DNA from: Naegleria gruberi
Lineage: Eukaryota
DNA: 64,000 bases
Strand: one strand, 5' to 3'
Assembly (NCBI GenBank): GCA_000004985.1
Contig: GG738889.1
In this document: piece by piece, positions 1 through 64,000 of the stretch
Numbering within the stretch: position 1 is the stretch's first letter
Layout of the letters: each line of letters begins with the position of its first letter
The notes under the pieces: generated by a model
The model's input: the letters and a program-made list of their open reading frames with translations, nothing else
Databases searched by the model: none
Told to the model about the DNA's origin: nothing
Position numbers and translations under genes: made by a program

Positions 1-79
1 TCCTATTCAATAAAAAAAATTAAAACAATGTAATAGTGAATACAGTTATAATAAAAACAACAAACAATTAAAAACATAC

Positions 80-294
80 CAAACTTCACCAAAGGCACCT
101 TCACCTATTTTTTCTATTTTTTCAATATTATCGGGAGAAAGTCTAGCCTCGGAGACTGATTCTCTCTTCATGGGTGAATTATTTTGATTATTTGGAGATG
201 TGCTTAAAACAGCTGATGATGTCGATGAGAGACTGTTTGTATTGTTGGGTTGGATAGAAAGTTTTTCATTCTTTCTCAATGAAAATTGCGGCAT
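80..294 (-). CDS. protein kinase, 5' exon only (gene continues beyond the left edge of the window)
   Basis: An ATG at 294 in an A-rich context opens a Ser/Asn-rich N-terminus that ends in the kinase glycine-loop KIGEGAFGEV. The frame then breaks at a GTATGT donor near position 79, so the rest of the kinase domain must lie in exons left of position 1. The ORF-track start at 357 is GTG. Confidence 0.5.
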
Positions 295-584
295 TTTTTG
301 TGTTGGACAAGCTATCAAAGTCTGAGACAAACAAGTTGCGCACTCGTCATCACTCACAGAGATTGATAACAGAGAGCACTTTTATGTTTCTTTATTATGA
401 CGACAGATCATCACCACCAATGTAATCCTATTGTTATTGTTGTTTTTCATGAGAGAAGATCATTAAAGAACAGGTAACCATGATGATGAAGTGGATTGAC
501 TATTTTTAAGATTGGAATTTACCTCCAAAATAGTTTACAGTATTGGTTTGATAGCGGTTAGAGAATTAAGTTTAAAAAAAATGA

Positions 585-1295
585 ATGAAAGCAACTCGAC
601 AACTAACTACACTCCATCAGAGATTGAGAGTCAAAATAATGGCAAGTCCCCGAATGTTTAATTTGGAAAAAGTTAGTAAATATGCTGGAAAACCTGGATC
701 AATAAGGAGTAATGCAATGAATTATGGAGTGGATAATACTGCCTTTACACATTCCGATATTCCCGAAAGAGCATTAGAAAAAAAGTTGGAAACTATTGAA
801 ATTAAATTGAGGAATAGAGAAAATAGGTTGGTAGATTGTTTTGATTTTGATAACTTTTGAAGAAAACCTGAATGGAACTGTTCAACATTTACAAAAGAAG
901 CTTCGGAAGAACGAGCTCTATTGAGGACACTTAGTAAGGATTATTATAAAGCTGACAAGGAAAAGAAAGAACGAGATGCAAACAAACCACCATCTAACTG
1001 GAATACAAGTACTTATTTTACGAAAAAAGAAACAAATGAACATGACGAAAAGAAACTTTCGAAATCTTTGAGAAATACTAAAAAAGTTATCTCTGAGGTT
1101 AATGCACCTTCGTTAATTGAAAGAGAAAAATTGAAAAAAGAACAAGAAATGAAGGATAGAGAAGAGGCAACCAGAATAACGATGAGAGAACACTTTTTAA
1201 ATTCACCTCCAGTTACTTTAGGTCTTGCTAAAAGATTATATGGAGATAAAGGTAAAGAGAGCACTGTAACATATGTAGTTAAAGATCTTGCTTGA
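585..1295 (+). CDS. hypothetical protein; two ORF halves (585-860 and 861-1295) in the same frame, separated by one TGA
   Basis: ATG at 585. The second half has no ATG of its own (its ORF-track start is TTG) and is GC-richer and coding-like, so it probably continues the first half. The TGA at 858-860 is either inside a 36-nt intron (GTTGGT...GAAG, weak donor) or is read through or recoded. Confidence 0.3.
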
Positions 1296-1368
1296 GTTTT
1301 TTAATTGAACTTGATTCAAATTTGTACAATAAATCGAAAAGCTAAAATCAAGGAAATAATAGAAAGGC

Positions 1369-1390
1369 TTTTGGCGCCAATATTTGGCGC
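1369..1390. promoter_or_regulatory. tandem E2F-type motifs, TTTGGCGC x2, 36-57 bp upstream of the cohesin start codon
   Basis: cttTTGGCGCCaatatTTGGCGCtc: two exact TTTGGCGC octamers (1370-1377 and 1383-1390), 13 bp apart, in otherwise ~25% GC intergenic DNA just 5' of ATG 1426. Confidence 0.4.
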
Positions 1391-1425
1391 TCAACATAAA
1401 ATTCACAATCAAAAAAAATAACAAA

Positions 1426-4400
1426 ATGGGTAGAACTCCACGTATTGCCAAGCGCAAAACATCAACAAAGAGAAAAAGAAAGGATGAGAGTGAAGATGAA
1501 CACGAATCTGATCAATCAGAAAATGAACAAGTAACTGTGGCCTCTGAACAAAGCGAAGATGAACAATCTGAAGCAGAGGAACCATCAGAACCATCATCAT
1601 CAGAAGACGAAGCCTTCCACGATGATGAAAAGGATGAGGATTTCGAGCCTCCAAAACCAAGAACATCAAGAAAGAAGTCTACAACAAAAAAGACAACAAC
1701 CAAGAAAAAGGATACAACAACAACAACACCTAGGAAGAAGAAACTTAAAACTGGTACATCAACAACAACAAAGAAAACAAAAACTAGTGGTGAATCTAAA
1801 GGAAAAAAGAAAGGATCAAAGAAAAAGGATGATATTATTGAAGAGGATATGGTTGTTGTAAATGAAGACAAGGATTCTATGTTTGCTTCTGTTAGAAAAG
1901 AAAGCTCAGCTATCAGAGAAATTGTTGACAACTGGCAAGAAAGCTTTGATTCTGATAAATCAAAGGCTACTGCTGAATTGTTGACATTTTTATTACACTC
2001 ATCAGGTGCAAAGGGTGAAACAGAATTTGCTGCAAAAAAACTTAAAGTTGTAGAATCATCAAAAATGGAAAAGGTTATTGATGATTTGATTGAAGAATTA
2101 CCAACTAGTCTGCAAGTTTATCCAATTATTAACAATCACCCATCTCTCAAACACTTTAGAAAGAACTTTGCTGATTTTTGGGATACTTTTGTTGATGTAA
2201 CAAAGGAAGGTTCACAACTTTATGAAAAGATTATTCAAGAAAAGTTTATGAATTGGCTTTTCTTAATGACATCATCTACTTGCAGAGCTTTGAGACATAC
2301 ATCAACATTGGCAGCATATCGTATTGCCTCTAGCGCCATTGATGCAAGAAGATCAGAGGCTAAAACATTGGCTAAACTTGAAAAACAAGCAAAGGCAGCC
2401 AAGAATAAGAAGAAGGAAACGGAATTGTTGGATCTGTGTGAAGAACATCAAGATAAGACAAACACTCTGGAGAAGATATGTAAAGATATCTTTTCGCAGA
2501 TTTTTGTTAAGAGATACAGAGATTCATGCCCAGATATTCGTGCTCTTTCTCTTTTACAAGGTGTTGAATGGGTTATTGGACTTCCAGAACAATTTTTAAA
2601 TGATTCTTCGTTAAAATTCTTTGGTTGGATGTTAAATGATACTGAAGAAAGTGTAAGAAAAGTTGCTGTCCAAGTTTTGGATAAAATTTACAGTAAGAAA
2701 GATTGGAAAGATCAATTGAACAATTTTACATTACAATTTTTACCAAGAATTATTTCAGTCACTCGTGATGTTTCAGTTTCAGTTTCTGTTGAAGGAATCA
2801 AACTTTTAACAACACTCCTCCAAAATGGTTACTTGAAAGCTAATCACATTGAGGAAGTTTCCAAACTTATGTTCAGTGAAGTTTCTAGCGTAAGATTTTA
2901 TGCTGCCAAGTTTGCGTATACACATATCAAATCTAAATCAGATTCATCTAAGTCCAAGAAATCCAAAAAGTCTGATGTCAGTTTGAAAGATGTTCTTGAA
3001 TTTGTTTCTGAATCTGTTGAAGAGTTTCCTATGGCTCCATATTATGTTGTAGATTCGTGGTGGAGTCTTGATAGTGATATTTTCAGAAGCTACAAGCAAA
3101 TTTGTCAAATGATCAATGATGAAGAAGGTGATGCTATAACATTAATCAAGATACTTAATGCCTCCATTCAAAAACTTAAGGGTTCTTTGAAGAGTGTGAC
3201 AAGTTCGTCAGATAATGTTAAAGTTAATACAAAATCTAAACTTACAACAAAAGAAGTAGAAGAAGAAGTTGAAGAAATTACAGGTATTTTAGCACCATAT
3301 CTTTCAGGATTGATTGATAAATACAGAACTGAACCTGAAATTGTTGCAGAGTTGATTGAAATTCCACAACATTTAGATATGGATAATTACGCTGAATCAC
3401 ATTTCACAAAACTTTTAAAGTCTCTTAAAGAAACATTGAACACAAATATTTCCCCAACAGTATATCTTCAAATTGCTAAAACATTCAAATATCTCATTAA
3501 GGATCATGAGGATTTCTCACTCAGATCAGAGGCTACTCTTCAATATAATGAGATAATCAGAGAAATGTCATCTCAACTCAAAGATGCTGTTCAAACACTT
3601 CACGAACAAGATGAACCAACAGCAGACGTGTTATCAACATTACACAGAATAAGAGCCTTTACAAAGGTTGTAGGAACTTCACAATTAATTGCTGATGAAG
3701 TTTTGTTTGAAGATATGAACATTATTTTAGAGTCAAAGATTTCAGAAATTGAAATGTCACAAAAGGATGATTCATCTAGTTCTGAAGAAGAAGTTGATGA
3801 AGTTACACCTATCATTATTGATATTATTCAAGATGATTTGTTCTGGACTCTAAAGGACTCATTGGAAGAAAAGGGTGAACCTAGAGCCAAACTTCAAAAG
3901 AAGTATCTAACTAAGCAAGAAAAGATTACAACTCCTCTTTTCTACGTATTAAAGAAAGGAAAGATTGGGTCTTCCATCATTTTACATTGTTTCAACCATT
4001 TAATGAATATTTACATGATTACATGTGCTGATAATGTTGGTTCTGATACACTTATTCCATTAACCACTAATGATAGAGTTGAAATTTTGAGAAGATTCTT
4101 CACCAAGTCAATGAAACATCTCACTAAGGAATATATTTTGAATAGTGTTTCTGATGAAGAAAATGTAGATGAAGACGAAAAGAAGAAGAAAGATGCTAAA
4201 ATCAAAGTAATCAATCAAACAGTTTCTGATCTTATTCTAGGATTATCAAGAGCTATTATCTGTAAGAGTTTACCAGATACTCTTATTCCAGATATTTTAT
4301 CATACTTTGTCAAGACCAAGATTCCTATTGTTGAGGATGTCATCAAAAAGTTCCACGCCGATATTAAACACCGTTTCGAATCCAAGTTATGGGAATATGA

Positions 4401-4995
4401 ATTTGGTGCTTTGAAGGTTTTACACAGTGCTTATCTCGATTATGTTGAACAAGAAGAAGAAAAATCAATCATCAAGAAAGCCAGCAAAGATTTGGAAGAG
4501 TTAGGCTCCAGAATCAGCAAATCTCACTTCCCTGGAAAAGATGTTAAACATTTGGAATCACTTGTTACTCATACCATCAACTTTATCTTTGATGATATTA
4601 ACCAATATCATTCATTCCTTACTGGTTTAATGAAATTCCGTTTCAAGGGTCTTTCGGACGCCAAGAGATCCGAATTTGTCAAATCAATCAACAGAAAACT
4701 TGACCAAATTGATGATATTGACAAAAAAGCAAAGGAAAATGTTGAATCATTCATTGAACTTTTGGAAGTAAAGAAGAAGAAGGGTGATGAAACAGAAGAC
4801 GAAAAGACTGACAATGAAAAGGATAAGATGGAAGACGAAGAAGAAGAAGAAGAAAAGAAAGATGAAGAGGAAGAAAAAGAGGAAGAAAAGAAAGATGACA
4901 AGATGGAAGATGATGACAATACTCAAATATCTGAAACTAAGGAAAATGAAGAAGATGAAGAATTAATCTCAAGCAAACCTAGATCCTCCCTTTAA
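1426..4995 (+). CDS. cohesin subunit SA/Scc3 (STAG family)
   Basis: Stromalin conservative domain FVKRYRDSCPDIRALSLLQGVEWVIGLPEQFLNDSSLKFFGWMLND. Basic/acidic N-terminus and an E/K/D-rich C-terminal tail ((GAA)n-type codon runs at 4836-4900), typical of SA/Scc3. ATG at 1426; the ORF-track start at 1384 is TTG. Confidence 0.85.
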   Translation: MGRTPRIAKRKTSTKRKRKDESEDEHESDQSENEQVTVASEQSEDEQSEAEEPSEPSSSEDEAFHDDEKDEDFEPPKPRTSRKKSTTKKTTTKKKDTTTTTPRKKKLKTGTSTTTKKTKTSGESKGKKKGSKKKDDIIEEDMVVVNEDKDSMFASVRKESSAIREIVDNWQESFDSDKSKATAELLTFLLHSSGAKGETEFAAKKLKVVESSKMEKVIDDLIEELPTSLQVYPIINNHPSLKHFRKNFADFWDTFVDVTKEGSQLYEKIIQEKFMNWLFLMTSSTCRALRHTSTLAAYRIASSAIDARRSEAKTLAKLEKQAKAAKNKKKETELLDLCEEHQDKTNTLEKICKDIFSQIFVKRYRDSCPDIRALSLLQGVEWVIGLPEQFLNDSSLKFFGWMLNDTEESVRKVAVQVLDKIYSKKDWKDQLNNFTLQFLPRIISVTRDVSVSVSVEGIKLLTTLLQNGYLKANHIEEVSKLMFSEVSSVRFYAAKFAYTHIKSKSDSSKSKKSKKSDVSLKDVLEFVSESVEEFPMAPYYVVDSWWSLDSDIFRSYKQICQMINDEEGDAITLIKILNASIQKLKGSLKSVTSSSDNVKVNTKSKLTTKEVEEEVEEITGILAPYLSGLIDKYRTEPEIVAELIEIPQHLDMDNYAESHFTKLLKSLKETLNTNISPTVYLQIAKTFKYLIKDHEDFSLRSEATLQYNEIIREMSSQLKDAVQTLHEQDEPTADVLSTLHRIRAFTKVVGTSQLIADEVLFEDMNIILESKISEIEMSQKDDSSSSEEEVDEVTPIIIDIIQDDLFWTLKDSLEEKGEPRAKLQKKYLTKQEKITTPLFYVLKKGKIGSSIILHCFNHLMNIYMITCADNVGSDTLIPLTTNDRVEILRRFFTKSMKHLTKEYILNSVSDEENVDEDEKKKKDAKIKVINQTVSDLILGLSRAIICKSLPDTLIPDILSYFVKTKIPIVEDVIKKFHADIKHRFESKLWEYEFGALKVLHSAYLDYVEQEEEKSIIKKASKDLEELGSRISKSHFPGKDVKHLESLVTHTINFIFDDINQYHSFLTGLMKFRFKGLSDAKRSEFVKSINRKLDQIDDIDKKAKENVESFIELLEVKKKKGDETEDEKTDNEKDKMEDEEEEEEKKDEEEEKEEEKKDDKMEDDDNTQISETKENEEDEELISSKPRSSL

Positions 4996-5476
4996 AATTT
5001 GTAAATTAAACACTTTATTTATTTGTATATAATTATTTCTTTGGACAACACTGATAGGTCAGTGAGGTGATAATTACTCAAATGTATCTAATTCTATTCT
5101 AATCATTTTTCCTTAATCAAAATCTTTTATTAGCACAAAAAGTCAGTCAATTAGAAGCGCTTTTCTAACCATGAGTGTTAACAAGTCAAGAATCACCGAT
5201 GTAAAAACACCTCACTTGACATTTCGTTCTTTTTGCAATGCGTTCCGACTCAAAAGCCCTCGCTCTCTTCGTGCGTTCTAACAAAATCCGTAGAAAAAGA
5301 CCGTTGGGGTTATTTTCATCATCGTCTTCCACTTAAATATTAGAAGAGGCCTTCGTTCTGTGCTCTAATCAAAAACAAAAAAAAGACTCAACAAGTAACT
5401 CTTCAGTGTTACATAACAGCAAGAACAAAGATATCCTTGATATCAAAACAACACAACACTCACTCGATACACAACA

Positions 5477-5740
5477 ATGAACTCTGTCCTTATTCCATCT
5501 AATACTTCTTCTTCAGCCAATAAGAAGTTGCATTCCAAGAAGCATTCACCTCTCTCAGAGAGAAGAACCTTCTCGAGTGAATTGACTGTAAATTTGAGCT
5601 TGGATAGAACTGCAATTGCCAGTCGTGCCAATCCAAAGAAGACCTTTCATATGTCTCAATATTATACAAGAGAAGAAATTGAAGAAATTTATTTTGATTG
5701 GTTGGCTACTACTGAATATATCAAACTCTATGAAGATTAA
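5477..5740 (+). CDS. small hypothetical ORF (87 aa)
   Basis: ATG-initiated ORF in a 1.1-kb spacer; no recognisable domain. Could be real or spurious. Confidence 0.2.
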   Translation: MNSVLIPSNTSSSANKKLHSKKHSPLSERRTFSSELTVNLSLDRTAIASRANPKKTFHMSQYYTREEIEEIYFDWLATTEYIKLYED

Positions 5741-6105
5741 GATTTCAAATAAGAAGATTATTTGAAAATAGTCAACGTGTCAGTTAAGGAATGAAAATGA
5801 ATTGGTTTGTGATTGGTAATGTCATCAAATGAAACGAAAATATTACAACTATTACTCAATTGAAATTATCAAATCACTTTGTAAATAGTAAATACCTCTT
5901 ACTTTTTAATAAGTTGTGTAGCTTTTCTTTGACAGCTCATTAAGCAAATTGCACCTTTTCAAGATCAACAGCCTACTCGTCAACTACAATCATAATTATG
6001 CCTCTACTTTCCTAATTTTTGAATTAACATTGTTGAACTGTACAGAATCATAATGATGAAGAAATAATTAGATAAATTACTCAAAAAAAATATTAAGGTT
6101 AAAAA

Positions 6106-7770
6106 ATGAAACAACCAAGACAAGAAACAGAGGAGGAATCAGACCTTGAAAAACCGCCAAAGGTTTTAAAAGTTGAAACTCTTCCCAAGCAAGTTGATGA
6201 GATCTCATCTTCGGTTCAAGTATTTAACAAATTTTTCAAAGAATGGTCTCTTAATCCAATGGAAGGGGATGTTATTCAATTTCTTTATAGAGGAAAGCAA
6301 TCTGGAATATTTAAGAGGCTGCAAACAAATCCATCCGAATCTTTATATCAAATCAATAACCTTCCAGAAATTGAGGATTTTTGCAAAAAATCATTTCAAA
6401 AAGTTTTTAAGAACAAGAAGGGGTTTTCCAAGTGTTATTCCCATATTTTCATTACTGGCATGGTGAGGAGTGGTAAAACTACAGTTGCAAGAGATATAAT
6501 TCCTTACCTATTTAGTAGAGAAGTTGGCATACCGTATCAGGTTAGGGTGGTCGATTTCTCTATTGAAACAATAGATAAAGATGAGACTCCTCAAAACTTT
6601 GCTCTATGTATAATTGCTGGATTAATTGATGAAAAGAATGTAACAATGTGTAATTGTATATCACCAAGTGGCAATCAGATTTTGGATTATTTGAACAGAA
6701 ATTCAGGCAGGATGCATTACTTTATATTAGACCATATTCAGTTGTGTGATCCACAGGCATTGAATGTTCTTAAAAAAGTATTCAAATTACCGTTGTTAAC
6801 AGGTTCAAATTTCATTAGTGTTTGGACTGGGAGTACACAAGCAGAACTATTCAGAAAATTGAAAATGATTTCCTCAAATGGGTATTCTTTTACTGATTGT
6901 TGCTTATCATTCAACATCCCACAAAGTAGTAACATTGATAACGTGAAGGAATTAGCAGCCTTTACTAATCACGTCTCGGAAAGGAAACTAATAGATAAGG
7001 CGCTTCTTGAGGTTATAAAAGCAAGTCAAGGATTTTGGAACTGTGGTCATATTGACCAAATATGCAAAGATATGATTGATGGAAATACTGTAGAGAAATC
7101 AATTGATATTCTTCTCAGCAAGATATTCACAATCTATGATCGTGATTTTTCTAATAGCAACCTTATTGAAAATTTATCTAAAAGTCAGGCTTTGGCATTG
7201 TTTAATACGAAACAATTCCCAAACAAATTCGATTCACAAGCAACCTCTATTTCAGGTATTTCGGATCTCTCATGTTTTTTCGATAACCTGTCTGGAGATT
7301 GTGCTTTTATTAGAGATTCCTATTTAGACGCCTACATTAGTCTAAAATATTCTTTTGGGAATGGAAAGTTAGTTAGTAAATTAATTGAATGGGAATCCAC
7401 CTTTGAACATGACTATCTGATTCTCTTCCCATTTATTTTACTCGGTGAATTCTTAAAGAACAACCCATGGCAAGGCACAAACATTGTTAAATCTTTAGGA
7501 TTGCATTGTGACAGCCACAATATTAACTTGGCAAAACATTTAAATAACGCATTTCTTGCAAAACACAAAAAGATTGTTATTAGTAAAAATATGGATGGTA
7601 TGGTAAAGGAGATTCTAATAGCAATTCGAAATATACTAAGTCATGACCACAAAGCCAGCCCACAGGTCCGTAAGACAATTGCAACATTTTGGTGCTCGAC
7701 TGGCAAACTTAGTACCCTCAAAGATAATGTGAGAAACCTGTATACTCAATCAGGCAACACTAATCAGTAG
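6106..7770 (+). CDS. P-loop NTPase, STAND / NB-ARC-like
   Basis: Walker A ITGMVRSGKTTVA (compare NB-ARC GMGGVGKTT), Walker B-like HYFILDHIQL, then GSNFISVWTGS. No recognisable repeats in the ~280-aa C-terminal half. ATG at 6106. Confidence 0.55.
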   Translation: MKQPRQETEEESDLEKPPKVLKVETLPKQVDEISSSVQVFNKFFKEWSLNPMEGDVIQFLYRGKQSGIFKRLQTNPSESLYQINNLPEIEDFCKKSFQKVFKNKKGFSKCYSHIFITGMVRSGKTTVARDIIPYLFSREVGIPYQVRVVDFSIETIDKDETPQNFALCIIAGLIDEKNVTMCNCISPSGNQILDYLNRNSGRMHYFILDHIQLCDPQALNVLKKVFKLPLLTGSNFISVWTGSTQAELFRKLKMISSNGYSFTDCCLSFNIPQSSNIDNVKELAAFTNHVSERKLIDKALLEVIKASQGFWNCGHIDQICKDMIDGNTVEKSIDILLSKIFTIYDRDFSNSNLIENLSKSQALALFNTKQFPNKFDSQATSISGISDLSCFFDNLSGDCAFIRDSYLDAYISLKYSFGNGKLVSKLIEWESTFEHDYLILFPFILLGEFLKNNPWQGTNIVKSLGLHCDSHNINLAKHLNNAFLAKHKKIVISKNMDGMVKEILIAIRNILSHDHKASPQVRKTIATFWCSTGKLSTLKDNVRNLYTQSGNTNQ

Positions 7771-7799
7771 ACAAACTGTCATTATCTACCTCTGGATTT

Positions 7800-10700
7800 T
7801 CAATCCTCTTCATCTGTTTCCCAATCATTGTCGCTATCTACCTCTGGATTTTCGTTATCATGGAGGAGAGGATAATTTGTGGCAATGCTAATTAATGCCA
7901 AGCAACAGTTTACAGTGTATTCATAAAAGATTTCTCCATCAACCTCAATTTCTCTATGTCGATATTGAGATCTATCCACTTGGAACGAGAAGGGCTCCAT
8001 CGAATGCAAAGTCTTTTTTGTGATATCCATGGATTCAGTGTTAAACTCAGAATTGGCGAATACTGCTTTGATGGTTATTGATTCTATACCATCTTGTCTC
8101 TCTTTGTAAGTAAATGAACAGAGTGATAGTCCAACACGTGATTTCTCTTTCAAGAGTTTGGTTTCTATTGATAATTGTTAAAATAATGCTTGAAATCTGC
8201 AATACTTACTTTGGGGATTGTCCATTGCTGTGAACCGAGGTGAGAATTTGACTCCAAATGCTTCAAATTGATCACTATAGCAGACCTTTCCAACATTTTC
8301 AGGTCTTAAGCGAAAGACAATTGTGTGTATTGAAATTGGAAATTCTGAAGCCATTCTGTGAATTAATGGAGGATAGTTTGTTGTAGACAATTCCTTTCTT
8401 CCTTTGTGGAATGACTCTATATCAACTTGATGATTTGCTATTGGTGTATCAGTAATTTGCTTCATTCCAATAAAGAATTTAAATATGAGAAATTCCTCAT
8501 CCCTTGTTGAGAATGGTTCAACATATTGCTTCTCTACAAATAACCCGTAACTCGAAAGTATCATGTCAAATTTACGAGAATATATTAGATAAGAACTAGC
8601 ATCCATGTCAAAATTTCTAATAGAAAATTCTATTCTAATTCTGTCGAATTGACCTGTTTCTTCATTATGATTAATTGTTGAATTGAGTGTCAAAAATATT
8701 GAACAATTTCCATAATCTTCGTCTTCATCTACAGGGAGAAATTCAACCATCCACTCATATCCACATTCAATAAAAGGGTCAGAGACATAAGTAGTATTGA
8801 AAGGGCCTGTCTTTGGAACCTTTACAGTTACTAGGTGAAGAGCGTGGTCTTTTTTGGAAATATTGGTTTTGGCATAATCCAATAAATCTTCGGTACTCAT
8901 TTGTCTCAACTCTTCTGTTGTGTTAGGTATTGATATTGGAAGTCCACTACTGGTATCACCAACAAAAATGGATTTTTTCTTTAAAATAGCTTCTAATGTT
9001 TTCTTGGATATCTTGAAAGGATTTTGATGAGTTAACAAATCTATAAAGTCTGAAATATAGGTAAATTCAGGGCAGTTGTCTGCAATCGTGTTAATTATAT
9101 TTACAAATAAATTTCCAGAGTAATGAGATATTTCTTTGTTTCCACTAAAGAATTCATTCAACAACCTTTGGACCAGATCTTTCAAGCAATCCTCATATTC
9201 TACATCAGTACCAACAGTTTCTAACAAACTGTCAAAATCATAAAAAAAAGAAAAGTCATTCAAATCTATCAAAATATTGGCCACTGTATAAAGACTTTGT
9301 TGCGATTCAATCGACCTTAAAACTTTTTTCAAAACCTTATTGTAAGACAAATCAAATGAAATCGATTTAGATTTCCATAATTGATCCAACATTTGGAAAA
9401 CTGAGTCTATGTCATCACGTTTCCATAACGAATCTGTATATGTGAATGTTATTAAAAATAATTTGAAAATCTCTGCACTCTCTGAATAATTAATTATCTT
9501 TTCTCCTGAATAATAGAAAAGTCTTTGAATTGCCAGGCTTGCATCTTTCATTTCTCGTACACTGATTCTTTGTTTGGTATAGGAAACAACTTGCTCAATG
9601 TTTTCATAATTAAGCTTTGGGTAAAACTTTCTACTCTCAGGATACGGGTGCTTAAAAATAATAGTTATCCTTGGATTATCATGTTCAAAACTAGAAAAAA
9701 TGGAACTAGTAATGGATGGATCATAACTATTTAGTAGTAGAGTTCTGCACCTTGTGAATTGCGAAAGATAATAAGTTGATTCAATAGTCAAAGCTTTTTC
9801 CTCGTTATATAGTATTTTGAGAATTTCCAATCTTTCTTTTAAATATGGTACTATGCCCTTGATAAAATCATCTTTGATTGAACAGCAGTTGAAAGATAAT
9901 GTTCTCAGATTTTCGGCAGAGAGCAGGGCTTCTAATAATCCATCTTCCAACCCCGTAAACTTAACATCCTCTCCACAAACAAATCCAATATTACCTAGTG
10001 ATTTTGGAAGTCTTAATTCGTTGAAATCTTGAATAGTTTCAGTCATTTCAATTTTTAGACTTGTCAAATTCACTAAATCTTTCAAATTTTTCAAATGATT
10101 ACGCGTTGGACTGTTAACGATAATATCCAGAAATTTTAACGATATTGGTAGAAAACCAATGCATGAGGTAAAAATAGATGATCCGTATACCTTTTCCAAA
10201 CTGTAACTTCTTAATTCTTCTAAACTACTGCTCACTGTACTCTCTGTTAATGACCCACTAAGCTTCAAAACATGTAAACTTTTCATAGAATCTTTCAAAA
10301 AAACAAATTGATTCTCTTCTGACAATTCCTTGTCGCACCATTTCAGTTTTTCCAAATTGCTACCCGTCATCAAGTTGATTAGAATTTCTTTGTAATTCTC
10401 TAAATTAAAACCACCAAAAATTGATACAGACTTTAAACTTAAATTGTTTAGACTCTCAATAAGTCTTTCATTTTTGATTTCTAATGAAGGATAATCCATA
10501 AAATCCAAGTGTAACGAAGTGAGTTTGTTGTGTCTAATTATAAATGTCAGTAGAGGATCGATTACAGCTGATGATTCTCCATCATTAAAGAATATTCTCA
10601 ACTTATCTAATGTTGGAATAAACAAAGACCTTTGTAAACTTTTAACCTTTGGATTATCTGTAAATGGCCAATAAATTCTAATCTTTTTCAAGCATGGGAA

Positions 10701-11551
10701 TGAGAAATCTGAAAAAACAGACAAGTATTTCCCTTCTAGGCTTAATGATTCATCAATAAACATTTTGAATTTCTCAATAATTTTAGAATAGCTAGACAAA
10801 ATAAATGAAACATCTTCATCATCTAGATTGGTTGCAAGAAAACTAAACTCCTTCAAATTAGGACTTGTGCGAACAATGTCTTGAATATTCTTTTGTGTGA
10901 GAGGGTAATTAATACTTAAGGACTCGAGAGACATTGGAAGCTCAATAATTGTCTCATTCATCTCAGTGTCTGAAATAGTCTCATTACTTTGTAGCTCAAG
11001 TGTCTTGAGATTATTAAACTCTTTAAACAGGTGAAAATATTCGCATTTCACATTGCTAAGCTCCATTACCTTTATAGAATGCAACAATTGACTTCCGTTC
11101 AAGATCCAATTAGCCATGAAACTACCAGTGCATTTCAAAGCATCGTCCAAATACAATTCTTCAATGGTAGTCAATCTACCAATCTCATACAATCCCACAT
11201 CTATCAATTTTAAAATATTTATCAATTTAATTATTAAAGTTAAGTTAAATATTAAAACCACATTAAAAACAACCTACCAGTTAGCAACAAAAAGTTAATT
11301 TCACCAAACGAAAACAAATCAATACATTTTAAATTTTTCAATTTGATCAAATAATTATCCACAACTTTTGTTAATTGATTATTATCGACCGAGACATGAA
11401 TGAAATACTTGGATTTTTTCTCTACTAAATAACACCAAATCCAGTCGGAGAAGATCTTTGAAACCAATCTCATAGGAAATAAGTAATCTTCATCTAGAAA
11501 ACACAACAAGTGATCCCGACACAATTCGAAAGGCAAATCCTGTAGCTTCAT
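7800..11551 (-). CDS. F-box / leucine-rich repeat / MATH-like domain protein, 3 exons
   Basis: Exon 1 (~11290-11551): F-box LPFELCRDHLLCFLDEDYLFPMRLVSKIFSDWIW. Exon 2 (8210-~11250): RNI-type LRRs, then a MATH/TRAF-like segment GYEWMVEFLPVDEDEDYGNCSIFLTL. Exon 3 (7800-8164) follows a 45-nt intron at 8165-8209 (GTAAGTAT...CAATAG) that contains the in-frame TAA; it is 117 codons with an acidic C-tail. The exon 1-2 junction (GTAGGT donor) is approximate. Confidence 0.6.
8165..8209 (-). other. putative 45-nt spliceosomal intron (3n length, contains an in-frame TAA)
   Basis: GTAAGTATTGCAG...ATCAATAG on the minus strand. The downstream 117-codon ORF is in the same frame as the upstream exon. Confidence 0.5.
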
Positions 11552-11891
11552 TTTTTTATGTTTTAATTGTTGATATGATCACCATCACGATGTGATTTCC
11601 TAACCGATGTTCACTGGAATATTTAAGGTGAATGTAACATTTTTTCTCAATTTTTTTGAAATTATTGGAGGGAAAGAAGTAAGGGAAAAGTTTAATTGAA
11701 CCGAATTCATAATGGAAAAATTGCAAATTGTGATGGGAATCGGAAAGGTTGAAAACACAATAATTATTCTGAGAAGGAAAGTTTTATTACTACGATGGGC
11801 TCGTTTCAAATATTTAACAACGAAAATGAAATAACCAAAATAGCTTGGTTTGTGCAATGCACATTATAAAAATTTTCTTGATAATCTTAAT

Positions 11892-13829
11892 TTATTCTTC
11901 ATGCAAAGCAAAAGTATCTCGTTCTAACTCTCTAATGTAATCGAAATCACTAGCCTGTGGTTGCTTTTTGTTTTTCTTTTTAGTATCCTTATTTGATTGT
12001 TGAGATGATGCACTTGGTATTATTGACTCCTTTTTATCTTCTGTTGGTTTAACCTTAACACTTGGAGGATCAAAAGCAAGAATCAATGCAACATCGTCAC
12101 CTTTAAGAACACGTCTCAAAAGTTCGTTTGCAGCTCTGTAAACATCTGGTCTTGCATTCTTCTTTGTCATGTAGCCTCTCTTTCTTGCGTATGCTTCTGA
12201 AAGAGTCCAAGCTGACCATGAAATGTCATTTTCCAAATCGTATTCATCTTGTTTCAATTTTAAGAGTTTTACCAAGTCAACTCTTTCTGCTAAATATCTT
12301 ACAATACTGTATGGATCTCTAACTTGACTGATTGGATAAATACCTGAGAGAATCTGAAGAGCCTTAGAAGCACCAACAGCTGGGAAAACTAAACCAGGAC
12401 AATCACAGAATTGAATCATCTTATTCTTAGTTTCCAAATAAAGTGTTTGGACATGTTTAGTGTGTCCAGGAGTGTATGATGTGGAAACCACTTTCTTACC
12501 AGTGAGAGCATTGATAATACTGGATTTACCAACGTTTGGATGGCCAACAAAACCAATAACACAACCATCACATCTCTTATCAATATCTTGGTTTTCTTCT
12601 TCTTCCTCTTCTTCTTCTGATTCAGATTCTTCTTCTTTAATATTGCCCATTCTTCTTGCTTCTTTTTCCTTTCTAAGTTTTTTCTTCATTTTGAGTTTAG
12701 GTTTTGGAGTTGGTAATTCAATTTTATCACATTCACCAATCAGAGTATCAAAATCTTCACCAACCAGTTTGGAAATCCTCTCTTGTTCCTCTTCATTATC
12801 TCTCTTCAATTTGGCAATCTTGAATTCGTCATAGAGTTGTTTTGTTACTTGCCAAATCTGTTTAGCATAATCCTTTTCAATCTTTAATTCTTCCAATTTA
12901 AGTTCCTTACTCTTGGTCTTCTTTCCAGATCCTGTACCACGAGTAAAGAGACAAACTCTAACATTTGGATACTTTTCATTGAACCACCTTATCCATCGTT
13001 GCTGTTTATCCTTTGAAATCAAATCACACTTATTCAAAACGAGAATGAATGGCTTTTTCAATACATTGGAAACATATTCATACAATGATGGAGGGAAGTG
13101 AAACAGTGGATGTCTAATATCTGCAACTACAAAGAGAATATCTGATAATTCAATAGTTTTCCACAATTGCTTCCAAACATGAACGTTTTCTTCAAAGTAA
13201 TTCAAATCTTCTTCCTTATACTTTCCATTTAAAATCTGCTCTTTCAAGTATTTTTGGAAGTAGACTTCTTCTTGTCTTTCTACTTGTTCCTTTGTCATGC
13301 CAATCGAAATTGGAGGTCTGATTGGCATTGGAATCATTTCAAATCCTTCATTAACCTCAGCTTGCAATGATTTAAATTTACCAAATGTTGCCTTTCCCTT
13401 TAAATATGGATCCAAAGGTCGTAAACTTTCCATTCTTCTTTTCTGTACAGCTTCATCACTATCCTTTGCAAATTTTGTTTTTAGCTTAAATTCCGAAGTA
13501 ACCATGGAAGTATATTCTCTTGGTTTAATGGATTTTGCAGCTGATGAAGAGGATTCATCATCACTACTACTTTCACTATTGTCGGATTCTTCATCAACAA
13601 CAACATGTTCAGTCTCCTCATCTTCAATTCCCATTCTTTCCAAAGGATTAGCCTTTGGAATATTCATCTCAACTTCCTCCACATCATCATCTTCCTTTTC
13701 AAAGTTAACTTCCTTCCATTTTGACCAATCATACATATCATCCTTCTTTTCTGCATTTTCTCTTTTCTTTTTTCTCTTATCTTGAAGCTGTTGCTTCTTC
13801 TGTTGGGAACTGAATGGTTTCTTTGTCAT
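11892..13829 (-). CDS. LSG1: large-subunit GTPase 1 (LSG1), circularly permuted GTPase
   Basis: Permuted motif order: G4 LVLNKCDL comes before G1 GFVGHPNVGKSSIINAL and G3 DCPGLVF. Acidic insert and basic N- and C-termini. ATG at 13829; alternative ATG at 13883. Confidence 0.85.
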   Translation of the reverse strand: MTKKPFSSQQKKQQLQDKRKKKRENAEKKDDMYDWSKWKEVNFEKEDDDVEEVEMNIPKANPLERMGIEDEETEHVVVDEESDNSESSSDDESSSSAAKSIKPREYTSMVTSEFKLKTKFAKDSDEAVQKRRMESLRPLDPYLKGKATFGKFKSLQAEVNEGFEMIPMPIRPPISIGMTKEQVERQEEVYFQKYLKEQILNGKYKEEDLNYFEENVHVWKQLWKTIELSDILFVVADIRHPLFHFPPSLYEYVSNVLKKPFILVLNKCDLISKDKQQRWIRWFNEKYPNVRVCLFTRGTGSGKKTKSKELKLEELKIEKDYAKQIWQVTKQLYDEFKIAKLKRDNEEEQERISKLVGEDFDTLIGECDKIELPTPKPKLKMKKKLRKEKEARRMGNIKEEESESEEEEEEEENQDIDKRCDGCVIGFVGHPNVGKSSIINALTGKKVVSTSYTPGHTKHVQTLYLETKNKMIQFCDCPGLVFPAVGASKALQILSGIYPISQVRDPYSIVRYLAERVDLVKLLKLKQDEYDLENDISWSAWTLSEAYARKRGYMTKKNARPDVYRAANELLRRVLKGDDVALILAFDPPSVKVKPTEDKKESIIPSASSQQSNKDTKKKNKKQPQASDFDYIRELERDTFALHEE

Positions 13830-13948
13830 TTTTTTGATATTTGAATATTTAAAAATAGAACATGATTTTTGGTCCTTTATCATTTTGAGGTTCAATTAGG
13901 GTACTATTAATATTTTGTAAAAGTTGAGAGAAATATTGATCAGCAAAT

Positions 13949-14659
13949 TTATTGAAGTAGATTTGCAAGACCTGCCAATCCAAGAAGAGACAATGCTGAA
14001 ACGGCAAATACAAGAGTTTGAGCACCCAATTTGAGTTTCAATGCAGTTTTGATTCCATAAATTGTGTGATATAAACCCAAGCTTAATAATAAGGCAGAGG
14101 GAATAAACCATGCGAATGGATTCACACCTTGTGGAATGAGTTGATCTGATGTGAGTGGATTCTTTGGTATGACTCTATTCACTGAAATATGAAGTGGTAA
14201 AATGGCAACCAATGCAAATCCTGAAAGACTTTGAAATTTCGAATAGCCATCTTGATTCCTCTGCACATTATTCAAACTTCTCTTAATACTGAGTGCAATA
14301 CTCGATCCCATATGAGTAAATAATGGACCCAACACCAACACTGCTTCAGTAATTGGTGAATATCTAAATATTCCTCTACTCCAATCTAAATATTCATCAT
14401 GTAACTCTGTATTCGCTACAATACTATTAACAGAATGAAGTGTTGTAAAAATTGAAAATATCAACCCAGAACAATGTTGAACTGTTCTCAGGGTTGACAT
14501 GGATGGCAACAAGTCAGATAATTTCCTTTTCAAATTAAAGTTACCATCATTAATTTGACTATTTAAATTAGAATTTGTTGTATTTCCCCGAGAGGATGAT
14601 GGCATGATCTTCGGAATGGAAGAAGCTACCGAGGATGACTTTGGAGGTGGTTGAGACAT
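13949..14659 (-). CDS. multi-pass membrane protein of unknown function
   Basis: ATG at 14659 in A-rich context (MSQPPPKSS...). Ser-rich N-terminus followed by about four hydrophobic helices. Confidence 0.45.
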   Translation of the reverse strand: MSQPPPKSSSVASSIPKIMPSSSRGNTTNSNLNSQINDGNFNLKRKLSDLLPSMSTLRTVQHCSGLIFSIFTTLHSVNSIVANTELHDEYLDWSRGIFRYSPITEAVLVLGPLFTHMGSSIALSIKRSLNNVQRNQDGYSKFQSLSGFALVAILPLHISVNRVIPKNPLTSDQLIPQGVNPFAWFIPSALLLSLGLYHTIYGIKTALKLKLGAQTLVFAVSALSLLGLAGLANLLQ

Positions 14660-14994
14660 TTTTTTTGATTGTTGTGAAACTTTGTTACTGTAAATGCGAA
14701 AAAACTCCTCAACAGAGGACAATTTCAAAGAAACCATTATTATCCTCATTGACCAATGTAAATGTCCTCTATTCAATTGAAACCTAGTACATTCATAATA
14801 TTTCATTGAGTTCACATATAGATAATCTGAATTATTTGAGGTTTAACAAAATAATGAATGTTAACACAACTACTAACCAACACATTTTTTTAAAACAATC
14901 TATTATCTTGGATATGAAACAACTTTTATTGGATTTCTACTTTCACTTGAAAGTAAATTAAAGTAAATTTAACATTATGTTGAATTTAAAATCT

Positions 14995-17217
14995 TTAAAC
15001 AATATCATCTTCTTCATTCATATCATCTTTGAACTTGGAATACTTTTGGAAGAAACCCTTCTTTTGTGAAATGGTATGATCGACATCTAACTCAATTTCT
15101 GTATCGGCAGGAGTTGTATCAAGAACTGGTCTTACAGGTTCTAAATTCTTATTTAAATTATCACTGGATCTATGAGGAATGTGTGGAGATGATGAAATCT
15201 TGACGTTTGAAGTTTGATTCTTAGTCATGTTGGTGAGGATTGGATTCATCCATTCCATATCTTTAGGCAAGAAGAAGGAATCTTCTTGAATAAATACTTG
15301 AGAAATAATTTCAATGAAATCCTTCTTGGTAATCTTGACGAATGACACATCCTTTACAATACGAACATCATAGTCTGGAATAAAGGTTTCTCTTGTAAGG
15401 GCTCTTTCACCAATAAAACTCCAAGGTCCCATTTCAGAAGTGAATTTTTCTTCACCAAAAACAGCCTCAAGTTTACCACTGAAAACAAGAGCAAAGAAAT
15501 CGCATTCCTTATTCTTTTCAATGAGGAGCAATTCTTGATCAGAAGTCTTCTTAATGTCAACAACTGCACATTTACCAAGGAGTCTATGCAAATATTCTTC
15601 AGGTAAAAGTCTGAAGGTAGCCATACTCTTCCACAAGTAGGAAGCTACAGCAACAACTTGCTTTGGAGTAAGTCTGTGGGTTCTTTCCAACTTGAGTAAT
15701 AAACTAGTAGAGTTTTGTGGTCTGTTAATCTTGGATTGATTAGTATTATCAACATAGATATCAGTTTCGTCTACAATTTCATCCTTAATAATTTCTTCAA
15801 TGATATCTTCAAGAGATACAATACCAACAATAGCATAGTATGGATCACCACCAGTTTCAGATTCTCTTGGTTCATGAACAATAGCAATGTGAGTTCTACC
15901 AGATTTGAAGGTCTTTAACATTTCATCACAATAAGTGTCAGGGAAAACTTTGAGAACCTCTCTTCCGTAGAATGTCAAAATTGTAGAAATTGGTAAGCAT
16001 TCATCAGGATTGACTAGAATCAAATCTTTAACGTAGAGCAAACCAACAATGTTATTCTTGTCACCCTTGAAAACAGGAATACGGGAGTGACCAGCTTGCC
16101 AAATACTTGTCATTGTTTCAACATCAAGTTTGTTATCAATATCCAACATGTAAACGTTTTCAAATTTTGTCATAATTTGACTGACAGGAATTCTGGCAAA
16201 TTCCAAAGCACCACCCAAAATTTTAGCTTCGTGTTCAGTCAAGTGGAAATTAGGATCGTGAGCCTTGGAGTGAATATTGACCAATTCCTTCAATTCGGTT
16301 CTCTTGTAGAGAGTACCATGGTCAGCTCCGAGAATCCAATCCAAAAGTTTACTGATTGGATAAGAAATGATGAAAGCAAGACCAATCAAGAACCAAACCA
16401 ACCAAAACAAAGTACCACCAATAGCAATACCATATCTAGAAATGACAGCTTGGGGAATAATTTCACCAAACAACAAAACGGCAGTAATACCTAACAAAAT
16501 GGCAACCCATTCAGGAACAAGCTTGTCCAAGAAAAGTGGAAGACATTCTACACACAAAGCATTCCACAACAACAAGGTAACCAACAATAAGTGGTGACGT
16601 TTCAAGATTGGTGCTAAACGAGCAGCATACTTTCTCTCTTTTTCGGTACCAGTTGATTTAAGAATATCCAATTGCATTGTATCAATGGAGAGCAAACCAA
16701 GTGTAAAACCAGACATTAAACCAGCACCCAAAATAAAGAAAATACTGGCACAAACGTTAATAACAATATCATACCAAGGCATATTCAAAATAGATTCTTC
16801 ATCATCTTTTTCTTCACCAGTATGAGAGGATCCATTAGTGTGATTATAGTAGTGGGCACAAACAGTAGGCCAATCGATTGTGCTATTATCATCAATACTG
16901 CTAGCAAAAACATTACTAAATCTTTTTGTTGTTGGGACGTAGCCTTCTACAAACATTGACGATGAATCAGACCAAGCGGCCACACTTTCATCATGTTGAA
17001 CATAATTTTCAAAAGAAAGAGTTGCCAAAGCAACCAAAATTAAAAGGGAAAGGGTAAAGACGAGCGAAAAACTCTTCTTTTTAATTTGTGGGGCCTTTCT
17101 GTTATCATTTACTGATAACATTCCGGATGTTACAGAAGGACGGTAGATTCCCTCCTTTTCATTATTCCCAAATTCACCCCAGAGGGAAGCATTGTGAGTT
17201 GTGAAGGTTTGTATCAT
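14995..17217 (-). CDS. CNNM/ACDP-type divalent-metal transporter (DUF21 transmembrane + CBS pair + cNMP-binding-like domain)
   Basis: TM helices with the DUF21 signature (LLSIDTMQLDILKSTGT...), tandem CBS region (IMTKFENVYMLDIDNKL..., VGIVSLEDIIEEIIKDEIVDETD), and a C-terminal cyclic-nucleotide-binding-like domain. Confidence 0.8.
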   Translation of the reverse strand: MIQTFTTHNASLWGEFGNNEKEGIYRPSVTSGMLSVNDNRKAPQIKKKSFSLVFTLSLLILVALATLSFENYVQHDESVAAWSDSSSMFVEGYVPTTKRFSNVFASSIDDNSTIDWPTVCAHYYNHTNGSSHTGEEKDDEESILNMPWYDIVINVCASIFFILGAGLMSGFTLGLLSIDTMQLDILKSTGTEKERKYAARLAPILKRHHLLLVTLLLWNALCVECLPLFLDKLVPEWVAILLGITAVLLFGEIIPQAVISRYGIAIGGTLFWLVWFLIGLAFIISYPISKLLDWILGADHGTLYKRTELKELVNIHSKAHDPNFHLTEHEAKILGGALEFARIPVSQIMTKFENVYMLDIDNKLDVETMTSIWQAGHSRIPVFKGDKNNIVGLLYVKDLILVNPDECLPISTILTFYGREVLKVFPDTYCDEMLKTFKSGRTHIAIVHEPRESETGGDPYYAIVGIVSLEDIIEEIIKDEIVDETDIYVDNTNQSKINRPQNSTSLLLKLERTHRLTPKQVVAVASYLWKSMATFRLLPEEYLHRLLGKCAVVDIKKTSDQELLLIEKNKECDFFALVFSGKLEAVFGEEKFTSEMGPWSFIGERALTRETFIPDYDVRIVKDVSFVKITKKDFIEIISQVFIQEDSFFLPKDMEWMNPILTNMTKNQTSNVKISSSPHIPHRSSDNLNKNLEPVRPVLDTTPADTEIELDVDHTISQKKGFFQKYSKFKDDMNEEDDIV

Positions 17218-17608
17218 ACGACAGCAGCACTAAACTTGTGTTCTTTGTGTTGGGACCAACAAAAGTAAGCAGACAAGAAATTTTTTTTTGTTGAAGTTTT
17301 ATTTGCGCGCTTTTATGGACAGACAACGCTAATAAGAAAGATAGAAAACAAGGTGATGATGATGGGTTATTACTCAATCAAATACTAGTATCGGGATTCT
17401 ATCATGATTGTAAAGAAGATCTAATTTGCTTCCTATTGGATTTTACAAATCAAACATTTGTAAATTTTACAATTTTTTATGAACGTTGTATGATTGTTTT
17501 TAGAGTTCTTGAAACCGAAACTAGAACTCCTATCTTTTGCTAGAAGGCATTATTTATTGTAATGCAATTCAATTTGTTCCACTGCAGAAAAAAATATTTG
17601 AAAACCAA

Positions 17609-19093
17609 ATGATAACGTTTGCCCACACAAAGAAGAAGAATTTGTTGAATTTTAATGGTCCTTCCGTTGAGAGGCTCTTGAAAAAGATTGATCAAAAATT
17701 GGCTCACGAAACATCTTCAAATAATTTGAAAAGGCTCAAGAAATTATTGGTACGAAAGAGGACTCTTCAGAAGAATAGACGAAATATATTCGAAAAGTGT
17801 CCTCCAAAATTTGATCAACAAGACGAGCCAATGATTTCACACAATTCCACTTCTTCCTATCAATTTTACGATGACATTTGTTATGAAATATTGTCTTTTA
17901 TTGATGATTGGAAATTAATTTTGTTGACTTGTTCATTAATTTCGAAGCAGTGGTTGAATGTTGTGAGAGAAAGGGTGAAACTTTGTGTGGAATTTAAAAA
18001 TCCAATTGTCAGTAAGAAAACCATAAAATTAATGATGAATAGAGAGTGTTTAGAACAGTTTGAGTCGATGAATGTGAGAGGTATTTCAAGGTTACAGTTT
18101 TACAAGATTTTTGAAAAAACTAAACAATTGACTAAACTTGATATTGGTAAAAGTATAATATGGTTGGAAGGATTTAAAAGTATTACTGAATTGAAACATT
18201 TAAACTCGTTGGATATGAATAACATGGTTTTTATGGAGAAAGAATCTAAATTAGAGCTGTTAGAATCCATTAGTCAATTACACCAGCTGACCTGTCTGAA
18301 TATTAGTTCTAATAATGTTGGTTTTAATACATTCAAACCAATTGGAAACGTGAAACAGTTAACATATTTAGATGTCAGTTGGAATTATATTTCGGATGAG
18401 GGAGCAAAAGTTTTGAGTCAATTAAGTCAATTAACACATCTTAATGTTAATTGCACTATTATTGGAATTGAAGGAGCGAAATATATCAGTAAGTTAACTA
18501 AATTAAGAACACTTATTGCTGCAAGGAATAACTTTTGGATTGAGGGTTGCCAATATTTTAGTGAAATGGAACAATTGACTGCACTAGATGTTTCTCATAA
18601 TAGTATTGGCAATACTGGTATCAAATATCTATCTAAAATGAAACAATTGACTGAATTAAATATTAATGATAATGCTATCAATCAATTTGGAACAGAAGAA
18701 TCCAAATTAATTCGGGAGTTATCTCAATTAACAAAACTCTCTATTAGCTCAAATAATATTGGAATCGAAGGTGTAACAGCCATTTCTACAATGAGTCAAT
18801 TAAGAACACTCAACATATTTTTCAATAGGATTGGATTAGCTGGAGCCAAGTTAATAAGTGGAATGCAAAACCTGACTGTACTTGATATTTGTAATAATGA
18901 CATTGGTACAAACGGTGCTAAGGAAATTAGCAAAATGAAACAATTAACGAAACTAGATATTGCTAGAAATATGATTGGAAATGAAGGCGCAAAAGCACTC
19001 AAAAGCATGAAACAACTCAAATCACTTCGAAATACATTTAATAATATTATATGGAATGACGATGAAGACTTGAGTTTGGGCGAAATATTGTAG
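17609..19093 (+). CDS. F-box-like / RNI-type leucine-rich repeat protein
   Basis: N-terminal F-box-like YDDICYEILSFIDDWKLILLTCSLISKQWLNVV, then about 14 tandem 24-25-aa repeats of the form NxIGxEGAKxISKMKQLTxLDIxxN. ATG at 17609; the ORF-track start at 17537 is TTG. Confidence 0.7.
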   Translation: MITFAHTKKKNLLNFNGPSVERLLKKIDQKLAHETSSNNLKRLKKLLVRKRTLQKNRRNIFEKCPPKFDQQDEPMISHNSTSSYQFYDDICYEILSFIDDWKLILLTCSLISKQWLNVVRERVKLCVEFKNPIVSKKTIKLMMNRECLEQFESMNVRGISRLQFYKIFEKTKQLTKLDIGKSIIWLEGFKSITELKHLNSLDMNNMVFMEKESKLELLESISQLHQLTCLNISSNNVGFNTFKPIGNVKQLTYLDVSWNYISDEGAKVLSQLSQLTHLNVNCTIIGIEGAKYISKLTKLRTLIAARNNFWIEGCQYFSEMEQLTALDVSHNSIGNTGIKYLSKMKQLTELNINDNAINQFGTEESKLIRELSQLTKLSISSNNIGIEGVTAISTMSQLRTLNIFFNRIGLAGAKLISGMQNLTVLDICNNDIGTNGAKEISKMKQLTKLDIARNMIGNEGAKALKSMKQLKSLRNTFNNIIWNDDEDLSLGEIL

Positions 19094-19096
19094 AAT

Positions 19097-20963
19097 TTAC
19101 TCTCTAAGTACGAATAGATCACCATAATTTTCAACCAGATATTTCCATTGCAAATCTGTTAATCCAATTCCTAATTGCAAAGTTTCACTTGTATTTCCAT
19201 GTAAGAATGCATGATGAAGGAAATCCATCTTTTCAAAGTTGACCATTCCTCTTGGTTGGCCCAAAATTCTAAAATTGATATCATTTAAAAAGTCATACTT
19301 CATCCAATTTGTCATTGAGAAGGTAATCCTTGCATCATCAATAATTACCTTATATCTGTCCATGTGTTCTTCATCGTGGTAGGATTTACTCATCTCTTGA
19401 ATAAATCTTTCAGTTGCCTTTTCAGTATTTTGTTCATTAACTTGCTTTCTAACTTGCATCACTAGCTCTGCAAGTGACATCTTTAGGATTTCGCTCTTCT
19501 TTTGAGAGATCCAAACATTCGAAAGAGGATTGCCAATATACATTTTAGTGTCATCTCTGATTGGAGGATAATTAAATCTAAAGTTGCATACCATTCTAAA
19601 GGAGAGAGTAGTTTCCCCTGGTTGACTTGGGTCTGCGTGAGCCATCATTGAAAAGAGAATTGCTGAAATAACATCATTGGTTGATACAATTGAATTGTTT
19701 GGAGTGGAATTTTTGATTTTCTGTTTGAGAATTTCTAATTGTTTTTTGGAAATGTTAATTCTTCTAGCTTTGGCTTTGTATTGACGAAGACAATTAATCA
19801 TGTTAAAGACATATTTGTGGAATTTGTAAAATTCCTGATGAGAATAGGTAATATTTGGACTAAAAAACAATTAATTACATCATGGTATCTATACTTACTC
19901 AATCTTTTCTTTTGGTAATATCAAGTTGACTCTTGACATGGTTGGTAATTGAGTTGGATTTTGTTGACATGTCATCTCAGCCCAAAATTTCATAAAAAAG
20001 TGTCCAACTTCAGCTCCACCAACAGAATGATTCAATGCAAGTGCAATAACAGGTACAATTCTTCCATTTTCCAATTTAAGAAATGAAATTTGTATTCTTG
20101 ACAATTCCTTTTCCGAATATGGTGATTTAATTTCTGGTTTAAATACCAATTCACTCTCCATTTCCAATAAATCGCTTTCATCCTCAACTTTTCCAACTTG
20201 CTTTTCAATAATTGCAACATTTAACATTGGATTTTCCACTACAATCTATTCGCACCTAAAGCAAGGATTAGGAAACGATTCTTTTTGGCTTGCTTTTCTC
20301 GTCGCACATGTTTTTTGTTTCACACTAATTTTTTGTTTTAGCTCATTTCTTGCTTTAGTATCTTTCTGAGGTGTGTAGTTTGTAGTGATGATAAATAACC
20401 AAAAATGGTTTCTGTCTCCCTTTTACCAAATTTCTCTCCTCTTCAGAAAGTAGAGCCAAATCCTTTTCATCCATTGGATTTAAATCTCTATATCTTCCTC
20501 CAACTGTTGGAAAATAGAAAAGAGTCCTTTCCAATCCTTCAATTAACATTTTTTCACACTCAACCAAATCTTCCTCATCAATTTCATTAAAATACACAGA
20601 ATATGGTACATAGGAAGTTCTAAATCTAGCATAGCCATCATTGAGAGTTAGAATTGTACATTTCTTTTGATACATTTCCAATAAATTCTCATCACAATTT
20701 TCCACATTTGGAATTTTTGAATGAACACTAACAATTTTCACTTTCTTTGATGGATATTCACTCGATTGTGAAAGTATCAGATCAGAAATACTAGTTTCAG
20801 GTTTGTAAGTTGCCATCTTCCAAACAGTATTCATCACCAACCAATCTAAAATATTGCTAAATGTCAATTGTCTAAACGTTCCTTGTTTTTTCCATAATGA
20901 CCACATCATGATCACTGCAATTGCTCCTCCGGTGAGGCAAACACCCAACACAACCAACAACAT
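19097..20963 (-). CDS. BAHD / PF02458 (transferase-family)-like acyltransferase with N-terminal TM anchor, at least 3 exons
   Basis: Exon 1 (~20360-20963): TM helix then the BAHD N-terminal motif LIEGLERTLFYFPTVGGRY. Exon 2 (19899-~20236): QISFLKLENGRIVPVIALALNHSVGGA, an HXXXD-type motif with G in place of D. Exon 3 (19097-19859): the C-terminal half. Exons 2-3 are joined by a 39-nt intron at 19860-19898 (GTAAGTAT...TTTTTTAG). The exon 1-2 junction is not resolved. Confidence 0.5.
19860..19898 (-). other. putative 39-nt intron (3n length, contains an in-frame TAA)
   Basis: GTAAGTATAGATACCATGATGTAATTAATTGTTTTTTAG. The flanking ORFs are in the same frame. Confidence 0.55.
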
Positions 20964-21191
20964 GTGTGTTATGAATTTATTTTTTTTGACTTTGGAAATT
21001 GTGATTTTATTGAGCGAACAAATTATGTGAAATGGGAACGGACAAATAGTCGTTTAGAAAATCTTCTTAATAAACGTTGAAAATTATTATTGAGTATAAA
21101 GGTATGTATAGATCTAACGATTATTCCATCCTTAGTTTTTGATTCTTCACATGCCACGTTTCATAATTCATCCATCAAAAAATAGAAAAAA

Positions 21192-24100
21192 ATGATAACA
21201 CGTTATGTCATTGGAAAGGTGAAGGAAAGAATCAGTGAGAATAACAAGAAGAATCTAGAGGATACCTTTGCACGTTCCCGAAAGCAATTTCTTGAAGAAA
21301 AGGAACAAGCCAAGTCAAAAAGCAAAAAGAATGACAAGTCAATTGTCAAGAAGAAGGAACAGGCTGATGTTTCAATTATCGGATCAATTGATTCTGCATT
21401 GAAAGGAGCATGTTTTCCTGATCCTGATCCAAAGTTGAATGCTAATGTTTATGTTGATGATGTTGCACGTTTAAATATGACAAATGTCAAACGTGTTTTT
21501 CATGTCAGAAATGAGCAAGATATTCAAAGAGTTTTTGAGTATGCAAGAAGAATGAACTTTAAAGTATCAATGAGAGGTACCCAACACTGCATGGGTGGTC
21601 ATACCATTGCCAAAGATGGTTTAGTTATAGACACACGTAAATTACTAAAAATGGAATTTGATTCTCAAAGTGAAACTGTTAGAGTTGGAGCTGGTGTAAG
21701 ATGGAGTGATTTGATTTTCTATTTGAATCAGTTTGGTATGTCTCCTCACACAATGCAGAGTTATTCAACTTTTAGTGTGAGTGGAACTGTCAGTTGTAAT
21801 GCTCATGGAATTACAACTGATTTATGTTCACATGAAAGTGTATTAGAAATGAGAGTGGTGATGTGGGATGGAAGAATTGAGACGTGCACTCCAGATTCTG
21901 AATTATTCAAGTGTTGCATTGGTGGTTTTGGAATGTTTGGTTTCATTAGTGAACTCGTGTTAAAATGTGTTCCAAATCATCAAATATTTATGGAAATGAT
22001 TCAATGCAAGGCAAATGATTTCTTGGATTTTTATGAGAGAATTCTGCAGGATCCACAAAATGATATTAATATCAAATTGGCTCGTTTGGATATTTCCAAT
22101 TTTAATGATATTAACATTTTTGTGTTTAGAAAGAATTCAGATAGAAAAACTGTTTCAGATTTGCCACTCCATCCAAAGACAATGTCCATCCAAAGTCAAA
22201 TCATTTACAAGTGGTTAGCTCCAAGTGCAGGTTCTATTCGTTATTCAGTTGAACGTTTAACAGGAAGACCAGCTGATTGGTCTGTCGTTAATGATAGAAA
22301 TTTACTCATGTACGAAACTTCGACTCCTCTGGCTAAACTTTATTCTCCTCTATTCGATGTGAATGATACATTCATTTTACAGGAATACTTTGTACCACAT
22401 TCTAAATTCCAGGAATGGATCATGAGTGCTTCAAAAATCATTCAATCTCATCCATCTCATCTCAAACAATTCACACTTCTCAATATCACCATTCGTTATG
22501 TAAAGAAAGATAATTGTACATTCCTTCCGTATGGTAGACATGATGAGGGATCATTTGCATTCGTATTGTACTATAGAATGAAGTGTACTGATGAGGCAGA
22601 TAGAGAATTGGCAACACTTCATAATGATCTAGTTGAGGCCACTTTGAAATTGAATGGCATCTTTTATTTACCTTACAGACATCATTACAGTGATGAACAG
22701 TTGAAGAAAGCTTATCCAATGATTGATGATTTCTTTAAACTCAAAGCTAAATATGATCCTCGTGGAATGTTTGATTCATTGTGGTTTAATAGATATGGTA
22801 AACAGTATTTTGAAAAGTATGCGAATGAAAATTCTGATCACTCCATTGGTCAATCAACTGCAGATTTAGTTGGTAATAATAAGGAAGCAATAACAGAGCT
22901 AATTAAATCAGTTGAAACCAGACGAAATGATTCTTACCGTAAGGTATTCAATAATCCACAATTGAGGAAGCAATTTTATGAGGCATTCCTTGAACAAATT
23001 TTCAATGTCGAAAGCAAAGCAACCTTGGAAAATGTAATCTCATCAGCCATGTGGAATATCAAGTGCCAAGACGATAGTGATATCTACTCTTTCATTTTAC
23101 AAAAATTGTCAAAACAAGGATTAGTTTCAAATGTTTTGAAATTATGGAGAGGATCCAATCAAAACAGAAGTCAAAAGAAGGAACTATTGAGAGAAACTTC
23201 ATCCATTCTATCTAAAATTGGAAAGATGGGATCGATTAGAGATTATGTCTCAATTGGTGATAGTGGTAAAATGGTTTTGGCTTTTAAGGAATGTCTTGGA
23301 ATTGATGGAAATATCCACATTGTCAATGATAATGAACCATCTGATGAAAATATGGGTGTTTATATGGAGAGAGGTTCTTTGAAACCTGTTGGAAAGTTTG
23401 TGAAATTGAACTATTCTTGCCTTGATTTAGAAAGTTCATCGGCTGACATGGTTACAATGAATCAAGGTCTCCATCACATTCCACCTCAACATTTGCAATC
23501 TTTCCTTAAGGAAGTTTTCAGAATTTTGAGACCTGGAGGTATCTTTATTGTGAGAGAACACGATGCCACTCCAGAGCTCAAACCACTTCTTGACATAGCC
23601 CACAGTGTCTTTAATGCAGTGATGAATGTTGACATTCTCGATGAGAGAAATGAAGTCAGAGCATTCAGATCCATCTTGGAATGGCGTACAATTGTAGAAT
23701 CTGTTGGATTTTTAGATACAATGATTTATGAGATGGAACACGGAGATCCAACTCTAGATGAGATGATGGCTTTTTGTAAGTGTTCTGATCTCTCTCAAAT
23801 TTCAGAGGAATCTACTTCAGCCAAATCAACAAATCAATCTTCACTGCCACCAAAACAACTCAAGACAGCTCCTGAAGGAAGTACTTCAATGGGAATCGCT
23901 CTCACCATTGATGCACTACTTGCCAAAGTTCCAAACTTTGTGATTGAATTTTTCAGAAAGTTTGTCTCTTGGATTTTAGGATGGTTCAAAAAGATTCCAG
24001 GATTGATTGAAGATTTGAATCTATCCTCGATGGTAAAACCATTCATTGATCAGATATTGAATGAATATTGTAAACCAATTGAGGAATTCTTGGAAAAATT

Positions 24101-25655
24101 GGTTCCTCTCCTATTGGATGTGAAAATTAAGGAAGATGGTTTGGAAATTATTCCACCAGAATTATTCCTCCTCATTGAAGGTTTGTATAGGAAGAAGAAT
24201 AGAAGTGCTGTCGAATCATTAATTGTTGTGATTATTGACTCAATCACTGGATTGGTTCAAGAAAGAAACGAATCATCCAACAAGAATGAAACTATAACAA
24301 TTCCTTCAAAGGATGATGTTGATGTGAAGGAAGTTACTGAATTAATGAAAAAGCTATTCGAAAGAATGCCAGATTTGCTGAGTGAGGATAAATTGAAAAG
24401 GGGTGGATTAGGAAATATCACACCATTTGTTAAGGCCATCGCCATGATGACTCCAGAAGAAATGGCTCCTAAATTAGTTTCCTTCCTCGATATAATTTCA
24501 TGGAGTTTAATGAAAGAGCCACTCCTTGAGATTATTGAAAGTAAGAAGGAGATTCCACTCTCGATGGATAACATTTGCAAAGTTGGAAATCCTTGGAACA
24601 GATGCGCTTCTGCCTTCCTCAGTTCTCCAAATGTAAAGTTAAACAAGTATAGTGAAATTGGATGGTGGGCTCTTGGATTAACTCCAATTCTCAATTTGTG
24701 GAAAGAAGCTCAACAAGAAAGATGTAAACAAAATGAAAAGAATAGACCAACAAGAGGAATAGTCGATCAGCTGAGCACTTCTGCTGAAACTATGCTCGAA
24801 TCAGCTGTAGGCCTCTCATTCATGACTGGAGATCAATCCCAGCTCTCTAATTACCTTAAGGAGACAAACATTCTTAAAGTGAGTGAAGCTAATACCAATG
24901 TGGAATTTAATTGGTACAAATTGGTGGAATGGTTACAAGTGGATTATGTTCAAACATTTGGAAAATTCATGGAAAATACACCATGGTACAGATTTCCATT
25001 TATTGAATTCTTAAGAGTTTATTTCCAAACTCTATATGAAGAATTCAAAATTATCAACTCTGAATATGGATTTGATAAATCACTCATGAGCTCTGCATTT
25101 TTCACTGATTTGATTCCAGGAGTTGCCATGACTGTTTTGATGGGACAAATGCAAGCTCTTGCCATTCCTCTCAAAATGGGCTTGGGTGAAACAGCTTCCA
25201 AAGAGGTTGTTTCTGGACAAGTTGAAACTATTCTAATCACTCTCGTTGATGATAATCCAATGACATTTGTTTCAATTGACGACAGAATTATTTTTGAAAC
25301 CATTGTTCCAGGTCTATTCCAAATCACTGTACCAACCTACAAACCATTCTCAGATATTATCATGAAATTGGCAAGACAACTTCCAGAATCCAGTAGAATT
25401 TTGGCCATTTCTCATCATGAACAGATTCAACTTAGAGTCAAAACTCCAAGCAAAGAGGAAGTTCATAAAATGGCTTCCCTTGAAGGTTGCAATGTTAAAT
25501 TCACCTTTGAATTGCCAACGGATGGCACTGAACAATATTCACCTTCAATTTATTCATCTGTCGAAGTGAAAACTATTCATTTATTACAATTTATTAGAAC
25601 ATGTAATGAGCTTTCATTTGAAATTATTCAAATTTTTGATTTCTGTTCTGTTTAA
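21192..25655 (+). CDS. large multidomain protein: FAD-linked oxidase (VAO/PCMH superfamily; ALO/GULO- or DHCR24-like) + class I SAM methyltransferase + ~650-aa C-terminal region
   Basis: aa ~90-280: FAD_binding_4-like (RGTQHCMGGHTIAKDGLVID..., SVSGTVSCNAHGI). aa ~430-530: lactone-oxidase/DHCR24-type C-terminus YRHHYSDEQLKKAYPMIDDFFKLKAKYDPRGMFDSLWFNRY. aa ~690-800: MTase fold (DYVSIGDSGKMVL, LHHIPPQHLQSFLKEVFRILRPGGIFIVREHD). Single uninterrupted 1487-codon ORF. Confidence 0.7.
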   Translation: MITRYVIGKVKERISENNKKNLEDTFARSRKQFLEEKEQAKSKSKKNDKSIVKKKEQADVSIIGSIDSALKGACFPDPDPKLNANVYVDDVARLNMTNVKRVFHVRNEQDIQRVFEYARRMNFKVSMRGTQHCMGGHTIAKDGLVIDTRKLLKMEFDSQSETVRVGAGVRWSDLIFYLNQFGMSPHTMQSYSTFSVSGTVSCNAHGITTDLCSHESVLEMRVVMWDGRIETCTPDSELFKCCIGGFGMFGFISELVLKCVPNHQIFMEMIQCKANDFLDFYERILQDPQNDINIKLARLDISNFNDINIFVFRKNSDRKTVSDLPLHPKTMSIQSQIIYKWLAPSAGSIRYSVERLTGRPADWSVVNDRNLLMYETSTPLAKLYSPLFDVNDTFILQEYFVPHSKFQEWIMSASKIIQSHPSHLKQFTLLNITIRYVKKDNCTFLPYGRHDEGSFAFVLYYRMKCTDEADRELATLHNDLVEATLKLNGIFYLPYRHHYSDEQLKKAYPMIDDFFKLKAKYDPRGMFDSLWFNRYGKQYFEKYANENSDHSIGQSTADLVGNNKEAITELIKSVETRRNDSYRKVFNNPQLRKQFYEAFLEQIFNVESKATLENVISSAMWNIKCQDDSDIYSFILQKLSKQGLVSNVLKLWRGSNQNRSQKKELLRETSSILSKIGKMGSIRDYVSIGDSGKMVLAFKECLGIDGNIHIVNDNEPSDENMGVYMERGSLKPVGKFVKLNYSCLDLESSSADMVTMNQGLHHIPPQHLQSFLKEVFRILRPGGIFIVREHDATPELKPLLDIAHSVFNAVMNVDILDERNEVRAFRSILEWRTIVESVGFLDTMIYEMEHGDPTLDEMMAFCKCSDLSQISEESTSAKSTNQSSLPPKQLKTAPEGSTSMGIALTIDALLAKVPNFVIEFFRKFVSWILGWFKKIPGLIEDLNLSSMVKPFIDQILNEYCKPIEEFLEKLVPLLLDVKIKEDGLEIIPPELFLLIEGLYRKKNRSAVESLIVVIIDSITGLVQERNESSNKNETITIPSKDDVDVKEVTELMKKLFERMPDLLSEDKLKRGGLGNITPFVKAIAMMTPEEMAPKLVSFLDIISWSLMKEPLLEIIESKKEIPLSMDNICKVGNPWNRCASAFLSSPNVKLNKYSEIGWWALGLTPILNLWKEAQQERCKQNEKNRPTRGIVDQLSTSAETMLESAVGLSFMTGDQSQLSNYLKETNILKVSEANTNVEFNWYKLVEWLQVDYVQTFGKFMENTPWYRFPFIEFLRVYFQTLYEEFKIINSEYGFDKSLMSSAFFTDLIPGVAMTVLMGQMQALAIPLKMGLGETASKEVVSGQVETILITLVDDNPMTFVSIDDRIIFETIVPGLFQITVPTYKPFSDIIMKLARQLPESSRILAISHHEQIQLRVKTPSKEEVHKMASLEGCNVKFTFELPTDGTEQYSPSIYSSVEVKTIHLLQFIRTCNELSFEIIQIFDFCSV

Positions 25656-25664
25656 AATAATGCT

Positions 25665-26896
25665 CTATATATCAATTGAATCACTAATACCCTCCGATCT
25701 AACTAAAGAGGTTGGTTTGAAATTACTTTTCAAATATGCTTGATATTGTTCACAGAATTTACGATCATTTTCTCTATCAAAATCATAATCCAATTCATTT
25801 CTCATTAATTTCAAAAAATCTAAAGGAATATAGGTAATTTTGAATTCTGCAATCTTTAAGATGGACGCGTCTGACTTCATTGAGTAGATGTGAATAAATA
25901 CCTGAGTTGGATTTGAAAGCACAGCATCCTTCTTTTTTGTAACAAATTGAATGAATACTACTTTTTTGATTACCTTTGAAGTTTTCATTGCATTCCAAAC
26001 TCTTTCTTCGTTGATATTACCAGAAGCTGGCTTACAGTGAGGATTAAAGAAAGTAAGGTGCTCACTTTTTTGCATGAAAGTGGCAAGGTTTTCATGTCCA
26101 ATAAGTGGGTAAGCAAAAACCGTATGCTTAGATTGATTCCAATTGGCATGATTTGTGTGTAGGAATGTAACAAAACACAATTTTTCAAAGGCAGATTTGA
26201 AAGTGAAATTAATAGCATTGCTGGAATCTTTGCTTTGTATCCATGTAAGCTTTTTAACATTTTCCAAAATTGCTGATTGAAATGAATGAGAATGCATAAG
26301 ATCTTGTCTTACTATAATATTCTCAAATTTAACTCCAACATTGGTCATTTCTTCTATTATTTTCATATTTGCCATGTTTGGTAACAACTCTACACCAATA
26401 GCTTTAAAAGGTGGAGTTTTACCACCATTCAATTTAAACTTTCCTTGTGATAAATCCAATATAAAATTACAATTTAACATTGCCTCTCTCATTGAAGTTG
26501 TCATTCTACAAAGAGCATTCACAAATATTGGATCCAACAATCTATTAGAAAATGCAAAATCAAATATAATTCTCATACAATCATTGCTTATTGAAAGAAA
26601 AACCAAACTATCCAAACATTCCTTTAGGTTTTTGAAAATACATATTAAGATAAGCATAGTCTTTCAAAAAATCATACCTTTGTCTTTTCGTATCTTCTCA
26701 CATTGGAAAATGAAATTCTTGTTCTGGAATCTTCTTTCAATTTATGGAGTAGAGATTGTCTTTTACTTTCCAACTCTAATATTTGTTCATCGATTTGATA
26801 AAATTGCGTTTTAATGTCCTCGATATTATCTTCATCATTATTTGTTTTTAATTCCTTGTTCGGAATGTTTGCTTCTTCTTGTAGTTTTCTTTTCAT
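25665..26896 (-). CDS. hypothetical protein, 2 exons (coiled-coil N-terminus)
   Basis: Exon 1 (26678-26896): ATG, acidic coiled coil. A 56-nt intron at 26622-26677 (GTATGATT...CCTAAAG) joins it in phase to exon 2 (25665-26621). No confidently recognisable domain. Confidence 0.45.
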
Positions 26897-27067
26897 TTTT
26901 TATTATTAATTAAAATAATGACATGATGTTGTGAATTTCTAGAAAATAGTGGCCGTTTGTTTATACGGATAAATGATATTAATGATATCATAGTCATCAT
27001 GTGGATAATTAATTAAGAATAATTAAATATTTAATTTTTTTTATAATAATTTTGAATTTGAAAAAAA

Positions 27068-28360
27068 ATGAAGTTTGCTGTTCTTCCTTCCCCATCATCA
27101 TCCAACAATAGTGAAAGAATCGGAGAGATTACTTTTGAAGAGTATCCTGATAAAAAGTTCTCTACACCAACTTATATTGTGCAAACAAGAAAGGGATCCG
27201 TGCCTTGCATTACTTGCGACCATTTTGATGAATTAATCGGAAATTTGTTTGCTGGTTCGAATGAAAGTGTTATTTTGAATATGAATTATTGGGATTTGAT
27301 GGAAAATCCAAGTTTAGAAATTTTGACCAAATACTTGGAAAAGAACCCAACCAAGACATTGAAAAATTATCTTCATCTTGAAAAATATCCATTCTTCCAA
27401 AGTATTAGAAATGTTGAATTCCCTTACCCAACAAGTAATGCAAATGAAAAGGGAATTTATGCCGATTTGGAAAAGGGTAGATCTAAATTCACTGATGCAG
27501 AATTTTGCAATCACACATTCAACATGTTTAAACCAGATATATTTATTGGAATTCACGATACAAACATCAAATGTAAAGTTAATGACTCTTTTGGAACATC
27601 AAAACAATTAAAAAGAGCCAAGACAAGCACTGAAAAGTGGGGAGAAACCTGCATAAAGAAGAGACAAGAACTTGTTGATAAGCAACAAACAGGCATTCCA
27701 GAAATGATTTATTCAGTTTTCTATGAAAGTGAAGAAATGACCTCACTCATACCAGAAGTTTTCCAAAATAACACTGACAATATCAAGGGTATTAATTTCG
27801 ACATTGGACACATGGACGATTTGGAGAAAATTGTTAAAATTAAGGAATCATTGAAGAATCAAAAATGTGATTTGGAAAAATTAGTATTCTTCATCTCTGG
27901 AAAGGATCATCCTTTGGAAGTTTTGGAATGTGTCAGTAGAGGTGTTGATATTTTTGATGGTATTTATCCATTCACTATTGCAGAAATGGGAATGGCTAGC
28001 ATGTATCCATTAGAATTACCAAATGATAATCCAGAAAAGGTGAAAATGACTATCAATTTGAGAGATCGTAATTTTGAAAAAGATTTCACACCTTTAGAAT
28101 CAACTTGTACATGTTTTACCTGTAGAAATCATACTAGAGGCTATATTCACCATCTCCTTAACACCCACGAAATGCTTGGTGATATTCTCCTTACCATGTA
28201 AGTAATTTTTACAATTTCTCAAATTGAAATATTAACACAACATCAAAACAGCCACAACCTTCACAGATATCTTTTATTCTTCAAGAAGATGAGAGAATCC
28301 ATTCAACAAGGTACATTCGAACAATTCAAGACAAGATTTATTCAATCAGTCTCGATCTAA
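27068..28360 (+). CDS. QTRT2: queuine tRNA-ribosyltransferase accessory subunit 2 (QTRT2/QTRTD1)-like, 2 exons
   Basis: TGT-family fold with the C-terminal zinc motif CTCFTCRNHTRGYIHHLLNTHEM. A 54-nt intron at 28198-28251 (GTAAGTAAT...AAAACAG) restores the conserved tail LLTIHNLHRYLLFFKKMRESIQQGTFEQF. Confidence 0.75.
28198..28251 (+). other. 54-nt spliceosomal intron
   Basis: GTAAGTAATTTTTAC...CATCAAAACAG. Splicing recreates the conserved QTRT C-terminus. Confidence 0.7.
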
Positions 28361-28704
28361 GCAATCATTCATACCGAATAAATGATAAAAGATTCTTCAA
28401 GATCACAGTACGTTACTCGTGATCAAATATTGGAAGGAATCATAGCTCTTTAAATCCAATGGATAACATCATATCCATCATAACCCGACTCATTCTTTTA
28501 GCTTCTAATTCTTTTTACATTCCTTCTCTCATACGTTTTCACTTCGTATTCAATTCTACAATGGCATCCATCACAAGACTGGAGAGATGACAACTTGTAA
28601 CGTTTATTTTTGTACCTACCAAAGCAAGCCAGATAGTGGCATACAAAACACTTCAAAAAATAACGGTGTGTTGGCGTTTAAAAATAAACCCGCTCTTTGC
28701 AAAA

Positions 28705-30087
28705 ATGCCTCAAACTCCCTCTCTTTTTTCTCTCTCTGCTTCTGAAGCAATTTTTAGAAGGTTTGTAGTACCAACCGACAAATTTTTCTTATCATCATCA
28801 TCATACAATTTAATTTATTAATTAATTAATCATTGAAACCAACACTTGAACAATTTATAATAATTATTATTATGATAGTGTTGAGTGGGATAAATACAAG
28901 GAGATCGTTGAGATTGGCTCAGGTGCATACGGGCGAGTTTTCTCTGCTGTAAACCGTCAAACAAATGAATTGGTAGCTATTAAAACCATCAAACTTGCCA
29001 ATGACGAAGAAGGTATTCCAATCTCTGTCATCAGAGAAATTACTCACCTTCGTTCTTTGAAACATGATAACATTGTTGGTCTTAGAGAGGTCTTTATCAA
29101 TGATGATGGTTGTACCCTTTGTATGGTGATGGAATATGTACCACATGATCTTTCTGGCATTGTTAACGGTTTGAATAACGTATTAGATGAGGCTTTCGTT
29201 AAGTCTGTTATGCAACAATTGCTTTCAGCTCTTGCTTGTATTCATGACAGTGGATCACTCCACTGCGATTTAAAAAGTATGATTCAACTTTATACTTTTA
29301 ATTCTAACAACGTTATATTACTTATGAATTCATAACAACCAACCGAATAATAGCATCTAACGTTTTCATACACGCCAATGGACAAGTAAAGCTTGGAGAT
29401 TTTAATCTGAGCAGAAAAGTACATCCTGAAGAATTTGGAGTTGTCCAACACTTTTCCAGAAACATCATTACTTTATGGTACAGACCACCAGAACTCTTGG
29501 TCGATCAATTTGGATCAAGTCGATATGGTCCAGAAGTTGACATGTGGAGCATGGGATGTATCTTTGCAGAATTGCTTTTAAGATCACCATTGTTCCCAGG
29601 CAACACTGAAGTCGAACAATTGTTCAAAATCATACAATTATTGGGTACAGCCAATCAACGTAATTGGCCTGATGCTTCTAAACATCAAACATATAGAGAT
29701 CACTTCTCCAACAAGGTAATCCCAAACACCTTGCGCTTAAAGTTTAAGGATTTTGCTGACTACAGTCCACAAATTGTAGACCTCCTCGAAAAACTTTTGA
29801 AATTGGACCCAAGAGAACGTATCTCTGCTAGAGAAGCACTTAAACATCCATGGTTTAATCAAGCACCATTACCAAAAGACACTAGTGTTATCCTTCCATC
29901 TTATTTAACTCCTTTCAATGAAAATTGGGTAAAACAACAAATCAAATTAAGACAAGAAGAAGCCGAAAAACAAAATCCAAAAAAAAGAAAAGAATACCCA
30001 AAGGCTTCTACATCCAGTTCATGTTATAATCATCACGAACTTGAAAACTCTTACTCTTCATGCAAGAAGAAAATTAAACAATACTAA
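28705..30087 (+). CDS. CDK-family protein kinase, 3 exons (first exon tentative)
   Basis: Exon 2 (28879-29276) and exon 3 (29354-30087) encode IGSGAYGRVF, PISVIREI (a PSTAIRE-like motif), HCDLK, DFNLS, LWYRPPELL, DMWSMGCIFAEL. The 77-nt intron at 29277-29353 (GTATGATT...AATAATAG) lies inside the catalytic loop. There is no in-frame ATG upstream of exon 2; the proposed exon 1 (28705-28760, MPQTPSLFSL...) uses a GTTTGT donor and a 118-nt intron. Confidence 0.65.
29277..29353 (+). other. 77-nt spliceosomal intron
   Basis: GTATGATT...AATAATAG. It lies between HCDLK and SNVFIHANGQVKLGDF, which otherwise sit in different frames. Confidence 0.75.
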
Positions 30088-30126
30088 GAATATGCTATGG
30101 TTTTTTTTGTATTACAATTACATTGT

Positions 30127-31075
30127 TTATTCTTTTTGAATTTCTTCTAATGGTTGTTCAGATTGTTCTTCATTGGTTGTTGATTGATTCGAAAGTGGAG
30201 GAACAGGTGGCTGACCTGAGGAGGAAGCAATCTTTCTCTTTTTCATTGGGAAAATTTCATCTAAATTGGATTGTTCTGAGATAGAGCTTGTATTCAAATC
30301 AATGTCATCTCCCTGTGTATCCCAATCCTTTTGAGTTTGTTTTCTTTTGAGCTTAGCTTGATAGAGTGTTTCTCTCTTTTCATCATTTAGGTTTTCTGGT
30401 TTGACTGCTGTCAATTCCTCAGTAAGGTTTTTGTAATTTGAGGCAAATTTTTCTCTTTTTCCTCTATTTGTTAAAGACCTTATTGACTTTTCTGTATTAT
30501 CAAATGCATCACTTTGCAGTTCTTGTACAGTATTCTCTATTTGTTTCTCAATTTCTGTGGCAATTTCTGGATTTACATTGTGTTTGTATTCGGAATTAGT
30601 TCTGAAATGTGGATATAAATTACGATGAATCCAACACTTCATTTTACGTTTGATATCATCATGACCATCAATTTTTGATAATAATTCTGTTGTTGGTGGT
30701 ATTTCCTTTGAATTTGATAATATTCCTTCTATCAAAGTGGTAACATCTTTTTGTATGGCTTCACAAAGATCCTATCATCATCAAATACTATCAAAAATTC
30801 CGATAATATCAATCAATACCTACAGATGTTTCAAATTGTTCAAATAAACGATCACACCACTGATCAAAAAGTCCCTTTCGTAATATAGAATTTTCAACTT
30901 CTTGCAAAGTAACAGGTTTTGTACTAAATGGTGCTTTCAAGTCATCAATTTCCTCCGATGTAGTGGTATATTGCTTTTGCTTTTCCGTTTCTCTGTTATA
31001 TCTTTGATAATGTTTTTCCAAAGGATTTGATGAAGATCCTTGATGACTCGGAGCCTTGTTATTGTTGTTCAGCAT
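30127..31075 (-). CDS. hypothetical protein (~299 aa), 2 exons
   Basis: Exon 1 (30824-31075) and exon 2 (30127-30771) are joined by a 52-nt intron (GTAGGTATTG...GATGATAG) that is phase-compatible. Hydrophilic and coiled-coil rich; no domain recognised. Confidence 0.5.
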
Positions 31076-31159
31076 TATTTTTAAAAATTAAAATTAAAAA
31101 AAATTGAATTATTTATTAACGAGCTAAACACATTATCTTGTAACATTTTGAACAACAAT

Positions 31160-31603
31160 ATGAGTGATAAAATAACAAGTCTTCAAGATCAACTTTCTCT
31201 CATTTCTAGGGTTATGGTTGACTCTCTGGGTGTTTTACAGAGAGATGCTCCTCCATCCATAACAGATTATCAACTTAGAAATGGATTACCAATGGTTTCC
31301 GATACAACAAAAGCTGTTTGGACACCAGAGCAATTGAGAGAACAATCTGAAGAAGCAGGAAAGAATTTAGTAGCAGCTTGTTTAGAATTTGAGAAAATGT
31401 TAGATGAACTACCAACTTTAATACGATCGGAAGAGGATCAAACAAATAGATTGAAGGATTTCCAATCACAAAATGAAAATCAAACACATTTATTGAAACA
31501 AAAAATTGATTTAGCAGAGGATTATTTGCAAATAGTATCAAATTCAATTGAGGATATTACAAATAATAGATTACAAGTAAGACATCAGAGTAAAAAGAAA
31601 TAA
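31160..31603 (+). CDS. MED21: Mediator complex subunit 21
   Basis: DKITSLQDQLSLISRVMVDSLGVLQRDAPPS matches the MED21 N-terminal helix (DRLTQLQD...IGVLQQ..PP). ~148 aa, with a coiled-coil C-terminus. ATG at 31160; the ORF-track start is TTG. Confidence 0.75.
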   Translation: MSDKITSLQDQLSLISRVMVDSLGVLQRDAPPSITDYQLRNGLPMVSDTTKAVWTPEQLREQSEEAGKNLVAACLEFEKMLDELPTLIRSEEDQTNRLKDFQSQNENQTHLLKQKIDLAEDYLQIVSNSIEDITNNRLQVRHQSKKK

Positions 31604-31849
31604 TTTATAAGACCAATGATAATTCCAAATAGTAGTAGTAATATTACAATAATAATTTACGGATTCAAAGATTAATACTATTTCACTGTAACACAATACG
31701 GAAATGAAATTGGAAATTTTACAAAATGGCTTCTTTTGAGGTAATTGATAATACAAATGTATTTTTCACATCTTCCCGCCAAAACCCTACCGCCTTTTCC
31801 GTATTAAAAATCTCCAAAATACAATTAATAAAAACACAATACAAAAAAA

Positions 31850-32398
31850 ATGAACAAACAAGTACTCGATAATGCCCTCTTAGCTTCTGCCCAAATCATT
31901 GAAAAGAGTTTGGATGAAAAGCTGAAGGAAATGGATGAAATGACCGATGATGATTATATGATGCTTAAACAAAAACGTATGAATGCCTTGAAACAAAAGA
32001 ATAACATGAAGGCTGAGTTTCTGCAGAAGGGTCACGGAAGGGTTATGGATGTCACTGACGCCAAGGACTTCTTCAATCATGTTAAGGATAACAAATTCTG
32101 TGTAGTTTTATTCACTCGTCCAAGCAATGAATACTGTGATATTGTGTTGAGCCATTTGCAAAAGATTGCCCAAAAGCACTTGGAAACCTTATTCATTAAA
32201 GTAGATGGTGAAAAGTGTCCAATCGTTGTGGAACATTTACAAATCTGGATGATGCCAACTGTTGTTTGTATTAAGAATGGAAGAACTGATAACTCGATAG
32301 TGGGCTTGGATGAATTAGGAGGATCCAATTTCACAACACCAACTCTTAGAAAGATGTTATTAGGTTTTGGTGTTATCGAAAGAGAAGAAGACGAATAA
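31850..32398 (+). CDS. TXNDC9: thioredoxin domain-containing protein 9 / phosducin-like protein 3
   Basis: N-terminal coiled coil, then a thioredoxin-fold segment GHGRVMDVTDAKDFFNHVKDNKFCVVLFTRPSNEYCDIVLSHLQKIAQKHLETLFIKV that is collinear with PhLP3. Confidence 0.75.
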   Translation: MNKQVLDNALLASAQIIEKSLDEKLKEMDEMTDDDYMMLKQKRMNALKQKNNMKAEFLQKGHGRVMDVTDAKDFFNHVKDNKFCVVLFTRPSNEYCDIVLSHLQKIAQKHLETLFIKVDGEKCPIVVEHLQIWMMPTVVCIKNGRTDNSIVGLDELGGSNFTTPTLRKMLLGFGVIEREEDE

Positions 32399-32571
32399 TT
32401 CAAAAACGTATTAAATTAATTTATTGTAAATATTTCCTTCTTTTGAGATTAATTCAGAATACAGTGTTATGACACTGATGAATTACCAAATCTCGAGATA
32501 AACATCCACAATCAGAATTCTTTACAACCTTAACATACCAAGAAATTCACACATAATGTAAATTACCTGAT

Positions 32572-33003
32572 TCAATTGTGTTTGAATTTTTGAAAAGCTC
32601 TCCAATTCAAATAGATTGCCAAAATTACAACAGGAATAGTCATTGGTAACACTAATTTCCAATATTCATCCTCATAGAACCACCATTTCAATAGAGATAA
32701 TAAAGAATTTACATTACTATCATCATTATGTCCAATTAGTATCGGAATGGCACTTGGAAAAATCAAATTCAAATAACTCATCCAAAAGAATACGAGTAAA
32801 ATCAGTGGGATAACAATCAGCAGCAATCCGTACAATATTAATTCATATTTTGTTAAATCTTTTCCCTTTCCAATATCTTTAAAATTGGTTTTATAATGTT
32901 TCCGAAAATTGCCATAATCAAAACTTCCCGATCGTGCTCTAAAGTATCGGGATTCAATATTTTGAAGTGATGATGAAGATTCCATGGATGATGGTGCTGA
33001 CAT
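32572..33003 (-). CDS. small two-TM membrane protein, possibly PIG-P-like
   Basis: 143 aa with two hydrophobic helices. The EDEYWKLVLP segment resembles the PIG-P KYWAVALP motif. Weak. Confidence 0.35.
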   Translation of the reverse strand: MSAPSSMESSSSLQNIESRYFRARSGSFDYGNFRKHYKTNFKDIGKGKDLTKYELILYGLLLIVIPLILLVFFWMSYLNLIFPSAIPILIGHNDDSNVNSLLSLLKWWFYEDEYWKLVLPMTIPVVILAIYLNWRAFQKFKHN

Positions 33004-33110
33004 TTTTTTGGGTGATAAAATTGTAAAATATGAAATTCAAATGGATCACAATATGTTTCAATATGAATAATAAATTAAAGGTTTATAATTGTCAAAACTG
33101 TGAAATATCT

Positions 33111-34625
33111 CTACTTTTGTTGCTCACTGTCCTTGTATAATTGATAGCCAGCAGAAGCTCCTGTTTTAGCAGCACTGAATGCTCCTTTTCCAATTGCTAA
33201 GAATCCTTTAGCAACCTTCTTTTGCATGTCCTTGTCATTGGCAGCTTTATGAATTGCGTTACCAACAGCTTTTTGGACTTTTTCATTACCTGCAGTGTTT
33301 GCAATTGCATTACCGATACCACTTTGAACTGTCTTGTTGGTAGCAAGAGTTTGGATCAACACATTATCAGTATTTGATGCAATTGTTGTTCCAATTGTGG
33401 ATTGAACTTTTTCATTTTTGGCAGCATTTGACACTCCAGAACCAACTTTTCTTTGGACTTGCTCATTTTGTGCCAAATTTCCAACTTGTCTTCCAACATA
33501 TTCTTGAACTTGATCGTTATTGGCAACTCTTTCCAATCCATTATTATAAGCATTTTGAACATAATTTCCTGATTGAGTTGATACTTGATATTGTGGCTGT
33601 TGCTGTTGTTGATGTTGTTGTTGATATTGTTGTTGATAATGTTGTTGGAATGATCGATATTGTGGTGGTACAGAATAGTTTGGTTCATAATTTTGATAAG
33701 TGGTAGGTTGTGGATAAATTGGTTGAGATGGTTGTTGTGAAATTTTTGGTGGTTGTTGATATATTGGTTGTGATTGTGGTTGATAGGAAGGATAATTTCC
33801 TTGATACATTGGTTGTTGATATTGTTGTTGAGAAAAGTTCGAACTAATTTGTTGTTTCATCATTCTAGCTTGTTTTGGACTAATTAAATGGTAGACACTG
33901 TTTGGAGTATTTGGAGATTCATGTTCAATTATTCCAGGAAGTAATCTGACATAGTGAATTGTTCTAGAATTGTTTTTTGAGCGTTGTGCAATCATGGTTG
34001 GAGTTTTGTAAAGAGTATTTGGATCTTTACATCTGACTGCAACTGAAAATCTCTTATTTAAATCTTTTGCAGAAACTGGTCTAGGTAATTTTTCAAGTGT
34101 ACTTGTTGTTTCATGAACTGGCATAATTGGTTGAATGACAGATTTTCTTCTATCAGAATCATTTTTTGGAGAAGATGAAGCAGAGTTGGATGTTGGAATT
34201 TGAAAAGTAACAGGTTTAACTGGCTTACTTGTTGGTTGTGGAATCACAGGACTTGACACTTCATATAATTCAGACAGTTGACCTCTCAATTTTTCAATTT
34301 CTTGTTTAACTAGATCACACTTTTGAAAATTATAATCATATTCTGTTTTAGTCTTTTCAAAATCTTCAGCTTCTTCATCAAAATCAGCATGGGTTGGTAT
34401 TTTCTTTACAACAAGAATTAAATATTGTATCAATGCCTTGTACATTCCTTCTAAATCTTGTGATTCTCTGAATAGTTTAGCTTCCTTTAGTAAATTCTTT
34501 GCCGTTTCAAAGTAAATTTCCAATGGAGTATCATCATCAATTTCAATCATTTGTTCAATGGCTGCTTTATTCAAATCCTCGAGGGATGAATAGAGCAATC
34601 GTTGATTGGTAGGTGTATTAGACAT
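33111..34625 (-). CDS. low-complexity protein: N-terminal helical domain, Q/P/Y-rich linker, C-terminal 17-aa tandem repeats
   Basis: The C-terminus has about six copies of N(D/E)(Q/K)VQxxVGxx(V/I)xNxAx. The middle is QQYQQQHQQQQQPQYQ-type. The N-terminus is a ~100-aa helical domain. Confidence 0.6.
   Translation of the reverse strand: MSNTPTNQRLLYSSLEDLNKAAIEQMIEIDDDTPLEIYFETAKNLLKEAKLFRESQDLEGMYKALIQYLILVVKKIPTHADFDEEAEDFEKTKTEYDYNFQKCDLVKQEIEKLRGQLSELYEVSSPVIPQPTSKPVKPVTFQIPTSNSASSSPKNDSDRRKSVIQPIMPVHETTSTLEKLPRPVSAKDLNKRFSVAVRCKDPNTLYKTPTMIAQRSKNNSRTIHYVRLLPGIIEHESPNTPNSVYHLISPKQARMMKQQISSNFSQQQYQQPMYQGNYPSYQPQSQPIYQQPPKISQQPSQPIYPQPTTYQNYEPNYSVPPQYRSFQQHYQQQYQQQHQQQQQPQYQVSTQSGNYVQNAYNNGLERVANNDQVQEYVGRQVGNLAQNEQVQRKVGSGVSNAAKNEKVQSTIGTTIASNTDNVLIQTLATNKTVQSGIGNAIANTAGNEKVQKAVGNAIHKAANDKDMQKKVAKGFLAIGKGAFSAAKTGASAGYQLYKDSEQQK
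33236..33548. repeat. ~51-bp imperfect tandem repeats (coding; 17-aa protein repeats)
   Basis: Recurring units such as ttggactttttcattacctgcag, ttgaactttttcatttttggcag and ttggacttgctcattttgtgccaa at ~51-bp spacing. Adjacent imperfect (TTG)n at 33600-33650. Confidence 0.5.
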
Positions 34626-35220
34626 TCGGAATGATGATTTTAATTATTTAATAATTTAATAAATTGAATATATATATTATTACTACTATTATATGTTCTG
34701 CTATGGAGTAGTAGTTGATCAACAAATAGCCTATTGATGTTTTTATACTACTTCTAAAATTACAAAATTACAATTTATAGACAAAATACTACTACTACTC
34801 GTATTATTACTACTATATTGTTGTTAAAATAATTATTACTATTAAAAACTATTTAAAAAACTATTACAATAATATCAAATGGTGATGACCCAAAAATCAA
34901 AGAGAGGAAAAAAAAGGCTTTTTTGAGATTTTTCAAAGGCTTGCTTGATCAACAACCGAGTTCTATTTGTTTTCCTTGAGGAATTTAAAAATTATCTTCC
35001 AGTTTGCGCTGAAGTTTTTTTGGCTCTTCGGAGAACGTTTGAAAAATCTGAGACGAATAGGAACTTTAGATTTGCAGCACAAATCTCATGCTTATTGTTT
35101 AGTAATAGAAGGAATATTTGGGTAATAGAGGAAGGTAAATGTGTTGGTTTATTGAGGGTTCATTTGTGAAATATGTTCATGATTTCCAAATTCGAAAGTC
35201 CAGAAAGTTTCTGATATTCA

Positions 35221-36351
35221 TTATTGAAGGGAAGAATTGATAATTTTCCAAATTTGATCTCTCTTATCGAAATCTCTTTCAATTCCCATAAAGTTTGTTA
35301 TCAAATCACCGTGGAAGAATTGCTCCAATGGATGAAGTTGAATGACAGAGTTTGGACACAGTGCAGATAATTCCTGATGGAAAACTTGAGATTGAATCCA
35401 TGGACATGTTACATCCTTTTTTCCATGAGCAATTGAAGTGGATGGCCATTTACTGACAGATTCTGGATTGGCCACATTATTCGAACGAATGATTAAGGTT
35501 GGTGAAAAGAGAGGGAATCTATGAGTGCCTTTACAAATCTTCCACATTGGTGAAATATCATGAACCTTTCTTGTCTTTTCGTATTCGTAGTGAGTGGCCA
35601 TATCATAAACTCCACAAAGGAGAACTAATTTTTTAACTTGTTCAAGTTTCCAATTCGTCTTTTCAAAATTGAAATTATTGTAAATCTTATTAAGTGAAAT
35701 GAGTGAAAATAAATGAGCTCCAGCACTGTGTCCAACAAGAATAATTTCTGGATTATCCATTTTTTCATTCACACGTTCAATAACATAATTAACACCCCTA
35801 TCTACATCCTCAATCATTTCCTCCAAATGAACTTGTGGAAATAAACTATAATTCAAATTATAACATGCATGATTCTTTTGTCCAGATACGAAACTAGCAA
35901 ATCGATGATACAAATCAGCAGATCCACTATGCCACGTTCCACCATGCAAGAATATATAAACTCTATTACTTTGATCTGGTTTAAATGGAATATACTCATG
36001 CACAGTTTGTCTCCTTCTCTGATTGGCATATCTAATTCCATAATTCAAATAGAAATTCTTCTCATGATCCTTTCCATAGAGAAATCTCTTTAATTTTCTC
36101 ACCACTTGTCCAAAACCTTTCAATAGCCAATATTTCAATCGATTTTTCTTTTCATCATGATCATGATATTCATCAATATGGGAAATTAAATTGAGTTCAT
36201 TCCTCAAAAACCACGGAATGTGCATCACTTGATACCAAACAATGTCCAGCAAAACAAGACCCTCACAAAACTTTTGATTGAACCATCCTTTCCATGTTGA
36301 AGATGGAGAAGAAGAGGATACAGATGAATTGCTTGGTTGTGAAGAGGACAT
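35221..36351 (-). CDS. alpha/beta hydrolase, isoprenylcysteine methylesterase / kynurenine formamidase-like (BD-FAE family)
   Basis: HGG-type oxyanion motif IFLHGGTWHSGS, nucleophile elbow ILVGHSAGAHL, and the ICME-like segment NYGIRYANQRR. ATG at 36351 in A-rich context; an alternative ATG at 36393 adds 14 aa. Confidence 0.65.
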   Translation of the reverse strand: MSSSQPSNSSVSSSSPSSTWKGWFNQKFCEGLVLLDIVWYQVMHIPWFLRNELNLISHIDEYHDHDEKKNRLKYWLLKGFGQVVRKLKRFLYGKDHEKNFYLNYGIRYANQRRRQTVHEYIPFKPDQSNRVYIFLHGGTWHSGSADLYHRFASFVSGQKNHACYNLNYSLFPQVHLEEMIEDVDRGVNYVIERVNEKMDNPEIILVGHSAGAHLFSLISLNKIYNNFNFEKTNWKLEQVKKLVLLCGVYDMATHYEYEKTRKVHDISPMWKICKGTHRFPLFSPTLIIRSNNVANPESVSKWPSTSIAHGKKDVTCPWIQSQVFHQELSALCPNSVIQLHPLEQFFHGDLITNFMGIERDFDKRDQIWKIINSSLQ

Positions 36352-36855
36352 TTTTTTTGTGTTTTTTTTGCAACTCCGATATTCAGATTGCATGTTTTTA
36401 ACAGCTGCTTTCGGAAGGACTACGAGGATTCAGGGATTTAATTAAGTATTCAATTTAGAGTCGAGCCATTTAAGATATTGAACCAATTGTAAAGTGAAGA
36501 GGAGAGAAATACATTTGACATTTTTCATTTTGACCGAATTGTTGTAAAAGATATTATCTAAAAAACTATTGACCCTTTTCAACTGGTAGGAAAATGTTTT
36601 ATTTAGATAACGAAATTGAATCTTTCAATGCTCAATTTGAAAAATTCCATTGTAATCTGTTCAGCATCTTTGTATTTAGAAAAATTCGTAAAAAAAAATG
36701 TGAGTAAAAAGTGGAGGGAATTTTTTTGATCATCATTAATTTTTAAAATATTTCCTTGTCATCACGATAACGTTGATCCGAACCAAAAATATTCCGATAA
36801 ATATTATTCCGATGATGATGAATATTATTATTTTTCTTTTGGAGAGAAGAAACAA

Positions 36856-38480
36856 ATGTCTTCAATAGAATTTGATTCATTGACAAGTGGAAAGTCAGTA
36901 TTAGAAAGAGCCAAATATATTCCAATTCGTTTGACATTTGAGGAGAGAAAGAAATTGAGATTGTTGGAAGCTACTTTGACTGTTAGTGAATATACTGATA
37001 AAATTGATACTATTAGAACATTTGGAAAGTTGAAGAGAATTAAAGAACAATGTGAGGAAATTTGTGCAATTTTGTGTGGTTTGATGGTTGCTGCTGATTA
37101 TCAAAAAGGTCAAGAATTGATCGCCAATAAGAACTTTCAAGATAATGAAGAATTTTTCCAAGATGTGTAAGTGTTCAATATTTGTAATGTGACAAGTCAA
37201 CTTTGTGAATAGATTTGAAATTGGAAGACGTTACAAGATTATGAATCCTGAAAAGATGAGAGGAACCTATGGTAAACTCTGTTATATTATTCAAGACAGT
37301 CAACAACCTGAAGTTCAAGAAATGTTAGGATTTAAACTTGATAGACCTGTCAAGACTGTTCATTGGTTCTTGGAACAACATGATGCTCTTGAAATTCTTG
37401 AGGATAAAGATATTGACACTGCCACAAATGAAATTTTTGCAAATGGAAAGACAAGAATGCAAGTTGAAGAAGAAATTAAAATGAAGGAAAAGGCAGCCAA
37501 GAGAATTTGTAAAGTTTACTCTGAGTCATGTGAAATGGAAGAAGAAGATATTGAAAAATGTCTTTACTCAATTGGTGATAGTAGTGCATATCTTAGACAA
37601 GCCGTATATCCAGTTGAAACCATCCTCTCCTTCTTGCTGAATAATTTCAAGCGTGATGATTATGAAGATGGTCACTCATTGGCTATTATGGCAGGCCATG
37701 AAGGTGCTCGTTTATCTCACAATCATGCCATTCAATTTGATTTCGTCTATCAAACTCTTACATTGTGGAAAAATGTTGGAAGAGATATGTTTGAATTGTG
37801 GTTCTTAGCTGAAAGAGATTTGTTCTCATCTACACATACCTATTCCTTAAGAAATACTGGTCAAGGTCTCAACAGAGTTCAATACTGTCCAAATGTTAGA
37901 AGAGCAATGGAAAAGTTGTTATCTCAAACACAGAATAGCACCTCTTCTTGGGTAGGAAGTTCAGTTATTCACTTGGGTGATGATGCTGTTCCTAACAGTT
38001 TAATGTTTATTGACAAGTATACTCAAATTTCAAGAATTTTGAATGTATGTATTTTCACTTATTATTTACAAACTTTTGAATTAGCCAATCATTCAAACAA
38101 TTACAGAAATTGATAACTATATGATTAAGGATCAAAACTTGAAAGAATATATCAATACTACATTTGGAGGTCCAGAGGAAGCAAAGATGACAATTTTGAT
38201 CGATCTTTTTAGACATGGATTTGACGGGTAAGTTATGTGGTTTTCATAATTACTAATTTGTTTCATTATTAAGATCGGGTGCTGATAACTTTTTCATGGC
38301 TGGCTCTTGTATAGATGGTAGATTGACAAGTGCTTGGAATTTCTGTTCAAAGGTTAGTATCTTTCTAATTTCTCGTATTCTTATTCAAAATTATCTTAGA
38401 TCAATAAGAAGAATTATTTCCCTCTCTTCCTTTTGGGAGGCTTCATTGGTTTCGATGGTGGTTCAGGTTTTGACAGATAA
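36856..38480 (+). CDS. conserved hypothetical protein (~467 aa), 5 exons
   Basis: Exons 36856-37166, 37213-38044, 38130-38227, 38274-38352 and 38400-38480. Introns of 46, 85, 46 and 47 nt with GTAAGT/GTATGT/GTTAGT donors; all phases are consistent and the total is 3n. C-terminal GGFIGFDGGSGFDR. The 85-nt intron has an alternative acceptor and is less certain. Confidence 0.55.
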
Positions 38481-38580
38481 ATCATTTCATAACACCTTTG
38501 AATCAATTTTTTGTAACTTATATTAAATTACTTATTACTTGAATTATTTATGGATTAAGAAGTGTTATTTTACAACACGT

Positions 38581-41133
38581 TTATTGGAAAAAATCTCCAT
38601 TATCCTCGAACATGTCTTCTTGGTTTACGTTATAATTATTGTCGATAGGGGTTTGAGAAATCTCTGTACTTTCTTCTCGAATTACGCTAAACATCCATAC
38701 ATAACCAAAAACAGTGCCATTATTCTCTGTAACTTTCTGTCCATAACAATTCATTTTCAGTCTCGAGTCATAAATTTGAGAAGAATTCATAGAATGTTCA
38801 TCAGGTGACATTTGCGCCTCCAACTTGTCAGGGAAATCCATAAGCACTGAATTTGACAAAATCTCCATAATGGTTCCTTTCATTTCTGGAATATCATACA
38901 CTCTTCTACCAAAGAAATTCTTTCTATGATTGTTAAACAATGCATCAAATCTTTCATTATTCCATAAAATATATCCTTGCTTATCGTAAAAACATGTTGG
39001 TTGTTTCGAACCAAAGAGTCTCTCCAGAATCTTAAGGAACATGTCTTGGAAAGTTTGCGGACTATCATTAATAAGGGATTCTCTTGAAATGTGACTCATG
39101 TCATAATCTGAAACTGTATGATTAAGCTGAGAAGGTAGTACAATGTCAGTGTGATTCTCTTCAATATTGGTTGATTTCATATTTGGATTGGATAATCTGA
39201 TTACAATCCATTGAGGAAGTCCCATTTCATTTCTTATGCAACAAAACTCTGTCGAAAGAGGTGCACATTTTCCATTTCTATTAACAAATTTGATACTATG
39301 TTTGCATGAATCCGAGTTTGTACTTAGCATTTGTAACAGGAGAATATCATGTTTTATGATATCTTGTGGATGTAAATAATTTTGTAAATTTGATCTAAAC
39401 TCGATATCATTGACAGAATCAAATCCAAGCATATCTTTCATAGCCTCGTTGACTTTAACAACAAAACCATCTAATAAAGTCACCATACTTGGTATTGTAT
39501 GATTTGTAATAGAGGTGTCATCACTTAAAATATCAATAATAGATCCAATAATAGATGTCTTTTTTCTATTATTAATAATTTGTAATCTAGAACTAGATTG
39601 ACTGATTGGTACCTTTTGTACTTTTTTACCTTTTGATTTATCACCATAGTAACAACCTTTTGGTTTTTGTTGAAGAGTAGGTAAAGGATATGGAGTAGAA
39701 AATTCAGAGTGTTGAATAGTATTAGTAAACTGAGGAATATCTTGCCATGTTTCCATTTCGTCAGTACCAAGAAAATTATCTGTTGAAGGTGTTAATTTTG
39801 GCATTAATAAACTAGTAATATCAGTAGGAATATTGTTAATAAAATTAGTTGACATTGGAATAGGTATTGAAGATAGAGAAGGATTAGATGTTGACATTGG
39901 TAAAGGAAGAGAGGATGGTTGTGTGGTAGGAGGTAAAATTGGATGATTTTCTTTTGATGTGTTGATATTGTTTGTACTTGCTGGTTCGGAAATATCTTCA
40001 CTAGATGATGCTTTTGAAGATCTTCCTGATGCAGCTTCTTGGAGTTTCTTTGTTGTTTTTCGTTGTTTTGTCTTTAACTCTGTGCCACCTATAGAGTTTG
40101 AAGATGATGTTTTCTTTTGTAATGAAGATGGAGGTGGTGGAGGATACGATGTTGGTGGGGTTGCTGTTGATGTTTTTGATGAAGAGTTAGGAATAGATGA
40201 GGCACTGCTGCTATTAGTTTGCTTTACATCCTTTGTAGTGGTAGTATTATTGGCATTATTACTATTCCCAGTTGCTATTATAGAGGATGATGAGCTTGAG
40301 GCAGGTATACTACTAGTTGTTACTTGTTGTGTTGATGAAGAAGCAGCAACTGTACTTGAAGTTGTCATAGCAGAGGCATTAGCAGTTGCAGCTTGGGCAG
40401 CTTGTGCGCTCCTTCTCTTCTTTTTCTTATCTTGCTCCAGCTTCAAGTGAAATATAAACTCTTCTTGTGGTCCTCTCTTTTTTCCACATCTCATCTTTCT
40501 CTTCTTCTTCTCCACCAAGTTATACTTTTGAGCTAAAATGTCTGAAGGAACATTCGACATATCATCTTCTTGTTGGATAACAGTCGGACTGCTAGGTCTT
40601 GGGGGTGGAGATGGTGATCTTGTTGGAGAAGAGGATCTGTTACTTGATCGATTAGAAGTATTAGCAGCTGCTGTTGCTATCGATGATGATGTTGGATGAG
40701 AATTATTAGAAGAAGAAGGTGGAGGAGGAGTAAGAAGCATATTCGAGACATGAGGTTGTTGCATACCTCCAGAAAACATTTGTAACATTTTCATCATCAT
40801 CATTGGATCAACTGGAGGAGCACCATTATTTTGATTTGTTGTGGTACTGCTTCCTTGATTATTATTACTTCCATTATTATTCATTTGCATATATTGTTGT
40901 AACATTTGCATCATTAACATGGGATCTTCACCCGTACCTAGAGGATTGGGTATCATAGAATTGTTATTATTATTATTATTGTTTGTGCTGCTCATCTCCT
41001 CTAAAATATGATAATTTGAGGATGGTTGTTGGGTTGATACGGAGGGTTGTGTATTGATTATGGAGGAGGAAGGAGATGTTAAACTAGAGGTGGATTTGTT
41101 CTTTGTTTTGGAGTTTGATGATGATAACTTCAT
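38581..41133 (-). CDS. PAS-domain protein with low-complexity Ser/Asn/Pro-rich N-terminal half and a basic patch
   Basis: C-terminal half has two PAS-like segments (VVKVNEAMKDMLGFDSVNDIEFRSNLQNYLHPQDI and CFYDKQGYILWNNERFDALFNNHRKNFFGRRVYDI). Basic region KKKRKMRCGKKRGP. poly-N/S/T tracts. Confidence 0.55.
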   Translation of the reverse strand: MKLSSSNSKTKNKSTSSLTSPSSSIINTQPSVSTQQPSSNYHILEEMSSTNNNNNNNNSMIPNPLGTGEDPMLMMQMLQQYMQMNNNGSNNNQGSSTTTNQNNGAPPVDPMMMMKMLQMFSGGMQQPHVSNMLLTPPPPSSSNNSHPTSSSIATAAANTSNRSSNRSSSPTRSPSPPPRPSSPTVIQQEDDMSNVPSDILAQKYNLVEKKKRKMRCGKKRGPQEEFIFHLKLEQDKKKKRRSAQAAQAATANASAMTTSSTVAASSSTQQVTTSSIPASSSSSSIIATGNSNNANNTTTTKDVKQTNSSSASSIPNSSSKTSTATPPTSYPPPPPSSLQKKTSSSNSIGGTELKTKQRKTTKKLQEAASGRSSKASSSEDISEPASTNNINTSKENHPILPPTTQPSSLPLPMSTSNPSLSSIPIPMSTNFINNIPTDITSLLMPKLTPSTDNFLGTDEMETWQDIPQFTNTIQHSEFSTPYPLPTLQQKPKGCYYGDKSKGKKVQKVPISQSSSRLQIINNRKKTSIIGSIIDILSDDTSITNHTIPSMVTLLDGFVVKVNEAMKDMLGFDSVNDIEFRSNLQNYLHPQDIIKHDILLLQMLSTNSDSCKHSIKFVNRNGKCAPLSTEFCCIRNEMGLPQWIVIRLSNPNMKSTNIEENHTDIVLPSQLNHTVSDYDMSHISRESLINDSPQTFQDMFLKILERLFGSKQPTCFYDKQGYILWNNERFDALFNNHRKNFFGRRVYDIPEMKGTIMEILSNSVLMDFPDKLEAQMSPDEHSMNSSQIYDSRLKMNCYGQKVTENNGTVFGYVWMFSVIREESTEISQTPIDNNYNVNQEDMFEDNGDFFQ

Positions 41134-42064
41134 CTAACACAAAAAGTCTAAATTTGATGTTTTTAAAACTAAAATTCTCTCTTGTCGATACTAGACAGTG
41201 GTAAGAGATAGATCCAAAAACTTTCCAAACAACAAAATTGGTACAATTACTGCACCAAAAGATCTTATTAATTTAGAATAATACTAGTGTTGATAAAAAT
41301 CAAGTATGTGTTGCAGCTGATTAAATTTCCACTTTTTCAAAATCAGCACACAATATTGTTGTTGATGTAATATATTACTATTACGATAGCCTCAAGAGCC
41401 GATAAGACCGTCGTCTTCCACAAAGAATTTCTAAAATTCCGTTTGTTTTCTTGATGTCTTCGTCTTCGACTTGTTTGGTGGTGGCCGAGAGGAGAATTTG
41501 ATGGGTGTTGATATTTTTTCTGGATAGTGAAAAGAAGAACATTGAAATGGAGAAAGAAAACAATTGTCATCATCACCATCGACTTGTTGTTGTTGTTGAT
41601 GGGATTGTAGATTATGAAAATACTCAAGGTAAACATGCATATGATAGAGAGAATGTACTCGGGGTGACTGGTTGAGTCATGACATTCTAGCTGAATTGAG
41701 TATTTGCAATACACAAAATTGGCATGCTTCGTTTTTGGAATTATACAGTAAAATTGAAATGATAACAACACTTCACTATTATGTATGCGAATTAAATATT
41801 CATACTTCCTCTCAGCTAGTGAATAATAAATAGTGTTGTCAAGATGAAAGGACCACAAACAATCTCACTACACAACAATCGAACAATACTTGAAGGTCAA
41901 AATTCAACATTCATTATGAATATTCCTCTTCCTTAATGGATGCAAAAATCAAAAAGGTAGACCGGTGGATAAGGTTATGGAAGGATTTTATGACTTATTT
42001 GGATGTTATTACAGGAGGGATTAGAATCCAAGTGAGGAGGTTGATGAACCTTAAAGAATCTGCG

Positions 42065-42787
42065 TTAACAGAGGTAATCCAAGAGGTTCACCTGTTGATG
42101 TCTCGTCTTGTTGGAGAGTCCAAACAATTTACTCAATTGATCAAGTGTTTTGCTATCTTTCAATGATATTGCTTGATCGTAGAGAGCAAATGGATTCTTC
42201 TTTTCCAATGCTTTGGAGAGAGTCCATTCATACTTTTCCTTTGGATTCTCAACTGGTAATTGTGTAGATGATGAATTTTCATTCATTCCCTTCATCATAT
42301 TTCCATAAATTTCACTTAAAAACCAAAATCCAAATGAATTTCCCTTGTAGGCAGCTTGTTCGAAATATTCTCTTGCCTTTTCCAAATCAATGTTGATGGA
42401 TTTATCTGAATCTTTCAATCCTTTATAATAGATATAACCCAGAATTGAGAGTGCACTTGAGAAATCATTCATGCTCTCCAATATTTCCATTGCGTTTTGA
42501 ATATCTTTGGTGTGTCCACAACTTCCTTCCAATTCAAACATGGCCAAAAGAATTGTTCGATGAGAATAATTCTCTCCATTACAATCGGAAAGTGTCTCAA
42601 ATATGGCTTTGTAATTTTTACATCCTTCCTTTCCGAATAATTGTTTAAATATTTTGTAAATTGGAAAAGAAAATCCATCAGGTGAAAATGTCAAAAAAAC
42701 AGTCAAATCGAGTGCTTCTTTAAATGATCCAAATTTAATGAGTGATGTGATGGCAGAGTATAAAATCTGTGGGTCTTGTGGATTCAT
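42065..42787 (-). CDS. Sel1-like repeat (SLR/TPR-like) protein
   Basis: Sel1 repeat signatures (GYIYYKGLKDSDKSINIDLEKAREYFEQAAYKGNSFGFWFLSEIYG and others). ATG at 42787. Confidence 0.6.
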   Translation of the reverse strand: MNPQDPQILYSAITSLIKFGSFKEALDLTVFLTFSPDGFSFPIYKIFKQLFGKEGCKNYKAIFETLSDCNGENYSHRTILLAMFELEGSCGHTKDIQNAMEILESMNDFSSALSILGYIYYKGLKDSDKSINIDLEKAREYFEQAAYKGNSFGFWFLSEIYGNMMKGMNENSSSTQLPVENPKEKYEWTLSKALEKKNPFALYDQAISLKDSKTLDQLSKLFGLSNKTRHQQVNLLDYLC

Positions 42788-42985
42788 ATTTTTTTAGAAA
42801 TTGATTTTTGACATTTTTCACTTGATCCATTTTGACAGCACTTCCATCTCCTAAATCTCCAAACAATCCTGAACATCTCTGTCATGAATTCATGTAATAA
42901 ATAAATTGTTTCATTGTAAATAAAATCACGTTTAGCTGAATTGAATTTACAATTTTCTAATTTTAATTCCAACTTTAAAAAAAAA

Positions 42986-44482
42986 ATGCAATGTTCCATC
43001 TGTGAGGGAAGCATCAAGAGACAACAATTCGTTTGTGCAGCTTGCACGCTGGAAGCCATCAGGGGCAAATCGGAATTATATGCAAAATTACTGAAAAAAC
43101 GTAACGAATTGAAGGAAAGGCTTGAAAAGGAGATTTTAAACGATCAACAACAATTAACGGTTCTTCAGAGGAATGTAAGAAATCAGAAGGAGAAGAATAG
43201 GCTCCTGAAGGAGTATATTAAGCAAATACAACATGAAAATACAAATCAAGAACAATTATGTAAGAAAATGTTTGATGATCAAACGAAAAGAAAGGAAGAA
43301 TTTGAACAGGCTAGAAATTCTCTGAGAAATATTATTCAGGAGAATAGAGGGAGTATGGAAACTCAATATCAGAGTTTGAAAGGATTTAATTCGGAAAAGT
43401 TTGAAAAGATGAGAAGAACAAGTTGTTTCAGTCTTTTTCAATCATTTCCGATTTCTACAAATTCTGGGAAAATCATCACTCAAGCTAAAAGTACAAACAA
43501 ATTAGTATTACATATTCAATGCGATCCAAGTAGTAAGGAGTTGTATTTCTTGCAAAGAGATTTTAAATTGCCAATTTCTGTAATTTCGGAAGGATTTGAT
43601 TTTATTGAAGCAATTGCAAAATTTGATTCTTTTGATTATTATACACAAAAGGCATTGAATGAAGTTGGATCGTTTAAAGACACTTGGCCTTCTTCACAGA
43701 ATTTATCAGCCATGCTTGGATATTTAGTACTTGTCATTCAGCAATTATCACAAATTTTAGAAATACCTGTTCCATATGAAATGGAGTATAGAGGATGTAA
43801 ATCAATTATTTATGATTTGATTGGATCTGAATTGAGGAGAAAGAGAATTGCAGAACAAATGGAAAAACAGGATATGAATGATTCTAATATTTCTTCTGCA
43901 TCAATCGTATATTCAGAATCAGACTTGTACACTACTATTGTTGAACCAAAATTCAAGACTTATCCATTATTTGATCCTGGAAGTAATACTTTGGGATCGC
44001 CAGCAAGTGGTGAATCATTCCCGACAAACTTATTACTCTCTACTGAATCGTTGACTAGTAGTTCTTCTGATATATTATCCAGTTCAAGCAACTCAAGGGA
44101 GGGCTTTGTTAGAGCTGTTGAATTATTGAACGATAATGTTATTGCCATCTGCCATGGTCAAGGTATTATGGTGTCAGAAATCAATAGCAGAAACCTAATG
44201 CATAATTTATTGACTTTATATCATTATGAAAATATTGGTTGTGTAGGACCTTTCTTGTACACTTCCAAGGTTAAGAAAACAGAGGAAATTGCGGACATAT
44301 CTGTATTCAAGACTAATATTAACGAAAATCACTATTTTATTGTAAATGAGGTGGCACAAGAAGTAATTATGAAAAAAATTATTGTACATAGTAAGGAAAC
44401 AATTTCAACACAAACAATCAAGAATAATTCGGTAATATCAGGACATCTCAAAGAGGATTATCTTGATAAGGATGATGAATAA
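42986..44482 (+). CDS. Atg14/UVRAG-like protein (N-terminal CxxC-x-CxxC + coiled coil)
   Basis: MQCSICEGSIKRQQFVCAACTLEAI followed by a ~130-aa coiled coil, as in the Atg14/Barkor N-terminus. ATG at 42986; the ORF-track start is TTG. Confidence 0.4.
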   Translation: MQCSICEGSIKRQQFVCAACTLEAIRGKSELYAKLLKKRNELKERLEKEILNDQQQLTVLQRNVRNQKEKNRLLKEYIKQIQHENTNQEQLCKKMFDDQTKRKEEFEQARNSLRNIIQENRGSMETQYQSLKGFNSEKFEKMRRTSCFSLFQSFPISTNSGKIITQAKSTNKLVLHIQCDPSSKELYFLQRDFKLPISVISEGFDFIEAIAKFDSFDYYTQKALNEVGSFKDTWPSSQNLSAMLGYLVLVIQQLSQILEIPVPYEMEYRGCKSIIYDLIGSELRRKRIAEQMEKQDMNDSNISSASIVYSESDLYTTIVEPKFKTYPLFDPGSNTLGSPASGESFPTNLLLSTESLTSSSSDILSSSSNSREGFVRAVELLNDNVIAICHGQGIMVSEINSRNLMHNLLTLYHYENIGCVGPFLYTSKVKKTEEIADISVFKTNINENHYFIVNEVAQEVIMKKIIVHSKETISTQTIKNNSVISGHLKEDYLDKDDE

Positions 44483-44486
44483 ATAT

Positions 44487-47400
44487 TTACTCATCTCTTT
44501 CAAAGAATCTAGTTGATTCATTAATGACATTATGATGATTAGAATCTGAAATCTCACGATTCTTCTGACAACTTAATGTTACACTTATCAAAACAATAAC
44601 AATTAAGAAAACTGGAATAACAGCTGCTGCTCCAAACAGGAAAGAACTTATGCTAAACCAATCATCTCCTTGTTCAGAATTCCATAAATCGAGACTGAAT
44701 GTTCTAATTTCGCCTGGTTTAAGAATGATCTTGGTAAAGTTTAGATTTTTCGTAGCATAATTTAGCGACATTGTCATTTCCACAATATTACTAATAAAGT
44801 AATCAGAGAATATTGCCTGTGGATATAATGTGACTGGTTTTGAATGAATTAAACTTTCTTGGGCTTCATAAATATGTTGAAGTCTGAGAGCAGTAAATCT
44901 TTGGTTAGGTGTAGTAACATTATTTCTGGTTTGAAGTGAAAGAAGGTGAATGTTTGATGGCAACTCATTGAGGAATCTCGATTCAGAATTGAATTTTCCA
45001 ACATAGGTAAGGACAGCCTCTTTAATGTCGCTATCAGTGGCAAGTGAGGCGTACAATGAAATAGAGTTAGAAAACATTCTCAAAGCAGGGGCATTGAATA
45101 ATTTTGAAATGGTTGGTCTATAATTACTCGAGTCAGATGGTGGAGCTAAAAGAATTCTTAATGGAATAGTAACTGTTTGCGTTACATTAAGATTTTCACC
45201 TAAACCACGATCGTCATCAGTTAAAGTGTTTCTGTTCAACATGAATTCAATTGATCCATTTCTAAGACTTGCAACTCCTGCTGCTTGTCTGGTGAATAAC
45301 GTTAATTGGATATCATTTGATCTGATGAATGATGATTCCACTATTGGATAGTAGTTACCAGCAATTTTGTTAAAGAAGTAGCTATCATTAAATCTTGATG
45401 GTGCATACGGACGTTCAATCATTTCATACCCATTGCTGTCTGTGTAAAGAGTTGTTTGTACATCTCCTAAACTGAACTCGGTGATCATTTCCTTATTATC
45501 TCCTGTTTGAGCACTTGTAGACATGTCTAATACAAAGCCATTTTCTGGAATGTTATATTCATTGTAAATCACAAAAGTTTGAGTGACATTGTTTGTATAT
45601 CTCTGGCTCAATGATTGAACAACTTTTCCATTGGAAATAATACAATCAAGATATTCAGTTTCGAACACTAAATCTTGTGCATAACCTGTTGTTCTCAAAA
45701 TATAGGCACCATCTCCATAAGAGACGTATTGGGCAATCTTTTGTGAAATTGTAGTGGTTGTTCCAGTATATTTGTTAGTAATAGATTTGAGGACGTATGG
45801 AAGTTTTCCATTTGTCAACTCAAATGTTGCCTTGATGTAACCATTTTCCATATTCACAACATTTTCATATTGTGTTTGCTTCTTTTCAATTGTTGTTGCT
45901 TTAAAGTCTTGTTGAATTATGAAATAGGTTGAGAATCCGACAGGAACTACAGAAGCTTTAAAGTAAAGATAGGTGGTTCCATCAATTTCCTTAACTACAT
46001 CAGAATCTATTTGTGTTACATCTCCAGTTTCTCGTGAGTAATAATAAACAGAAATAGAGTTGGCCTTGACTGGAATTTTGATATATTCTTGGGTTGTCCA
46101 TCCAAGAGAGTTGAATAGGGTGAGAGCATAGATTGGTTTCTTTTCATCTAGTAACAGGGATTGGTCGAGAGAAACATTTAGCAAATCTTTTGTAACACCT
46201 CTAGTTGCTACATATTCGAAAATCAAAGAAGTCTTATTCTTTAGGGCAACAGTTGCATTTTGAATAATATCCGTATAGTTTTTAAGAACAAATCTCTTTT
46301 CAGTACCTGTTATGGCATCATGATGCAGTGCTAAAGCCACAGAATTTCTCATATATTGCAATGCTTCTTCAGCTTGATTGAGATCTTTTTCAATATTTCT
46401 ATTGAGACTTGTCTCAACCTTATAAAGTTCACTTTGACAAGCTGTAAAGATCATTTCACAATTTCTTAAAAGTCTTTCGCTTTCTCTAACTAATTGTTTA
46501 AATTGAGGTTCAGACACGAAATATCCACTCCAATAGGCAATACAATCACCAAATTGATCCTCATCGACTCCCCAACAAGTTGGATATGGGAAGTAGTCGC
46601 TATAGGAATCACTGTTATATGTTTTTACAGGGAATACATTTGGATTGGTTTTGTTATGGACTTGTTCAAAATATTCTGAGAGAGTAGAATATCTCATATT
46701 AACACCAAATCTTTGGAAATTCTTGTTAATGTAAGAAATAAGTAAATCCATATTGTCAAACATGAGATTTGCCTTTTGGAATCTGAAATCGTTTCCAAAT
46801 GGTATCAACACGTTGTTGGTTCTGTAGGTCTTGGAAACGTTTCTCATGTAATCAACAAGTAAGGAAGCTCTTGCATCAATATTTTCATTAGTTATTGGAG
46901 GATTGCTTGCAGGGTCAGATTCAAAATCAAAACCTGTACACGTTCCGTCATTGAAACAAATTTCTGGTGCACTGTAATGATGTTCTAAAACATGTGTGAA
47001 AATGCATGAATTTGGATCTGAATGTGAAGGACACCATTCCCATTCGAAATGCTTTTCAATAGCATATGTTCCACTTCCAGGAATTTCCCTATATTTATGT
47101 TTCAATCTTTCATCAATTCTATCAACAACATGATATTTGAATCCCATTTTAGATAATAAATAAGCAAAGGTACGAGAAGCTCCAAATGGATCAATTTGCC
47201 AACCAACTTGAATATCTGCTCCAATTACTTTTTGTACAAATTGATGACCTTGAGTCATTTGATCTATTATTGCAGAATAAGTAGGAAGGGCTTCATCTGT
47301 CATAACATATCCTCCATTCACTATTTCTATTTGTTTGTTATGAACTAATTTTTTGAATGCATCTCTCTGGGTCTGTGTACTATTATTCCACCACATTTCA

Positions 47401-47738
47401 AGGAAACCAGATTCTGACCAAATAAATCGTTTTTGTGGATCAGCATTCAAATACTTGATCACATTATCAATGATCACAGTTACATTATATTTCGAATAAA
47501 AGTTTACAGTCTCCAACCATCCCAAATCACAATGAGAATGAGCAACAATAAAAGCATTCACAACTGAATCCGAATTTTCTTTTAATTCATCAAATTCCAC
47601 TTCTTGATGCCTATTATTACTCTTTGCTTTAGCACATTCAACCCTATTCGGAATTTCCAGCCCCACAAATAATATTACAACAATTATTAATACTACTAAT
47701 ACATTAATATACAAAGGTCGCTTTTTTCCATTGACCAT
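44487..47738 (-). CDS. GH38 class II alpha-mannosidase (lysosomal type) with N-terminal signal anchor and C-terminal TM segment
   Basis: GH38 N-terminal motifs AHSHCDLGWLET and RFIWSESGFLEMWW; central and C-terminal GH38 domains. ATG at 47738 precedes a hydrophobic stretch LYINVLVVLIIVVILFVGL. A second hydrophobic segment lies near the C-terminus. Confidence 0.85.
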   Translation of the reverse strand: MVNGKKRPLYINVLVVLIIVVILFVGLEIPNRVECAKAKSNNRHQEVEFDELKENSDSVVNAFIVAHSHCDLGWLETVNFYSKYNVTVIIDNVIKYLNADPQKRFIWSESGFLEMWWNNSTQTQRDAFKKLVHNKQIEIVNGGYVMTDEALPTYSAIIDQMTQGHQFVQKVIGADIQVGWQIDPFGASRTFAYLLSKMGFKYHVVDRIDERLKHKYREIPGSGTYAIEKHFEWEWCPSHSDPNSCIFTHVLEHHYSAPEICFNDGTCTGFDFESDPASNPPITNENIDARASLLVDYMRNVSKTYRTNNVLIPFGNDFRFQKANLMFDNMDLLISYINKNFQRFGVNMRYSTLSEYFEQVHNKTNPNVFPVKTYNSDSYSDYFPYPTCWGVDEDQFGDCIAYWSGYFVSEPQFKQLVRESERLLRNCEMIFTACQSELYKVETSLNRNIEKDLNQAEEALQYMRNSVALALHHDAITGTEKRFVLKNYTDIIQNATVALKNKTSLIFEYVATRGVTKDLLNVSLDQSLLLDEKKPIYALTLFNSLGWTTQEYIKIPVKANSISVYYYSRETGDVTQIDSDVVKEIDGTTYLYFKASVVPVGFSTYFIIQQDFKATTIEKKQTQYENVVNMENGYIKATFELTNGKLPYVLKSITNKYTGTTTTISQKIAQYVSYGDGAYILRTTGYAQDLVFETEYLDCIISNGKVVQSLSQRYTNNVTQTFVIYNEYNIPENGFVLDMSTSAQTGDNKEMITEFSLGDVQTTLYTDSNGYEMIERPYAPSRFNDSYFFNKIAGNYYPIVESSFIRSNDIQLTLFTRQAAGVASLRNGSIEFMLNRNTLTDDDRGLGENLNVTQTVTIPLRILLAPPSDSSNYRPTISKLFNAPALRMFSNSISLYASLATDSDIKEAVLTYVGKFNSESRFLNELPSNIHLLSLQTRNNVTTPNQRFTALRLQHIYEAQESLIHSKPVTLYPQAIFSDYFISNIVEMTMSLNYATKNLNFTKIILKPGEIRTFSLDLWNSEQGDDWFSISSFLFGAAAVIPVFLIVIVLISVTLSCQKNREISDSNHHNVINESTRFFERDE

Positions 47739-48187
47739 CACCAATGGAAGCCTTGAAGAGTTGGTTGTAATAGGATGAAAATTTCCCGCCAAGCTCGAGA
47801 GATGAAAACATTTTTTTTTAATTGATTTGATCAAGTTTTGTATTTTTTGAATTGTTTTTAAAAAGGATTTGTTTTTAAATTGTGTATTGTTTATAACGAG
47901 AAAATAGTATTTCCTTAAAGGGTTATCTGAATATTTTAATAAATTAATATTTATAGATTGAAGAATATTTTACAAAATTAAATAATTAAATGTTTATGAA
48001 ATAGAGCAATTTGTTAATTGGAATAGAATAAATTCCGACTATTGTCTTTAGTTACACCTAGGTGGCCATGTTAGGAATTATGGAGGCCCATTTTCCTAAA
48101 TAGTCTTTTAATTCCCATTTAGAAACCAGAAAAATCAACAATTTATAATCAATTTCACATTTCACAATCAAAAAAAAAATAAAAGCA

Positions 48188-49225
48188 ATGAATTGGTTCT
48201 ACAATCTCATCAGAAAAACACCAACTCCTCCCTTTGATCCTTCATTCACCAAAGTTTGTCTAGTAACTGGTTCATCTTCGGGAATTGGTTTAGAAACTGC
48301 CAAATTAATGTACTCGAGTGGATTTAACATTGTGTTAGCTTGTAGGAATGTGAAGAAGGCAGAGGCAGTGAAGAATGATTTTGAAAAGATTGAATTTCCT
48401 TCCAGAAATTCTGCAATGAAACCTCAGATTACAATTTTAGAGATGGATTTGGCTGATTTTGACAGTGTTTCGAATGCATGTAAAGGTAAGTTTCTCTAAA
48501 TGATAAGAGTTGTTTAATAATGAATGTTGAAAGAGTTTGGAAATGCATTTGATAGATTGGATGTATTGGTGAATAATGCTGGAACTTGGAATGGATTTTC
48601 CAAGGATAATTTGATTGGAATTACAAAGCAAGGATTCAGTGTCACTTATCAAACAAGTCATTTGGCTCATTTCTACTTGACAAGAGAGTTACTACCATTC
48701 ATTATTAATTCTTCCAAGATTACTAATAAGCCAGGTAGAATTATCAATGTTAGTAGTGGGCTACACCTCTATGCAATGAATCAGATCAATAAGAAATCTG
48801 ATTCTCTTTCGGATTTGGAATGGGAAAAGAGAATGGTAAATGAACATGGAGATAATTTCAATTCTCAACTATATCAATACATGTATGTGAAACTCCTGAA
48901 TGTAATGTTTGCCAAACATCTTTCCAGAATGTACACTGATAAGGAAATTCTTTCTTTCAGTTGTCATCCTGGTCCAATTTCAAGCGATTTTTATAGAGAT
49001 TGGTCTAGCTTACTGAAATTCTCATTGAATTTCATGACCATTCCTTCTGTTTATGGAGCATTCACTAGTTGCTACTTGGCCACAAGTGAAGATCCAATTA
49101 TTTTGTCTAATAATGGAAATTATTTTGATAATTGTTCTATTGCAAAATATCATAAACTTGTTGACGATGTTGAACAATGTAAATTGATATGGGAAAAAAG
49201 TGAAAAGCAATTGAACGATTTATAA
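48188..49225 (+). CDS. short-chain dehydrogenase/reductase (SDR), 2 exons
   Basis: Rossmann motif VCLVTGSSSGIGLETAK, LVNNAG, and YxxxK (YMYVK). The 48-nt intron at 48486-48533 (GTAAGTTTCT...TGAAAG) joins ...ACK to EFGNAFDRLDVLVNNAG in phase. Confidence 0.8.
48486..48533 (+). other. 48-nt spliceosomal intron (in-frame stop if retained)
   Basis: GTAAGTTTCTCTAAATGATAAG...GTTGAAAG. Confidence 0.7.
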
Positions 49226-49328
49226 CCTTGAACTTGTTTATTTTAACTCAATTCAGAAACAAGATATTTTATTGTAAAGCACTTATAACATATTTAATAA
49301 TATTAAATACAAAAATATTTTAAAAAAA

Positions 49329-52300
49329 ATGAGTCAACTTGGAGAGGATTCTTTTCCTGCTGCTAATGAAGGCGATTACTTGCCGATCATTAAACCCTCA
49401 ACCGATAGGAGAGATTATAAAATTATAAAATTGGCTAATGAATTGGAAATAATTTTGTGTCATGATCCTGAGGCTTTAATTGCCTCCGCAGCTATGAATG
49501 TAAAAGGTAATTAGAAATTTAATAACATGTTTTGGAGTGATGATGATGGTGATGGTGGTGGAATGTAATAGTTGGTCATATGAGTGATCCGAGTGATTTT
49601 CCAGGTATGGCCCACTTTGTTGAGCACATGACCTTTATTTCGAGTAAAAAGTATCCAATCGAGGGTGAATATAAGGATTTTCTGAAGAAACGTGGAGGAG
49701 CAACCAATGCATCGACCTCCGCTGAAAAGACAACCTATTATTTTACAATATCGAATGATTATTTGGAAGAAGCTTTGGATAGATTTGCTCAATTTTTCAT
49801 TTCTCCAACATTTTCTGAACATCAAATCAATAGAGAAGTCGAGGCAATTAATAGTGAATTTAAAAAGAATTTACAATTGGAAGAAAGAAGACTCTATCAA
49901 TTGATGAAAAATTCGTCAAATCCACTGCATCCATTTAGAAAATTTGGAACTGGAAATACAATTTCATTGAAAACCGAACCTGAAATGAAAAATTTAAACT
50001 CGAGAGAGCACATGATTGAATTTTTTGAAAAATACTATTCTAGTAATCAAATGAAATTATCAATTATTGGAAATTATCCATTTGAAATATTAGAACAATG
50101 GGCAAGAAATTCATTTTCTGAAATACGAAACAATAATATGCAAACATACAAGTATTATCCAAGTTCAGTTGAGCCATTTAACAATGAAAATCTGGCCAGA
50201 TTATACAAATATATTCCAATATCTGACAGTCCTGTTCTCACCATCATGTTCCCCATCAATATTTCATATCCTGTTGAGGAGATGGGAAGAAATATGTACT
50301 ACAAACAAAGCTCGATAACTATGCTCAACAACTTGCTAGGTCATGAAGGTAAAGGATCTCTTTATTCTAAATTTCGAGCTGAAGGACTGGCTCAAAGTGT
50401 AGAGTCATACTATTACAGTTATGGAGGTGTTAGTGATCCAAACACATCTTTTTATTTCCTAATTGTTAAAGTCGAGTTGACAAAAAAGGGAGAAGATAAA
50501 TGGCAATCAATGATAGAGGATATTTTCGAATATATCAGCATGTTGAAAAAGGATGGAATACCAAAATACTTTTTTGATGAACTTAGTCAAATGAAAAAGC
50601 TAGCCTTTGAGAATGCTCAGTTTACCTCCACCCATGCCTCTAATTTGGCATCGAGTCTTCAACTTCACCTTCCACATGAAGTCATATCTGCTAACTATCT
50701 TATTTATGAGTTGGATGAGGTTGATATTTCAAATGTGTTAGGACAATTACATGCAGAAAATATGAACATTTACATTTGTAGCAAGTCCTTTGCACAAGAT
50801 GAATTGAAACATACAGAGAGATGGTATGATATCAAGTACTCTACAGATAGATTGGATTTTGATTTTCTGAATTTATTAAAGATGAGTAAGATTAATTGCT
50901 CCAAAGAGTTACACCTTCCACCACAGAATATATATGTGCCTTATAATTTGGAACTTGTGGAGGAAGAATCTACCGTATATCCTGAAAAGATTGTAGATGC
51001 TGACACTATTCGAACTTGGTTCAAGAAGGATGATTACTTTAAAACTCCAAGAGGTGACATTATTGCTAACATTATCGTACCACAAAGCTATTCAGATCCA
51101 TCCAATGCTGTAATGGTTCAATTATTTTGTGATATGGTACAATATTCATTGAATGAAGAGTTATACATGATCAAACTTGCAAAAATTTCCACTGAAATTG
51201 AAATGAACAAGAGAGGTTTAGCGATTTCAACATCAGGTTTCAGTAATCATTTGGAAGATGTCATTTATGTAATGTTAAGAGAAATTGTGCACATGTTCGA
51301 TAATGTTGATACATGTTTTACTGAAAAAATGTTTGATTACATCAAGGAAAATAATGTTAGGTATTATCAGAACCAAAAGTTTAAGAGACAACCATATCAA
51401 TTTGCTAGTTCAGAATACATCAATTTCTCTTTGAGGGCATTTGATTATTCATATGAGGAGTTTGCGAATGCTTTAGAAAAAATTACACTGGAGCAATTCA
51501 AAGGATTTGTTAAATTTTGGAGTTTGACAATGACAGTTGAGTGTCTTATTCATGGTAACTTTAAAAAGGATTTGGCAATGAGACTATCTGATAATATAAC
51601 TAGAATTTTATTTGAAGAAAGAAACAAAAGACCAATGACGCCTCTCCCTTGTCAGGATTTACTTACCAATGTAGCTATTTATCCACCGAATAAGGATCTT
51701 GCTTTAGTAATTCCAAATCCAAATGAAACGAACGAAAATAGTGCAATTCTTTCCTGTTTCCATATTGGCCCGAGATGTATGAGGATGGATTGCATTTTGG
51801 AGCTTTTTGCACAAGTATCAAGTAGCAAATATTTCCAATATATGAGAACAGAAAATCAATTTGGATACATTGTTAGCAGCTATCAACAAATGATCCACAA
51901 TGCCTCCTTCTTTGCTTGTGTAGTTCAAACAGTTAAAGATGATTTGTATCACATCTTCCATGAGAATGATTTATTCTTTGAAAAATTTGGTAACCATTTG
52001 GAGGAAATTACAGATGAAAAGTTTACCGAAATTATTGAATCAATCATTTCCAAAAACTTGGAAAAAGAAAAGACAATGGCTCAACGATCCTCTCGATACG
52101 ATATTGAAATATACAGAAAGCAATACAGATTTGATAGATACCAACTGAAAGCTGAGGAATTTAAAACAATAACCAAGGATGATCTCATTAACTTTTATAG
52201 AGATTATATTTTGAAAAGTGGAAAGAATTTTGCAAGGGCTAGCTTTATTGTAACAAAGAAGGATTTGATTATTACATTCCCAGAAGAGAAAAACATTGAG

Positions 52301-52366
52301 CTCGTCAGAAATAAGGAAAATTTCAAACTAGGCCTATCATATCATCCACATTTCATTTATTATTGA
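49329..52366 (+). CDS. M16A zinc metalloendopeptidase (insulin-degrading enzyme / insulysin-like), 2 exons
   Basis: Inverzincin motif HFVEH...E. After removal of the 65-nt intron at 49507-49571 (GTAATTAG...GTAATAG), SAAMNVKVGHMSDPSDFPGMAHFVEHM aligns with IDE [27 protein letters not shown]. Four M16 domains follow. The stop codon is TGA. Confidence 0.85.
49507..49571 (+). other. 65-nt spliceosomal intron
   Basis: GTAATTAGAAATTT...GGAATGTAATAG. Splicing recreates the conserved IDE N-terminal active-site region. Confidence 0.75.
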
Positions 52367-52382
52367 TTAGCTTGAATGTTCA

Positions 52383-52868
52383 TCACTTTCTTTCAAAAGT
52401 TTGGTGAACAACATTTGCAATTTTCAATTCGTCCACAAGTTTAAAATCATTTTCAAATTCAGGAATGTCCAAATAAATACCCTCACCAAGAGTTTCGTCC
52501 ACTTTTGTAATAATACATTCATCTATTAATTTTTCAATAGCAAAAGTTTTCACCAATTGAGCTCCACCCATCAGCCAAATATTATCATTTTCCCCCTTTG
52601 CCTTCTCACTCAACAATTTATGCATAAATGTTTTGACATTTTCCTTTACAATTATAATATTATTGCGATTGGGTGGCATTTTCAAATGTTCTTGTTGAGT
52701 AAAAACAAAGGTTGTCTTGTTTGGCCATTCCCAATTTTCAAAATCAATTGATTGTTCATATGTTTTTCTTCCTGTCACTATTGTTGATATTCTATTCATG
52801 AGTTTGTCATATCCTAAATCCTCCATCTTGACTTTCCTCTTATTTAATAATTTGCTCATTTTTTTCAA
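52383..52868 (-). CDS. RibD C-terminal / DHFR-like reductase-domain protein (N-terminus unresolved)
   Basis: TGRKTYEQ, IWLMGGAQLVKTF and the C-terminal beta-strands match the PF01872 fold. The expected N-terminal SLDG-type motif is absent, so a 5' exon may be missing or the gene is truncated. Confidence 0.45.
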   Translation of the reverse strand: MKKMSKLLNKRKVKMEDLGYDKLMNRISTIVTGRKTYEQSIDFENWEWPNKTTFVFTQQEHLKMPPNRNNIIIVKENVKTFMHKLLSEKAKGENDNIWLMGGAQLVKTFAIEKLIDECIITKVDETLGEGIYLDIPEFENDFKLVDELKIANVVHQTFERK

Positions 52869-52939
52869 TTTGATTAGGATAGATCTTTGATATTCAAGAA
52901 GATGAAGTTGGTGAAAATCAAAATGCCTTTTTGATTGGC

Positions 52940-54584
52940 TTAATGTGAATATTGCATGTTTGGGGATTTTTCAGAATTTAACAAGGAATCGTTCTCTTGA
53001 TTGGTTGTTGCTGATGTTTCAGAATCATTTGATGTTTCTTTTTCCGAATGTTCATCCTTCTTTCGTTTAAATAATCTAGCTCCAATAGTGTTGAACATTT
53101 CCAAAAAATCAATTTCCACAATCGAAATTCCAGTCAAAATTAACATGACTAGTGCTATTGAGAATGTGGTGAGTAGTGCATTTGTAACCTCTTTCGCTGG
53201 AACACTTCTTGCAATAGTTAATAAGAACGATACATCAAGGATAATTGTAATGAAAATTGATAATGCTATCATTTTTCCAGTCTATTGTAAATTCCAATTG
53301 TTTCAATTATTCATAAATCTCTTAAAAACTTACACCTGTTTGGAAAATATTAATATCTGAAACCTTTTTCAAAGCCAAATGCATCCAAATCAATTGAAAT
53401 GTCATTACTAATACAGTGAGGGCACATATAGAAACCATGAAATAACTTGTAGCTTTCATATTTGTTATTATATCCACTGCACTGATTCCCATTAATCCAA
53501 TAACAAGTATAGCAAAGACAGCACCAATCAATATGTTAAGTCCATTCTTTGGCTTGGTATGGGTAATGGCATACACTACAGTGACATACTTGTTTCTCGA
53601 CATGACAACTAGTGCCATAAATGTGAATAGTATCGCAAAGGCAGTGAAAATATTTGCAACCCCATAAATATCGAACACTTCCAACATTACTGAAATAAAT
53701 AACATGAAAGATCCAGATCCTGTCAGTAGTAATACTACACTCTTTCCCTTAGTATTTCTATTATAGAATTCTATTGCTCTATAGGGAAAGATGATCAATG
53801 CAAGCAAATTGAATGAAACTGTGAGGATCAATTTGAAAGCCATCAATCCGTAATTGATAAAAATGTCAACTTTAGATGAAAGGCATCTCAATGAAAACAT
53901 ATCACTCTTTGAACAATAGCATCCATATACATATGGAAAAAAATTATCATTTTCCTTTTTCATTACTACTGGAATCCCCAACTCTTCAAGTCCACAAAAA
54001 AACTTTGATTTTGGAAAGTTGTCAATCACAAAACCAACCTGTCTGAAATAACTATTTTCTGTTTTTGCATTTACCTTATTCAAATACCTATCACTTCCAC
54101 AATAGAAACAATAATTAATCCATTGATAAGTATCAAATCCAGTTTCCTTCAAATATTTCTCTTCAAAATCTGACACGTAAAACTGAAAGCTTGTTTGGTT
54201 GAATAAATTCTTGCATTGATATTTCTCATTACTTGCCTCCCAAATCCTCATCGATCGACAAATATCAATTTCATCTCCCAAAGTCGGAAAGGAAAACAAC
54301 AAATCATAGCTTAATGTATTTCTTCCGATATCAAACATAATTGTCTTGGGAATGATAGCACTCGAACAGAATAATTCTAATTTATCTTTATAATCGATAT
54401 AGGTGTACGGAGATCCATAATCAAATGATGATATACGTTCTGATGAATTACATTGAAACTTGGCATTATTAAATGTTGGCAATGAGCAGTGAGTAATGGA
54501 TGCAGCACCGATAAGTATTAACATCAAGAGAGTGGGTATTTTCGGATCAAAAATGTTATTTGTGAATGGATGACGAAAGGGCAT
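52940..54584 (-). CDS. 7-TM receptor-like protein with Cys-rich extracellular N-terminal domain, 2 exons
   Basis: Signal peptide, a ~230-aa ectodomain with about 14 Cys, then five TM helices in exon 1 (53334-54584). A 52-nt intron at 53282-53333 (GTAAGTTTTT...TACAATAG) joins it to exon 2 (52940-53281), which carries two more TM helices and a Ser/Thr-rich tail. Confidence 0.6.
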
Positions 54585-54708
54585 TGTTTGTTTTTTTTTA
54601 TTAAATTTTATTTTTGTTTTTTTAATTTTTCCGCATTCATATGGAACTTATATTTAAGGCAACAATTATTATAAATATACTTTAATACTTTACAAAAATA
54701 TTTAACGT

Positions 54709-56379
54709 TTATTCTTCATCAGAGTCAACATCAAATTCCATTTCTTCCTCATCAGGTAAATACTCACTTTCTAAAAAGCTATCATTACAAAAGAGTAATT
54801 TAGACGAAAATCCAACATCTTCCAAAGCATTTACCATAACCTTCAATTGAGATTCCAACTCTGTTAGTCTATTCGAAAACTCTGAATGAGAATTCAGTAA
54901 TAAGGCACTATCTGCCTTTTTAAGAATTTCCACAGTTTCCAAATGTATTTCATCCTCACCCACAAGATCTTGATAATTCTGAATGTATTGTTTGATTTCA
55001 TTGAGTCTTCTCTCTTGAACTGCTCTTACATCTGGTAGAATAAAGTCAAGAAAACTTTCAGAGTTTACATTTTCAATTAGTTCTGCTAGTTTTTCCTCAT
55101 CGTCTGGATTGGAATAGACATGAATGAATTGTTGTTTCAAATCGCTCACATATTCTTTCAATAGTGGATCTGAATTGAAATCTGATTCCATTTTATCTAT
55201 CTTTCTAAATATTAGTGACAGCATGTCACTTCTTGGACGAGCATACAAATGAAATGATTTGTCCAATTTGAATGAAACTTCAACAAGTGGGAAACTATTC
55301 TCGAGTACATATTTCAAAAAACCAGAATCCGCATTTGATCCATAATGTGAATGAAGAACTTGAATACTGTTCAATGATTGGAAATTGATATCAATATTTT
55401 CACCATTTGTAAATCTAGCAAAACATTCTGAAATGGCTAAATGTTCCAAAGAGGGAAAGAAGTGTGCAACCATAGCCATAATTTGTGTCATTGACATTTC
55501 TCCCTTAATGTCCTTAAGACAAAGTTTCTTGGCATTTCTAAACACCTTGCATTCTGAAAAGTCCATTTCTTCAATCACTAAGGTTCTACAATCTGCTGCT
55601 ACTGAACTAAATTGATGAATGTGGTTCAGGTGCATCTTTTCGGCTGAGTATCGAATTGTGGCATTCGAAAAGTTTAGTGCTAAACAAGTTATGCATGATT
55701 GGAGCTTTTCAATGAGCCTATTTTCTTCCAGCTCAAGAATTGAATTCTTGAATATTAACTTTAATTTCTTGCCAAATCTTTGTTCTAAATCCACTTGTAG
55801 AGACCTAATGGTATCGTATAAAATGCACGGACCTTGTGTGGTAATGCTTTTTAAATTTGGTGAAAGAATTAGAGATTTTCTTACATCATGAGCAATCAGT
55901 GATGGTTCTTCCACCAATTTACAATAGCTTATGGTTAAATGTTGAATATGACTGTCAGGGTTCAACAAATTCCAAATGTCATCTTTTGACAAGCAATAAA
56001 TATTCCTTAATTCCAAGCCTGTACATTGAGCCATCAGTTTAGCACCTCCTAAAGGCATCTTTTCTAAATTGTCTACTTTTAAATATTTACAATTCTCACT
56101 TTCCAGATTTCTCATATTTCCATTTACAATTTTACAAACAAATTCGAAATCTCCTTTTTCAACAGCCAACAAGTTTTTTCTCGACCGTAAAACATAAGCC
56201 ATCATTGAATCATCTATCAACCTCAAAGATTTGAACAGATGAAGTGTTCTGATCAAGGATTCATCTTCTATGAAGGTCATGATCAAGACCCAAACATCAC
56301 CAACTAATTGAGGATGAGATTTTGTTTTTGAATTACGTGGCGAGTTTGTTTTGAAAAACTTGGTTAATCGTGTTAACAT
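54709..56379 (-). CDS. F-box-like / LRR (RNI/AMN1-type) protein with acidic C-terminal tail
   Basis: N-terminal QLVGDVWVLIMTFIEDESLIRTLHLFKSL is F-box-like, followed by cysteine-containing LRRs. C-terminal EEEMEFDVDSDEE. Confidence 0.55.
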   Translation of the reverse strand: MLTRLTKFFKTNSPRNSKTKSHPQLVGDVWVLIMTFIEDESLIRTLHLFKSLRLIDDSMMAYVLRSRKNLLAVEKGDFEFVCKIVNGNMRNLESENCKYLKVDNLEKMPLGGAKLMAQCTGLELRNIYCLSKDDIWNLLNPDSHIQHLTISYCKLVEEPSLIAHDVRKSLILSPNLKSITTQGPCILYDTIRSLQVDLEQRFGKKLKLIFKNSILELEENRLIEKLQSCITCLALNFSNATIRYSAEKMHLNHIHQFSSVAADCRTLVIEEMDFSECKVFRNAKKLCLKDIKGEMSMTQIMAMVAHFFPSLEHLAISECFARFTNGENIDINFQSLNSIQVLHSHYGSNADSGFLKYVLENSFPLVEVSFKLDKSFHLYARPRSDMLSLIFRKIDKMESDFNSDPLLKEYVSDLKQQFIHVYSNPDDEEKLAELIENVNSESFLDFILPDVRAVQERRLNEIKQYIQNYQDLVGEDEIHLETVEILKKADSALLLNSHSEFSNRLTELESQLKVMVNALEDVGFSSKLLFCNDSFLESEYLPDEEEMEFDVDSDEE

Positions 56380-56554
56380 ATTTTTTAATCGTTGATTTTA
56401 TTATTAATAGTAAAACGTGATTAAATGTAATTTAAAGGTTTCTAATAGATTTCTAATTAACAACAACTGTCTAATAATTTTGTACTCCAGAAGGTTCACC
56501 AACTATTTTGGAATACTTTAAAATTGTGAAATTCTTTACAATTTTTATTTAACT

Positions 56555-57756
56555 TTATGCATCACCAAGAATAGGTGTGTTTGCAAATTTATATCTGGTT
56601 CCTGTATGACGTTTCTTAATACTAATATATGAATCCAGGTTATCCTTGAAGGTTAGTATGATTTGGTTCATTAAGAAATTACAGAATGGAGATTGTACAG
56701 GTTTAGTTGAATGGGATTTACCTTTATGCTCCGCAATAGATCGAAAGTATGTTTGTTTGTCAGCATTTTCAATGATAGTGATTGGATATTTACCCCTCAA
56801 CAAGACATAGTTCATTAATAATCTAGATATTCTTCCATTCCCATCTTTGAATGGATGAATTTGAACAAAATTGTAATGGATAAGGCAAGCTTGTTTGATT
56901 GGATGGGAATTCATGAATGATGCAGAATTAACATATTGAATAAACTTCCTCATGAGACCTGGAACTTCATTAAAATCAGCTAACAACACCTTTTCAAAGC
57001 CAATTGCAACATTGACTTTTCGGTACGCTCCATTTTCTCTTAATAAATACATCATTAGAGTGATGCATTTGTTGAATGTTTTCCTCACTTAATGTTTCAT
57101 TTTGTTCAATATATTTAAGGATATAATCAAATGCAGTTTTGTGATTCATTACTTCCAAAAATTGTATATATGAAGTTTCTTTGGCAGCAACCTCAGAAAG
57201 TATTTGACTTGTTTGAGAAAATGAAGCAGTGCAACCTTCAATGGCATTTCCATGGTAAATAAATCTTGCCAGAGTGTCATTGGCAAGGATTTCTTTCATA
57301 TCAAAGTTAAAGCTCTGGGACAAATCTTCAACAACAGCTAAATCATTTTCATCTTAAACCAATAAGAAATAAGAAAAAGTAAAGCCTACCCAATTCAATT
57401 TCTGAAGGATGTTGAAACAAACTGGCATAACCTTGATATATTGCACCATCCTCAACCAATTCATAAAAATTGGAAGTACTTCTAAACGGTTCGTACAGCT
57501 TTTTCATCTCTTCTTCTCTCCAAGTCTCTGCCTCATAAAATAGTTTAAATTGGTTCCTTTGTTTCAGTAGCTTGTCGGAATCAACATATTCCTGAGTACT
57601 TTCGTAAGTATAAAACACAACAATGCTTAATAAAAGTATCACGACCACTCCACAAATATACAACACAATATTATCTTTTCGAATTGTTTTCTTGGTTTTT
57701 GGTACCGAAGTTTTCTTGTAGTTTGTTTTCCTTACTATATTTCCCTTGCTTATCAT
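56555..57756 (-). CDS. Fic-domain protein with N-terminal TM anchor; frame disrupted in the last exon (possible pseudogene or sequence error)
   Basis: Exon 1 (57390-57756) carries the TM anchor. A 37-nt intron (GTAGGC...TTTAAG) leads to exon 2 (from 57352), which has the Fic N-terminal helix FIYHGNAIEG...IQQMHH. The core motif HPFKDGNGRISRLLMNYVL and the upstream GAYRKVNVAIG lie in the +1 frame from ~57035 onward. No intron of sensible size joins the two frames. Confidence 0.55.
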
Positions 57757-57982
57757 TTTTTTGTGAGTTTTTTATTGTGCAAAAGACGAAAGCTTTAGAA
57801 AATTGCATTATTTCTGGATATGAGACAATTATATTTTCAAGAAGTTGAGCAATAACCACATTCTGGTTTTTCAAATAGAGAAGTAAAGCTCCAAGCTATA
57901 AATATCAATTTTTTTGTCATATGCAATATTTTCACAAACCTCTGGAGTGTTGTACCAACATTTTCAGTCACTTGAGATTTAC

Positions 57983-59080
57983 CTAGTTCTTCAGTGGTGT
58001 TTCAGATATTGGTCTGTAAGGATTCGATGTGGAGACAGTAGTTTCTGGTACATAATTCTGAATAAAAATGGCCATATCCAACCATAATTCCAAACATTGA
58101 ACAGCATGTAAGTTATCAAATTCCTTCATGTAGAGAAAATATTTGGGCACTATTAATGTTTGATTATTGATGACTTGCTCTTCAAATTTAGCCTCCAAAA
58201 CGAACAGAAAGGCAACTTTTTGTAGGTATAACAACCCCTCCACTTTGCTGTACTTTTCCATTTGTTCCTTTTTTAAACGAAAGTGTTTCATGTTTTCTCT
58301 GAAAAAGTTATTTAAATCCAAGTGAATAACATCTTACCTTAGTAAACTCTTCATACAAATAATCAATTTCTGGCCGTCTGTTCCTGGATTGTTCCACTTC
58401 ACTGGATGGTCGATTGCCTTATCTTCCCTTATCAAAAATCTACTTTCTTCAGTTTGCAAAAACCCATCATTTCGTACTTTAATTAGAGGCAACTCATCAC
58501 ATAAACAAACTGAATGTTGTTTGTCCCTGATCATATTCTCCTATTAGCATTTCTATTAATAAGAAACTTACCCATTCAAACTGATATTGTTAAAATTTGA
58601 ACATAGTGCATTAAATAGACTATTAATGGCTGAAGACACTACCATGTCTCCCAAAGGTTCTCTTCTTTTATAAATATCGAACAACTTTCGTGTCGAACAT
58701 AACAACTCCATAACTGTCCCAATACTGGCTCTGCACCCTTCAAAAGAGGATTCGAGCTCTAGCTTTAAACTTTCAAACTTTTCCCAGCTATCTTTCTCTT
58801 GGTAAATGTCGGTAATCCTTTCCAAACTTTCCTTTGGGAATGAAAAATCAGGTTTCCAACTCATAGGTGTAATGTCGAGTGTTGAGAAGAAAGGTGCACT
58901 TTCTTTTGCCCAATAGGGAAGATCCTGATTTTCGGAAATGATTGCTCTTTCACAAAATCTCACAAAAGCCTCAAGTTTTCCTTCATCTTCCACAATTCCC
59001 TTAATTACTTGTTGTAGACTTTGCTTTAGTCCCTCCTTGCTGTCTTCTTCTGCTCTTTCGATGAGTTTTCTCTTTGGCAT
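57983..59080 (-). CDS. hypothetical protein (~338 aa), 3 exons
   Basis: Exons 58572-59080, 58338-58526 and 57983-58298. Introns of 45 nt (GTAAGTTTCT...ATGATCAG) and 39 nt (GTAAGATG...TTTTTCAG), both 3n and both containing in-frame stops. Phases are consistent and the total is 1014 nt. Confidence 0.55.
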
Positions 59081-59265
59081 TTTTTATAAAAAATTAAGGC
59101 GGGAATGAATCTCTAAAAGATCATAATATTGTATTTATTAAAATATCAGGAAGTTGATAATGGACCACCTATCACTTAGTACATGTTTCTTTCATACTAC
59201 TATTGATATTTATAGTTTTCTAGATCCTTTAATCTTTTTTCAAGATCTGTAATAAGATTTCTTTT

Positions 59266-62200
59266 CTAAAAGCCAAATGGTTTCATGTAAGAAATGATAA
59301 GATTAATATTATCTAAGAAATTAGCTGATAATTCATCGATCAACTGTTTGAATGGTCCAAATAAGTTCTTATTACGCAGATATTCAGCTAACTCATTGTA
59401 AATCATTCTCTCCATCAATATTATTAAACCTAATACTCTTTGGAAAGATTTAGGATAATAGTGGCTTCTTTCTAAATGTCCCTCATTATCCACATAAATT
59501 TTGGAAGGAGATGAACTCTCGAAAACATGTCCAATAAAAGCATCAAATGCTGCTGTCTGCAAGAGAATATCTTTGAATGATTGAGATTTTGATGTTGTAA
59601 AGTCAGAGAGCTTAGAATTTTTACCCCCAACTCTTTGTGAGTGAATTGGAGAAACAAGACTAAACCCTTTTCCAAAAGCAGTGGGGAAATTTCTAACCCT
59701 ACGATTTGTGTAAGGAACATTAATCCAAAATCTGTTCACATCAATAAAACTGTTGATAATCAAGTTAAATAATTGATCTAATGGTGAATATTCCAATTCC
59801 AATACTTCCCCACTCTTGAACTGCAGTATTACATTGGATATGGAAAACTTTTGAACAGAAGGAATAACTGTCATTACCTCATCATGCATGCTGTAAAATG
59901 GTATGAATAGTGGTTTGGAAAATTCACCGTTCATACCTCCCGTAGTTAATTTCTCAATTGAGTCCAAAAAGAGACATTGATTTTGAATGATTTCCTTTTC
60001 CTCAGTATTAATCATTGACATGTATTGGGAAAGTATAAATTTGCTGATTGGATGTCGATGTGATTCCACTTTCAGCAACCAGAAAAATTGATTTCCAATA
60101 ACTTTGGATGTAAGAGATCTTCTTACAAGATATTGAGTCAGTACTCCATTAACACTATCAAACTTGATACAATTTGTGAGATAAGGTAGCAATACCAAAA
60201 AATCTTCATCAGTGGTATCTTGCAGCATTTCTGTAATTGTAAGTTTGATAAAAACACTGTTGGAAACACTTTCTGATAGAATTCTCAATAGTTTCATCAC
60301 GTGTTGTGGTTTTTTCCATTTAGATACATATTGTTTGGCCAAATATACAGCCCATGGATTTTGAAATGGTATACTTCTCAAAAATGGTACAATCTTGTCT
60401 GGATTACTAATGTTAACATCCTTTTGTTTCCATTCCTTCATAGAAGGTAAATCATTCAATGTTAAGTTCATTGGTTCAACTCTATTAAAAAGAACAATTT
60501 GTGTTTCCTCATAAACTTCCAAAGATTCTTTAAACTTCAGTGGTGGTATTTTCTCTATTTCATACATGACCGAATGCTCATAATTCTCGAATGAAACGTC
60601 AACAGAAAATGTTGTATCAATACCGTCTATTGTGGTATCTTTGGAAAATAATTTAACATTTCCTTGTTGTAGCTCCAAATTTGAATCGAAAACTGGGCAT
60701 TCTACTTTTGACACGTATTTTCTTTTAGTTATTCCAGTAATAGGGTTTACCATTAAGCAGAATAGTGTTAATTCTATCATTCCATCACAAGAAAGGTCTG
60801 ATATACGAATGTTATCAAAACTAATTTCCTCATTCCATTCCAAACAATCCGAATGTGGTATACACTTGGTATATTTTCTCTCACTGGTCTCGTTGCTATA
60901 TATTTTGCATTCAATTACAAAAGAAAGAGTACTGAAAGGTTTGAAGTCTGTGTGAAAGTATGATATTCCCTGTATACCCTTGATGAAAATTTTCAGATTC
61001 TTATCAAAATCGAAAGAGCAAATGGCACCGTCCTTCTTTGCAATGTCAGTAGTTTGAGTGATTAAAGAATTTAAAAACTTGAAATATGGTTCAACATCAT
61101 TTTCGTGTTCAATATTCATCTTGGTTGGTGCACAATCAACCTCTATATTTTTCTTCGATCCTAAAGAAAGTAAAAGTCCTCTTTCAACATTCTTCATCAA
61201 GTTGATTTTGACAATTAAAGTTTTAAGGGAAGGTAAACCTTCTAAAATTGGTATGATACCCTCAGTCAAAGGGTTGGCAGAAATATTAAGCCTTGTTAAG
61301 TTTTTCCATTCACATTCACTCATAAGCTCTGTAAAATTCCTCGTATCCATATTAATTGAAGAAATATCCAGAGAGGTCAACCCTTCCAGTTTACAAATTT
61401 TGGATATTAATCCTTTTCCAAATGAATGGCCATTTACAGTTAAACATGTCAGGTGGAGTGGCTTGATTTCATTTGAACTGTAGATATTTTCCCAAAAACG
61501 TTTGCTCATATTATTTAAAGTAAGTGATTTTAGATTTTTGAATTCACACTTTTCAAAATTCTCAAATCCATTAGTTTGCACATCATCAAGAGCCAAATAC
61601 TCCAAGTTTTCTGAAAAGTTTTCAATATTAGTATAGCAGTGTGTTATGGAGAGTTTTTTCAATCCCAAAGGAAGAATGGATGTTTCTATTGTGATATTTC
61701 CTTCTAAATCTAATGATTCGAGATTTTCAAAATCCAACCTGGGAAGAGGTGATATTCTTTCAAAACGATCACTGTATATAGCCAGTGATCTAATTTGTGG
61801 TTTGATAGAAAGCATCTTATCTACCAAATATGAAGTATATGCAAAATCAACTTTCAACTCGACAAGATTAGGTAGTCTTTCCCTGCTCTCTAACAAATAT
61901 TGATAATCATATTTGACGTATATTCTCTAACATCCAAAGACTTTAACTTTGAAAATTTGTCAATAATTAACTTTAAACCACTCGAGCTGAATTCATTTCT
62001 TCTCAAACTCAAATATTCCAAAGCATTTGCATTCATGGAAGAACACACTCTTTCAATCTCACTATCTGTTAAATGACAACCAACAGCCGAAAACTTTTTA
62101 ATAGAAAAATAATAATCATCAGCCTGATGATCAAGTAATAACTTAGAAAATTCCTGTTTTGAAGTAAACTTCAATCGGAGATGAACTAATCTTCTCACAA

Positions 62201-62300
62201 CCAGCCATCTCTTACAAACTTGCGAAGTAATCAAAAAGACAAACTTTGCATGAAGAAAGGAGAAAATTTCGGCAATAATTTCCTCTGGCAATTGATTCAT
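59266..62300 (-). CDS. F-box + LRR + Vps34-like (C2 / PIK-helical / PI3K-fold) pseudokinase, 2 exons
   Basis: Exon 1 (61932-62300): F-box LPEEIIAEIFSFL...VCKRW. A 44-nt intron at 61888-61931 (GTTAGA...TTAGAG) shifts frame into exon 2 (59266-61887). Exon 2 has LRRs, a C2-like segment (CLEWNEEISFDNIRISDLSCDGMIELTLF), PIK-helical FFWLLKVESHRHPISKFILSQYM, and a kinase-fold with FKSGEVLELEY...FWINVPYT in which GDRH is replaced by IGHVFE and DFG by SHYY. Confidence 0.6.
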
Positions 62301-62486
62301 TTTTTTGGAGTTGGATCGAAGAATGAATTATTGGTGCCTGTTCAAACCTGGATTTGAATTTCTTGAGGTGGAGCATCTACTCTCACAGGTTTGAATTAAA
62401 TTTTAGGTTTGAAGATTCATGAATTCAAGAAAATTATGAATTTCACATAATGATGTTTTACAAATTTGACATTTACAGGCTTAAAT

Positions 62487-63388
62487 TTAGGCATATTTAA
62501 TCATTAGAATGATGAATATTAAAATTGATATCAGAATACAAGCAATAATTGAAATAACGGTCACTACTCTACACATCATTCGATTCTTGGTGCTTTTTGC
62601 TTGATAAACAAATGTCTGAGAGTCACTGTTCAAATCAGTAGTTTTCTGAGATAGGTCTCTAGTAGATTCCATATTTACAATAATCTTATCAATGTTGGAA
62701 ACCATGATTTTCTTAACATCTTCAATTTGAGATTGAATCAGCACAATTTTATCATTTTCCACTCGTGTACAATAATCCAATTGTTGACCAAGTAATTTTT
62801 CCACCTTTTTGTAAAAATCTTCGTGTAATCTTTGATTATTTGATTTGAAAATTTCATAATTTATACTTTGCAATAATTTAATAAATTCATTTTTCACTCT
62901 ATCCAATAATCCAAAACAAATTCTCAAATGAGTACTATAATAATTCCATAATTTAAATTCCACAATAAATTCACCACATACCTCTCCTCTGCAATGCAAA
63001 CATAGAAATAAAATCTTCCATTGAAATGATGTTCCAAAACATGAATCTGTTGAGTGGCAATTTGAAATGTTGTTTTAAAAATTGAACTAGCAAGAGATGA
63101 ATCATTAAATTGATTGAGATCAGTTCTCTGTTTTTCCACAACTTTAAAACAAGTAGACCTCAGATTTTCTGTTGTTTTCTGTAATTGTGGTCTGAGAGCA
63201 GCATCACCATGAAAATATATTTTAGAATTTTGTGGTGTTGCCAAATAATTATTTTCCATAGATGGACCAGGACGTGAAAACACAGCGACCATGTGAATAT
63301 CGTGGTAATTGTTATTGGTGTTGGATTGATGTTCACTTGATCCTCCTCCAAGTATTGGAGTCCTTTCCGAAGCATTGTTTCTACTCAT
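62487..63388 (-). CDS. longin-domain R-SNARE (VAMP7/synaptobrevin-like), 2 exons
   Basis: Exon 1 (62982-63388) is a longin domain (KIYFHGDAAL...FYFYVCIAEE). A 47-nt intron at 62935-62981 (GTATGTGGTG...TATTATAG) leads to exon 2 (62487-62934), with the SNARE heptads VKKIMVSNIDKIIVNMESTRDL and the C-terminal TM VVTVISIIACILISILIFIIL. Confidence 0.75.
62935..62981 (-). other. 47-nt spliceosomal intron
   Basis: GTATGTGGTGAATTT...GGAATTATTATAG. It joins the longin domain to the SNARE motif in phase. Confidence 0.7.
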
Positions 63389-63536
63389 TTTTTAATTGTG
63401 AAAGTAATAACGAATCCTATTCTCTAATCTCCTTCTCCTTTTGAATCCAATTAGATTCCACCTTACAAAGACCAACAAAGCCAAATAATAGAATAATGTA
63501 AAGATATTTATTATTTAGTCGAACTAGGGCTATTAT

Positions 63537-63974
63537 TTAGAGAAAGTTAAAGTTATTGTTATTCATGTACAGAATGGATTGTTTAACCTGACCAATTATA
63601 TCTGCATATTCATTCTTCATGAATTGTTCGCATTCCTTAATTGGACCAGTCAAAGAATAGGAGAGGTCTGAAGTACCTTTTGTTAGTCTCAAACTACTTG
63701 TTTTAGAAACCTTTTTCAAAAGAATGGGTAATCCCATTTCTCTTTCAGTCCCGTTAGTAAACGAGATCTGAACAGTCTTTTCTAAGTATTTCTTCATCTC
63801 GACATCAAAAGTTCTAAAGGCCTCTTCTACCTTTTCCATTCTAACTCCTCTAATATAAAACATTTTAGTTTGATCGCTATGATCAATATAAACACCGATT
63901 GGTAGTTTCATAGTGGTGATGTATCTTGTTAGGTTTTGAACTACATCAACAGGAAGTGAATCAGATGGGATCAT
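63537..63974 (-). CDS. hypothetical protein (145 aa)
   Basis: ATG-initiated single ORF at the window edge; no domain recognised. Confidence 0.35.
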   Translation of the reverse strand: MIPSDSLPVDVVQNLTRYITTMKLPIGVYIDHSDQTKMFYIRGVRMEKVEEAFRTFDVEMKKYLEKTVQISFTNGTEREMGLPILLKKVSKTSSLRLTKGTSDLSYSLTGPIKECEQFMKNEYADIIGQVKQSILYMNNNNFNFL

Positions 63975-64000
63975 CTTTTTGTAACCTCGGATAATTTCAA

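Follow-up and report, generated by a model that had tools for sequence, protein, structure and literature searches.

A conserved pair of E2F-type sites upstream of the cohesin SA/Scc3 gene in Naegleria gruberi and its heterolobosean relatives

Results

The SA/Scc3 gene and its upstream spacer

The stretch of DNA from the amoeboflagellate N. gruberi that was analyzed (64 kb, hereafter the window) is nuclear, with a G+C content of 30–36% and densely packed genes that are mostly intron-poor. It includes the gene for the cohesin subunit SA/Scc3 (Table 1), whose ORF matches a predicted N. gruberi protein at NCBI along its entire length with 100% identity. An intergenic spacer of 130 bp (1296–1425; 27% G+C) separates this gene from its upstream neighbor. 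The spacer holds the E2F-type sites described below, and SA is the gene that these sites are presumed to regulate. Besides SA, no further replication or cell-cycle gene was recognizable in the window. Genes identified elsewhere in it include a homologue of the Mediator subunit Med21 (31160–31603) and a DUF2009 non-canonical E2 gene (37205–38113). The orthologue of the SA upstream neighbor was found in N. lovaniensis and in a second Naegleria assembly (L002), whereas in Willaertia magna a DUF2009 gene takes this place. The fact that the DUF2009 gene is located elsewhere in the N. gruberi window, but beside SA in Willaertia, indicates a local rearrangement between the two genera.

Table 1. Features of the N. 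gruberi window and E2F-type boxes of orthologous SA promoters
Feature	Position	Strand	Sequence	Remarks
Stop codon of the upstream same-strand gene	1293..1295	+		5′ limit of the intergenic region
E2F-type site 1	1370..1377	+	TTTGGCGC	Part of the perfect palindrome TTGGCGCCAA
E2F-type site 2	1383..1390	+	TTTGGCGC	13 bp downstream of site 1
A-rich block	1402..1418	+	TTCACAATCAAAAAAAA	Between the E2F sites and the SA ATG
Cohesin subunit SA/Scc3 gene	1426..4995	+		Intronless, 1189 aa; Pfam STAG, SCD and HEAT_SCC3-SA domains
A-rich block with the pattern (T)TCACAATCAAAAAAA(A)	~20970–21010	minus		At a window gene start
E2F-like box with CCGCC 12 bp further	31773–31796		TTCCCGCCAAAA	66–77 bp before a thioredoxin/phosducin-like (TXNDC9-like) gene, 31850–32398
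Strict E2F-type match	47782–47789		TTTCCCGC (GCGGGAAA on the gene strand)	Precedes a GH38 mannosidase gene (minus), ~46 bp from its probable ATG at 47738
E2F-like box	59099–59105	minus	TTCCCGCC	~20 bp before a 170-aa ORF, 58568–59080 (minus)
N. lovaniensis (L001) SA promoter boxes			TGGCGCCAAttTTGAGCGCC	
L002 SA promoter boxes			TGGCGCCAAttTTAAGCGCC	
L004 SA promoter boxes			TTGGCGCCAAatgTTTGCGCCAA	
Willaertia magna (L003) SA promoter boxes			TTTCCCGCCAAAaaccaattccaaCCCGCCAAA	

Two exact E2F-type octamers lie in tandem before the SA start codon

An initial annotation of the sequence had described two perfect E2F-type octamers in tandem immediately upstream of the cohesin SA/Scc3 gene, at 1369–1390. 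Both octamers (TTTGGCGC) are present as described, and only the start of that span requires correction, since position 1369 is one extra T. The octamers lie 36–56 bp upstream of the SA ATG, with a conserved A-rich block immediately on their 3′ side. Each matches the degenerate E2F consensus TTTSSCGC exactly. Site 1 overlaps a perfect 10-bp palindrome (TTGGCGCCAA, 1371–1380), through which it also scores on the minus strand, as TTGGCGCC.

No further copy of the octamer occurs on either strand of the 64 kb. A repeat or transposon fragment was considered as the source of the pair and was rejected on the grounds that the motif has no other copy in the window. Dinucleotide shuffles predict 0.37 exact copies of TTTGGCGC per window, as opposed to the two observed, and 0.92 matches to TTTSSCGC, as opposed to three. 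Arithmetic based on these shuffle rates gives an expectation of ~1e-4 or less per window for pairs of such motifs (TTTSSCGC or TTTGGCGC) that are separated by no more than 30 bp. The claim that this arrangement is unlikely to have arisen by chance is thus upheld.

Single E2F-like boxes also occur before genes of apparently unrelated function, where one or two are expected by chance. The only other strict TTTSSCGC match in the window precedes a gene for a GH38 alpha-mannosidase with an N-terminal membrane anchor, and this single site is consistent with chance. Judging from its sequence, the box and its CCGCC companion before the TXNDC9-like gene are possibly a further E2F-type promoter, similar in arrangement to that of Willaertia SA. 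A third box precedes an ORF of 170 amino acids, which gave no match in Pfam or the PDB and probably represents the initial exon of a larger gene. The existence of such boxes before apparently unrelated window genes means that the motif alone is not fully specific.

These single strict or near-strict matches would be in keeping with a view of the SA octamer pair itself as a chance occurrence that has no function. This view is very improbable, given both the low expectation for two exact copies 13 bp apart and the conservation described in the next section, wherein two boxes are kept in all four of the other SA promoters compared, as opposed to ~0.004 7-mer matches expected per 100 bp. Because the boxes are conserved, a chance origin is effectively refuted.

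The pair of boxes is conserved in orthologous SA promoters

SA orthologues were compared from N. lovaniensis, from L002 (a Naegleria Logan assembly whose SA protein is 88% identical to that of N. lovaniensis), from L004 (run SRR636569, which is cited in papers on metagenome mining and represents a more distantly related organism of Naegleria type, with 55–59% identity), and from W. magna (49% identity). The four promoters represent three further lineages. L002 and N. lovaniensis are close relatives and not independent samples. Two GC-rich, E2F-like boxes are present at the matching position in each of these four heterolobosean SA promoters (Table 1), about 30–75 bp from the ATG, whereas the flanking AT-rich DNA is unalignable. 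Indeed, the only conserved blocks in a MAFFT alignment of the SA promoters are the E2F boxes and the A-rich block. The conservation proposed in the initial annotation is directly borne out by the four orthologous SA promoters.

The block that corresponds to site 1, GGCGCCAA, is kept in N. lovaniensis, L002 and L004; Willaertia has TTTCCCGCCAAA instead. In all four Naegleria-type SA promoters the two GCGCC boxes, and likewise their GC cores, are spaced 13 bp apart; in Willaertia the spacing is 21 bp. In N. lovaniensis and L002 the second box (TTGAGCGCC and TTAAGCGCC) does not fit the strict consensus.

The orthologous promoters also bear on whether the boxes serve the SA gene as DNA elements at all. 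The spacer is only 130 bp long and must also house the 3′ end of the upstream gene, and site 1 is a perfect palindrome. The element might therefore be read as the 3′-end or termination signal of the upstream gene, or as an RNA hairpin formed by TTGGCGCCAA in the SA 5′ UTR. Both readings are scarcely credible. In N. lovaniensis the boxes are found ~145 bp beyond the stop codon of the neighbor, whereas their distance to the SA ATG is unchanged, and in Willaertia they stay with SA although the upstream neighbor is a different gene. The constant distance to the SA ATG, together with the different neighbor in Willaertia, rules out chance and a 3′-end signal of the neighbor. Likewise, the neighbor of the RB gene described below is divergent, such that no 3′ end is nearby. 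With regard to a hairpin, the Willaertia sequence TTTCCCGCCAAA is not self-complementary, and thus it is the E2F consensus that is kept and not the palindromy.

A further alternative is that a different, possibly lineage-specific factor reads GGCGCC or GCGCC, wherein the motif would still function in the promoter but its likeness to an E2F site would be coincidental. The best-conserved core is GCGCC (GGCGCC in Naegleria), and the T-run is imperfect in several orthologues, two points that speak for this alternative. However, the Willaertia SA sites are of the CCCGCC type, and the change from GGCGCC to CCCGCC corresponds to the S/S degeneracy of the E2F consensus, which argues against a GGCGCC-specific factor as well as against an RNA hairpin. 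An unrelated factor is also at odds with the finding that the other carriers of the element, RB and DEL, are textbook E2F feedback targets, and with the presence of a suitable E2F protein whose recognition helix is as in human. We therefore consider such a factor unlikely.

An A-rich block is shared by SA and other gene starts

The second conserved feature of the alignment, a block of the form TTTTAACAATCAAAAAAA just before the ATG, is kept in all five SA promoters. An identical A-rich string is present ahead of the ATG of another window gene (48160–48180), and blocks of the form (T)TCACAATCAAAAAAA(A) are found 10–25 bp before the ATG of several genes. Runs of at least six A residues precede 12 of the 33 putative gene starts in the window, as opposed to 4% of random windows. 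From its sequence and distribution, the A-rich block is probably a core-promoter, initiator or 5′ UTR element that is a general signature of Naegleria genes. On the L004 contig that carries SA, TTTTCCACAAA(T)CAA blocks flank the E2F boxes on both sides (10–25 and 68–87), and these two blocks may be initiator-like elements.

The same module recurs upstream of RB and DEL genes

As a-priori targets, cell-cycle regulators under E2F control in animals and plants were picked before their promoters were inspected, and the genes were fetched from relatives of N. gruberi. The RB gene of Willaertia carries ATTGGCGCC and TTTGGCGCCAAA at positions –46 to –28, with an A-run between these boxes and the ATG. 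By comparison, only 0.25 strict TTTSSCGC matches are expected in the whole 18-kb Willaertia RB locus. A metagenome scan for RB homologues gave no match with N. gruberi RB alone, whereas an alignment used as the query identified one distant RB locus (L009, eukaryotic contig JAESGV010000063.1). This homologue is 40% identical to a Naegleria-type RB (P0118), and TCCCGCC and GCGCCAAAA are found 14 bp apart, ~45–67 bp before its first ATG. The DEL gene of N. lovaniensis has three boxes within 232 bp of its annotated ATG (TTTCCCGCC, TTTTGCGC and TTTGGCGC), two of which are perfect sites. The E2F and cyclin A promoters of N. lovaniensis have no E2F-type site.

Several features of these loci are recorded here as separate observations. 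The Willaertia RB gene and a kinesin gene are divergent and have a common intergenic region of 207 bp (L007, 7474–9793; 9794–10000), and the RB boxes could serve the kinesin gene as well. An extra TTTGGCGCC is located at position 8321 of this locus, within the kinesin coding sequence. The three DEL boxes of N. lovaniensis (L005, positions 9769, 9841 and 9913) are spaced exactly 72 bp apart, with no obvious 72-bp repeat. The SA and DEL genes of this species are located ~180 kb apart on one 428-kb contig (PYSW02000039.1), and this co-location is probably without significance.

Strict sites were counted in upstream regions of 150 bp at 76 gene starts, drawn from the window and eight loci. They were found only before SA, RB and DEL and before one of 67 control genes. 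Over the 179 kb covered, eight of the ten strict matches are upstream of SA, RB or DEL, and the remaining two are the site in the GH38 mannosidase promoter of the window and the site in the coding sequence of the Willaertia kinesin. GGCGCC hexamers are similarly concentrated, six of the seven being located in the promoter of an SA or an RB gene. Three positives among five a-priori promoters correspond to a probability of the order of 1e-6, as computed from a per-promoter chance of ~0.001–0.006. A Fisher-type count that compares two of four candidates with one of 67 controls gives ~0.007, also by arithmetic and for a small sample made up of relatives' genes. The evidence from RB and DEL promoters thus concerns a small set of genes from relatives and not N. 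gruberi itself. These results are supportive of a putative regulon of E2F-pathway genes that share the element, but do not settle its existence.

Naegleria encodes proteins suited to read the consensus

The sequences of N. gruberi E2F, DP, DEL (E2F7/8-like) and RB were obtained from the source data of Medina et al. 2016 (PMC4862756), a study that describes E2F/DP/RB-type regulators in Excavata and in which SBF and Whi5 were not found outside fungi. Pfam assigns E2F_TDP and CC-MB domains to the E2F protein, E2F_TDP and DP domains to the DP protein, and two E2F_TDP stretches to DEL. A database search recovered E2F, DP and RB, as well as a cyclin, as N. gruberi proteins at NCBI, and thus the E2F/DP homologues on which the initial annotation depended are present in the proteome. 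The N. gruberi DEL model was absent among the matches of this protein database search. N. fowleri and N. lovaniensis yielded relatives of all four regulators; Willaertia yielded relatives of E2F and RB, and Acrasis those of E2F and DP.

The DNA-contacting RRXYD helices are intact in both N. gruberi E2F and DP. Specifically, the 24-letter recognition helix of N. gruberi E2F is identical to that of human E2F4 in the E2F4-DP2-DNA crystal structure 1CF7, and the DP helix (RRRVYDALNVLMA) is the same as that of animal DP. The fact that the E2F helix is unchanged from human implies that N. gruberi has a protein able to read TTTSSCGC, and an E2F-type element is therefore to be expected in Naegleria.

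This protein set raises the question of which family member binds the SA promoter. The main binder could be the DP-independent, E2F7/8-like DEL protein with its two DNA-binding domains, in which case the pair would be a repressor element that silences SA once S phase is over. Two E2F_TDP domains are present in N. gruberi DEL, orthologues of which exist in N. fowleri and N. lovaniensis, and the Willaertia sites (TTTCCCGCCAAA) resemble the optimum for E2F7/8. A DNA complex of an atypical E2F, E2F8, is on record as structure 4YO2. However, the sequence has no feature that separates typical from atypical E2F binding. We regard DEL as a possible but doubtful candidate for the main role. Atypical E2Fs read the same consensus as typical E2Fs, and in animals and plants both classes occupy the same sites in turn. 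Because the two classes alternate on the same sites, a role for DEL would refine the explanation in terms of E2F-family binding, not exclude it.

Discussion

The two octamers probably function as binding sites for E2F-family proteins of Naegleria, be it E2F–DP or the DEL/E2F7-8-like protein, in the putative proximal promoter of SA. They would make SA transcription dependent on proliferation or on G1/S, under the control of RB. By analogy with animals and plants, RB-bound E2F–DP would keep SA expression low outside G1/S. Free E2F–DP would then turn SA on before S phase, such that cohesin is ready as sister chromatids form. RB and DEL would be wired into the same motif to provide feedback, and the presence of the same module upstream of the RB and DEL genes of relatives indeed suggests the familiar negative-feedback wiring. 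The identity of the binder (E2F–DP or DEL), the choice between activation and repression, the timing of expression and the position of the transcription start are points that we infer from the analysis as a whole.

The existence of E2F, DP and RB in Naegleria was already known (Medina et al. 2016, PMC4862756). In the literature searched, we found no published E2F DNA targets or cis-elements for Naegleria, other Heterolobosea or Discoba. The pair described here is very probably a real, conserved and ordinary E2F promoter element in a distant branch of the eukaryotes. No new mechanism is revealed by it. Its value is evolutionary, in that it points to cis-wiring, as well as proteins, having been conserved since a very early eukaryotic ancestor. 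If the sites are functional, then the E2F recognition sequence, together with its wiring to RB, to an atypical E2F and to cohesin, has been retained throughout almost all of the eukaryotic tree. Such conservation would favor a last eukaryotic common ancestor whose G1/S switch was already complex and animal-like. Functional sites would also provide a short and well-defined proliferation-linked promoter element for work on Naegleria, including the pathogen N. fowleri.

A broader proposal is that the whole E2F–RB module predates the split between Discoba, animals, plants and amoebozoans. This module would comprise the TTTSSCGC consensus, paired sites near gene starts, negative feedback through RB and DEL/E2F7-8, and a cohesin target. 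The chances that this proposal is correct seem to us about even. The ancestor that had the complete module would plausibly be the last eukaryotic common ancestor. If so, cis-regulatory wiring has persisted alongside the proteins for well over a billion years, and the fixed 13-bp double site of the Naegleria SA promoter makes this promoter a compact natural test case.

Tandem or overlapping E2F sites near the transcription start are found in the human E2F1, RBL1/p107 and DHFR promoters and in adenovirus E2. The Naegleria element resembles animal E2F promoters in its TTTSSCGC consensus, in having two sites that are about a helical turn apart or palindromic (as in TTTGGCGCCAAA-type sites), in its location less than ~100 bp from the gene start, and in its occurrence on pocket-protein and atypical-E2F genes, which would create feedback loops. 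It differs in that it belongs to a heterolobosean amoeba (Discoba), has a 13-bp spacing that is fixed in Naegleria, and is a candidate known from its sequence and conservation.

The initial annotation further held that SA orthologues are E2F-regulated in animals and plants. This could be verified for human, for which the MSigDB hallmark set of E2F targets (printed in PMC10579819) contains STAG1 along with RAD21, SMC1A, SMC3 and PDS5B. Human STAG1 and Naegleria SA are thus alike in being SA/Scc3 family members that are classed as E2F targets, although the human assignment is based on expression and ChIP and that for Naegleria on motif and conservation only.

In budding yeast, MBF and SBF drive G1/S and cohesin genes via the MCB element ACGCGT. 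The functional logic proposed for Naegleria is similar, namely G1/S transcription of cohesion genes through a promoter box that contains CGCG, but the yeast transcription factor is unrelated and is derived from KilA-N. Plants have E2F elements of the TTTCCCGC type in the promoters of RNR, PCNA, MCM and CDC6 genes. These elements share with the Naegleria sites the same consensus, a promoter-proximal location, and an E2F/DP/DEL/RBR set of proteins.

What the first reader, a model, noticed from the sequence alone, without database searches (positions are those of the whole stretch)
21192..25655. 1487-aa single-ORF fusion: FAD-linked oxidase + class I SAM methyltransferase + large uncharacterised C-terminus
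The N-terminal ~530 aa carry FAD_binding_4 (PCMH-type) motifs and a C-terminus (YRHHYSDEQLKKAYPMIDDFFKLKAKYDPRGMFDSLWFNRY) typical of sugar-1,4-lactone oxidases (ALO/GULO); it also resembles the DHCR24 tail (HYSSEEL...). An unambiguous SAM-MTase fold follows (LHHIPPQHLQSFLKEVFRILRPGGIFIV), and then ~650 aa with amphipathic and hydrophobic character. Redox and methyl-transfer modules on one polypeptide suggest two consecutive steps of one pathway hard-wired together, for example a sterol or lipid side-chain modification, or oxidation then methylation of a small metabolite. I do not recognise this combination.
Basis: partly seen in the sequence, partly recalled or inferred. Interest (0 to 1): 0.6.

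Follow-up and report, generated by a model that had tools for sequence, protein, structure and literature searches.

The report
Conserved flavin oxidase–methyltransferase fusion enzyme
This is a real, single 1487-residue Naegleria gruberi gene that joins a flavin-dependent alcohol oxidase/dehydrogenase, a divergent methyltransferase and a previously undescribed tail domain; the family is found in many protists, their giant viruses and their intracellular bacteria, but its substrate is still unknown.

Summary
ORF 21192-25655 (+) is uninterrupted and identical to the annotated N. gruberi protein 'FAD linked oxidase'. It has four parts:
- a VAO/PCMH flavoenzyme with an ALO-type cap (aa 85-535);
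- a helical subdomain plus a class I methyltransferase fold (575-863);
- an all-helical insertion (866-1239);
- a 250-aa C-terminal domain (CTD, 1240-1487) with no Pfam, NCBIfam or PDB counterpart.

The fusion is not an artefact. More than 100 collinear homologues occur in protists, giant viruses and Chlamydiae. In Babeliales and other bacteria the same parts are two genes (MTase-CTD and oxidase). Of 15 bacterial loci, 10 have the genes adjacent in varied order and 3 have them fused. In two proteins a non-homologous GMC-type FAD oxidase replaces the VAO-type oxidase in front of the same MTase-CTD.

My best reading is a two-step enzyme: flavin-dependent oxidation of a C-OH group coupled to SAM-dependent methyl transfer, probably on a hydrophobic or membrane-associated substrate. 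The substrate is unknown. It is not a member of the ALO/GULO, DprE1 or UbiE families. I could not test the DHCR24/sterol side-chain idea, and nothing here points to it. I found no literature on this family. It is a moderately interesting conserved family of unknown function.

The parts
21192..25655 (+). Complete single-exon gene, 1487 codons plus stop
   Evidence: ORF; 100% identity and coverage to the annotated N. gruberi protein P0001; stop at 25653-25655.
21192..21410 (+). Lys/Glu-rich, poorly conserved N-terminal region (aa 1-73). It has no hydrophobic anchor or signal sequence.
   Evidence: occupancy 0.28-0.42, conservation <0.1; maximum Kyte-Doolittle 1.07 before the oxidase domain.
21411..21431 (+). 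CFPDPDP motif (aa 74-80), the Naegleria version of the C-W-P-D-P-D-P motif that precedes the oxidase in the long eukaryotic forms
   Evidence: the motif recurs in the N-termini of many long forms; translation.
21444..22796 (+). VAO/PCMH-type flavoenzyme domain (aa 85-535). FAD_binding_4 covers aa 101-232 and the ALO-type cap/C-terminal part covers aa 393-534.
   Evidence: Pfam; NCBIfam hits, all far below cut-offs; the closest solved relatives are GalDH, DprE1, cytokinin oxidase and xylitol oxidase; strong conservation.
21585..21587 (+). His132, in the TQHCMGG motif. It aligns with the position that carries the 8-alpha-N1-histidyl-FAD link in GULO/ALO and is Leu in GalDH.
   Evidence: GalDH 'GsglsP' aligns to the profile's 'GarksM'; His conserved in eukaryotic and viral forms; not conserved in the bacterial split oxidases; PMC11099136 for the His/Leu rule.
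21756..21758 (+). Gln189, in the invariant MQSY motif. It aligns with GalDH Ala113, the oxygen-gatekeeper position.
   Evidence: GalDH 'nfaS' and its A113G variant 'nfgS' align to the profile's 'amqS'; M, Q and S invariant; PMC11099136: Ala in dehydrogenases, Gly in oxidases.
22665..22676 (+). YLPY (aa 492-495), a family-invariant motif. The second Tyr aligns with the catalytic Lys418 region of DprE1.
   Evidence: invariant; alignment to DprE1 'GrlYtak'; the identity of Lys418 is from my own knowledge.
22914..23243 (+). Helical N-terminal subdomain of the methyltransferase module (aa 575-684)
   Evidence: helices at model residues 2-111, pLDDT >90; always present with the MTase core, also in the bacterial stand-alone proteins.
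23244..23780 (+). Class I (Rossmann, 7-strand) methyltransferase core (aa 685-863). Motif I is G689-D-S-G-K693 (23256-23270); the acidic residue after beta2 is D713 (23328-23330); LHH, REHD, AHSVFNA, EVRAFR and DPT are conserved motifs.
   Evidence: Methyltransf_11 and related families; conservation; strand order, pLDDT >90; Foldseek: Coq5 9.6e-8, Rv2258c, PKS C-MTs, AtmM, MitM.
23787..24908 (+). All-helical insertion (aa 866-1239) found only in the long eukaryotic clade
   Evidence: short forms jump from about aa 863 to about aa 1240; occupancy about 0.6; no Pfam; helices throughout, pLDDT 75-96 in parts, below 50 in loops.
24909..25652 (+). Family-specific C-terminal domain, CTD (aa 1240-1487): three long helices followed by an alpha/beta subdomain
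25092..25184 (+). Long hydrophobic third helix of the CTD (aa 1301-1331, SAFFTDLIPGVAMTVLMGQMQALAIPLKMGL). It may be a membrane-contact or substrate-pocket element.
   Evidence: hydropathy peaks conserved across homologues; helix at model residues 74-104; best 19-residue Kyte-Doolittle score: 1.57 here; means 1.74 long eukaryotic, 2.1-2.2 viral and short eukaryotic, 1.18 bacterial.

Best explanation
The gene encodes a genuine multi-domain enzyme of an uncharacterised but widespread family. I propose four modules.

1. The N-terminal VAO/PCMH flavoenzyme (ALO-domain clade) oxidises a C-OH group of the substrate to a carbonyl. In the Naegleria protein the FAD is probably covalently attached through His132. 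Gln189 occupies the position where true oxidases have Gly, so the flavin is probably reoxidised by an acceptor other than O2.
2. The class I methyltransferase module, with its helical lid, then transfers a methyl group from SAM to the same molecule or to the next pathway intermediate. Chemically plausible outcomes are C-methylation next to the new carbonyl, O-methylation of the enol, or methyl-esterification after further oxidation.
3. The family-specific C-terminal domain always accompanies the methyltransferase. It supplies a long hydrophobic helix and an alpha/beta subdomain, which I infer to form a substrate or membrane-contact platform.
4. The helical insertion is a lineage-specific addition of the long eukaryotic clade.

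Shown here: domain identities and folds, collinearity of the fusion, linkage of the two catalytic modules, and replacement of the oxidase by a GMC-type oxidase.
Inferred: alcohol oxidation, an active SAM site, the order of the two steps, the hydrophobic or membrane-bound nature of the substrate, and dehydrogenase rather than oxidase behaviour.
Unknown: the substrate.
For: - The ORF is intact and identical to the public model.
- Domains: FAD_binding_4, ALO and Methyltransf_11 all score above Pfam gathering.
- Oxidase relatives: a profile search against the PDB puts GalDH (1.9e-39), DprE1 (1.4e-31), cytokinin oxidases and xylitol oxidase closest. Apart from the cytokinin oxidases, these are CH-OH oxidising enzymes.
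- MTase: the AF2 model of aa 566-863 has pLDDT >90 and the canonical strand order. Foldseek gives small-molecule MTases at probability 1.0, including Coq5, Rv2258c, the PsoF/CurJ/LovB C-methyltransferases, AtmM and MitM. G689 and G692 of motif I are invariant in alignment A6 and the post-beta2 acidic residue D713 is conserved; the polar motifs LHH, REHD, AH..FN, E.R.FR and DPT are conserved from bacteria to eukaryotes.
- Linkage of the modules: fused and collinear in over 100 homologues from heteroloboseans, dictyostelids, dinoflagellates, diatoms, kinetoplastids, Balamuthia, Perkinsus, a green alga, rotifers, Tupanvirus, Edafosvirus and Chlamydiae. Split into two adjacent genes in 10 of 15 bacterial loci, in three different arrangements.
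- Partner replacement: P0232 and P0237 carry a GMC oxidoreductase in front of the same MTase-CTD. What the GMC family and the ALO clade share is FAD-dependent alcohol oxidation.
- CTD: confidently folded and always attached to the MTase.
- Hydrophobic features: a conserved hydrophobic CTD helix, and N-terminal hydrophobic anchors followed by K/R in several viral and short eukaryotic forms (13 of 38 short forms reach Kyte-Doolittle 1.6).
Against: - No substrate, cofactor binding or activity has been measured.
- Motif I is G-D-S-G-K, not GxGxG, and sequence profiles only match the beta4-beta5 half of the MTase. SAM binding is therefore not certain.
- The bacterial oxidases, the MTase-CTD proteins and the chlamydial and GMC fusions all begin with Sec-signal-like peptides. 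An exported SAM-dependent enzyme is hard to reconcile with methyl transfer, unless it acts inside a host cell.
- In the bacterial forms the 'hydrophobic' CTD helix contains Glu and Lys (mean Kyte-Doolittle 1.18). The Naegleria protein itself has no N-terminal anchor and only a borderline helix (1.57). Membrane association is thus not general.
- The cap (substrate) domain of the oxidase does not align with any solved enzyme, so the chemistry is extrapolated from family-level behaviour. Cytokinin oxidases, also close relatives, oxidise amines rather than alcohols.
- Two bacterial loci (L007, L011) have no oxidase within 8 kb.
- No consistent third neighbour gene gives pathway context.
Confidence: 0.6

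Rival explanations
1. The methyltransferase-like module is not a working SAM-dependent methyltransferase. The protein is essentially a flavin oxidase/dehydrogenase, and the Rossmann-like domain and CTD serve as a substrate-binding, regulatory or anchoring scaffold, or bind another nucleotide-like ligand.
For: Motif I deviates (GDSGK in Naegleria, EIGTPG in bacteria). Only half of the domain matches MTase profiles. All bacterial versions carry Sec-type signal peptides and would leave the SAM-containing cytoplasm.
Against: The fold is a complete 7-strand class I MTase at pLDDT >90. G689 and G692 are invariant and the ribose-binding acidic residue D713 is conserved. Strong purifying conservation of His, Asp, Glu and Arg motifs around the predicted active site suggests catalysis. 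Active MTases with atypical motif I exist (own knowledge, for example COMT). The bacteria concerned are intracellular symbionts, whose exported proteins can reach SAM-containing host cytosol (inference).
Confidence: 0.2
2. A sterol-modifying enzyme. One version is the first reader's idea of a DHCR24-like reductase plus a side-chain methyltransferase. The other is 3-hydroxysteroid oxidation followed by ring methylation next to the 3-keto group.
For: Cholesterol oxidases exist in both the VAO and the GMC families, the same two families found in front of the MTase-CTD. VAO-type cholesterol oxidase 1i19 is a weak hit at 1.5e-7, and P0232 weakly matches a cholesterol oxidase model. Hydrophobic anchors and a hydrophobic helix are present. 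The closest MTase structure acts on a prenylated lipid (Coq5). Methylation of 3-keto sterols is known chemistry (own knowledge, C. elegans STRM-1).
Against: The oxidase groups with ALO, GalDH and DprE1, not with DHCR24. No Sterol_MT_C or SMT signature was found. The family is present in Babeliales, Chlamydiae and giant viruses, which do not make sterols. The VAO and GMC families also share sugar C1/C2 oxidation, so the argument is not specific to sterols.
Confidence: 0.12
3. A glycan or lipid-linked sugar tailoring enzyme. It would carry out DprE1-like oxidation of a sugar hydroxyl (possibly on a polyprenyl-phosphate carrier or a surface polysaccharide), followed by methylation to give a keto- or methyl-branched sugar.
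For: DprE1 and the sugar-lactone and alditol oxidases are the nearest characterised relatives. In contig L002 the pair sits inside a polysaccharide cluster with UDP-GlcNAc 2-epimerase, a UDP-sugar dehydrogenase, ManC, glycosyltransferases and a Wzm/Wzt-type ABC transporter. Export signals fit an envelope substrate. Sugar MTases (AtmM) are among the structural neighbours.
Against: Only one of 15 loci has this context. The pooled neighbours of 12 of them show no enrichment for sugar enzymes. The DprE1 catalytic Lys aligns with Tyr. SAM is not available in the periplasm.
Confidence: 0.2
4. A gene-model or assembly artefact that merges two or three neighbouring genes into one ORF.
For: None found. 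Short introns exist in neighbouring genes of this window (the 19097-20963 gene lies in three ORF pieces), so mis-modelling is possible in principle in this genome.
Against: The reading frame is continuous in the raw DNA. Homologues from unrelated eukaryotes, viruses and Chlamydiae align collinearly over 95-99% of the length, for example P0012, P0022, P0023 and P0034. The domain linkers are conserved in position.
Confidence: 0.01
5. A vitamin C-type aldonolactone oxidase (ALO/GULO/GalDH orthologue) with accessory domains.
For: There is a Pfam ALO hit, and GalDH is the best PDB profile hit.
Against: TIGR01678 scores 68 bits against 396.8, and TIGR01676 scores 37.6 against 458. Only the FAD domain and the last helix align. 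The gatekeeper position is Gln rather than Gly or Ala. The obligate association with an MTase is unknown for aldonolactone oxidoreductases (PMC11099136 does not mention one).
Confidence: 0.04

Closest known systems
Aldonolactone oxidoreductases (GalDH, GULO, ALO) of the VAO/PCMH superfamily
   Same: Same two-domain flavoenzyme fold (FAD_binding_4 plus an ALO-type cap). GalDH is the best solved-structure match (1.9e-39). The histidine at the covalent-FAD position is present in the Naegleria protein, as in GULO and ALO.
   Different: Scores lie far below every curated subfamily cut-off. The substrate-binding cap does not align. Gln sits where these enzymes have Gly (oxidases) or Ala (dehydrogenase). 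A YLPY motif replaces their C-terminal active-site motif. None of them is fused or genetically linked to a methyltransferase.
DprE1 (decaprenylphosphoryl-beta-D-ribose 2'-oxidase)
   Same: Second-closest solved relative (1.4e-31; NCBIfam 63.8-97 bits). It oxidises a secondary alcohol on a lipid-linked substrate, is membrane-associated, is not a true O2-dependent oxidase, and works as one step of a two-enzyme couple (own knowledge).
   Different: It is far below the equivalog cut-off of 500 bits. The residue aligned to catalytic Lys418 is Tyr. DprE1's partner is a reductase (DprE2), not a methyltransferase.
Small-molecule class I methyltransferases (Coq5/UbiE, Rv2258c, PKS C-methyltransferases CurJ/PsoF/LovB, AtmM, MitM)
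   Same: Same Rossmann fold with a helical lid (Foldseek probability 1.0, E about 1e-7). Methyltransf_11 and Ubie_methyltran Pfam hits are present.
   Different: Sequence identity is only 10-19%. Motif I is GxxG[KR] instead of GxGxG. The NCBIfam UbiE models score 21 bits against 158. The module carries a unique C-terminal domain.
Other FAD-oxidoreductase/methyltransferase fusions: MnmC (tRNA mnm5s2U synthesis) and plant cyclopropane fatty-acid synthase (own knowledge)
   Same: The same design principle: a flavin redox domain and a SAM methyltransferase on one polypeptide, carrying out consecutive or coupled steps.
   Different: The folds are unrelated (DAO/amine-oxidase-type FAD domains; different MTase subfamilies), the domain order differs in MnmC, and there is no CTD. 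The similarity is analogy only.
Split and fused bacterial versions of the same family (Babeliales/Dependentiae, Parachlamydia and other Chlamydiae, unnamed MAGs), and giant-virus versions (Tupanvirus, Edafosvirus)
   Same: Homologous oxidase, MTase and CTD modules with the same conserved motifs.
   Different: The bacterial forms have Sec-type signal peptides, lack the covalent-FAD His, lack the helical insertion and are mostly two genes. The viral forms are about 1035-1130 aa; many begin with a hydrophobic N-terminal segment and all lack the insertion.

Membership tests
VAO/PCMH flavoprotein superfamily | PCMH-type FAD-binding domain (Pfam FAD_binding_4) above the gathering score | tested here: met
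   89.2 bits against a 26.4 cut-off, aa 101-232, profile positions 3-138 of 139.
Aldonolactone oxidoreductases (ALO/GULO/GalDH) | ALO-type C-terminal domain | tested here: met
   PF04030, 36.3 bits against 23.1, but only the second half of the profile (124-257 of 258). Bacterial relatives align over the whole of TIGR01678/TIGR01679.
Aldonolactone oxidoreductases (ALO/GULO/GalDH) | Score above the curated subfamily/equivalog cut-offs (TIGR01678, TIGR01676) | tested here: not met
   68.1 bits against 396.8, and 37.6 against 458.25.
Aldonolactone oxidoreductases (ALO/GULO/GalDH) | Gly (oxidase) or Ala (dehydrogenase) at the flavin N5-contact position 113 | tested here: not met
   alignment: the position is the invariant Gln189 (MQSY). 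The rule is from PMC11099136.
Aldonolactone oxidoreductases (ALO/GULO/GalDH) | Substrate-binding residues of the cap domain (for example the Glu/Arg pair of GalDH) | tested here: inconclusive
   the cap region gives no alignment to GalDH. Only the FAD domain and the last helix align.
DprE1 | Equivalog score and catalytic Lys418 | tested here: not met
   63.8 bits against 500; the DprE1 'YtaK' segment aligns with the family's YLPY, so Lys is replaced by Tyr495.
DHCR24/DWF1 sterol delta-24 reductases | Specific similarity to DHCR24 beyond the shared FAD_binding_4 domain, plus an N-terminal membrane anchor | not tested
   No DHCR24 profile or solved structure was available in the tools. The Naegleria N-terminus has no hydrophobic anchor. 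All specific hits go to the ALO/DprE1 clade.
Class I SAM-dependent methyltransferases | Seven-strand Rossmann-like fold with the canonical strand order | tested here: met
   strands at model residues 120-123, 143-147, 170-173, 186-191, 214-225, 275-277 and 291-298; pLDDT >90; MTase structures at probability 1.0.
Class I SAM-dependent methyltransferases | Glycine-rich motif I (E/DxGxGxG) after beta1 | tested here: not met
   the motif is S-I-G-D-S-G-K. The first Gly and the fourth position Gly are invariant, and the central Gly is absent. In bacteria it is E-I-G-T-P-G. This is a variant rather than a loss, so SAM binding remains unproven.
Class I SAM-dependent methyltransferases | Acidic residue at the end of beta2 that binds the SAM ribose | tested here: met
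   D713 ('vvHD' consensus) is conserved and follows the predicted beta2.
Class I SAM-dependent methyltransferases | Actual SAM binding and methyl transfer | not testable with these tools
   This requires biochemistry or ligand co-folding.
UbiE/COQ5 quinone C-methyltransferases | Curated family score | tested here: not met
   TIGR01934 scores 21.2 bits against 158.35. The Pfam Ubie_methyltran hit is partial (positions 56-170 of 233). Coq5 is only a fold neighbour at 18% identity.

The most novel reading that the evidence does not exclude
The family would carry out a previously unrecognised two-step tailoring reaction (alcohol to carbonyl, then methylation) on a membrane lipid, sterol or lipid-linked glycan. 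It would be ancient in eukaryotes, captured by giant viruses, and exported by amoeba-resident bacteria (Babeliales, Chlamydiae) as an effector that remodels host membranes. The MTase-CTD would be a new kind of methyltransferase module that recruits interchangeable flavin oxidases (VAO-type or GMC-type).
Probability: 0.15. Interest if true: 0.75.

Novelty: new variant of a known kind. Interest (0 to 1): 0.5.

Why it matters
If the inferred mechanism holds, this is a large, untouched enzyme family: over 1000 cluster representatives at 50% identity across many eukaryotic supergroups, Imitervirales-type giant viruses and obligate intracellular bacteria. It would hard-wire flavin-dependent alcohol oxidation to methyl transfer, and it carries a domain with no known counterpart. 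Identifying the product could reveal an unknown methylated keto-lipid, sterol or sugar that is common in protists. The occurrence in hosts, in their viruses and in their symbionts would make it a candidate factor in host-parasite membrane biology. The comparative evidence (gene fission and fusion, and replacement of the oxidase by a non-homologous one) already gives a clear, testable hypothesis and several small, expressible versions, such as the bacterial two-gene pairs and the roughly 1050-aa viral proteins. If the methyltransferase turns out to be inactive, this is simply another orphan VAO-family oxidase.

Tried and rejected
- Aligning a window fragment against full-length homologues (A1) spread the fragment over the wrong domains, so I discarded it. 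I used trimmed homologue fragments instead (A2, A6).
- The search for related loci with 25 diverse bacterial MTase-CTD proteins failed for lack of a conserved block. A tighter set of 8 worked.
- The exact-sequence contig look-up of the window protein found nothing.
- A pooled Pfam scan of 100 neighbour proteins from 12 bacterial loci showed no recurrent partner. GNAT acetyltransferases made up 6 of 100, which is probably background.
- The DUF6159 gene plus a 248-aa membrane-protein gene downstream of the pair occur only in L020 and L021.
- Four literature searches on the fusion and family returned nothing on it. Two further searches located the gatekeeper literature, and I checked one incidental hit and dismissed it.
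- I considered and rejected a merged-gene artefact and a strict ALO/GULO, DprE1 or UbiE assignment (see the membership tests).
- I did not pursue a mitochondrial or secretory targeting prediction for the Naegleria N-terminus, because no tool was available.
- The neighbour-joining tree is crude: corrected p-distances, midpoint rooting and no support values.

Full report
**Observation.** The window has about 33% G+C. It contains one uninterrupted ORF at 21192-25655 on the + strand, 1487 codons starting with ATG. The protein is 100% identical over its whole length to a public protein named 'FAD linked oxidase [Naegleria gruberi]' (P0001). The window is therefore N. gruberi nuclear DNA, and the public single-exon gene model equals this ORF. 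Pfam finds FAD_binding_4 (aa 101-232, E 2.6e-25), ALO (aa 393-534, E 6.6e-9) and Methyltransf_11 (aa 724-787, E 1.2e-8), all above their gathering scores.

**Anatomy.** I compared the protein by BLAST and MAFFT with 119 homologues. This resolves it into the following units:
- a poorly conserved Lys/Glu-rich N-terminus (aa 1-73), ending in a CFPDPDP motif that recurs as CWPDPDP in related long forms;
- the flavoenzyme (aa 85-535);
- a short linker;
- a helical subdomain plus methyltransferase core (aa 575-863);
- a region (aa 866-1239) present only in proteins of about 1500-1800 aa;
- a C-terminal domain (CTD, aa 1240-1487) present in every family member.

Short forms of about 1035-1130 aa pass from about residue 863 to about residue 1240 of the Naegleria numbering, some directly and some through an unaligned stretch. 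Neither matches any Pfam family.

**The flavoenzyme.** The closest solved structures are L-galactono-1,4-lactone dehydrogenase, DprE1, cytokinin oxidases and xylitol oxidase, both by single sequence and by profile (1.9e-39, 1.4e-31, about 1e-26 and 1e-25). Only the FAD-binding domain and the last helix align; the substrate cap does not. NCBIfam models for sugar-lactone oxidases, GalDH and DprE1 all match, but at 38-68 bits against cut-offs of 397-500. The domain therefore belongs to the ALO-domain clade of the VAO superfamily but to none of its characterised families.

Three residues are informative:
- **His132** aligns with the position that is His (covalent 8-alpha-N1-histidyl FAD) in GULO and ALO and Leu in GalDH. 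It is conserved in the eukaryotic and viral forms but not in the bacterial ones.
- **Gln189**, in the invariant MQSY motif, aligns with GalDH Ala113. The deposited A113G variant shows the register directly. PMC11099136 reports Ala there in dehydrogenases and Gly in O2-using oxidases. A Gln suggests, by inference, poor reactivity with oxygen.
- **Tyr495**, the second Tyr of the invariant YLPY, aligns with the DprE1 segment that holds its catalytic lysine.

**The methyltransferase.** Sequence profiles see only the beta4-beta5 half of the domain. An AlphaFold2 model of aa 566-1240, built with 23 trimmed homologues, gives pLDDT above 90 for aa 566-863. It shows five to six helices followed by a canonical seven-strand Rossmann fold. 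Foldseek retrieves small-molecule methyltransferases at probability 1.0: Coq5, Rv2258c, Plu4894, the PKS C-methyltransferases PsoF, CurJ and LovB, AtmM, MitM and TleD. These matches are generic, with 10-19% identity.

Motif I reads S-I-G-D-S-G-K (E-I-G-T-P-G in bacteria), not GxGxG. Even so, G689, the post-beta2 acidic residue D713, and the motifs LHH, REHD, AHSVFNA, E.R.FR and DPT are conserved across kingdoms. The fold is certain. Catalytic competence is likely but unproven.

The third helix (aa 1301-1331) is hydrophobic in all homologues, but to different degrees. Mean best 19-residue Kyte-Doolittle scores are 2.1-2.2 in viral and short eukaryotic forms, 1.74 in long eukaryotic forms (1.57 in Naegleria) and 1.18 in bacteria, where it contains Glu and Lys. 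It is thus a structural helix that could contact a membrane or line a hydrophobic pocket. It is not an obligate transmembrane segment.

**Distribution and linkage.** An exhaustive profile search with the CTD finds 1032 representatives at 50% identity. Classifying the retrieved sequences with domain HMMs shows that every protein not obviously truncated at its N-terminus has the MTase module in front of the CTD. Named sources include dictyostelids, dinoflagellates, Perkinsus, Balamuthia, Bodo, Amoebophrya, Cymbomonas, a diatom, bdelloid rotifers, Tupanvirus and Edafosvirus. A short form, P0114, lies on a giant-virus-like contig.

A class of proteins of about 550-580 aa consists of MTase plus CTD only. 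On their contigs the next gene is a stand-alone FAD_binding_4+ALO oxidase. A scan of GTDB genomes places such loci in Babeliales (Dependentiae), Parachlamydia and other Chlamydiae, and unnamed MAGs. HMM mapping of 15 evaluable loci gives the following:
- 10 adjacent pairs, in three arrangements (MTase-CTD then oxidase, oxidase then MTase-CTD, and divergent);
- 3 chlamydial fusions of about 1200 aa;
- 2 loci without an oxidase nearby.

This is classical fission/fusion evidence for functional coupling, and it disposes of the merged-gene artefact. A crude neighbour-joining tree separates four clades: bacterial, giant-virus, short eukaryotic and long eukaryotic. Naegleria falls in the long eukaryotic clade.

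**Replacement of the oxidase.** P0232 (1405 aa) lies on a bacterial contig that also carries RING, PARG and DUF2608 genes. P0232 and P0237 (1306 aa) each have a signal peptide, a GMC oxidoreductase (GMC_oxred_N and GMC_oxred_C) and then the same MTase-CTD. GMC enzymes are unrelated in fold to VAO enzymes, but like the ALO clade they are FAD-dependent oxidisers of C-OH groups. This is the strongest hint about the chemistry: the MTase-CTD needs an alcohol-oxidising flavoenzyme, of whichever fold.

**Topology clues.**
- The bacterial oxidases, the bacterial MTase-CTD proteins, the chlamydial fusions and the GMC fusions all begin with Sec-signal-like sequences: a basic n-region, a hydrophobic core and small residues before a polar stretch. 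No predictor was run, so this is my reading of the sequences.
- Several viral and short eukaryotic forms begin with a hydrophobic segment followed by Lys/Arg, which suggests an N-terminal anchor with the enzyme facing the cytosol; 13 of 38 short forms reach Kyte-Doolittle 1.6 before the oxidase domain.
- The Naegleria protein has neither feature.

Export of a SAM-dependent enzyme is the main difficulty for the model. It could be resolved if the symbionts deliver the proteins to the host, but that is speculation.

**Context.** One bacterial locus (L002) embeds the pair in a polysaccharide cluster with a Wzm/Wzt-type transporter. Other loci are surrounded by housekeeping genes, and the pooled neighbours show no recurrent family. 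The Naegleria neighbours are a BAHD-type acyltransferase, an LRR protein, a TGT-family gene and a CNNM transporter. They give no pathway hint.

**Interpretation.** The most economical mechanism is a two-step enzyme. The flavin domain oxidises a hydroxyl group to a carbonyl, probably acting as a dehydrogenase with covalent FAD in the eukaryotic forms. The methyltransferase then methylates the same molecule. Methylation at the carbon next to the new carbonyl is chemically attractive, because C-methyltransferases that act beside keto groups are among the structural neighbours, but this is not shown. The CTD is an obligatory accessory of the methyltransferase. The substrate class (lipid or sterol, lipid-linked or free sugar, or a small metabolite) cannot be decided from these data.

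I put 0.6 on the general mechanism, about 0.2 on an inactive or non-SAM methyltransferase-like module, and lower values on specific substrate proposals. Four literature searches on the fusion or family found no paper about it.

**Novelty.** The sequence and its Pfam domains are already public, so the fusion as such is not a discovery. New here are the delineation of the family-specific CTD, the split/fused/replaced-partner evidence, the four-clade structure, and the residue-level arguments that separate the oxidase from ALO/GULO and DprE1. It is best described as a new variant of a known kind, a bifunctional flavoenzyme-methyltransferase, and as a good candidate for experimental work.

Noticed in passing
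window 19097-20963 (- strand): Three consecutive ORF pieces (19097-19870, 19895-20239 and 20355-20963) are separated by gaps of 24 and 115 nt. The first piece matches the BAHD-type 'Transferase' family (PF02458, E 4.8e-10). They are probably one acyltransferase gene with two short introns, transcribed divergently from the oxidase-MTase gene with 228 nt between them.
   Followed up: partly
window 17537-19093 (+ strand): A 518-aa ORF rich in RNI-type leucine-rich repeats (LRR_6, E 1.8e-29), with an N-terminal stretch that looks F-box-like by eye.
   Followed up: partly
window 27068-28201 (+ strand): A 377-aa ORF of the queuine tRNA-ribosyltransferase (TGT) family (E 3.9e-36). The match stops at profile position 322 of 357, so the gene may continue beyond an intron.
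   Followed up: no
window 14995-17217 (- strand): A 740-aa CNNM-type putative metal transporter with CBS and cyclic-nucleotide-binding domains.
   Followed up: no
window 25665-26657 (- strand): A convergent 330-aa ORF whose coordinates begin 10 nt after the stop codon of the oxidase-MTase gene. It has no Pfam match.
   Followed up: no
L020 4898-6561 and L021 4479-6172: In two related bacterial contigs the MTase-CTD/oxidase pair is followed by the same two polytopic membrane-protein genes (DUF6159, about 300 aa, and an unannotated protein of about 248 aa). This may be a four-gene operon. It was not seen in the other loci.
   Followed up: partly
L002 900-21400: Here the bacterial pair sits inside a surface-polysaccharide cluster: UDP-GlcNAc 2-epimerase, a UDP-sugar dehydrogenase, a GFO/IDH/MocA oxidoreductase, ManC, two asparagine-synthase-like genes, glycosyltransferases, an ABC-2 transporter pair and a separate methyltransferase. 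This is the only locus with such a context.
   Followed up: partly
L022 (contig of P0232), whole locus: The bacterial contig encoding the GMC-oxidase variant also carries eukaryote-like genes (RING finger, poly(ADP-ribose) glycohydrolase, Glyco_transf_34) and DUF2608. DUF2608 also appears near the pair in other loci (2 of 100 neighbours). This looks like a protist-associated symbiont genome.
   Followed up: no
L007 4886-6577: In a MAG labelled Pseudomonadota the MTase-CTD gene is split into two ORFs (232 and 304 aa), and no oxidase lies within the 8.8-kb contig. It may be a pseudogene or a sequencing frameshift.
   Followed up: no
P0099, P0101, P0108 (bdelloid rotifers, Rotaria spp.): Short-type family members are annotated in three Rotaria genomes and cluster with protist short forms in the tree. 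This is consistent with horizontal acquisition by bdelloids or with contamination.
   Followed up: no

What the first reader, a model, noticed from the sequence alone, without database searches (positions are those of the whole stretch)
57020..57050. Fic gene: the conserved N-terminal helix and the HPFxDGNGR core are in different frames, separated by a 1-nt shift in an A-run
Frame B encodes ...FIYHGNAIEG...EENIQQMHHSNDVFIKRKW and then hits a stop at 56994. Frame C, offset by 1 nt, encodes ...LLRENGAYRKVNVAIG...HPFKDGNGRISRLLMNYVL. Both halves match Fic in the correct order, so the switch must occur within ~57030-57042 (minus-strand aagagaaaatgg). The only GT...AG pairs there would make 12- or 14-nt introns with the wrong length class, so splicing cannot explain the shift. 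The likely explanations are a homopolymer sequencing or assembly error, a recent pseudogenising indel, or, less likely, programmed +1 frameshifting.
Basis: seen in the sequence. Interest (0 to 1): 0.5.

Follow-up and report, generated by a model that had tools for sequence, protein, structure and literature searches.

The report
Frame-broken FICD-like Fic gene in Naegleria
A membrane-anchored Fic (AMP-transferase) gene of the amoeba Naegleria gruberi has its reading frame broken in the middle of a core helix, most likely by a real recent inactivating indel or else by a sequencing error, so it is an ordinary finding.

Summary
The window is Naegleria gruberi nuclear DNA. On the minus strand at 57756-55555 lies a two-exon gene for a membrane-anchored Fic enzyme that resembles human FICD. 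The core observation holds. The N-terminal half, with the inhibitory helix HGNAIEGC, is in one frame. The C-terminal half, with GAYR and HPFKDGNGRISR, is in the frame one base further on. Both halves match a Fic family profile on their own and in the right order.

The break is not in the A-run at 57030-57042. Family-profile scoring and the closest relatives place it about 20 nt upstream, at CAT CAC T|CTA ATG (57063-57058). There N. gruberi has 70 nt where intact relatives have 72 or 69.

An in-frame 52-nt GT..AG candidate (57088-57037) exists, but I reject it. It deletes 17 conserved residues, costs 34 bits and ends in GAG.

The reference annotation keeps only the last 165 residues. A Naegleria-like metagenomic relative carries an independent 16-nt frame-breaking deletion 12 codons downstream. 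No N. fowleri or N. lovaniensis orthologue appeared.

My estimates:
- Recent real lesion (pseudogene or null allele): about 0.55.
- Assembly error: about 0.33.
- Recoding or splicing: a few percent.

No independent reads were available, so the first two cannot be separated here.

The parts
57390..57756 (-). Exon 1. It starts at the first ATG after an upstream stop, codes residues 1-122 plus one base, and includes the membrane anchor.
   Evidence: ORF list and translation. Homologous N-termini with 'EAE.WR..E' are present in Willaertia magna P0149, L003 and P0153.
57604..57669 (-). Single hydrophobic transmembrane helix IVLYICGVVVILLLSIVVFYTY (residues 30-51).
   Evidence: Sequence and coordinates. 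AlphaFold2 predicts helix 27-53. Relatives have the same N-terminal hydrophobic stretch.
57338..57389 (-). Intron 1: 52 nt, GTAGGC...TTTAG, phase 1.
   Evidence: It joins exon 1 to frame B in frame. A short GT..AG element sits at the same position and phase in L003 (932-965, GTAAGT..CAG) and W. magna (L002 3386-3421, GTAAGT..TTTAG). Its length and ends fit other introns inferred in the window.
57060..57337 (-). Exon 2, part read in frame B, through ...LSEENIQQMHH.
   Evidence: It scores 73.9 bits against the family profile, positions 53-136. It aligns to human FICD continuously with the frame-C part.
57231..57254 (-). Inhibitory-helix motif HGNAIEGC. The Glu and Gly of (S/T)xxxE(G/N) are present; the S/T position is Gly.
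   Evidence: Conserved-column table and coordinates.
57058..57063 (-). Best-supported position of the frame break (CAT CAC T|CTA ATG): one base too many, or two too few.
   Evidence: Repair scan against the family profile gives 248.6-249.1 bits here, 239-240 bits in the A-run. From the conserved His to the Lys of KVLLAD there are 72 nt in W. magna, 69 in L001, 70 in N. gruberi and 56 in L003 (note). The break lies inside AlphaFold2 helix 207-218.
57046..57071 (-). Quasi-palindrome AAATGCATCA-CTCTAA-TGATGTATTT, with the break in its loop.
   Evidence: RNA fold of 57075-56960 has a z-score of -2.46, and 3 of 200 shuffles fold as well. It is not conserved in L003.
56555..57058 (-). Exon 2, part read in frame C: LMMYLLRENGAYRKVNVAIG...HPFKDGNGR... 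through the stop at 56557-56555.
   Evidence: It scores 162.9 bits against the family profile, positions 143-278, and 71.5 bits against Pfam Fic.
56822..56857 (-). Catalytic Fic motif HPFKDGNGRISR, intact.
   Evidence: It is the only H.F..GNGR in the window.
56555..57052 (-). The existing reference gene model NAEGRDRAFT_71218 (XP_002673687.1 / EFC40943.1, 165 aa). It covers the C-terminal fragment only, starting from an internal ATG.
   Evidence: P0148 is 100% identical to residues 218-382 of the repaired model.
56994..56996 (-). Stop codon that ends frame B, 21 codons after the break.
57037..57088 (-). Rejected candidate intron: 52 nt, GTGAGG...AAGAG, frame-restoring.
   Evidence: It scores 214.6 bits against about 249 for a point repair. 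The Pfam match loses profile positions 2-19. It has a GAG acceptor and a GTGAGG donor, neither seen among the inferred window introns. The stretch is continuous coding sequence in W. magna, L001 and L003.

Best explanation
This is a nuclear gene of Naegleria gruberi for a type-II membrane-anchored, FICD-like Fic enzyme, a presumed protein AMP-transferase/de-AMPylase. The gene has two exons and one 52-nt intron.

In the reference sequence the reading frame is broken once, at CAT CAC T|CTA ATG (57063-57058). That point lies inside the core helix just before the flap hairpin. Relative to the closest relatives the net change is two missing bases, or equivalently one extra base.

I think the lesion is most likely real and recent. 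The gene would then be a young unitary pseudogene, or a null allele in a heterozygous polyploid strain. Translation from the true start would end 21 codons after the break. The product would carry the anchor and inhibitory helix but no active site.

Shown:
- The gene structure.
- The position and size of the break.
- Intactness of every other feature.
- Intact orthologues elsewhere.
- An independent lesion in a close relative.

Inferred:
- That the break exists in the organism rather than only in the assembly.
- The biochemical function.
For: - Organism: a neighbouring ORF is 100% identical to an N. gruberi protein.
- Both halves are significant and colinear.
- The break is mapped by a family-profile scan and by codon bookkeeping against W. 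magna, L001 and L003.
- The site is not a homopolymer.
- The closest relative found is metagenome contig L003, 52% identical in the C-terminal half, with the same intron position. It carries its own 16-nt frame-breaking deletion 12 codons downstream, which removes the conserved G-x-Y/F-R. That cannot be a base-calling slip, so it shows decay of this gene in the Naegleria clade.
- An exhaustive HMMER search of 1.84 billion representatives found W. magna (38% identical, 381 aa, intact) as the best full-length relative. The named top hits I looked up were W. magna, Artemia, Trimastix, chytrid fungi and bacterial or archaeal genomes, none from N. fowleri or N. lovaniensis. Thirteen proteomes of those two species are public (PMC9928731).
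- The reference annotation could only model a 165-aa fragment.
Against: - Apart from the single break the gene is flawless. There is no other stop in 382 codons. The catalytic and inhibitory motifs are intact, and the intron ends are typical.
- N. gruberi departs from family-conserved columns no more than intact relatives do: 9 of 48, against 11 for W. magna. A consensus error in the single available draft assembly would look exactly like this.
- No independent N. gruberi DNA or RNA sequence of this locus could be found, so the break has not been verified.
- The absence of N. fowleri and N. lovaniensis orthologues rests on annotated proteins, not on their genomes.
Confidence: 0.55

Rival explanations
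1. Sequencing or assembly error. The organism has an intact 382- or 383-codon gene, and the reference consensus has one spurious base, or lacks two, at 57063-57058.
For: - There is a single lesion in an otherwise perfectly conserved gene with all functional motifs intact.
- Only one N. gruberi genome assembly is public (PMC9928731).
- The site sits in the loop of a 10-bp quasi-palindrome that could disturb base calling.
Against: - The site is not a homopolymer, and the best-fitting change relative to the two closest relatives is a 2-nt deficit.
- A close relative has an unquestionably real deletion in the same gene.
- No N. fowleri or N. lovaniensis orthologue was found, so loss of the gene is plausible in this genus.
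Confidence: 0.33
2. Programmed +1 ribosomal frameshifting, or another form of recoding, yields a full-length enzyme from the broken template.
For: - Two Naegleria-clade genes, N. gruberi and L003, are each broken once, within 12 codons of each other, and are otherwise intact. By my rough estimate, two random lesions in about 1100 nt would fall this close about 8% of the time.
- A local hairpin spans the N. gruberi site.
Against: - The two breaks differ in direction (+1 against -1) and in position.
- The L003 break removes five or six conserved residues, so it is not a slip.
- CAC-UCU-A and CAU-CAC-U allow no tRNA re-pairing in the +1 frame. That is my reading of the sequence.
- There is no stop or obviously rare codon at the site; the 0-frame stop is 21 codons away.
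- Intact W. magna and L001 genes have no shift.
- The L003 region shows no unusual RNA structure.
Confidence: 0.04
3. A 52-nt spliceosomal intron (57088-57037, GT..AG) is removed and restores the frame. The product is a shorter protein, ...IEQNETL-K-NGAYRK....
For: It has GT..AG ends, restores the frame, and has the same length as intron 1 and as other introns in the window, which run 39-77 nt.
Against: - It would remove 17 residues of a core helix that are conserved and continuously coded in all relatives.
- The family score falls to 214.6 bits from about 249. The Pfam match is cut from positions 2-93 to 20-93.
- The GAG acceptor and GTGAGG donor are unlike the (A/T)TAG acceptors and GTAAGT/GTAGGT donors inferred elsewhere in the window.
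- Relatives have no intron there.
Confidence: 0.02
4. The annotated 165-aa product, made from the internal ATG at 57052, is a functional truncated Fic protein.
For: It is the existing gene model and it keeps the catalytic motif.
Against: It lacks the inhibitory helix and three or four helices of the Fic core that AlphaFold2 predicts with pLDDT above 90 and that every homologue has. It would also need its own promoter or translational re-initiation.
Confidence: 0.03

Closest known systems
Human FICD (HYPE) and C. elegans FIC-1, the ER-resident AMPylase/de-AMPylase of BiP
   Same: - Best sequence match among solved structures (E 1.4e-23, residues 139-323).
- Best fold match for the repaired model (4u04, E 7e-16; C. 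elegans 5jj6).
- N-terminal single transmembrane helix.
- Inhibitory helix with the regulatory Glu.
- Canonical HPFxDGNGRxxR motif.
   Different: - No TPR repeats detected between the anchor and the Fic domain.
- About 28% identity only.
- Ser/Thr of the inhibitory motif replaced by Gly, and the following Asn by Cys.
- The reading frame is broken in the reference sequence.
Willaertia magna KAL9653107.1 and other protist anchored Fic proteins (Logan contig P0153, Trimastix marina P0160)
   Same: Same length class (355-429 aa). Same N-terminal anchor, 'EAE.WR..E..Y' segment and Fic core. The intron-1 position is shared with W. magna and L003.
   Different: These genes are uninterrupted across the break region. 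P0153 has lost the catalytic His (IQPFSSGNGR).
Unitary pseudogenes with a single young frameshift, and the consensus indel errors of draft assemblies that mimic them
   Same: One frame-breaking indel in an otherwise intact, conserved gene. The annotation pipeline called only the longest downstream ORF.
   Different: Nothing distinguishes this case from either class with the data at hand.
Programmed +1 frameshift genes (antizyme, yeast Ty1/ABP140/EST3, Euplotes)
   Same: A +1 change of frame is needed to make the full-length product.
   Different: There is no slippery or hungry-codon context and no stop at the shift site. The shift is not conserved in orthologues.

Membership tests
Fic/Fido domain family (Pfam PF02661) | Significant match to the family profile. 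| tested here: met
   71.5 bits for frame C alone. 80.8 bits over profile positions 2-93 for the repaired protein. The curated cut-off is 24 bits.
Fic/Fido domain family (Pfam PF02661) | Catalytic motif HxFx(D/E)GNGRxxR. | tested here: met
   HPFKDGNGRISR at 56857-56822.
Fic/Fido domain family (Pfam PF02661) | The domain is encoded by one continuous reading frame. | tested here: not met
   Profile positions 2-18 are in frame B and 19-93 in frame C.
FICD/HYPE-type eukaryotic Fic enzymes | N-terminal single-pass membrane anchor. | tested here: met
   A 22-residue hydrophobic stretch at residues 30-51, and AlphaFold2 helix 27-53. The topology itself was not tested.
FICD/HYPE-type eukaryotic Fic enzymes | Two TPR motifs between the anchor and the Fic domain. 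| tested here: not met
   No TPR family is reported at E up to 1 for the repaired protein, W. magna or P0153. The region is helical but of low confidence in the model.
FICD/HYPE-type eukaryotic Fic enzymes | Auto-inhibitory helix (S/T)xxxE(G/N). | tested here: inconclusive
   The sequence is GNAIEG. Glu156 and Gly157 are present, but the S/T position is Gly, which none of the 148 homologues has.
FICD/HYPE-type eukaryotic Fic enzymes | AMPylation/de-AMPylation of BiP in the ER. | not testable with these tools
   This needs biochemistry.
Programmed +1 ribosomal frameshift site | The frame change is conserved in orthologues. | tested here: not met
   W. magna and L001 are continuous. L003 is broken elsewhere and in the opposite direction.
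Programmed +1 ribosomal frameshift site | A shift-prone codon context, with re-pairing in +1 or a stop/rare codon in the A site. | tested here: not met
   The sequence CAU CAC UCU AAU offers no +1 re-pairing. The 0-frame stop is 21 codons downstream.
Spliceosomal intron (candidate 57088-57037) | GT..AG ends, species-typical length, restores the frame. | tested here: met
   It is 52 nt and in frame. Introns in the window run 39-77 nt.
Spliceosomal intron (candidate 57088-57037) | The removed sequence is non-coding and has species-typical splice signals. | tested here: not met
   Removing it costs 34 bits of family score. Its GAG acceptor and GTGAGG donor are atypical.
Unitary pseudogene | A disabling lesion is present in the genome and confirmed independently of the assembly. 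| not testable with these tools
   No other N. gruberi sequence of the locus is in the searchable collections.
Unitary pseudogene | Signs of relaxed constraint beyond the lesion. | tested here: inconclusive
   N. gruberi deviates at 9 of 48 conserved columns, within the range of intact relatives. Two substitutions in the inhibitory motif are unique to it.

The most novel reading that the evidence does not exclude
The two single breaks, in N. gruberi and in the Naegleria-like contig L003, fall within 12 codons of each other at the helix-flap junction, and both genes are otherwise intact. They might not be independent accidents. They could mark a site where this clade switches the enzyme off, or recodes it, by frameshifting, transcript-level correction, or recurrent mutation at a hotspot that keeps a potentially toxic AMPylase silent.
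Probability: 0.04. Interest if true: 0.6.

Novelty: new member of a known kind. Interest (0 to 1): 0.18.

Why it matters
The main value is for annotation.
- The reference model NAEGRDRAFT_71218 is a 165-residue fragment of a 382-residue, two-exon, membrane-anchored FICD-like gene. Its N-terminal half is not annotated.
- The work defines a small family of anchored, TPR-less Fic proteins in protists: Naegleria, Willaertia, an unnamed Logan assembly, and Trimastix.
- It suggests the gene is being lost in the genus Naegleria.
- If the break proves to be an assembly error, N. gruberi has an intact FICD-like enzyme. That would bear on how old ER AMPylation of chaperones is in eukaryotes.

None of this would surprise a specialist.

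Tried and rejected
- Exact look-ups. I tried the neighbouring protein, the annotated fragment, the ORF pieces and five guessed intact versions. None is in the contig or protein collections apart from the NCBI fragment itself. No independent N. gruberi copy could be examined.
- First word-indexed homologue search. It missed even the 100% identical N. gruberi fragment, so I did not use it as evidence of absence. The exhaustive search and a second query replaced it.
- Two metagenome scans for further Naegleria-clade copies. They gave nothing closer than 28-32% identity, so whether breaks recur in more relatives could not be tested.
- Literature searches on Naegleria Fic/FICD, N. gruberi pseudogenes or frameshifts, and intron statistics. 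Nothing specific to this gene came up. One paper supplied the list of public Naegleria genomes.
- tRNA and Rfam scans of the window. No matches.
- The 12- and 14-nt GT..AG pairs.
- The 52-nt, 61-nt, 73-nt and other in-frame GT..AG candidates. All score 200-215 bits, against about 249 for a point repair.
- dN/dS was not attempted, because the nearest relatives are only 38-52% identical at the protein level.

Full report
**Organism and locus**

The window has about 33% G+C and is densely packed with long ORFs that carry eukaryotic domains. ORF 49580-52366 is 100% identical to 'peptidase [Naegleria gruberi]' on a 348-kb scaffold. The window is therefore N. gruberi nuclear DNA. No tRNA or Rfam family was found.

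**Check of the observation**

On the minus strand, ORF 57323..56994 (frame B) reads ...ARFIYHGNAIEGC...LSEENIQQMHHSNDVFIKRKWSVPKSQCCNWL*. ORF 57088..56555 (frame C, one base further on) reads ...LMMYLLRENGAYRKVNVAIGFEKVLLAD...HPFKDGNGRISRLLMNYVL....

- I built a profile from 148 homologues, leaving N. gruberi out. The frame-B ORF alone scores 73.9 bits on profile positions 53-136. The frame-C ORF scores 162.9 bits on positions 143-278.
- Human FICD aligns continuously across both halves at E 1.4e-23.
- The Pfam Fic domain itself is split. The repaired protein matches profile positions 2-93 at 80.8 bits, whereas frame C alone matches positions 19-93 at 71.5 bits.

The two-frame observation is real and far beyond chance.

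**Gene structure**

- Upstream ORF 57756..57349 supplies the start codon and a 22-residue hydrophobic anchor.
- It joins frame B through a 52-nt GT..AG intron (57389-57338, phase 1).
- The same position and phase carry a 34-nt GTAAGT..CAG intron in metagenome contig L003, and a 36-nt GTAAGT..TTTAG element in Willaertia magna.
- I inferred other introns in the window as the shortest in-frame GT..AG that joins two ORF pieces. They are 39-77 nt long, with GTAAGT or GTAGGT donors and (A/T)TAG acceptors. Intron 1 is therefore typical.

**Position of the break**

I repaired the sequence at every position from 57090 to 56994, by deleting one base or inserting two, and scored each product against the family profile.

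| Repair | Score (bits) |
|---|---|
| At 57063-57058 | 248.6-249.1 |

- Frame C upstream of the A-run reads LMMYLL. This matches LMSTLL in L003 and LMTSLL in W. magna. Frame B reads NDVFIK there.
- I counted nucleotides from the conserved His codon to the Lys codon of KVLLAD. W. magna has 72, the Logan contig L001 has 69, N. gruberi has 70 and L003 has 56.
- N. gruberi is therefore two bases short of its two closest relatives, or one base long relative to L001. The site is CAT CAC T|CTA ATG.
- This is not a homopolymer. It lies in the loop of a 10-bp quasi-palindrome, AAATGCATCA/TGATGTATTT.

**Splicing**

I reject it for four reasons.

- It would remove 17 residues that are conserved and continuously coded in all relatives.
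- The family score falls to 214.6 bits.
- The Pfam match is cut to profile positions 20-93.
- Its GTGAGG donor and GAG acceptor are unlike the window's other introns.

**What the gene encodes**

The break lies inside helix 207-218, just before the flap hairpin.
- The best structural matches are human FICD and C. elegans FIC-1.
- The catalytic motif HPFKDGNGRISR is intact. So are the inhibitory Glu and Gly.
- The S/T of the inhibitory motif is Gly and the following Asn is Cys. None of the 148 homologues has either substitution.
- No TPR repeats are detected.
- The protein works like an anchored, auto-inhibited FICD-type AMP-transferase. It fails the TPR criterion for strict FICD membership. The biochemical function is inferred, not shown.

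**Relatives**

An exhaustive HMMER search returned these top hits.

- The existing N. gruberi model NAEGRDRAFT_71218, 165 aa, which is frame C from an internal ATG. The reference annotation therefore holds only the C-terminal fragment.
- W. magna KAL9653107.1: 381 aa, 38% identical, intact.
- A 355-aa protein on a Logan contig, intact but with IQPFSSGNGR, so the catalytic His is lost.
- Trimastix, Artemia FICD and chytrid fungi.
- Many bacterial and archaeal Fic proteins.

None of the named top hits came from N. fowleri or N. lovaniensis, although 13 proteomes of those species are public (PMC9928731).

The closest relative is metagenome contig L003. Its C-terminal half is 52% identical, and it has the same anchor and the same intron position. 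It is also frame-broken, by a 16-nt deficit 12 codons downstream of the N. gruberi site. That deficit removes the conserved G-x-Y/F-R and shifts the frame in the opposite direction.

**Weighing the explanations**

*A real, recent lesion.* The evidence for it:
- The context is not a homopolymer and the change looks like a 2-nt deficit.
- A deletion in the nearest relative cannot be a base-calling slip.
- No orthologue was seen in the sister species.

Together these suggest the gene is dispensable and decaying in this genus.

*An assembly error.* The evidence for it:
- The gene is otherwise flawless. It deviates at 9 of 48 conserved columns, against 11 for intact W. magna.
- Its splice sites are typical.
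- Only one assembly exists.
- I found no independent N. gruberi DNA or RNA for the locus.

*Programmed +1 frameshifting is unlikely.*
- There is no re-pairing context and no stop at the site.
- Intact orthologues have no shift.
- The L003 break differs in place, direction and nature.

My estimates:

| Explanation | Estimate |
|---|---|
| Real lesion | 0.55 |
| Assembly error | 0.33 |
| All others together | under 0.1 |

**Verdict**

The list of causes was right. The finding is an ordinary frame-broken gene. Its practical yield is a corrected gene model and a small, previously undescribed group of anchored, TPR-less Fic proteins in protists. The only mildly unusual point is that two clade members are broken within 12 codons of each other. 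By my rough estimate this would happen by chance about 8% of the time.

Noticed in passing
L003 1295-1312 (JGI metagenome 3300002220 contig, 1919 nt): This Naegleria-like orthologue has the same anchor and the same intron position. It carries its own frame break: about 16 nt are missing, which removes the conserved G-x-Y/F-R, 12 codons downstream of the N. gruberi break and in the opposite frame direction. An identical 132-aa ORF is also on record from an ENA assembly.
   Followed up: partly
L002 3386-3421 and 4139-4178 (Willaertia magna JBEGDK010000057.1): The W. magna gene model probably reads through a stop-free, in-frame 36-nt GTAAGT..TTTAG intron at the conserved intron-1 position. It also splices out a 40-nt 'intron' near the 3' end. 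The unspliced translation of that stretch (KLCDLILSSVIETMDRYL) is homologous to the N. gruberi C-terminus, so that intron looks spurious.
   Followed up: partly
L001 528-1595 (Logan SRR23962323 contig, protein P0153): This intact, intron-less relative has IQPFSSGNGR in place of HPFxDGNGR and D in place of the inhibitory Glu. It is probably a catalytically dead Fic protein from an unidentified protist.
   Followed up: no
window 57046-57071 (minus strand): A 10-bp quasi-palindrome, AAATGCATCA-CTCTAA-TGATGTATTT, has the frame break in its loop. The 116-nt fold has a z-score of -2.46. It could promote either a real indel or a base-calling artefact. It is absent from relatives.
   Followed up: partly
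window 57231-57254 (minus strand): The inhibitory motif reads HGNAIEGC. Gly at the S/T position and Cys at the usually Asn or Ser position occur in none of the 148 homologues compared.
   Followed up: partly
window 59266-61896 (minus strand): An 876-aa ORF combines N-terminal leucine-rich repeats with PI3K C2 and PIK accessory domains. No kinase domain is detected in this ORF. It may continue through an intron or be an unusual architecture.
   Followed up: no
The word-indexed homologue search with the full repaired protein did not return the 100% identical N. gruberi fragment. A shorter query and the exhaustive search both found it. Absence from a single word-indexed search should not be read as absence from the database.
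   Followed up: yes

What the first reader, a model, noticed from the sequence alone, without database searches (positions are those of the whole stretch)
59266..62300. F-box/LRR protein fused to a Vps34-like C2-helical-PI3K-fold module with degenerate catalytic motifs
The N-terminus has a clear F-box followed by LRRs, which is the architecture of an SCF substrate receptor. The C-terminal ~550 aa run collinear with class III PI3K (Vps34): a C2-like segment (WNEEISFDNIRISDLSCDGMIELTLF, compare the Vps34 C2 region), a PIK helical segment (FFWLLKVESHRHPISKFILSQYM, compare the Vps34 helical domain), and a kinase-fold (FKSGEVLELEY...FWINVPYT, compare FKVGDDLRQD...LDLKLTPY). The catalytic-loop GDRHxDN and activation-loop DFG positions read IGHVFESSSPSK and GHLERSHYY, so the lipid-kinase chemistry is almost certainly lost. 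An E3-ligase adaptor attached to a PI3K-shaped pseudoenzyme is not a described architecture that I know of. It could act as a decoy or scaffold that targets Vps34-complex partners for ubiquitylation.
Basis: partly seen in the sequence, partly recalled or inferred. Interest (0 to 1): 0.75.

Follow-up and report, generated by a model that had tools for sequence, protein, structure and literature searches.

The report
F-box/LRR protein with dead PI3K scaffold
In the amoeba Naegleria gruberi, a ubiquitin-ligase adaptor (F-box plus leucine-rich repeats) is attached to the non-catalytic C2 and helical domains of a class-I-type PI3K, but the proposed intron is more likely a one-base frame break and the claimed dead kinase fold could not be shown.

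Summary
The window is Naegleria gruberi NEG-M. On the minus strand at 59266-62300, Pfam finds an F-box, leucine-rich repeats, a PI3K-type C2 domain and a PI3K helical (PIK) domain. All but the repeats score above Pfam's curated cut-offs. AlphaFold models the C2 and helical parts at pLDDT about 85-95, and they match PI3K structures (Foldseek E about 2e-20).

- **The intron.** The 44-nt intron (61888-61931) has off-consensus splice sites. It would delete residues that two paralogs encode without interruption. A one-base frame break near 61896-61913 fits better and gives a 1011-aa protein.
- **The Vps34 link.** The module is closest to class I/II-type PI3Ks, not Vps34.
- **The kinase fold.** The last 225 aa show no detectable similarity to any kinase domain in Pfam, hhalign, a custom HMM, a global profile test or a PDB search. 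The catalytic motifs are absent, but retention of the fold is unproven.

The protein belongs to a three-locus family found only in N. gruberi. GenBank splits this locus and a second one into separate F-box and "PI3K" models. The most likely role is an SCF-type adaptor that uses a dead PI3K scaffold for binding or membrane targeting. This copy could also be a recent pseudogene.

The parts
62157..62297 (-). F-box (residues about 2-48; LPEEIIAEIFSFL...VCKRW)
   Evidence: Pfam PF00646 at 24.1 bits and PF12937 at 26.0 bits, both above cut-off. The N-terminal profile hits the F-boxes of FBXL17 (E 1e-6), SKP2 and FBXL2 in the PDB. GenBank annotates this ORF as a separate 136-aa protein, P0104, with the same two Pfam domains.
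61147..62102 (-). Leucine-rich repeat region, about 12 repeats (frame-corrected residues about 67-385). It spans the frame break.
   Evidence: Weak Pfam LRR hits (LRR_Zer-1, LRR_4, LRR_8). 38% identity to the LRR region of paralog P0003. Alignment with P0096 and P0003. PDB profile hits to LRR proteins at E 1e-8. In the frame-corrected reading the LxxLxL strands sit at 94, 119, 146, 170, 194 and 214 (the 146 motif LVELKV was read by eye).
61888..61931 (-). Judged not to be an intron but coding sequence that contains a frame break.
   Evidence: The sequence was read directly. Paralogs encode 20-21 residues here without interruption, and N130 and L136 are invariant. Credible introns elsewhere in the window use GTAAGT, GTATGT, GTATGA or GTGAGT donors, mostly with ATAG or TTAG acceptors. 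Splicing would leave a 12-residue LRR unit.
61896..61913 (-). Interval in which the reading frame must shift by one base. One candidate is the T-run at 61895-61897. ORF1's stop codon TAG lies at 61890-61892.
   Evidence: ORF1-frame residues (VREYTSN...) match the paralogs on the left and ORF2-frame residues (LLESRERLPNLVELK) match on the right. The exact base cannot be fixed from the sequence.
61350..61352 (-). ATG used as the start of the deposited 694-aa model XP_002673689.1 (P0001). The reading frame is open and LRR-coding for another 546 nt upstream.
   Evidence: P0001 equals residues 303-996 of the joined model. ORF extent.
60577..61029 (-). PI3K-type C2 domain (frame-corrected residues about 425-575)
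59944..60540 (-). PI3K helical (PIK, accessory) domain (frame-corrected residues about 588-786; GNQFFWLLKVES motif)
   Evidence: Pfam PF00613 at 65.2 bits, E 6.8e-18. phmmer and profile hits to p110gamma at 8e-6 and 6e-9. AlphaFold all-helical at pLDDT 85-93.
59269..59943 (-). C-terminal 225-aa region of unknown fold, in the position of the kinase domain. It has no catalytic Lys, no DRHxxN and no DFG.
   Evidence: No Pfam hit. hhalign probability 0.6%. HMM score equal to shuffles. Global profile z at most 1.1. No PDB hit. 24-33% identity among paralogs, so it is constrained. AlphaFold pLDDT 35-65 with canonical PI3Ks in the alignment and 25-45 without.
59266..59268 (-). Stop codon (TAG)

Best explanation
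The locus encodes, or until recently encoded, one protein of about 1011 aa. It belongs to a three-locus family seen only in Naegleria gruberi.

Domain order: F-box, about 12 leucine-rich repeats, a short linker, a PI3K-type C2 domain, a PI3K helical domain, and a 225-aa family-specific tail where the kinase domain should be.

Origin (inferred): the C2-helical part derives from a class-I-type PI3K catalytic subunit. Its adaptor-binding and Ras-binding N-terminus has been replaced by the F-box/LRR region, and its kinase domain has been truncated and degraded beyond recognition.

Shown: the protein has none of the PI3K catalytic residues, so it is not a lipid kinase.

Inferred mechanism: the F-box docks Skp1, so the protein acts as an FBXL-like SCF substrate receptor or Skp1 adaptor. 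The LRRs and the dead PI3K scaffold provide substrate or partner binding and possibly membrane targeting through the C2 domain.

Gene structure: the two ORFs in the window are not joined by the proposed 44-nt intron. They are one coding sequence interrupted by a single-base frame break near 61896-61913. This is either an assembly error or a real, recent mutation of this copy.
For: - Organism and annotation. P0001 and P0104 are the two deposited models on the same 348,446-bp scaffold.
- Family and architecture: the exhaustive search found only two close relatives, both N. gruberi. P0003 (963 aa) has LRR, C2, helical and tail in one model. P0096 (F-box plus LRR, EFC37601) immediately precedes P0002 (C2-helical-tail, EFC37602) on one 245,038-bp scaffold.
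- Frame break rather than intron: both paralogs read straight through (FS: KLKSLDVRE--YTSNMIINILLESRERLPNLVELK; P0096: NLKSLDIRRSKLSDNSICHELMNSKLSLPNLVELK; P0003: KLKSLDIMES-IIDNQEYYKLMNSKMSLPNLVNLL), with invariant residues inside the 'intron'. LRR spacing is regular only in the frame-corrected reading. GTTAGA/GAG differs from the donor and acceptor pattern of credible introns in this window.
- One transcription unit: ORF1 and ORF2 overlap, whereas neighbouring genes sit about 185 nt apart.
- Class-I-type origin.
- No catalytic capacity.
- Constraint on all parts: 24-49% identity among paralogs, and an 876-codon open frame in a 33% GC genome.
Against: - No transcript or read data were available. 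The frame break may be real, in which case this copy yields only a 136-aa F-box protein and is a pseudogene, or a split gene as GenBank annotates it.
- None of the three loci has a deposited model with the full architecture. Locus 2 is split inside the C2 domain, and P0003's model lacks an F-box.
- Skp1 binding, SCF assembly, substrates and lipid binding are all untested.
- The Pfam F-box matches cover only about 30 of 43-47 model positions.
- No orthologue was found outside N. gruberi, so conservation evidence rests on three paralogs.
Confidence: 0.6

Rival explanations
1. There are two exons joined by removal of a 44-nt GT-AG intron (61888-61931), giving a 996-aa F-box/LRR protein fused to a Vps34-like C2-helical-pseudokinase.
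Against: The donor GTTAGA has T at position +3, and the acceptor is a GAG lying 2 nt after a TAG. Both are off the local consensus. Splicing deletes 15 residues that align with coding sequence in two paralogs and leaves a 12-residue LRR unit. All statistical tests for kinase similarity fail. The kinase-like model is low-confidence and driven by its alignment. Class I PI3Ks are closer than Vps34.
Confidence: 0.12
2. Two independent genes, as in the deposited annotation: a 136-aa F-box protein (P0104) and a 694-aa 'phosphatidylinositol 3-kinase' (P0001).
For: The GenBank/JGI models. The two ORFs are in different frames.
Against: There is no intergenic space, because the ORFs overlap. The 540 nt between the two models are open and encode LRRs 38% identical to the paralogs. 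The LRR array runs across the boundary. Paralogs link F-box to LRR (P0096) and LRR to the PI3K-like module (P0003) within single models. P0001 has no kinase domain, so its name is wrong in any case.
Confidence: 0.08
3. A decaying pseudogene copy. The frame break is real, and the degenerate tail reflects loss of function rather than a new function.
For: The frame break. Loss of all catalytic motifs. Fragmentary models at all three loci.
Against: 876- and 136-codon ORFs stay open in a 33% GC genome where about 7% of random codons would be stops (own estimate). The paralogs retain 24-49% identity in every region, including the tail, and keep core C2 and helical residues. This implies long-term constraint on the family. 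At most, this one copy was inactivated recently.
Confidence: 0.2

Closest known systems
FBXL-type F-box proteins (SKP2, FBXL2, FBXL17, TIR1), the substrate receptors of SCF ubiquitin ligases
   Same: An N-terminal F-box with the LPxEI...IFSxL...VCKxW signature, followed directly by a leucine-rich-repeat solenoid. The profile hits the FBXL17, SKP2, FBXL2 and TIR1 chains.
   Different: About 620 further residues follow the LRRs, made of a PI3K C2 domain, a PI3K helical domain and an unknown tail. Two literature searches for this architecture turned up no F-box protein carrying PI3K domains. Skp1 binding is untested.
Class I PI3K catalytic subunits (p110 alpha, beta, gamma, delta) and protist class-I-type PI3Ks
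   Same: Collinear C2 and helical domains. These are the best sequence matches (p110gamma at 8e-6 by phmmer and 6e-9 by profile) and the best Foldseek matches (E 2e-20). The nearest database relatives outside the family are named phosphatidylinositol-4,5-bisphosphate 3-kinase.
   Different: There is no adaptor-binding or Ras-binding domain (an F-box/LRR region sits there instead). There is no recognisable kinase domain and no catalytic Lys, DRHxxN or DFG. The region after the helical domain is about 225 aa rather than about 370.
Vps34 (class III PI3K)
   Different: It is not the closest class by sequence. The first Vps34-type hit is at rank 77 of 95 (E 2.8e-4), against class I-type hits from rank 4 (E 1e-12). 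No Vps34 chain is among the top 60 PDB sequence hits.
Pseudokinases of the PI3K-related superfamily (for example TRRAP/Tra1; from general knowledge)
   Same: A family of lipid or protein kinase descent that has lost catalysis and serves as a scaffold.
   Different: Those proteins keep a recognisable kinase fold. Here retention of the fold is unproven and the region is much shorter.

Membership tests
F-box protein (SCF substrate receptor, FBXL class) | An F-box motif recognisable by the curated profile | tested here: met
   PF00646 at 24.1 bits (cut-off 20.5) and PF12937 at 26.0 bits (cut-off 24.3), residues 2-32. F-box hits to FBXL17 and SKP2.
F-box protein (SCF substrate receptor, FBXL class) | Leucine-rich repeats C-terminal to the F-box | tested here: met
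   Sub-threshold Pfam LRR hits. Profile hits to LRR structures at E 1e-8. Regular LxxLxL spacing of 20-27 residues.
F-box protein (SCF substrate receptor, FBXL class) | The F-box and the rest of the protein lie in one polypeptide at this locus | tested here: inconclusive
   The ORFs are in different frames. Paralogs argue for one coding sequence with a 1-nt break. No reads or transcripts were available.
F-box protein (SCF substrate receptor, FBXL class) | Binds Skp1 and assembles with a cullin | not testable with these tools
   This needs pull-down or two-hybrid experiments.
Phosphoinositide 3-kinase catalytic subunit | PI3K-type C2 domain | tested here: met
Phosphoinositide 3-kinase catalytic subunit | Helical (PIK) accessory domain | tested here: met
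   PF00613 at 65.2 bits, E 6.8e-18. It is also found in both paralogs.
Phosphoinositide 3-kinase catalytic subunit | PI3/PI4-kinase catalytic domain (PF00454) | tested here: not met
   No hit at E<=10 in any of the three paralogs. hhalign probability 0.6%. HMM score equal to shuffles. Global profile z at most 1.1. No PDB hit.
Phosphoinositide 3-kinase catalytic subunit | Catalytic residues: Lys of the FKxGDDLRQD motif, DRHxxN loop, DFG | tested here: not met
   In the forced MAFFT alignment these positions read S/Q/Y, FESSSPSK (P0003: IRKNDE) and ERSHY. No paralog keeps them.
Vps34 (class III PI3K) | Closest sequence relatives are Vps34 orthologues | tested here: not met
   Class I-type sequences rank from position 4 and the first GVGDRHLDN-type sequence ranks 77. 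The top PDB hits are p110 gamma, beta and alpha.
PI3K-fold pseudokinase | Retains the two-lobed kinase fold despite dead motifs | tested here: inconclusive
   The fold is kinase-like only in the model whose alignment held 26 canonical PI3Ks (pLDDT 35-65). The paralog-only model has pLDDT 25-45. The region is about 145 aa too short.
Spliceosomal intron at 61888-61931 | GT-AG boundaries, and removal restores the frame | tested here: met
Spliceosomal intron at 61888-61931 | Splice sites like those of other introns in this genome | tested here: not met
   GTTAGA and TTAGAG, against GTAAGT, GTATGT, GTATGA or GTGAGT donors and mostly ATAG or TTAG acceptors at ORF-joining sites in this window. The sample is small.
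Spliceosomal intron at 61888-61931 | The removed segment is not protein-coding | tested here: not met
   Two paralogs encode 20-21 residues here, with invariant N and L inside the segment. Removal breaks the LRR spacing.

The most novel reading that the evidence does not exclude
A lineage-specific family of SCF ubiquitin-ligase receptors has taken over the non-catalytic C2-helical scaffold of a class I PI3K, possibly with a remnant kinase fold. It would use this scaffold as a substrate-recognition or membrane-targeting module, so that ubiquitylation is directed to the membranes or partners that normally engage class I PI3Ks. This would be a direct structural link between the SCF and PI3K systems that is not described elsewhere.
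Probability: 0.3. Interest if true: 0.6.

Novelty: new variant of a known kind. Interest (0 to 1): 0.4.

Why it matters
- **Domain combination.** If the architecture is real and expressed, an F-box/LRR adaptor joined to a catalytically dead PI3K scaffold is a combination that two targeted literature searches did not turn up. It would be an example of a lipid-kinase scaffold reused for protein-protein or membrane recognition.
- **Annotation.** XP_002673689.1 is named "phosphatidylinositol 3-kinase" but has no kinase domain. It should not be counted in N. gruberi's PI3K complement. The 136-aa F-box model next to it is almost certainly part of the same gene. The pair XP_002670345/XP_002670346 needs the same correction.
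- **Limits.** The family is confined to one species, has three members and has no functional data, so its general significance is modest.

Tried and rejected
- **Paralog DNA.** P0001, P0003 and P0096 are not on record in the contig index. No paralog DNA or transcript contigs could be fetched, so dN/dS and inspection of the paralog junctions were impossible.
- **Word-indexed homology searches.** These returned only the deposited models of this locus and P0096. They gave no orthologues and no evidence on whether P0003 has an upstream F-box.
- **Kinase similarity of the tail.** Pfam at E<=10, hhalign, a custom HMM against 900 shuffles, a global profile-profile alignment against 500 column shuffles at each of four gap settings, and a PDB profile search were all negative. 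A first version of the global test was invalid because free end gaps allowed a trivial non-overlap. It was redone.
- **AlphaFold with paralogs only.** Confidence was too low to judge the tail. Foldseek on that model matched PI3Ks at E about 1e-4 with TM-scores consistent with the helical domain alone.
- **afdb50 fold search.** The library was unavailable.
- **Literature.** Searches for F-box/PI3K architectures, Naegleria PI3Ks and PI3K pseudoenzymes found no precedent.
- **Other splice combinations.** Alternative GT/AG pairs around the junction (listed) all remove even more conserved sequence.
- **tRNAs and tandem repeats.** None were found near the locus.
Full report
**What is in the sequence**

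The window is AT-rich (32-35% GC). Two overlapping minus-strand ORFs sit at the reported place: 61890-62300 (136 aa, ATG at 62300) and 59266-61896 (876 aa). The downstream ORF is 100% identical to Naegleria gruberi NEG-M XP_002673689.1, a 694-aa model named "phosphatidylinositol 3-kinase". That model starts at an internal ATG (61350) and omits 180 in-frame codons upstream. The upstream ORF is deposited separately as a 136-aa "predicted protein" with F-box domains (P0104). GenBank therefore treats the locus as two genes.

**Domains**

Residue numbers below are in that joined numbering.

| Domain | Pfam model | Score (curated cut-off) | Residues |
|---|---|---|---|
| F-box | PF00646 | 24.1 bits (20.5) | 2-32 |
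| F-box-like | PF12937 | 26.0 bits (24.3) | 2-32 |
| LRRs | several models | below cut-off | 94-365 |
| PI3K C2 | PF00792 | 28.7 bits (26.4) | 445-536 |
| PI3K helical | PF00613 | 65.2 bits, E 6.8e-18 (31) | 604-752 |

**The family**

An exhaustive HMMER search of 1.84 billion representative proteins with residues 513-996 found only two close relatives, both from N. gruberi:
- P0003, NAEGRDRAFT_52708, 963 aa, E 6e-45
- P0002, NAEGRDRAFT_74644, 529 aa, E 1e-45

All other hits (E 1e-12 and weaker) are ordinary PI3Ks that match only the helical domain. P0003 carries LRRs, C2, helical domain and tail in a single model.

A profile search also returned P0096 (NAEGRDRAFT_53605, 450 aa, F-box plus LRRs). 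Its accession, EFC37601/XP_002670345, is the one immediately before P0002 (EFC37602/XP_002670346), and both lie on a 245,038-bp scaffold. The second locus therefore also has an F-box/LRR model directly next to its PI3K-like model.

Taken together, the ancestral architecture of the family is F-box, LRR, C2, helical, tail. No single deposited model shows all of it.

**Intron or frame break**

The proposed 44-nt intron (61888-61931) is GT-AG and does restore the frame. Four observations argue against it.

1. Both paralogs encode 20-21 residues between the conserved anchors LKSLD and LPNLV. If the two frames are joined with one extra base, the window reads LKSLDVREYTSNMIINILLESRERLPNLVELK. This aligns with P0096 (LKSLDIRRSKLSDNSICHELMNSKLSLPNLVELK) and P0003 (LKSLDIMESIIDNQEYYKLMNSKMSLPNLVNLL). 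Invariant N130 and L136 lie inside the "intron".
2. In the frame-corrected protein the LRR strands fall at 94, 119, 146, 170, 194 and 214. Splicing would leave a 12-residue unit.
3. A scan of the window for GT...AG pairs that join long ORFs finds credible introns with GTAAGT (several), GTATGT, GTATGA and GTGAGT donors and mostly ATAG or TTAG acceptors, 39-77 nt long. One example is the 47-nt intron in the neighbouring SNARE gene. GTTAGA with a GAG acceptor 2 nt after a TAG fits neither pattern.
4. ORF1-frame residues match the paralogs to the left of about 61913, and ORF2-frame residues match to the right of about 61896.

I conclude that this is one coding sequence with a single-base frame break in 61896-61913. 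The frame-corrected product is 1011 aa. I cannot tell whether the break is an assembly error or a real mutation. The absence of any intergenic space (neighbouring genes are about 185 nt away) and the LRR-coding 546 nt upstream of the deposited start both argue against two independent genes.

**Which PI3K class**

By sequence, the closest solved structures are p110gamma, p110beta and p110alpha, followed by PI3KC2alpha. No Vps34 chain is in the top 60. Among the 95 significant database hits, catalytic loops are overwhelmingly DRHNDN (class I/II type) from rank 4 onward. The first GVGDRHLDN (Vps34-type) sequence is at rank 77. Of the ten nearest non-family hits (ranks 4-13), the two whose source gives a function name (P0004 and P0009) are called phosphatidylinositol-4,5-bisphosphate 3-kinase. 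The start of the C2 domain (FDFDKNLKIFIKG) aligns with the class I motif (WDCDRKFRVKIRG). Class I PI3Ks are known to exist in N. gruberi (PMC3823935, citing the genome paper). "Vps34-like" is therefore not the best description. The bare C2-helical layout results from replacement of the N-terminus.

**The kinase-like tail**

The 225 residues after the helical domain (59269-59943) occupy the position of the kinase domain but are about 145 aa shorter.
- No PF00454 match appears in any paralog at E<=10.
- hhalign of the three-paralog profile against 36 canonical kinase domains gives probability 0.6%.
- An HMM of those kinase domains scores the tails at -0.5 to -2.6 bits, within the range of 300 shuffles each.
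- A forced global, collinear profile-profile alignment scores z 0.4-1.1 at three gap settings and -0.4 at the most lenient, against 500 column shuffles at each of the four.
- A PDB profile search finds nothing relevant.

MAFFT, when forced, does lay the tail collinear with the kinase domain (PY, G-GF, QxF and EGhL positions). In that alignment the catalytic Lys, DRHxxN and DFG are all replaced in all three paralogs. The model built with canonical PI3Ks in its alignment folds the tail kinase-like and superposes on helical-plus-kinase structures (Vps34 2x6f with 368 residues aligned, PI4KIIIbeta with 309). That result comes at pLDDT 35-65 and is circular, because the canonical sequences drive the fold. 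A model built from the three paralogs alone gives pLDDT 25-45.

Loss of catalysis is therefore certain. Descent from a kinase domain is plausible on position alone. Retention of the fold is unproven. The tail is still 24-33% identical among the paralogs, compared with 37-49% for the C2 and helical domains, so it is under constraint.

**Mechanism**

Shown:
- the domain content
- the lack of catalytic residues
- the family architecture pieced together across the three loci

Inferred: the F-box recruits Skp1, and the LRRs plus the dead PI3K scaffold recognise substrates or partners, or target the complex to membranes through the C2 domain. This would make the protein an FBXL-like SCF receptor with an unusual C-terminal module. 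A Skp1-only, non-SCF role is equally open.

Nothing in the data points to Vps34-complex partners. This copy may be recently inactivated. I give that about 0.2, and about 0.6 to the main explanation.

**Novelty and score**

The sequences are already public but mis-annotated: split models, and a "PI3K" without a kinase domain. I found no description of an F-box/PI3K-scaffold architecture. It is a new variant of known kinds, confined to one species and without expression data. Interest is 0.4.

Noticed in passing
window 62487-63388 (-), intron 62935-62981: The upstream neighbour is an R-SNARE. Synaptobrevin PF00957 hits the ORF at 62487-62999 with E 2e-17. A second ORF at 62924-63388 is joined to it by a clean 47-nt intron, GTATGT...TTATAG. 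I used this as a local reference for real N. gruberi splice sites.
   Followed up: partly
window 56555-57088 (-): An ORF with a Fic/DOC domain (PF02661, E 1e-19). It may be one exon of a larger gene, because the candidate intron scan lists possible joins around 56890-57050.
   Followed up: no
window 61350-62300 (-): The deposited annotation splits the locus into P0104 (136 aa, F-box) and P0001 (694 aa, named phosphatidylinositol 3-kinase). Between them it leaves 540 nt of open, LRR-coding sequence unannotated. The PI3K name is misleading because no kinase domain is present.
   Followed up: yes
paralog locus on a 245,038-bp N. gruberi scaffold (P0096 = XP_002670345, P0002 = XP_002670346); not in the window: A second family member is also split into an F-box/LRR model and a C2-helical-tail model, this time inside the C2 domain, with about 60-70 C2 residues missing from both models. 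The third member, P0003 (XP_002671748), starts just after the position where the F-box should be. All three loci may need re-annotation, or all three may carry disruptions.
   Followed up: partly
window 49580-52366 (+) and 44487-47834 (-): Ordinary housekeeping neighbours: an M16 insulinase-type peptidase (four Pfam domains) and a GH38 alpha-mannosidase. Neither has any evident link to the finding.
   Followed up: no
window 58568-59080 (-), 63537-63974 (-), 53322-54584 (-), 54709-56379 (-): Four sizeable ORFs with no Pfam match at E<=0.001. The first lies 185 nt downstream of the target gene's stop codon.
   Followed up: no
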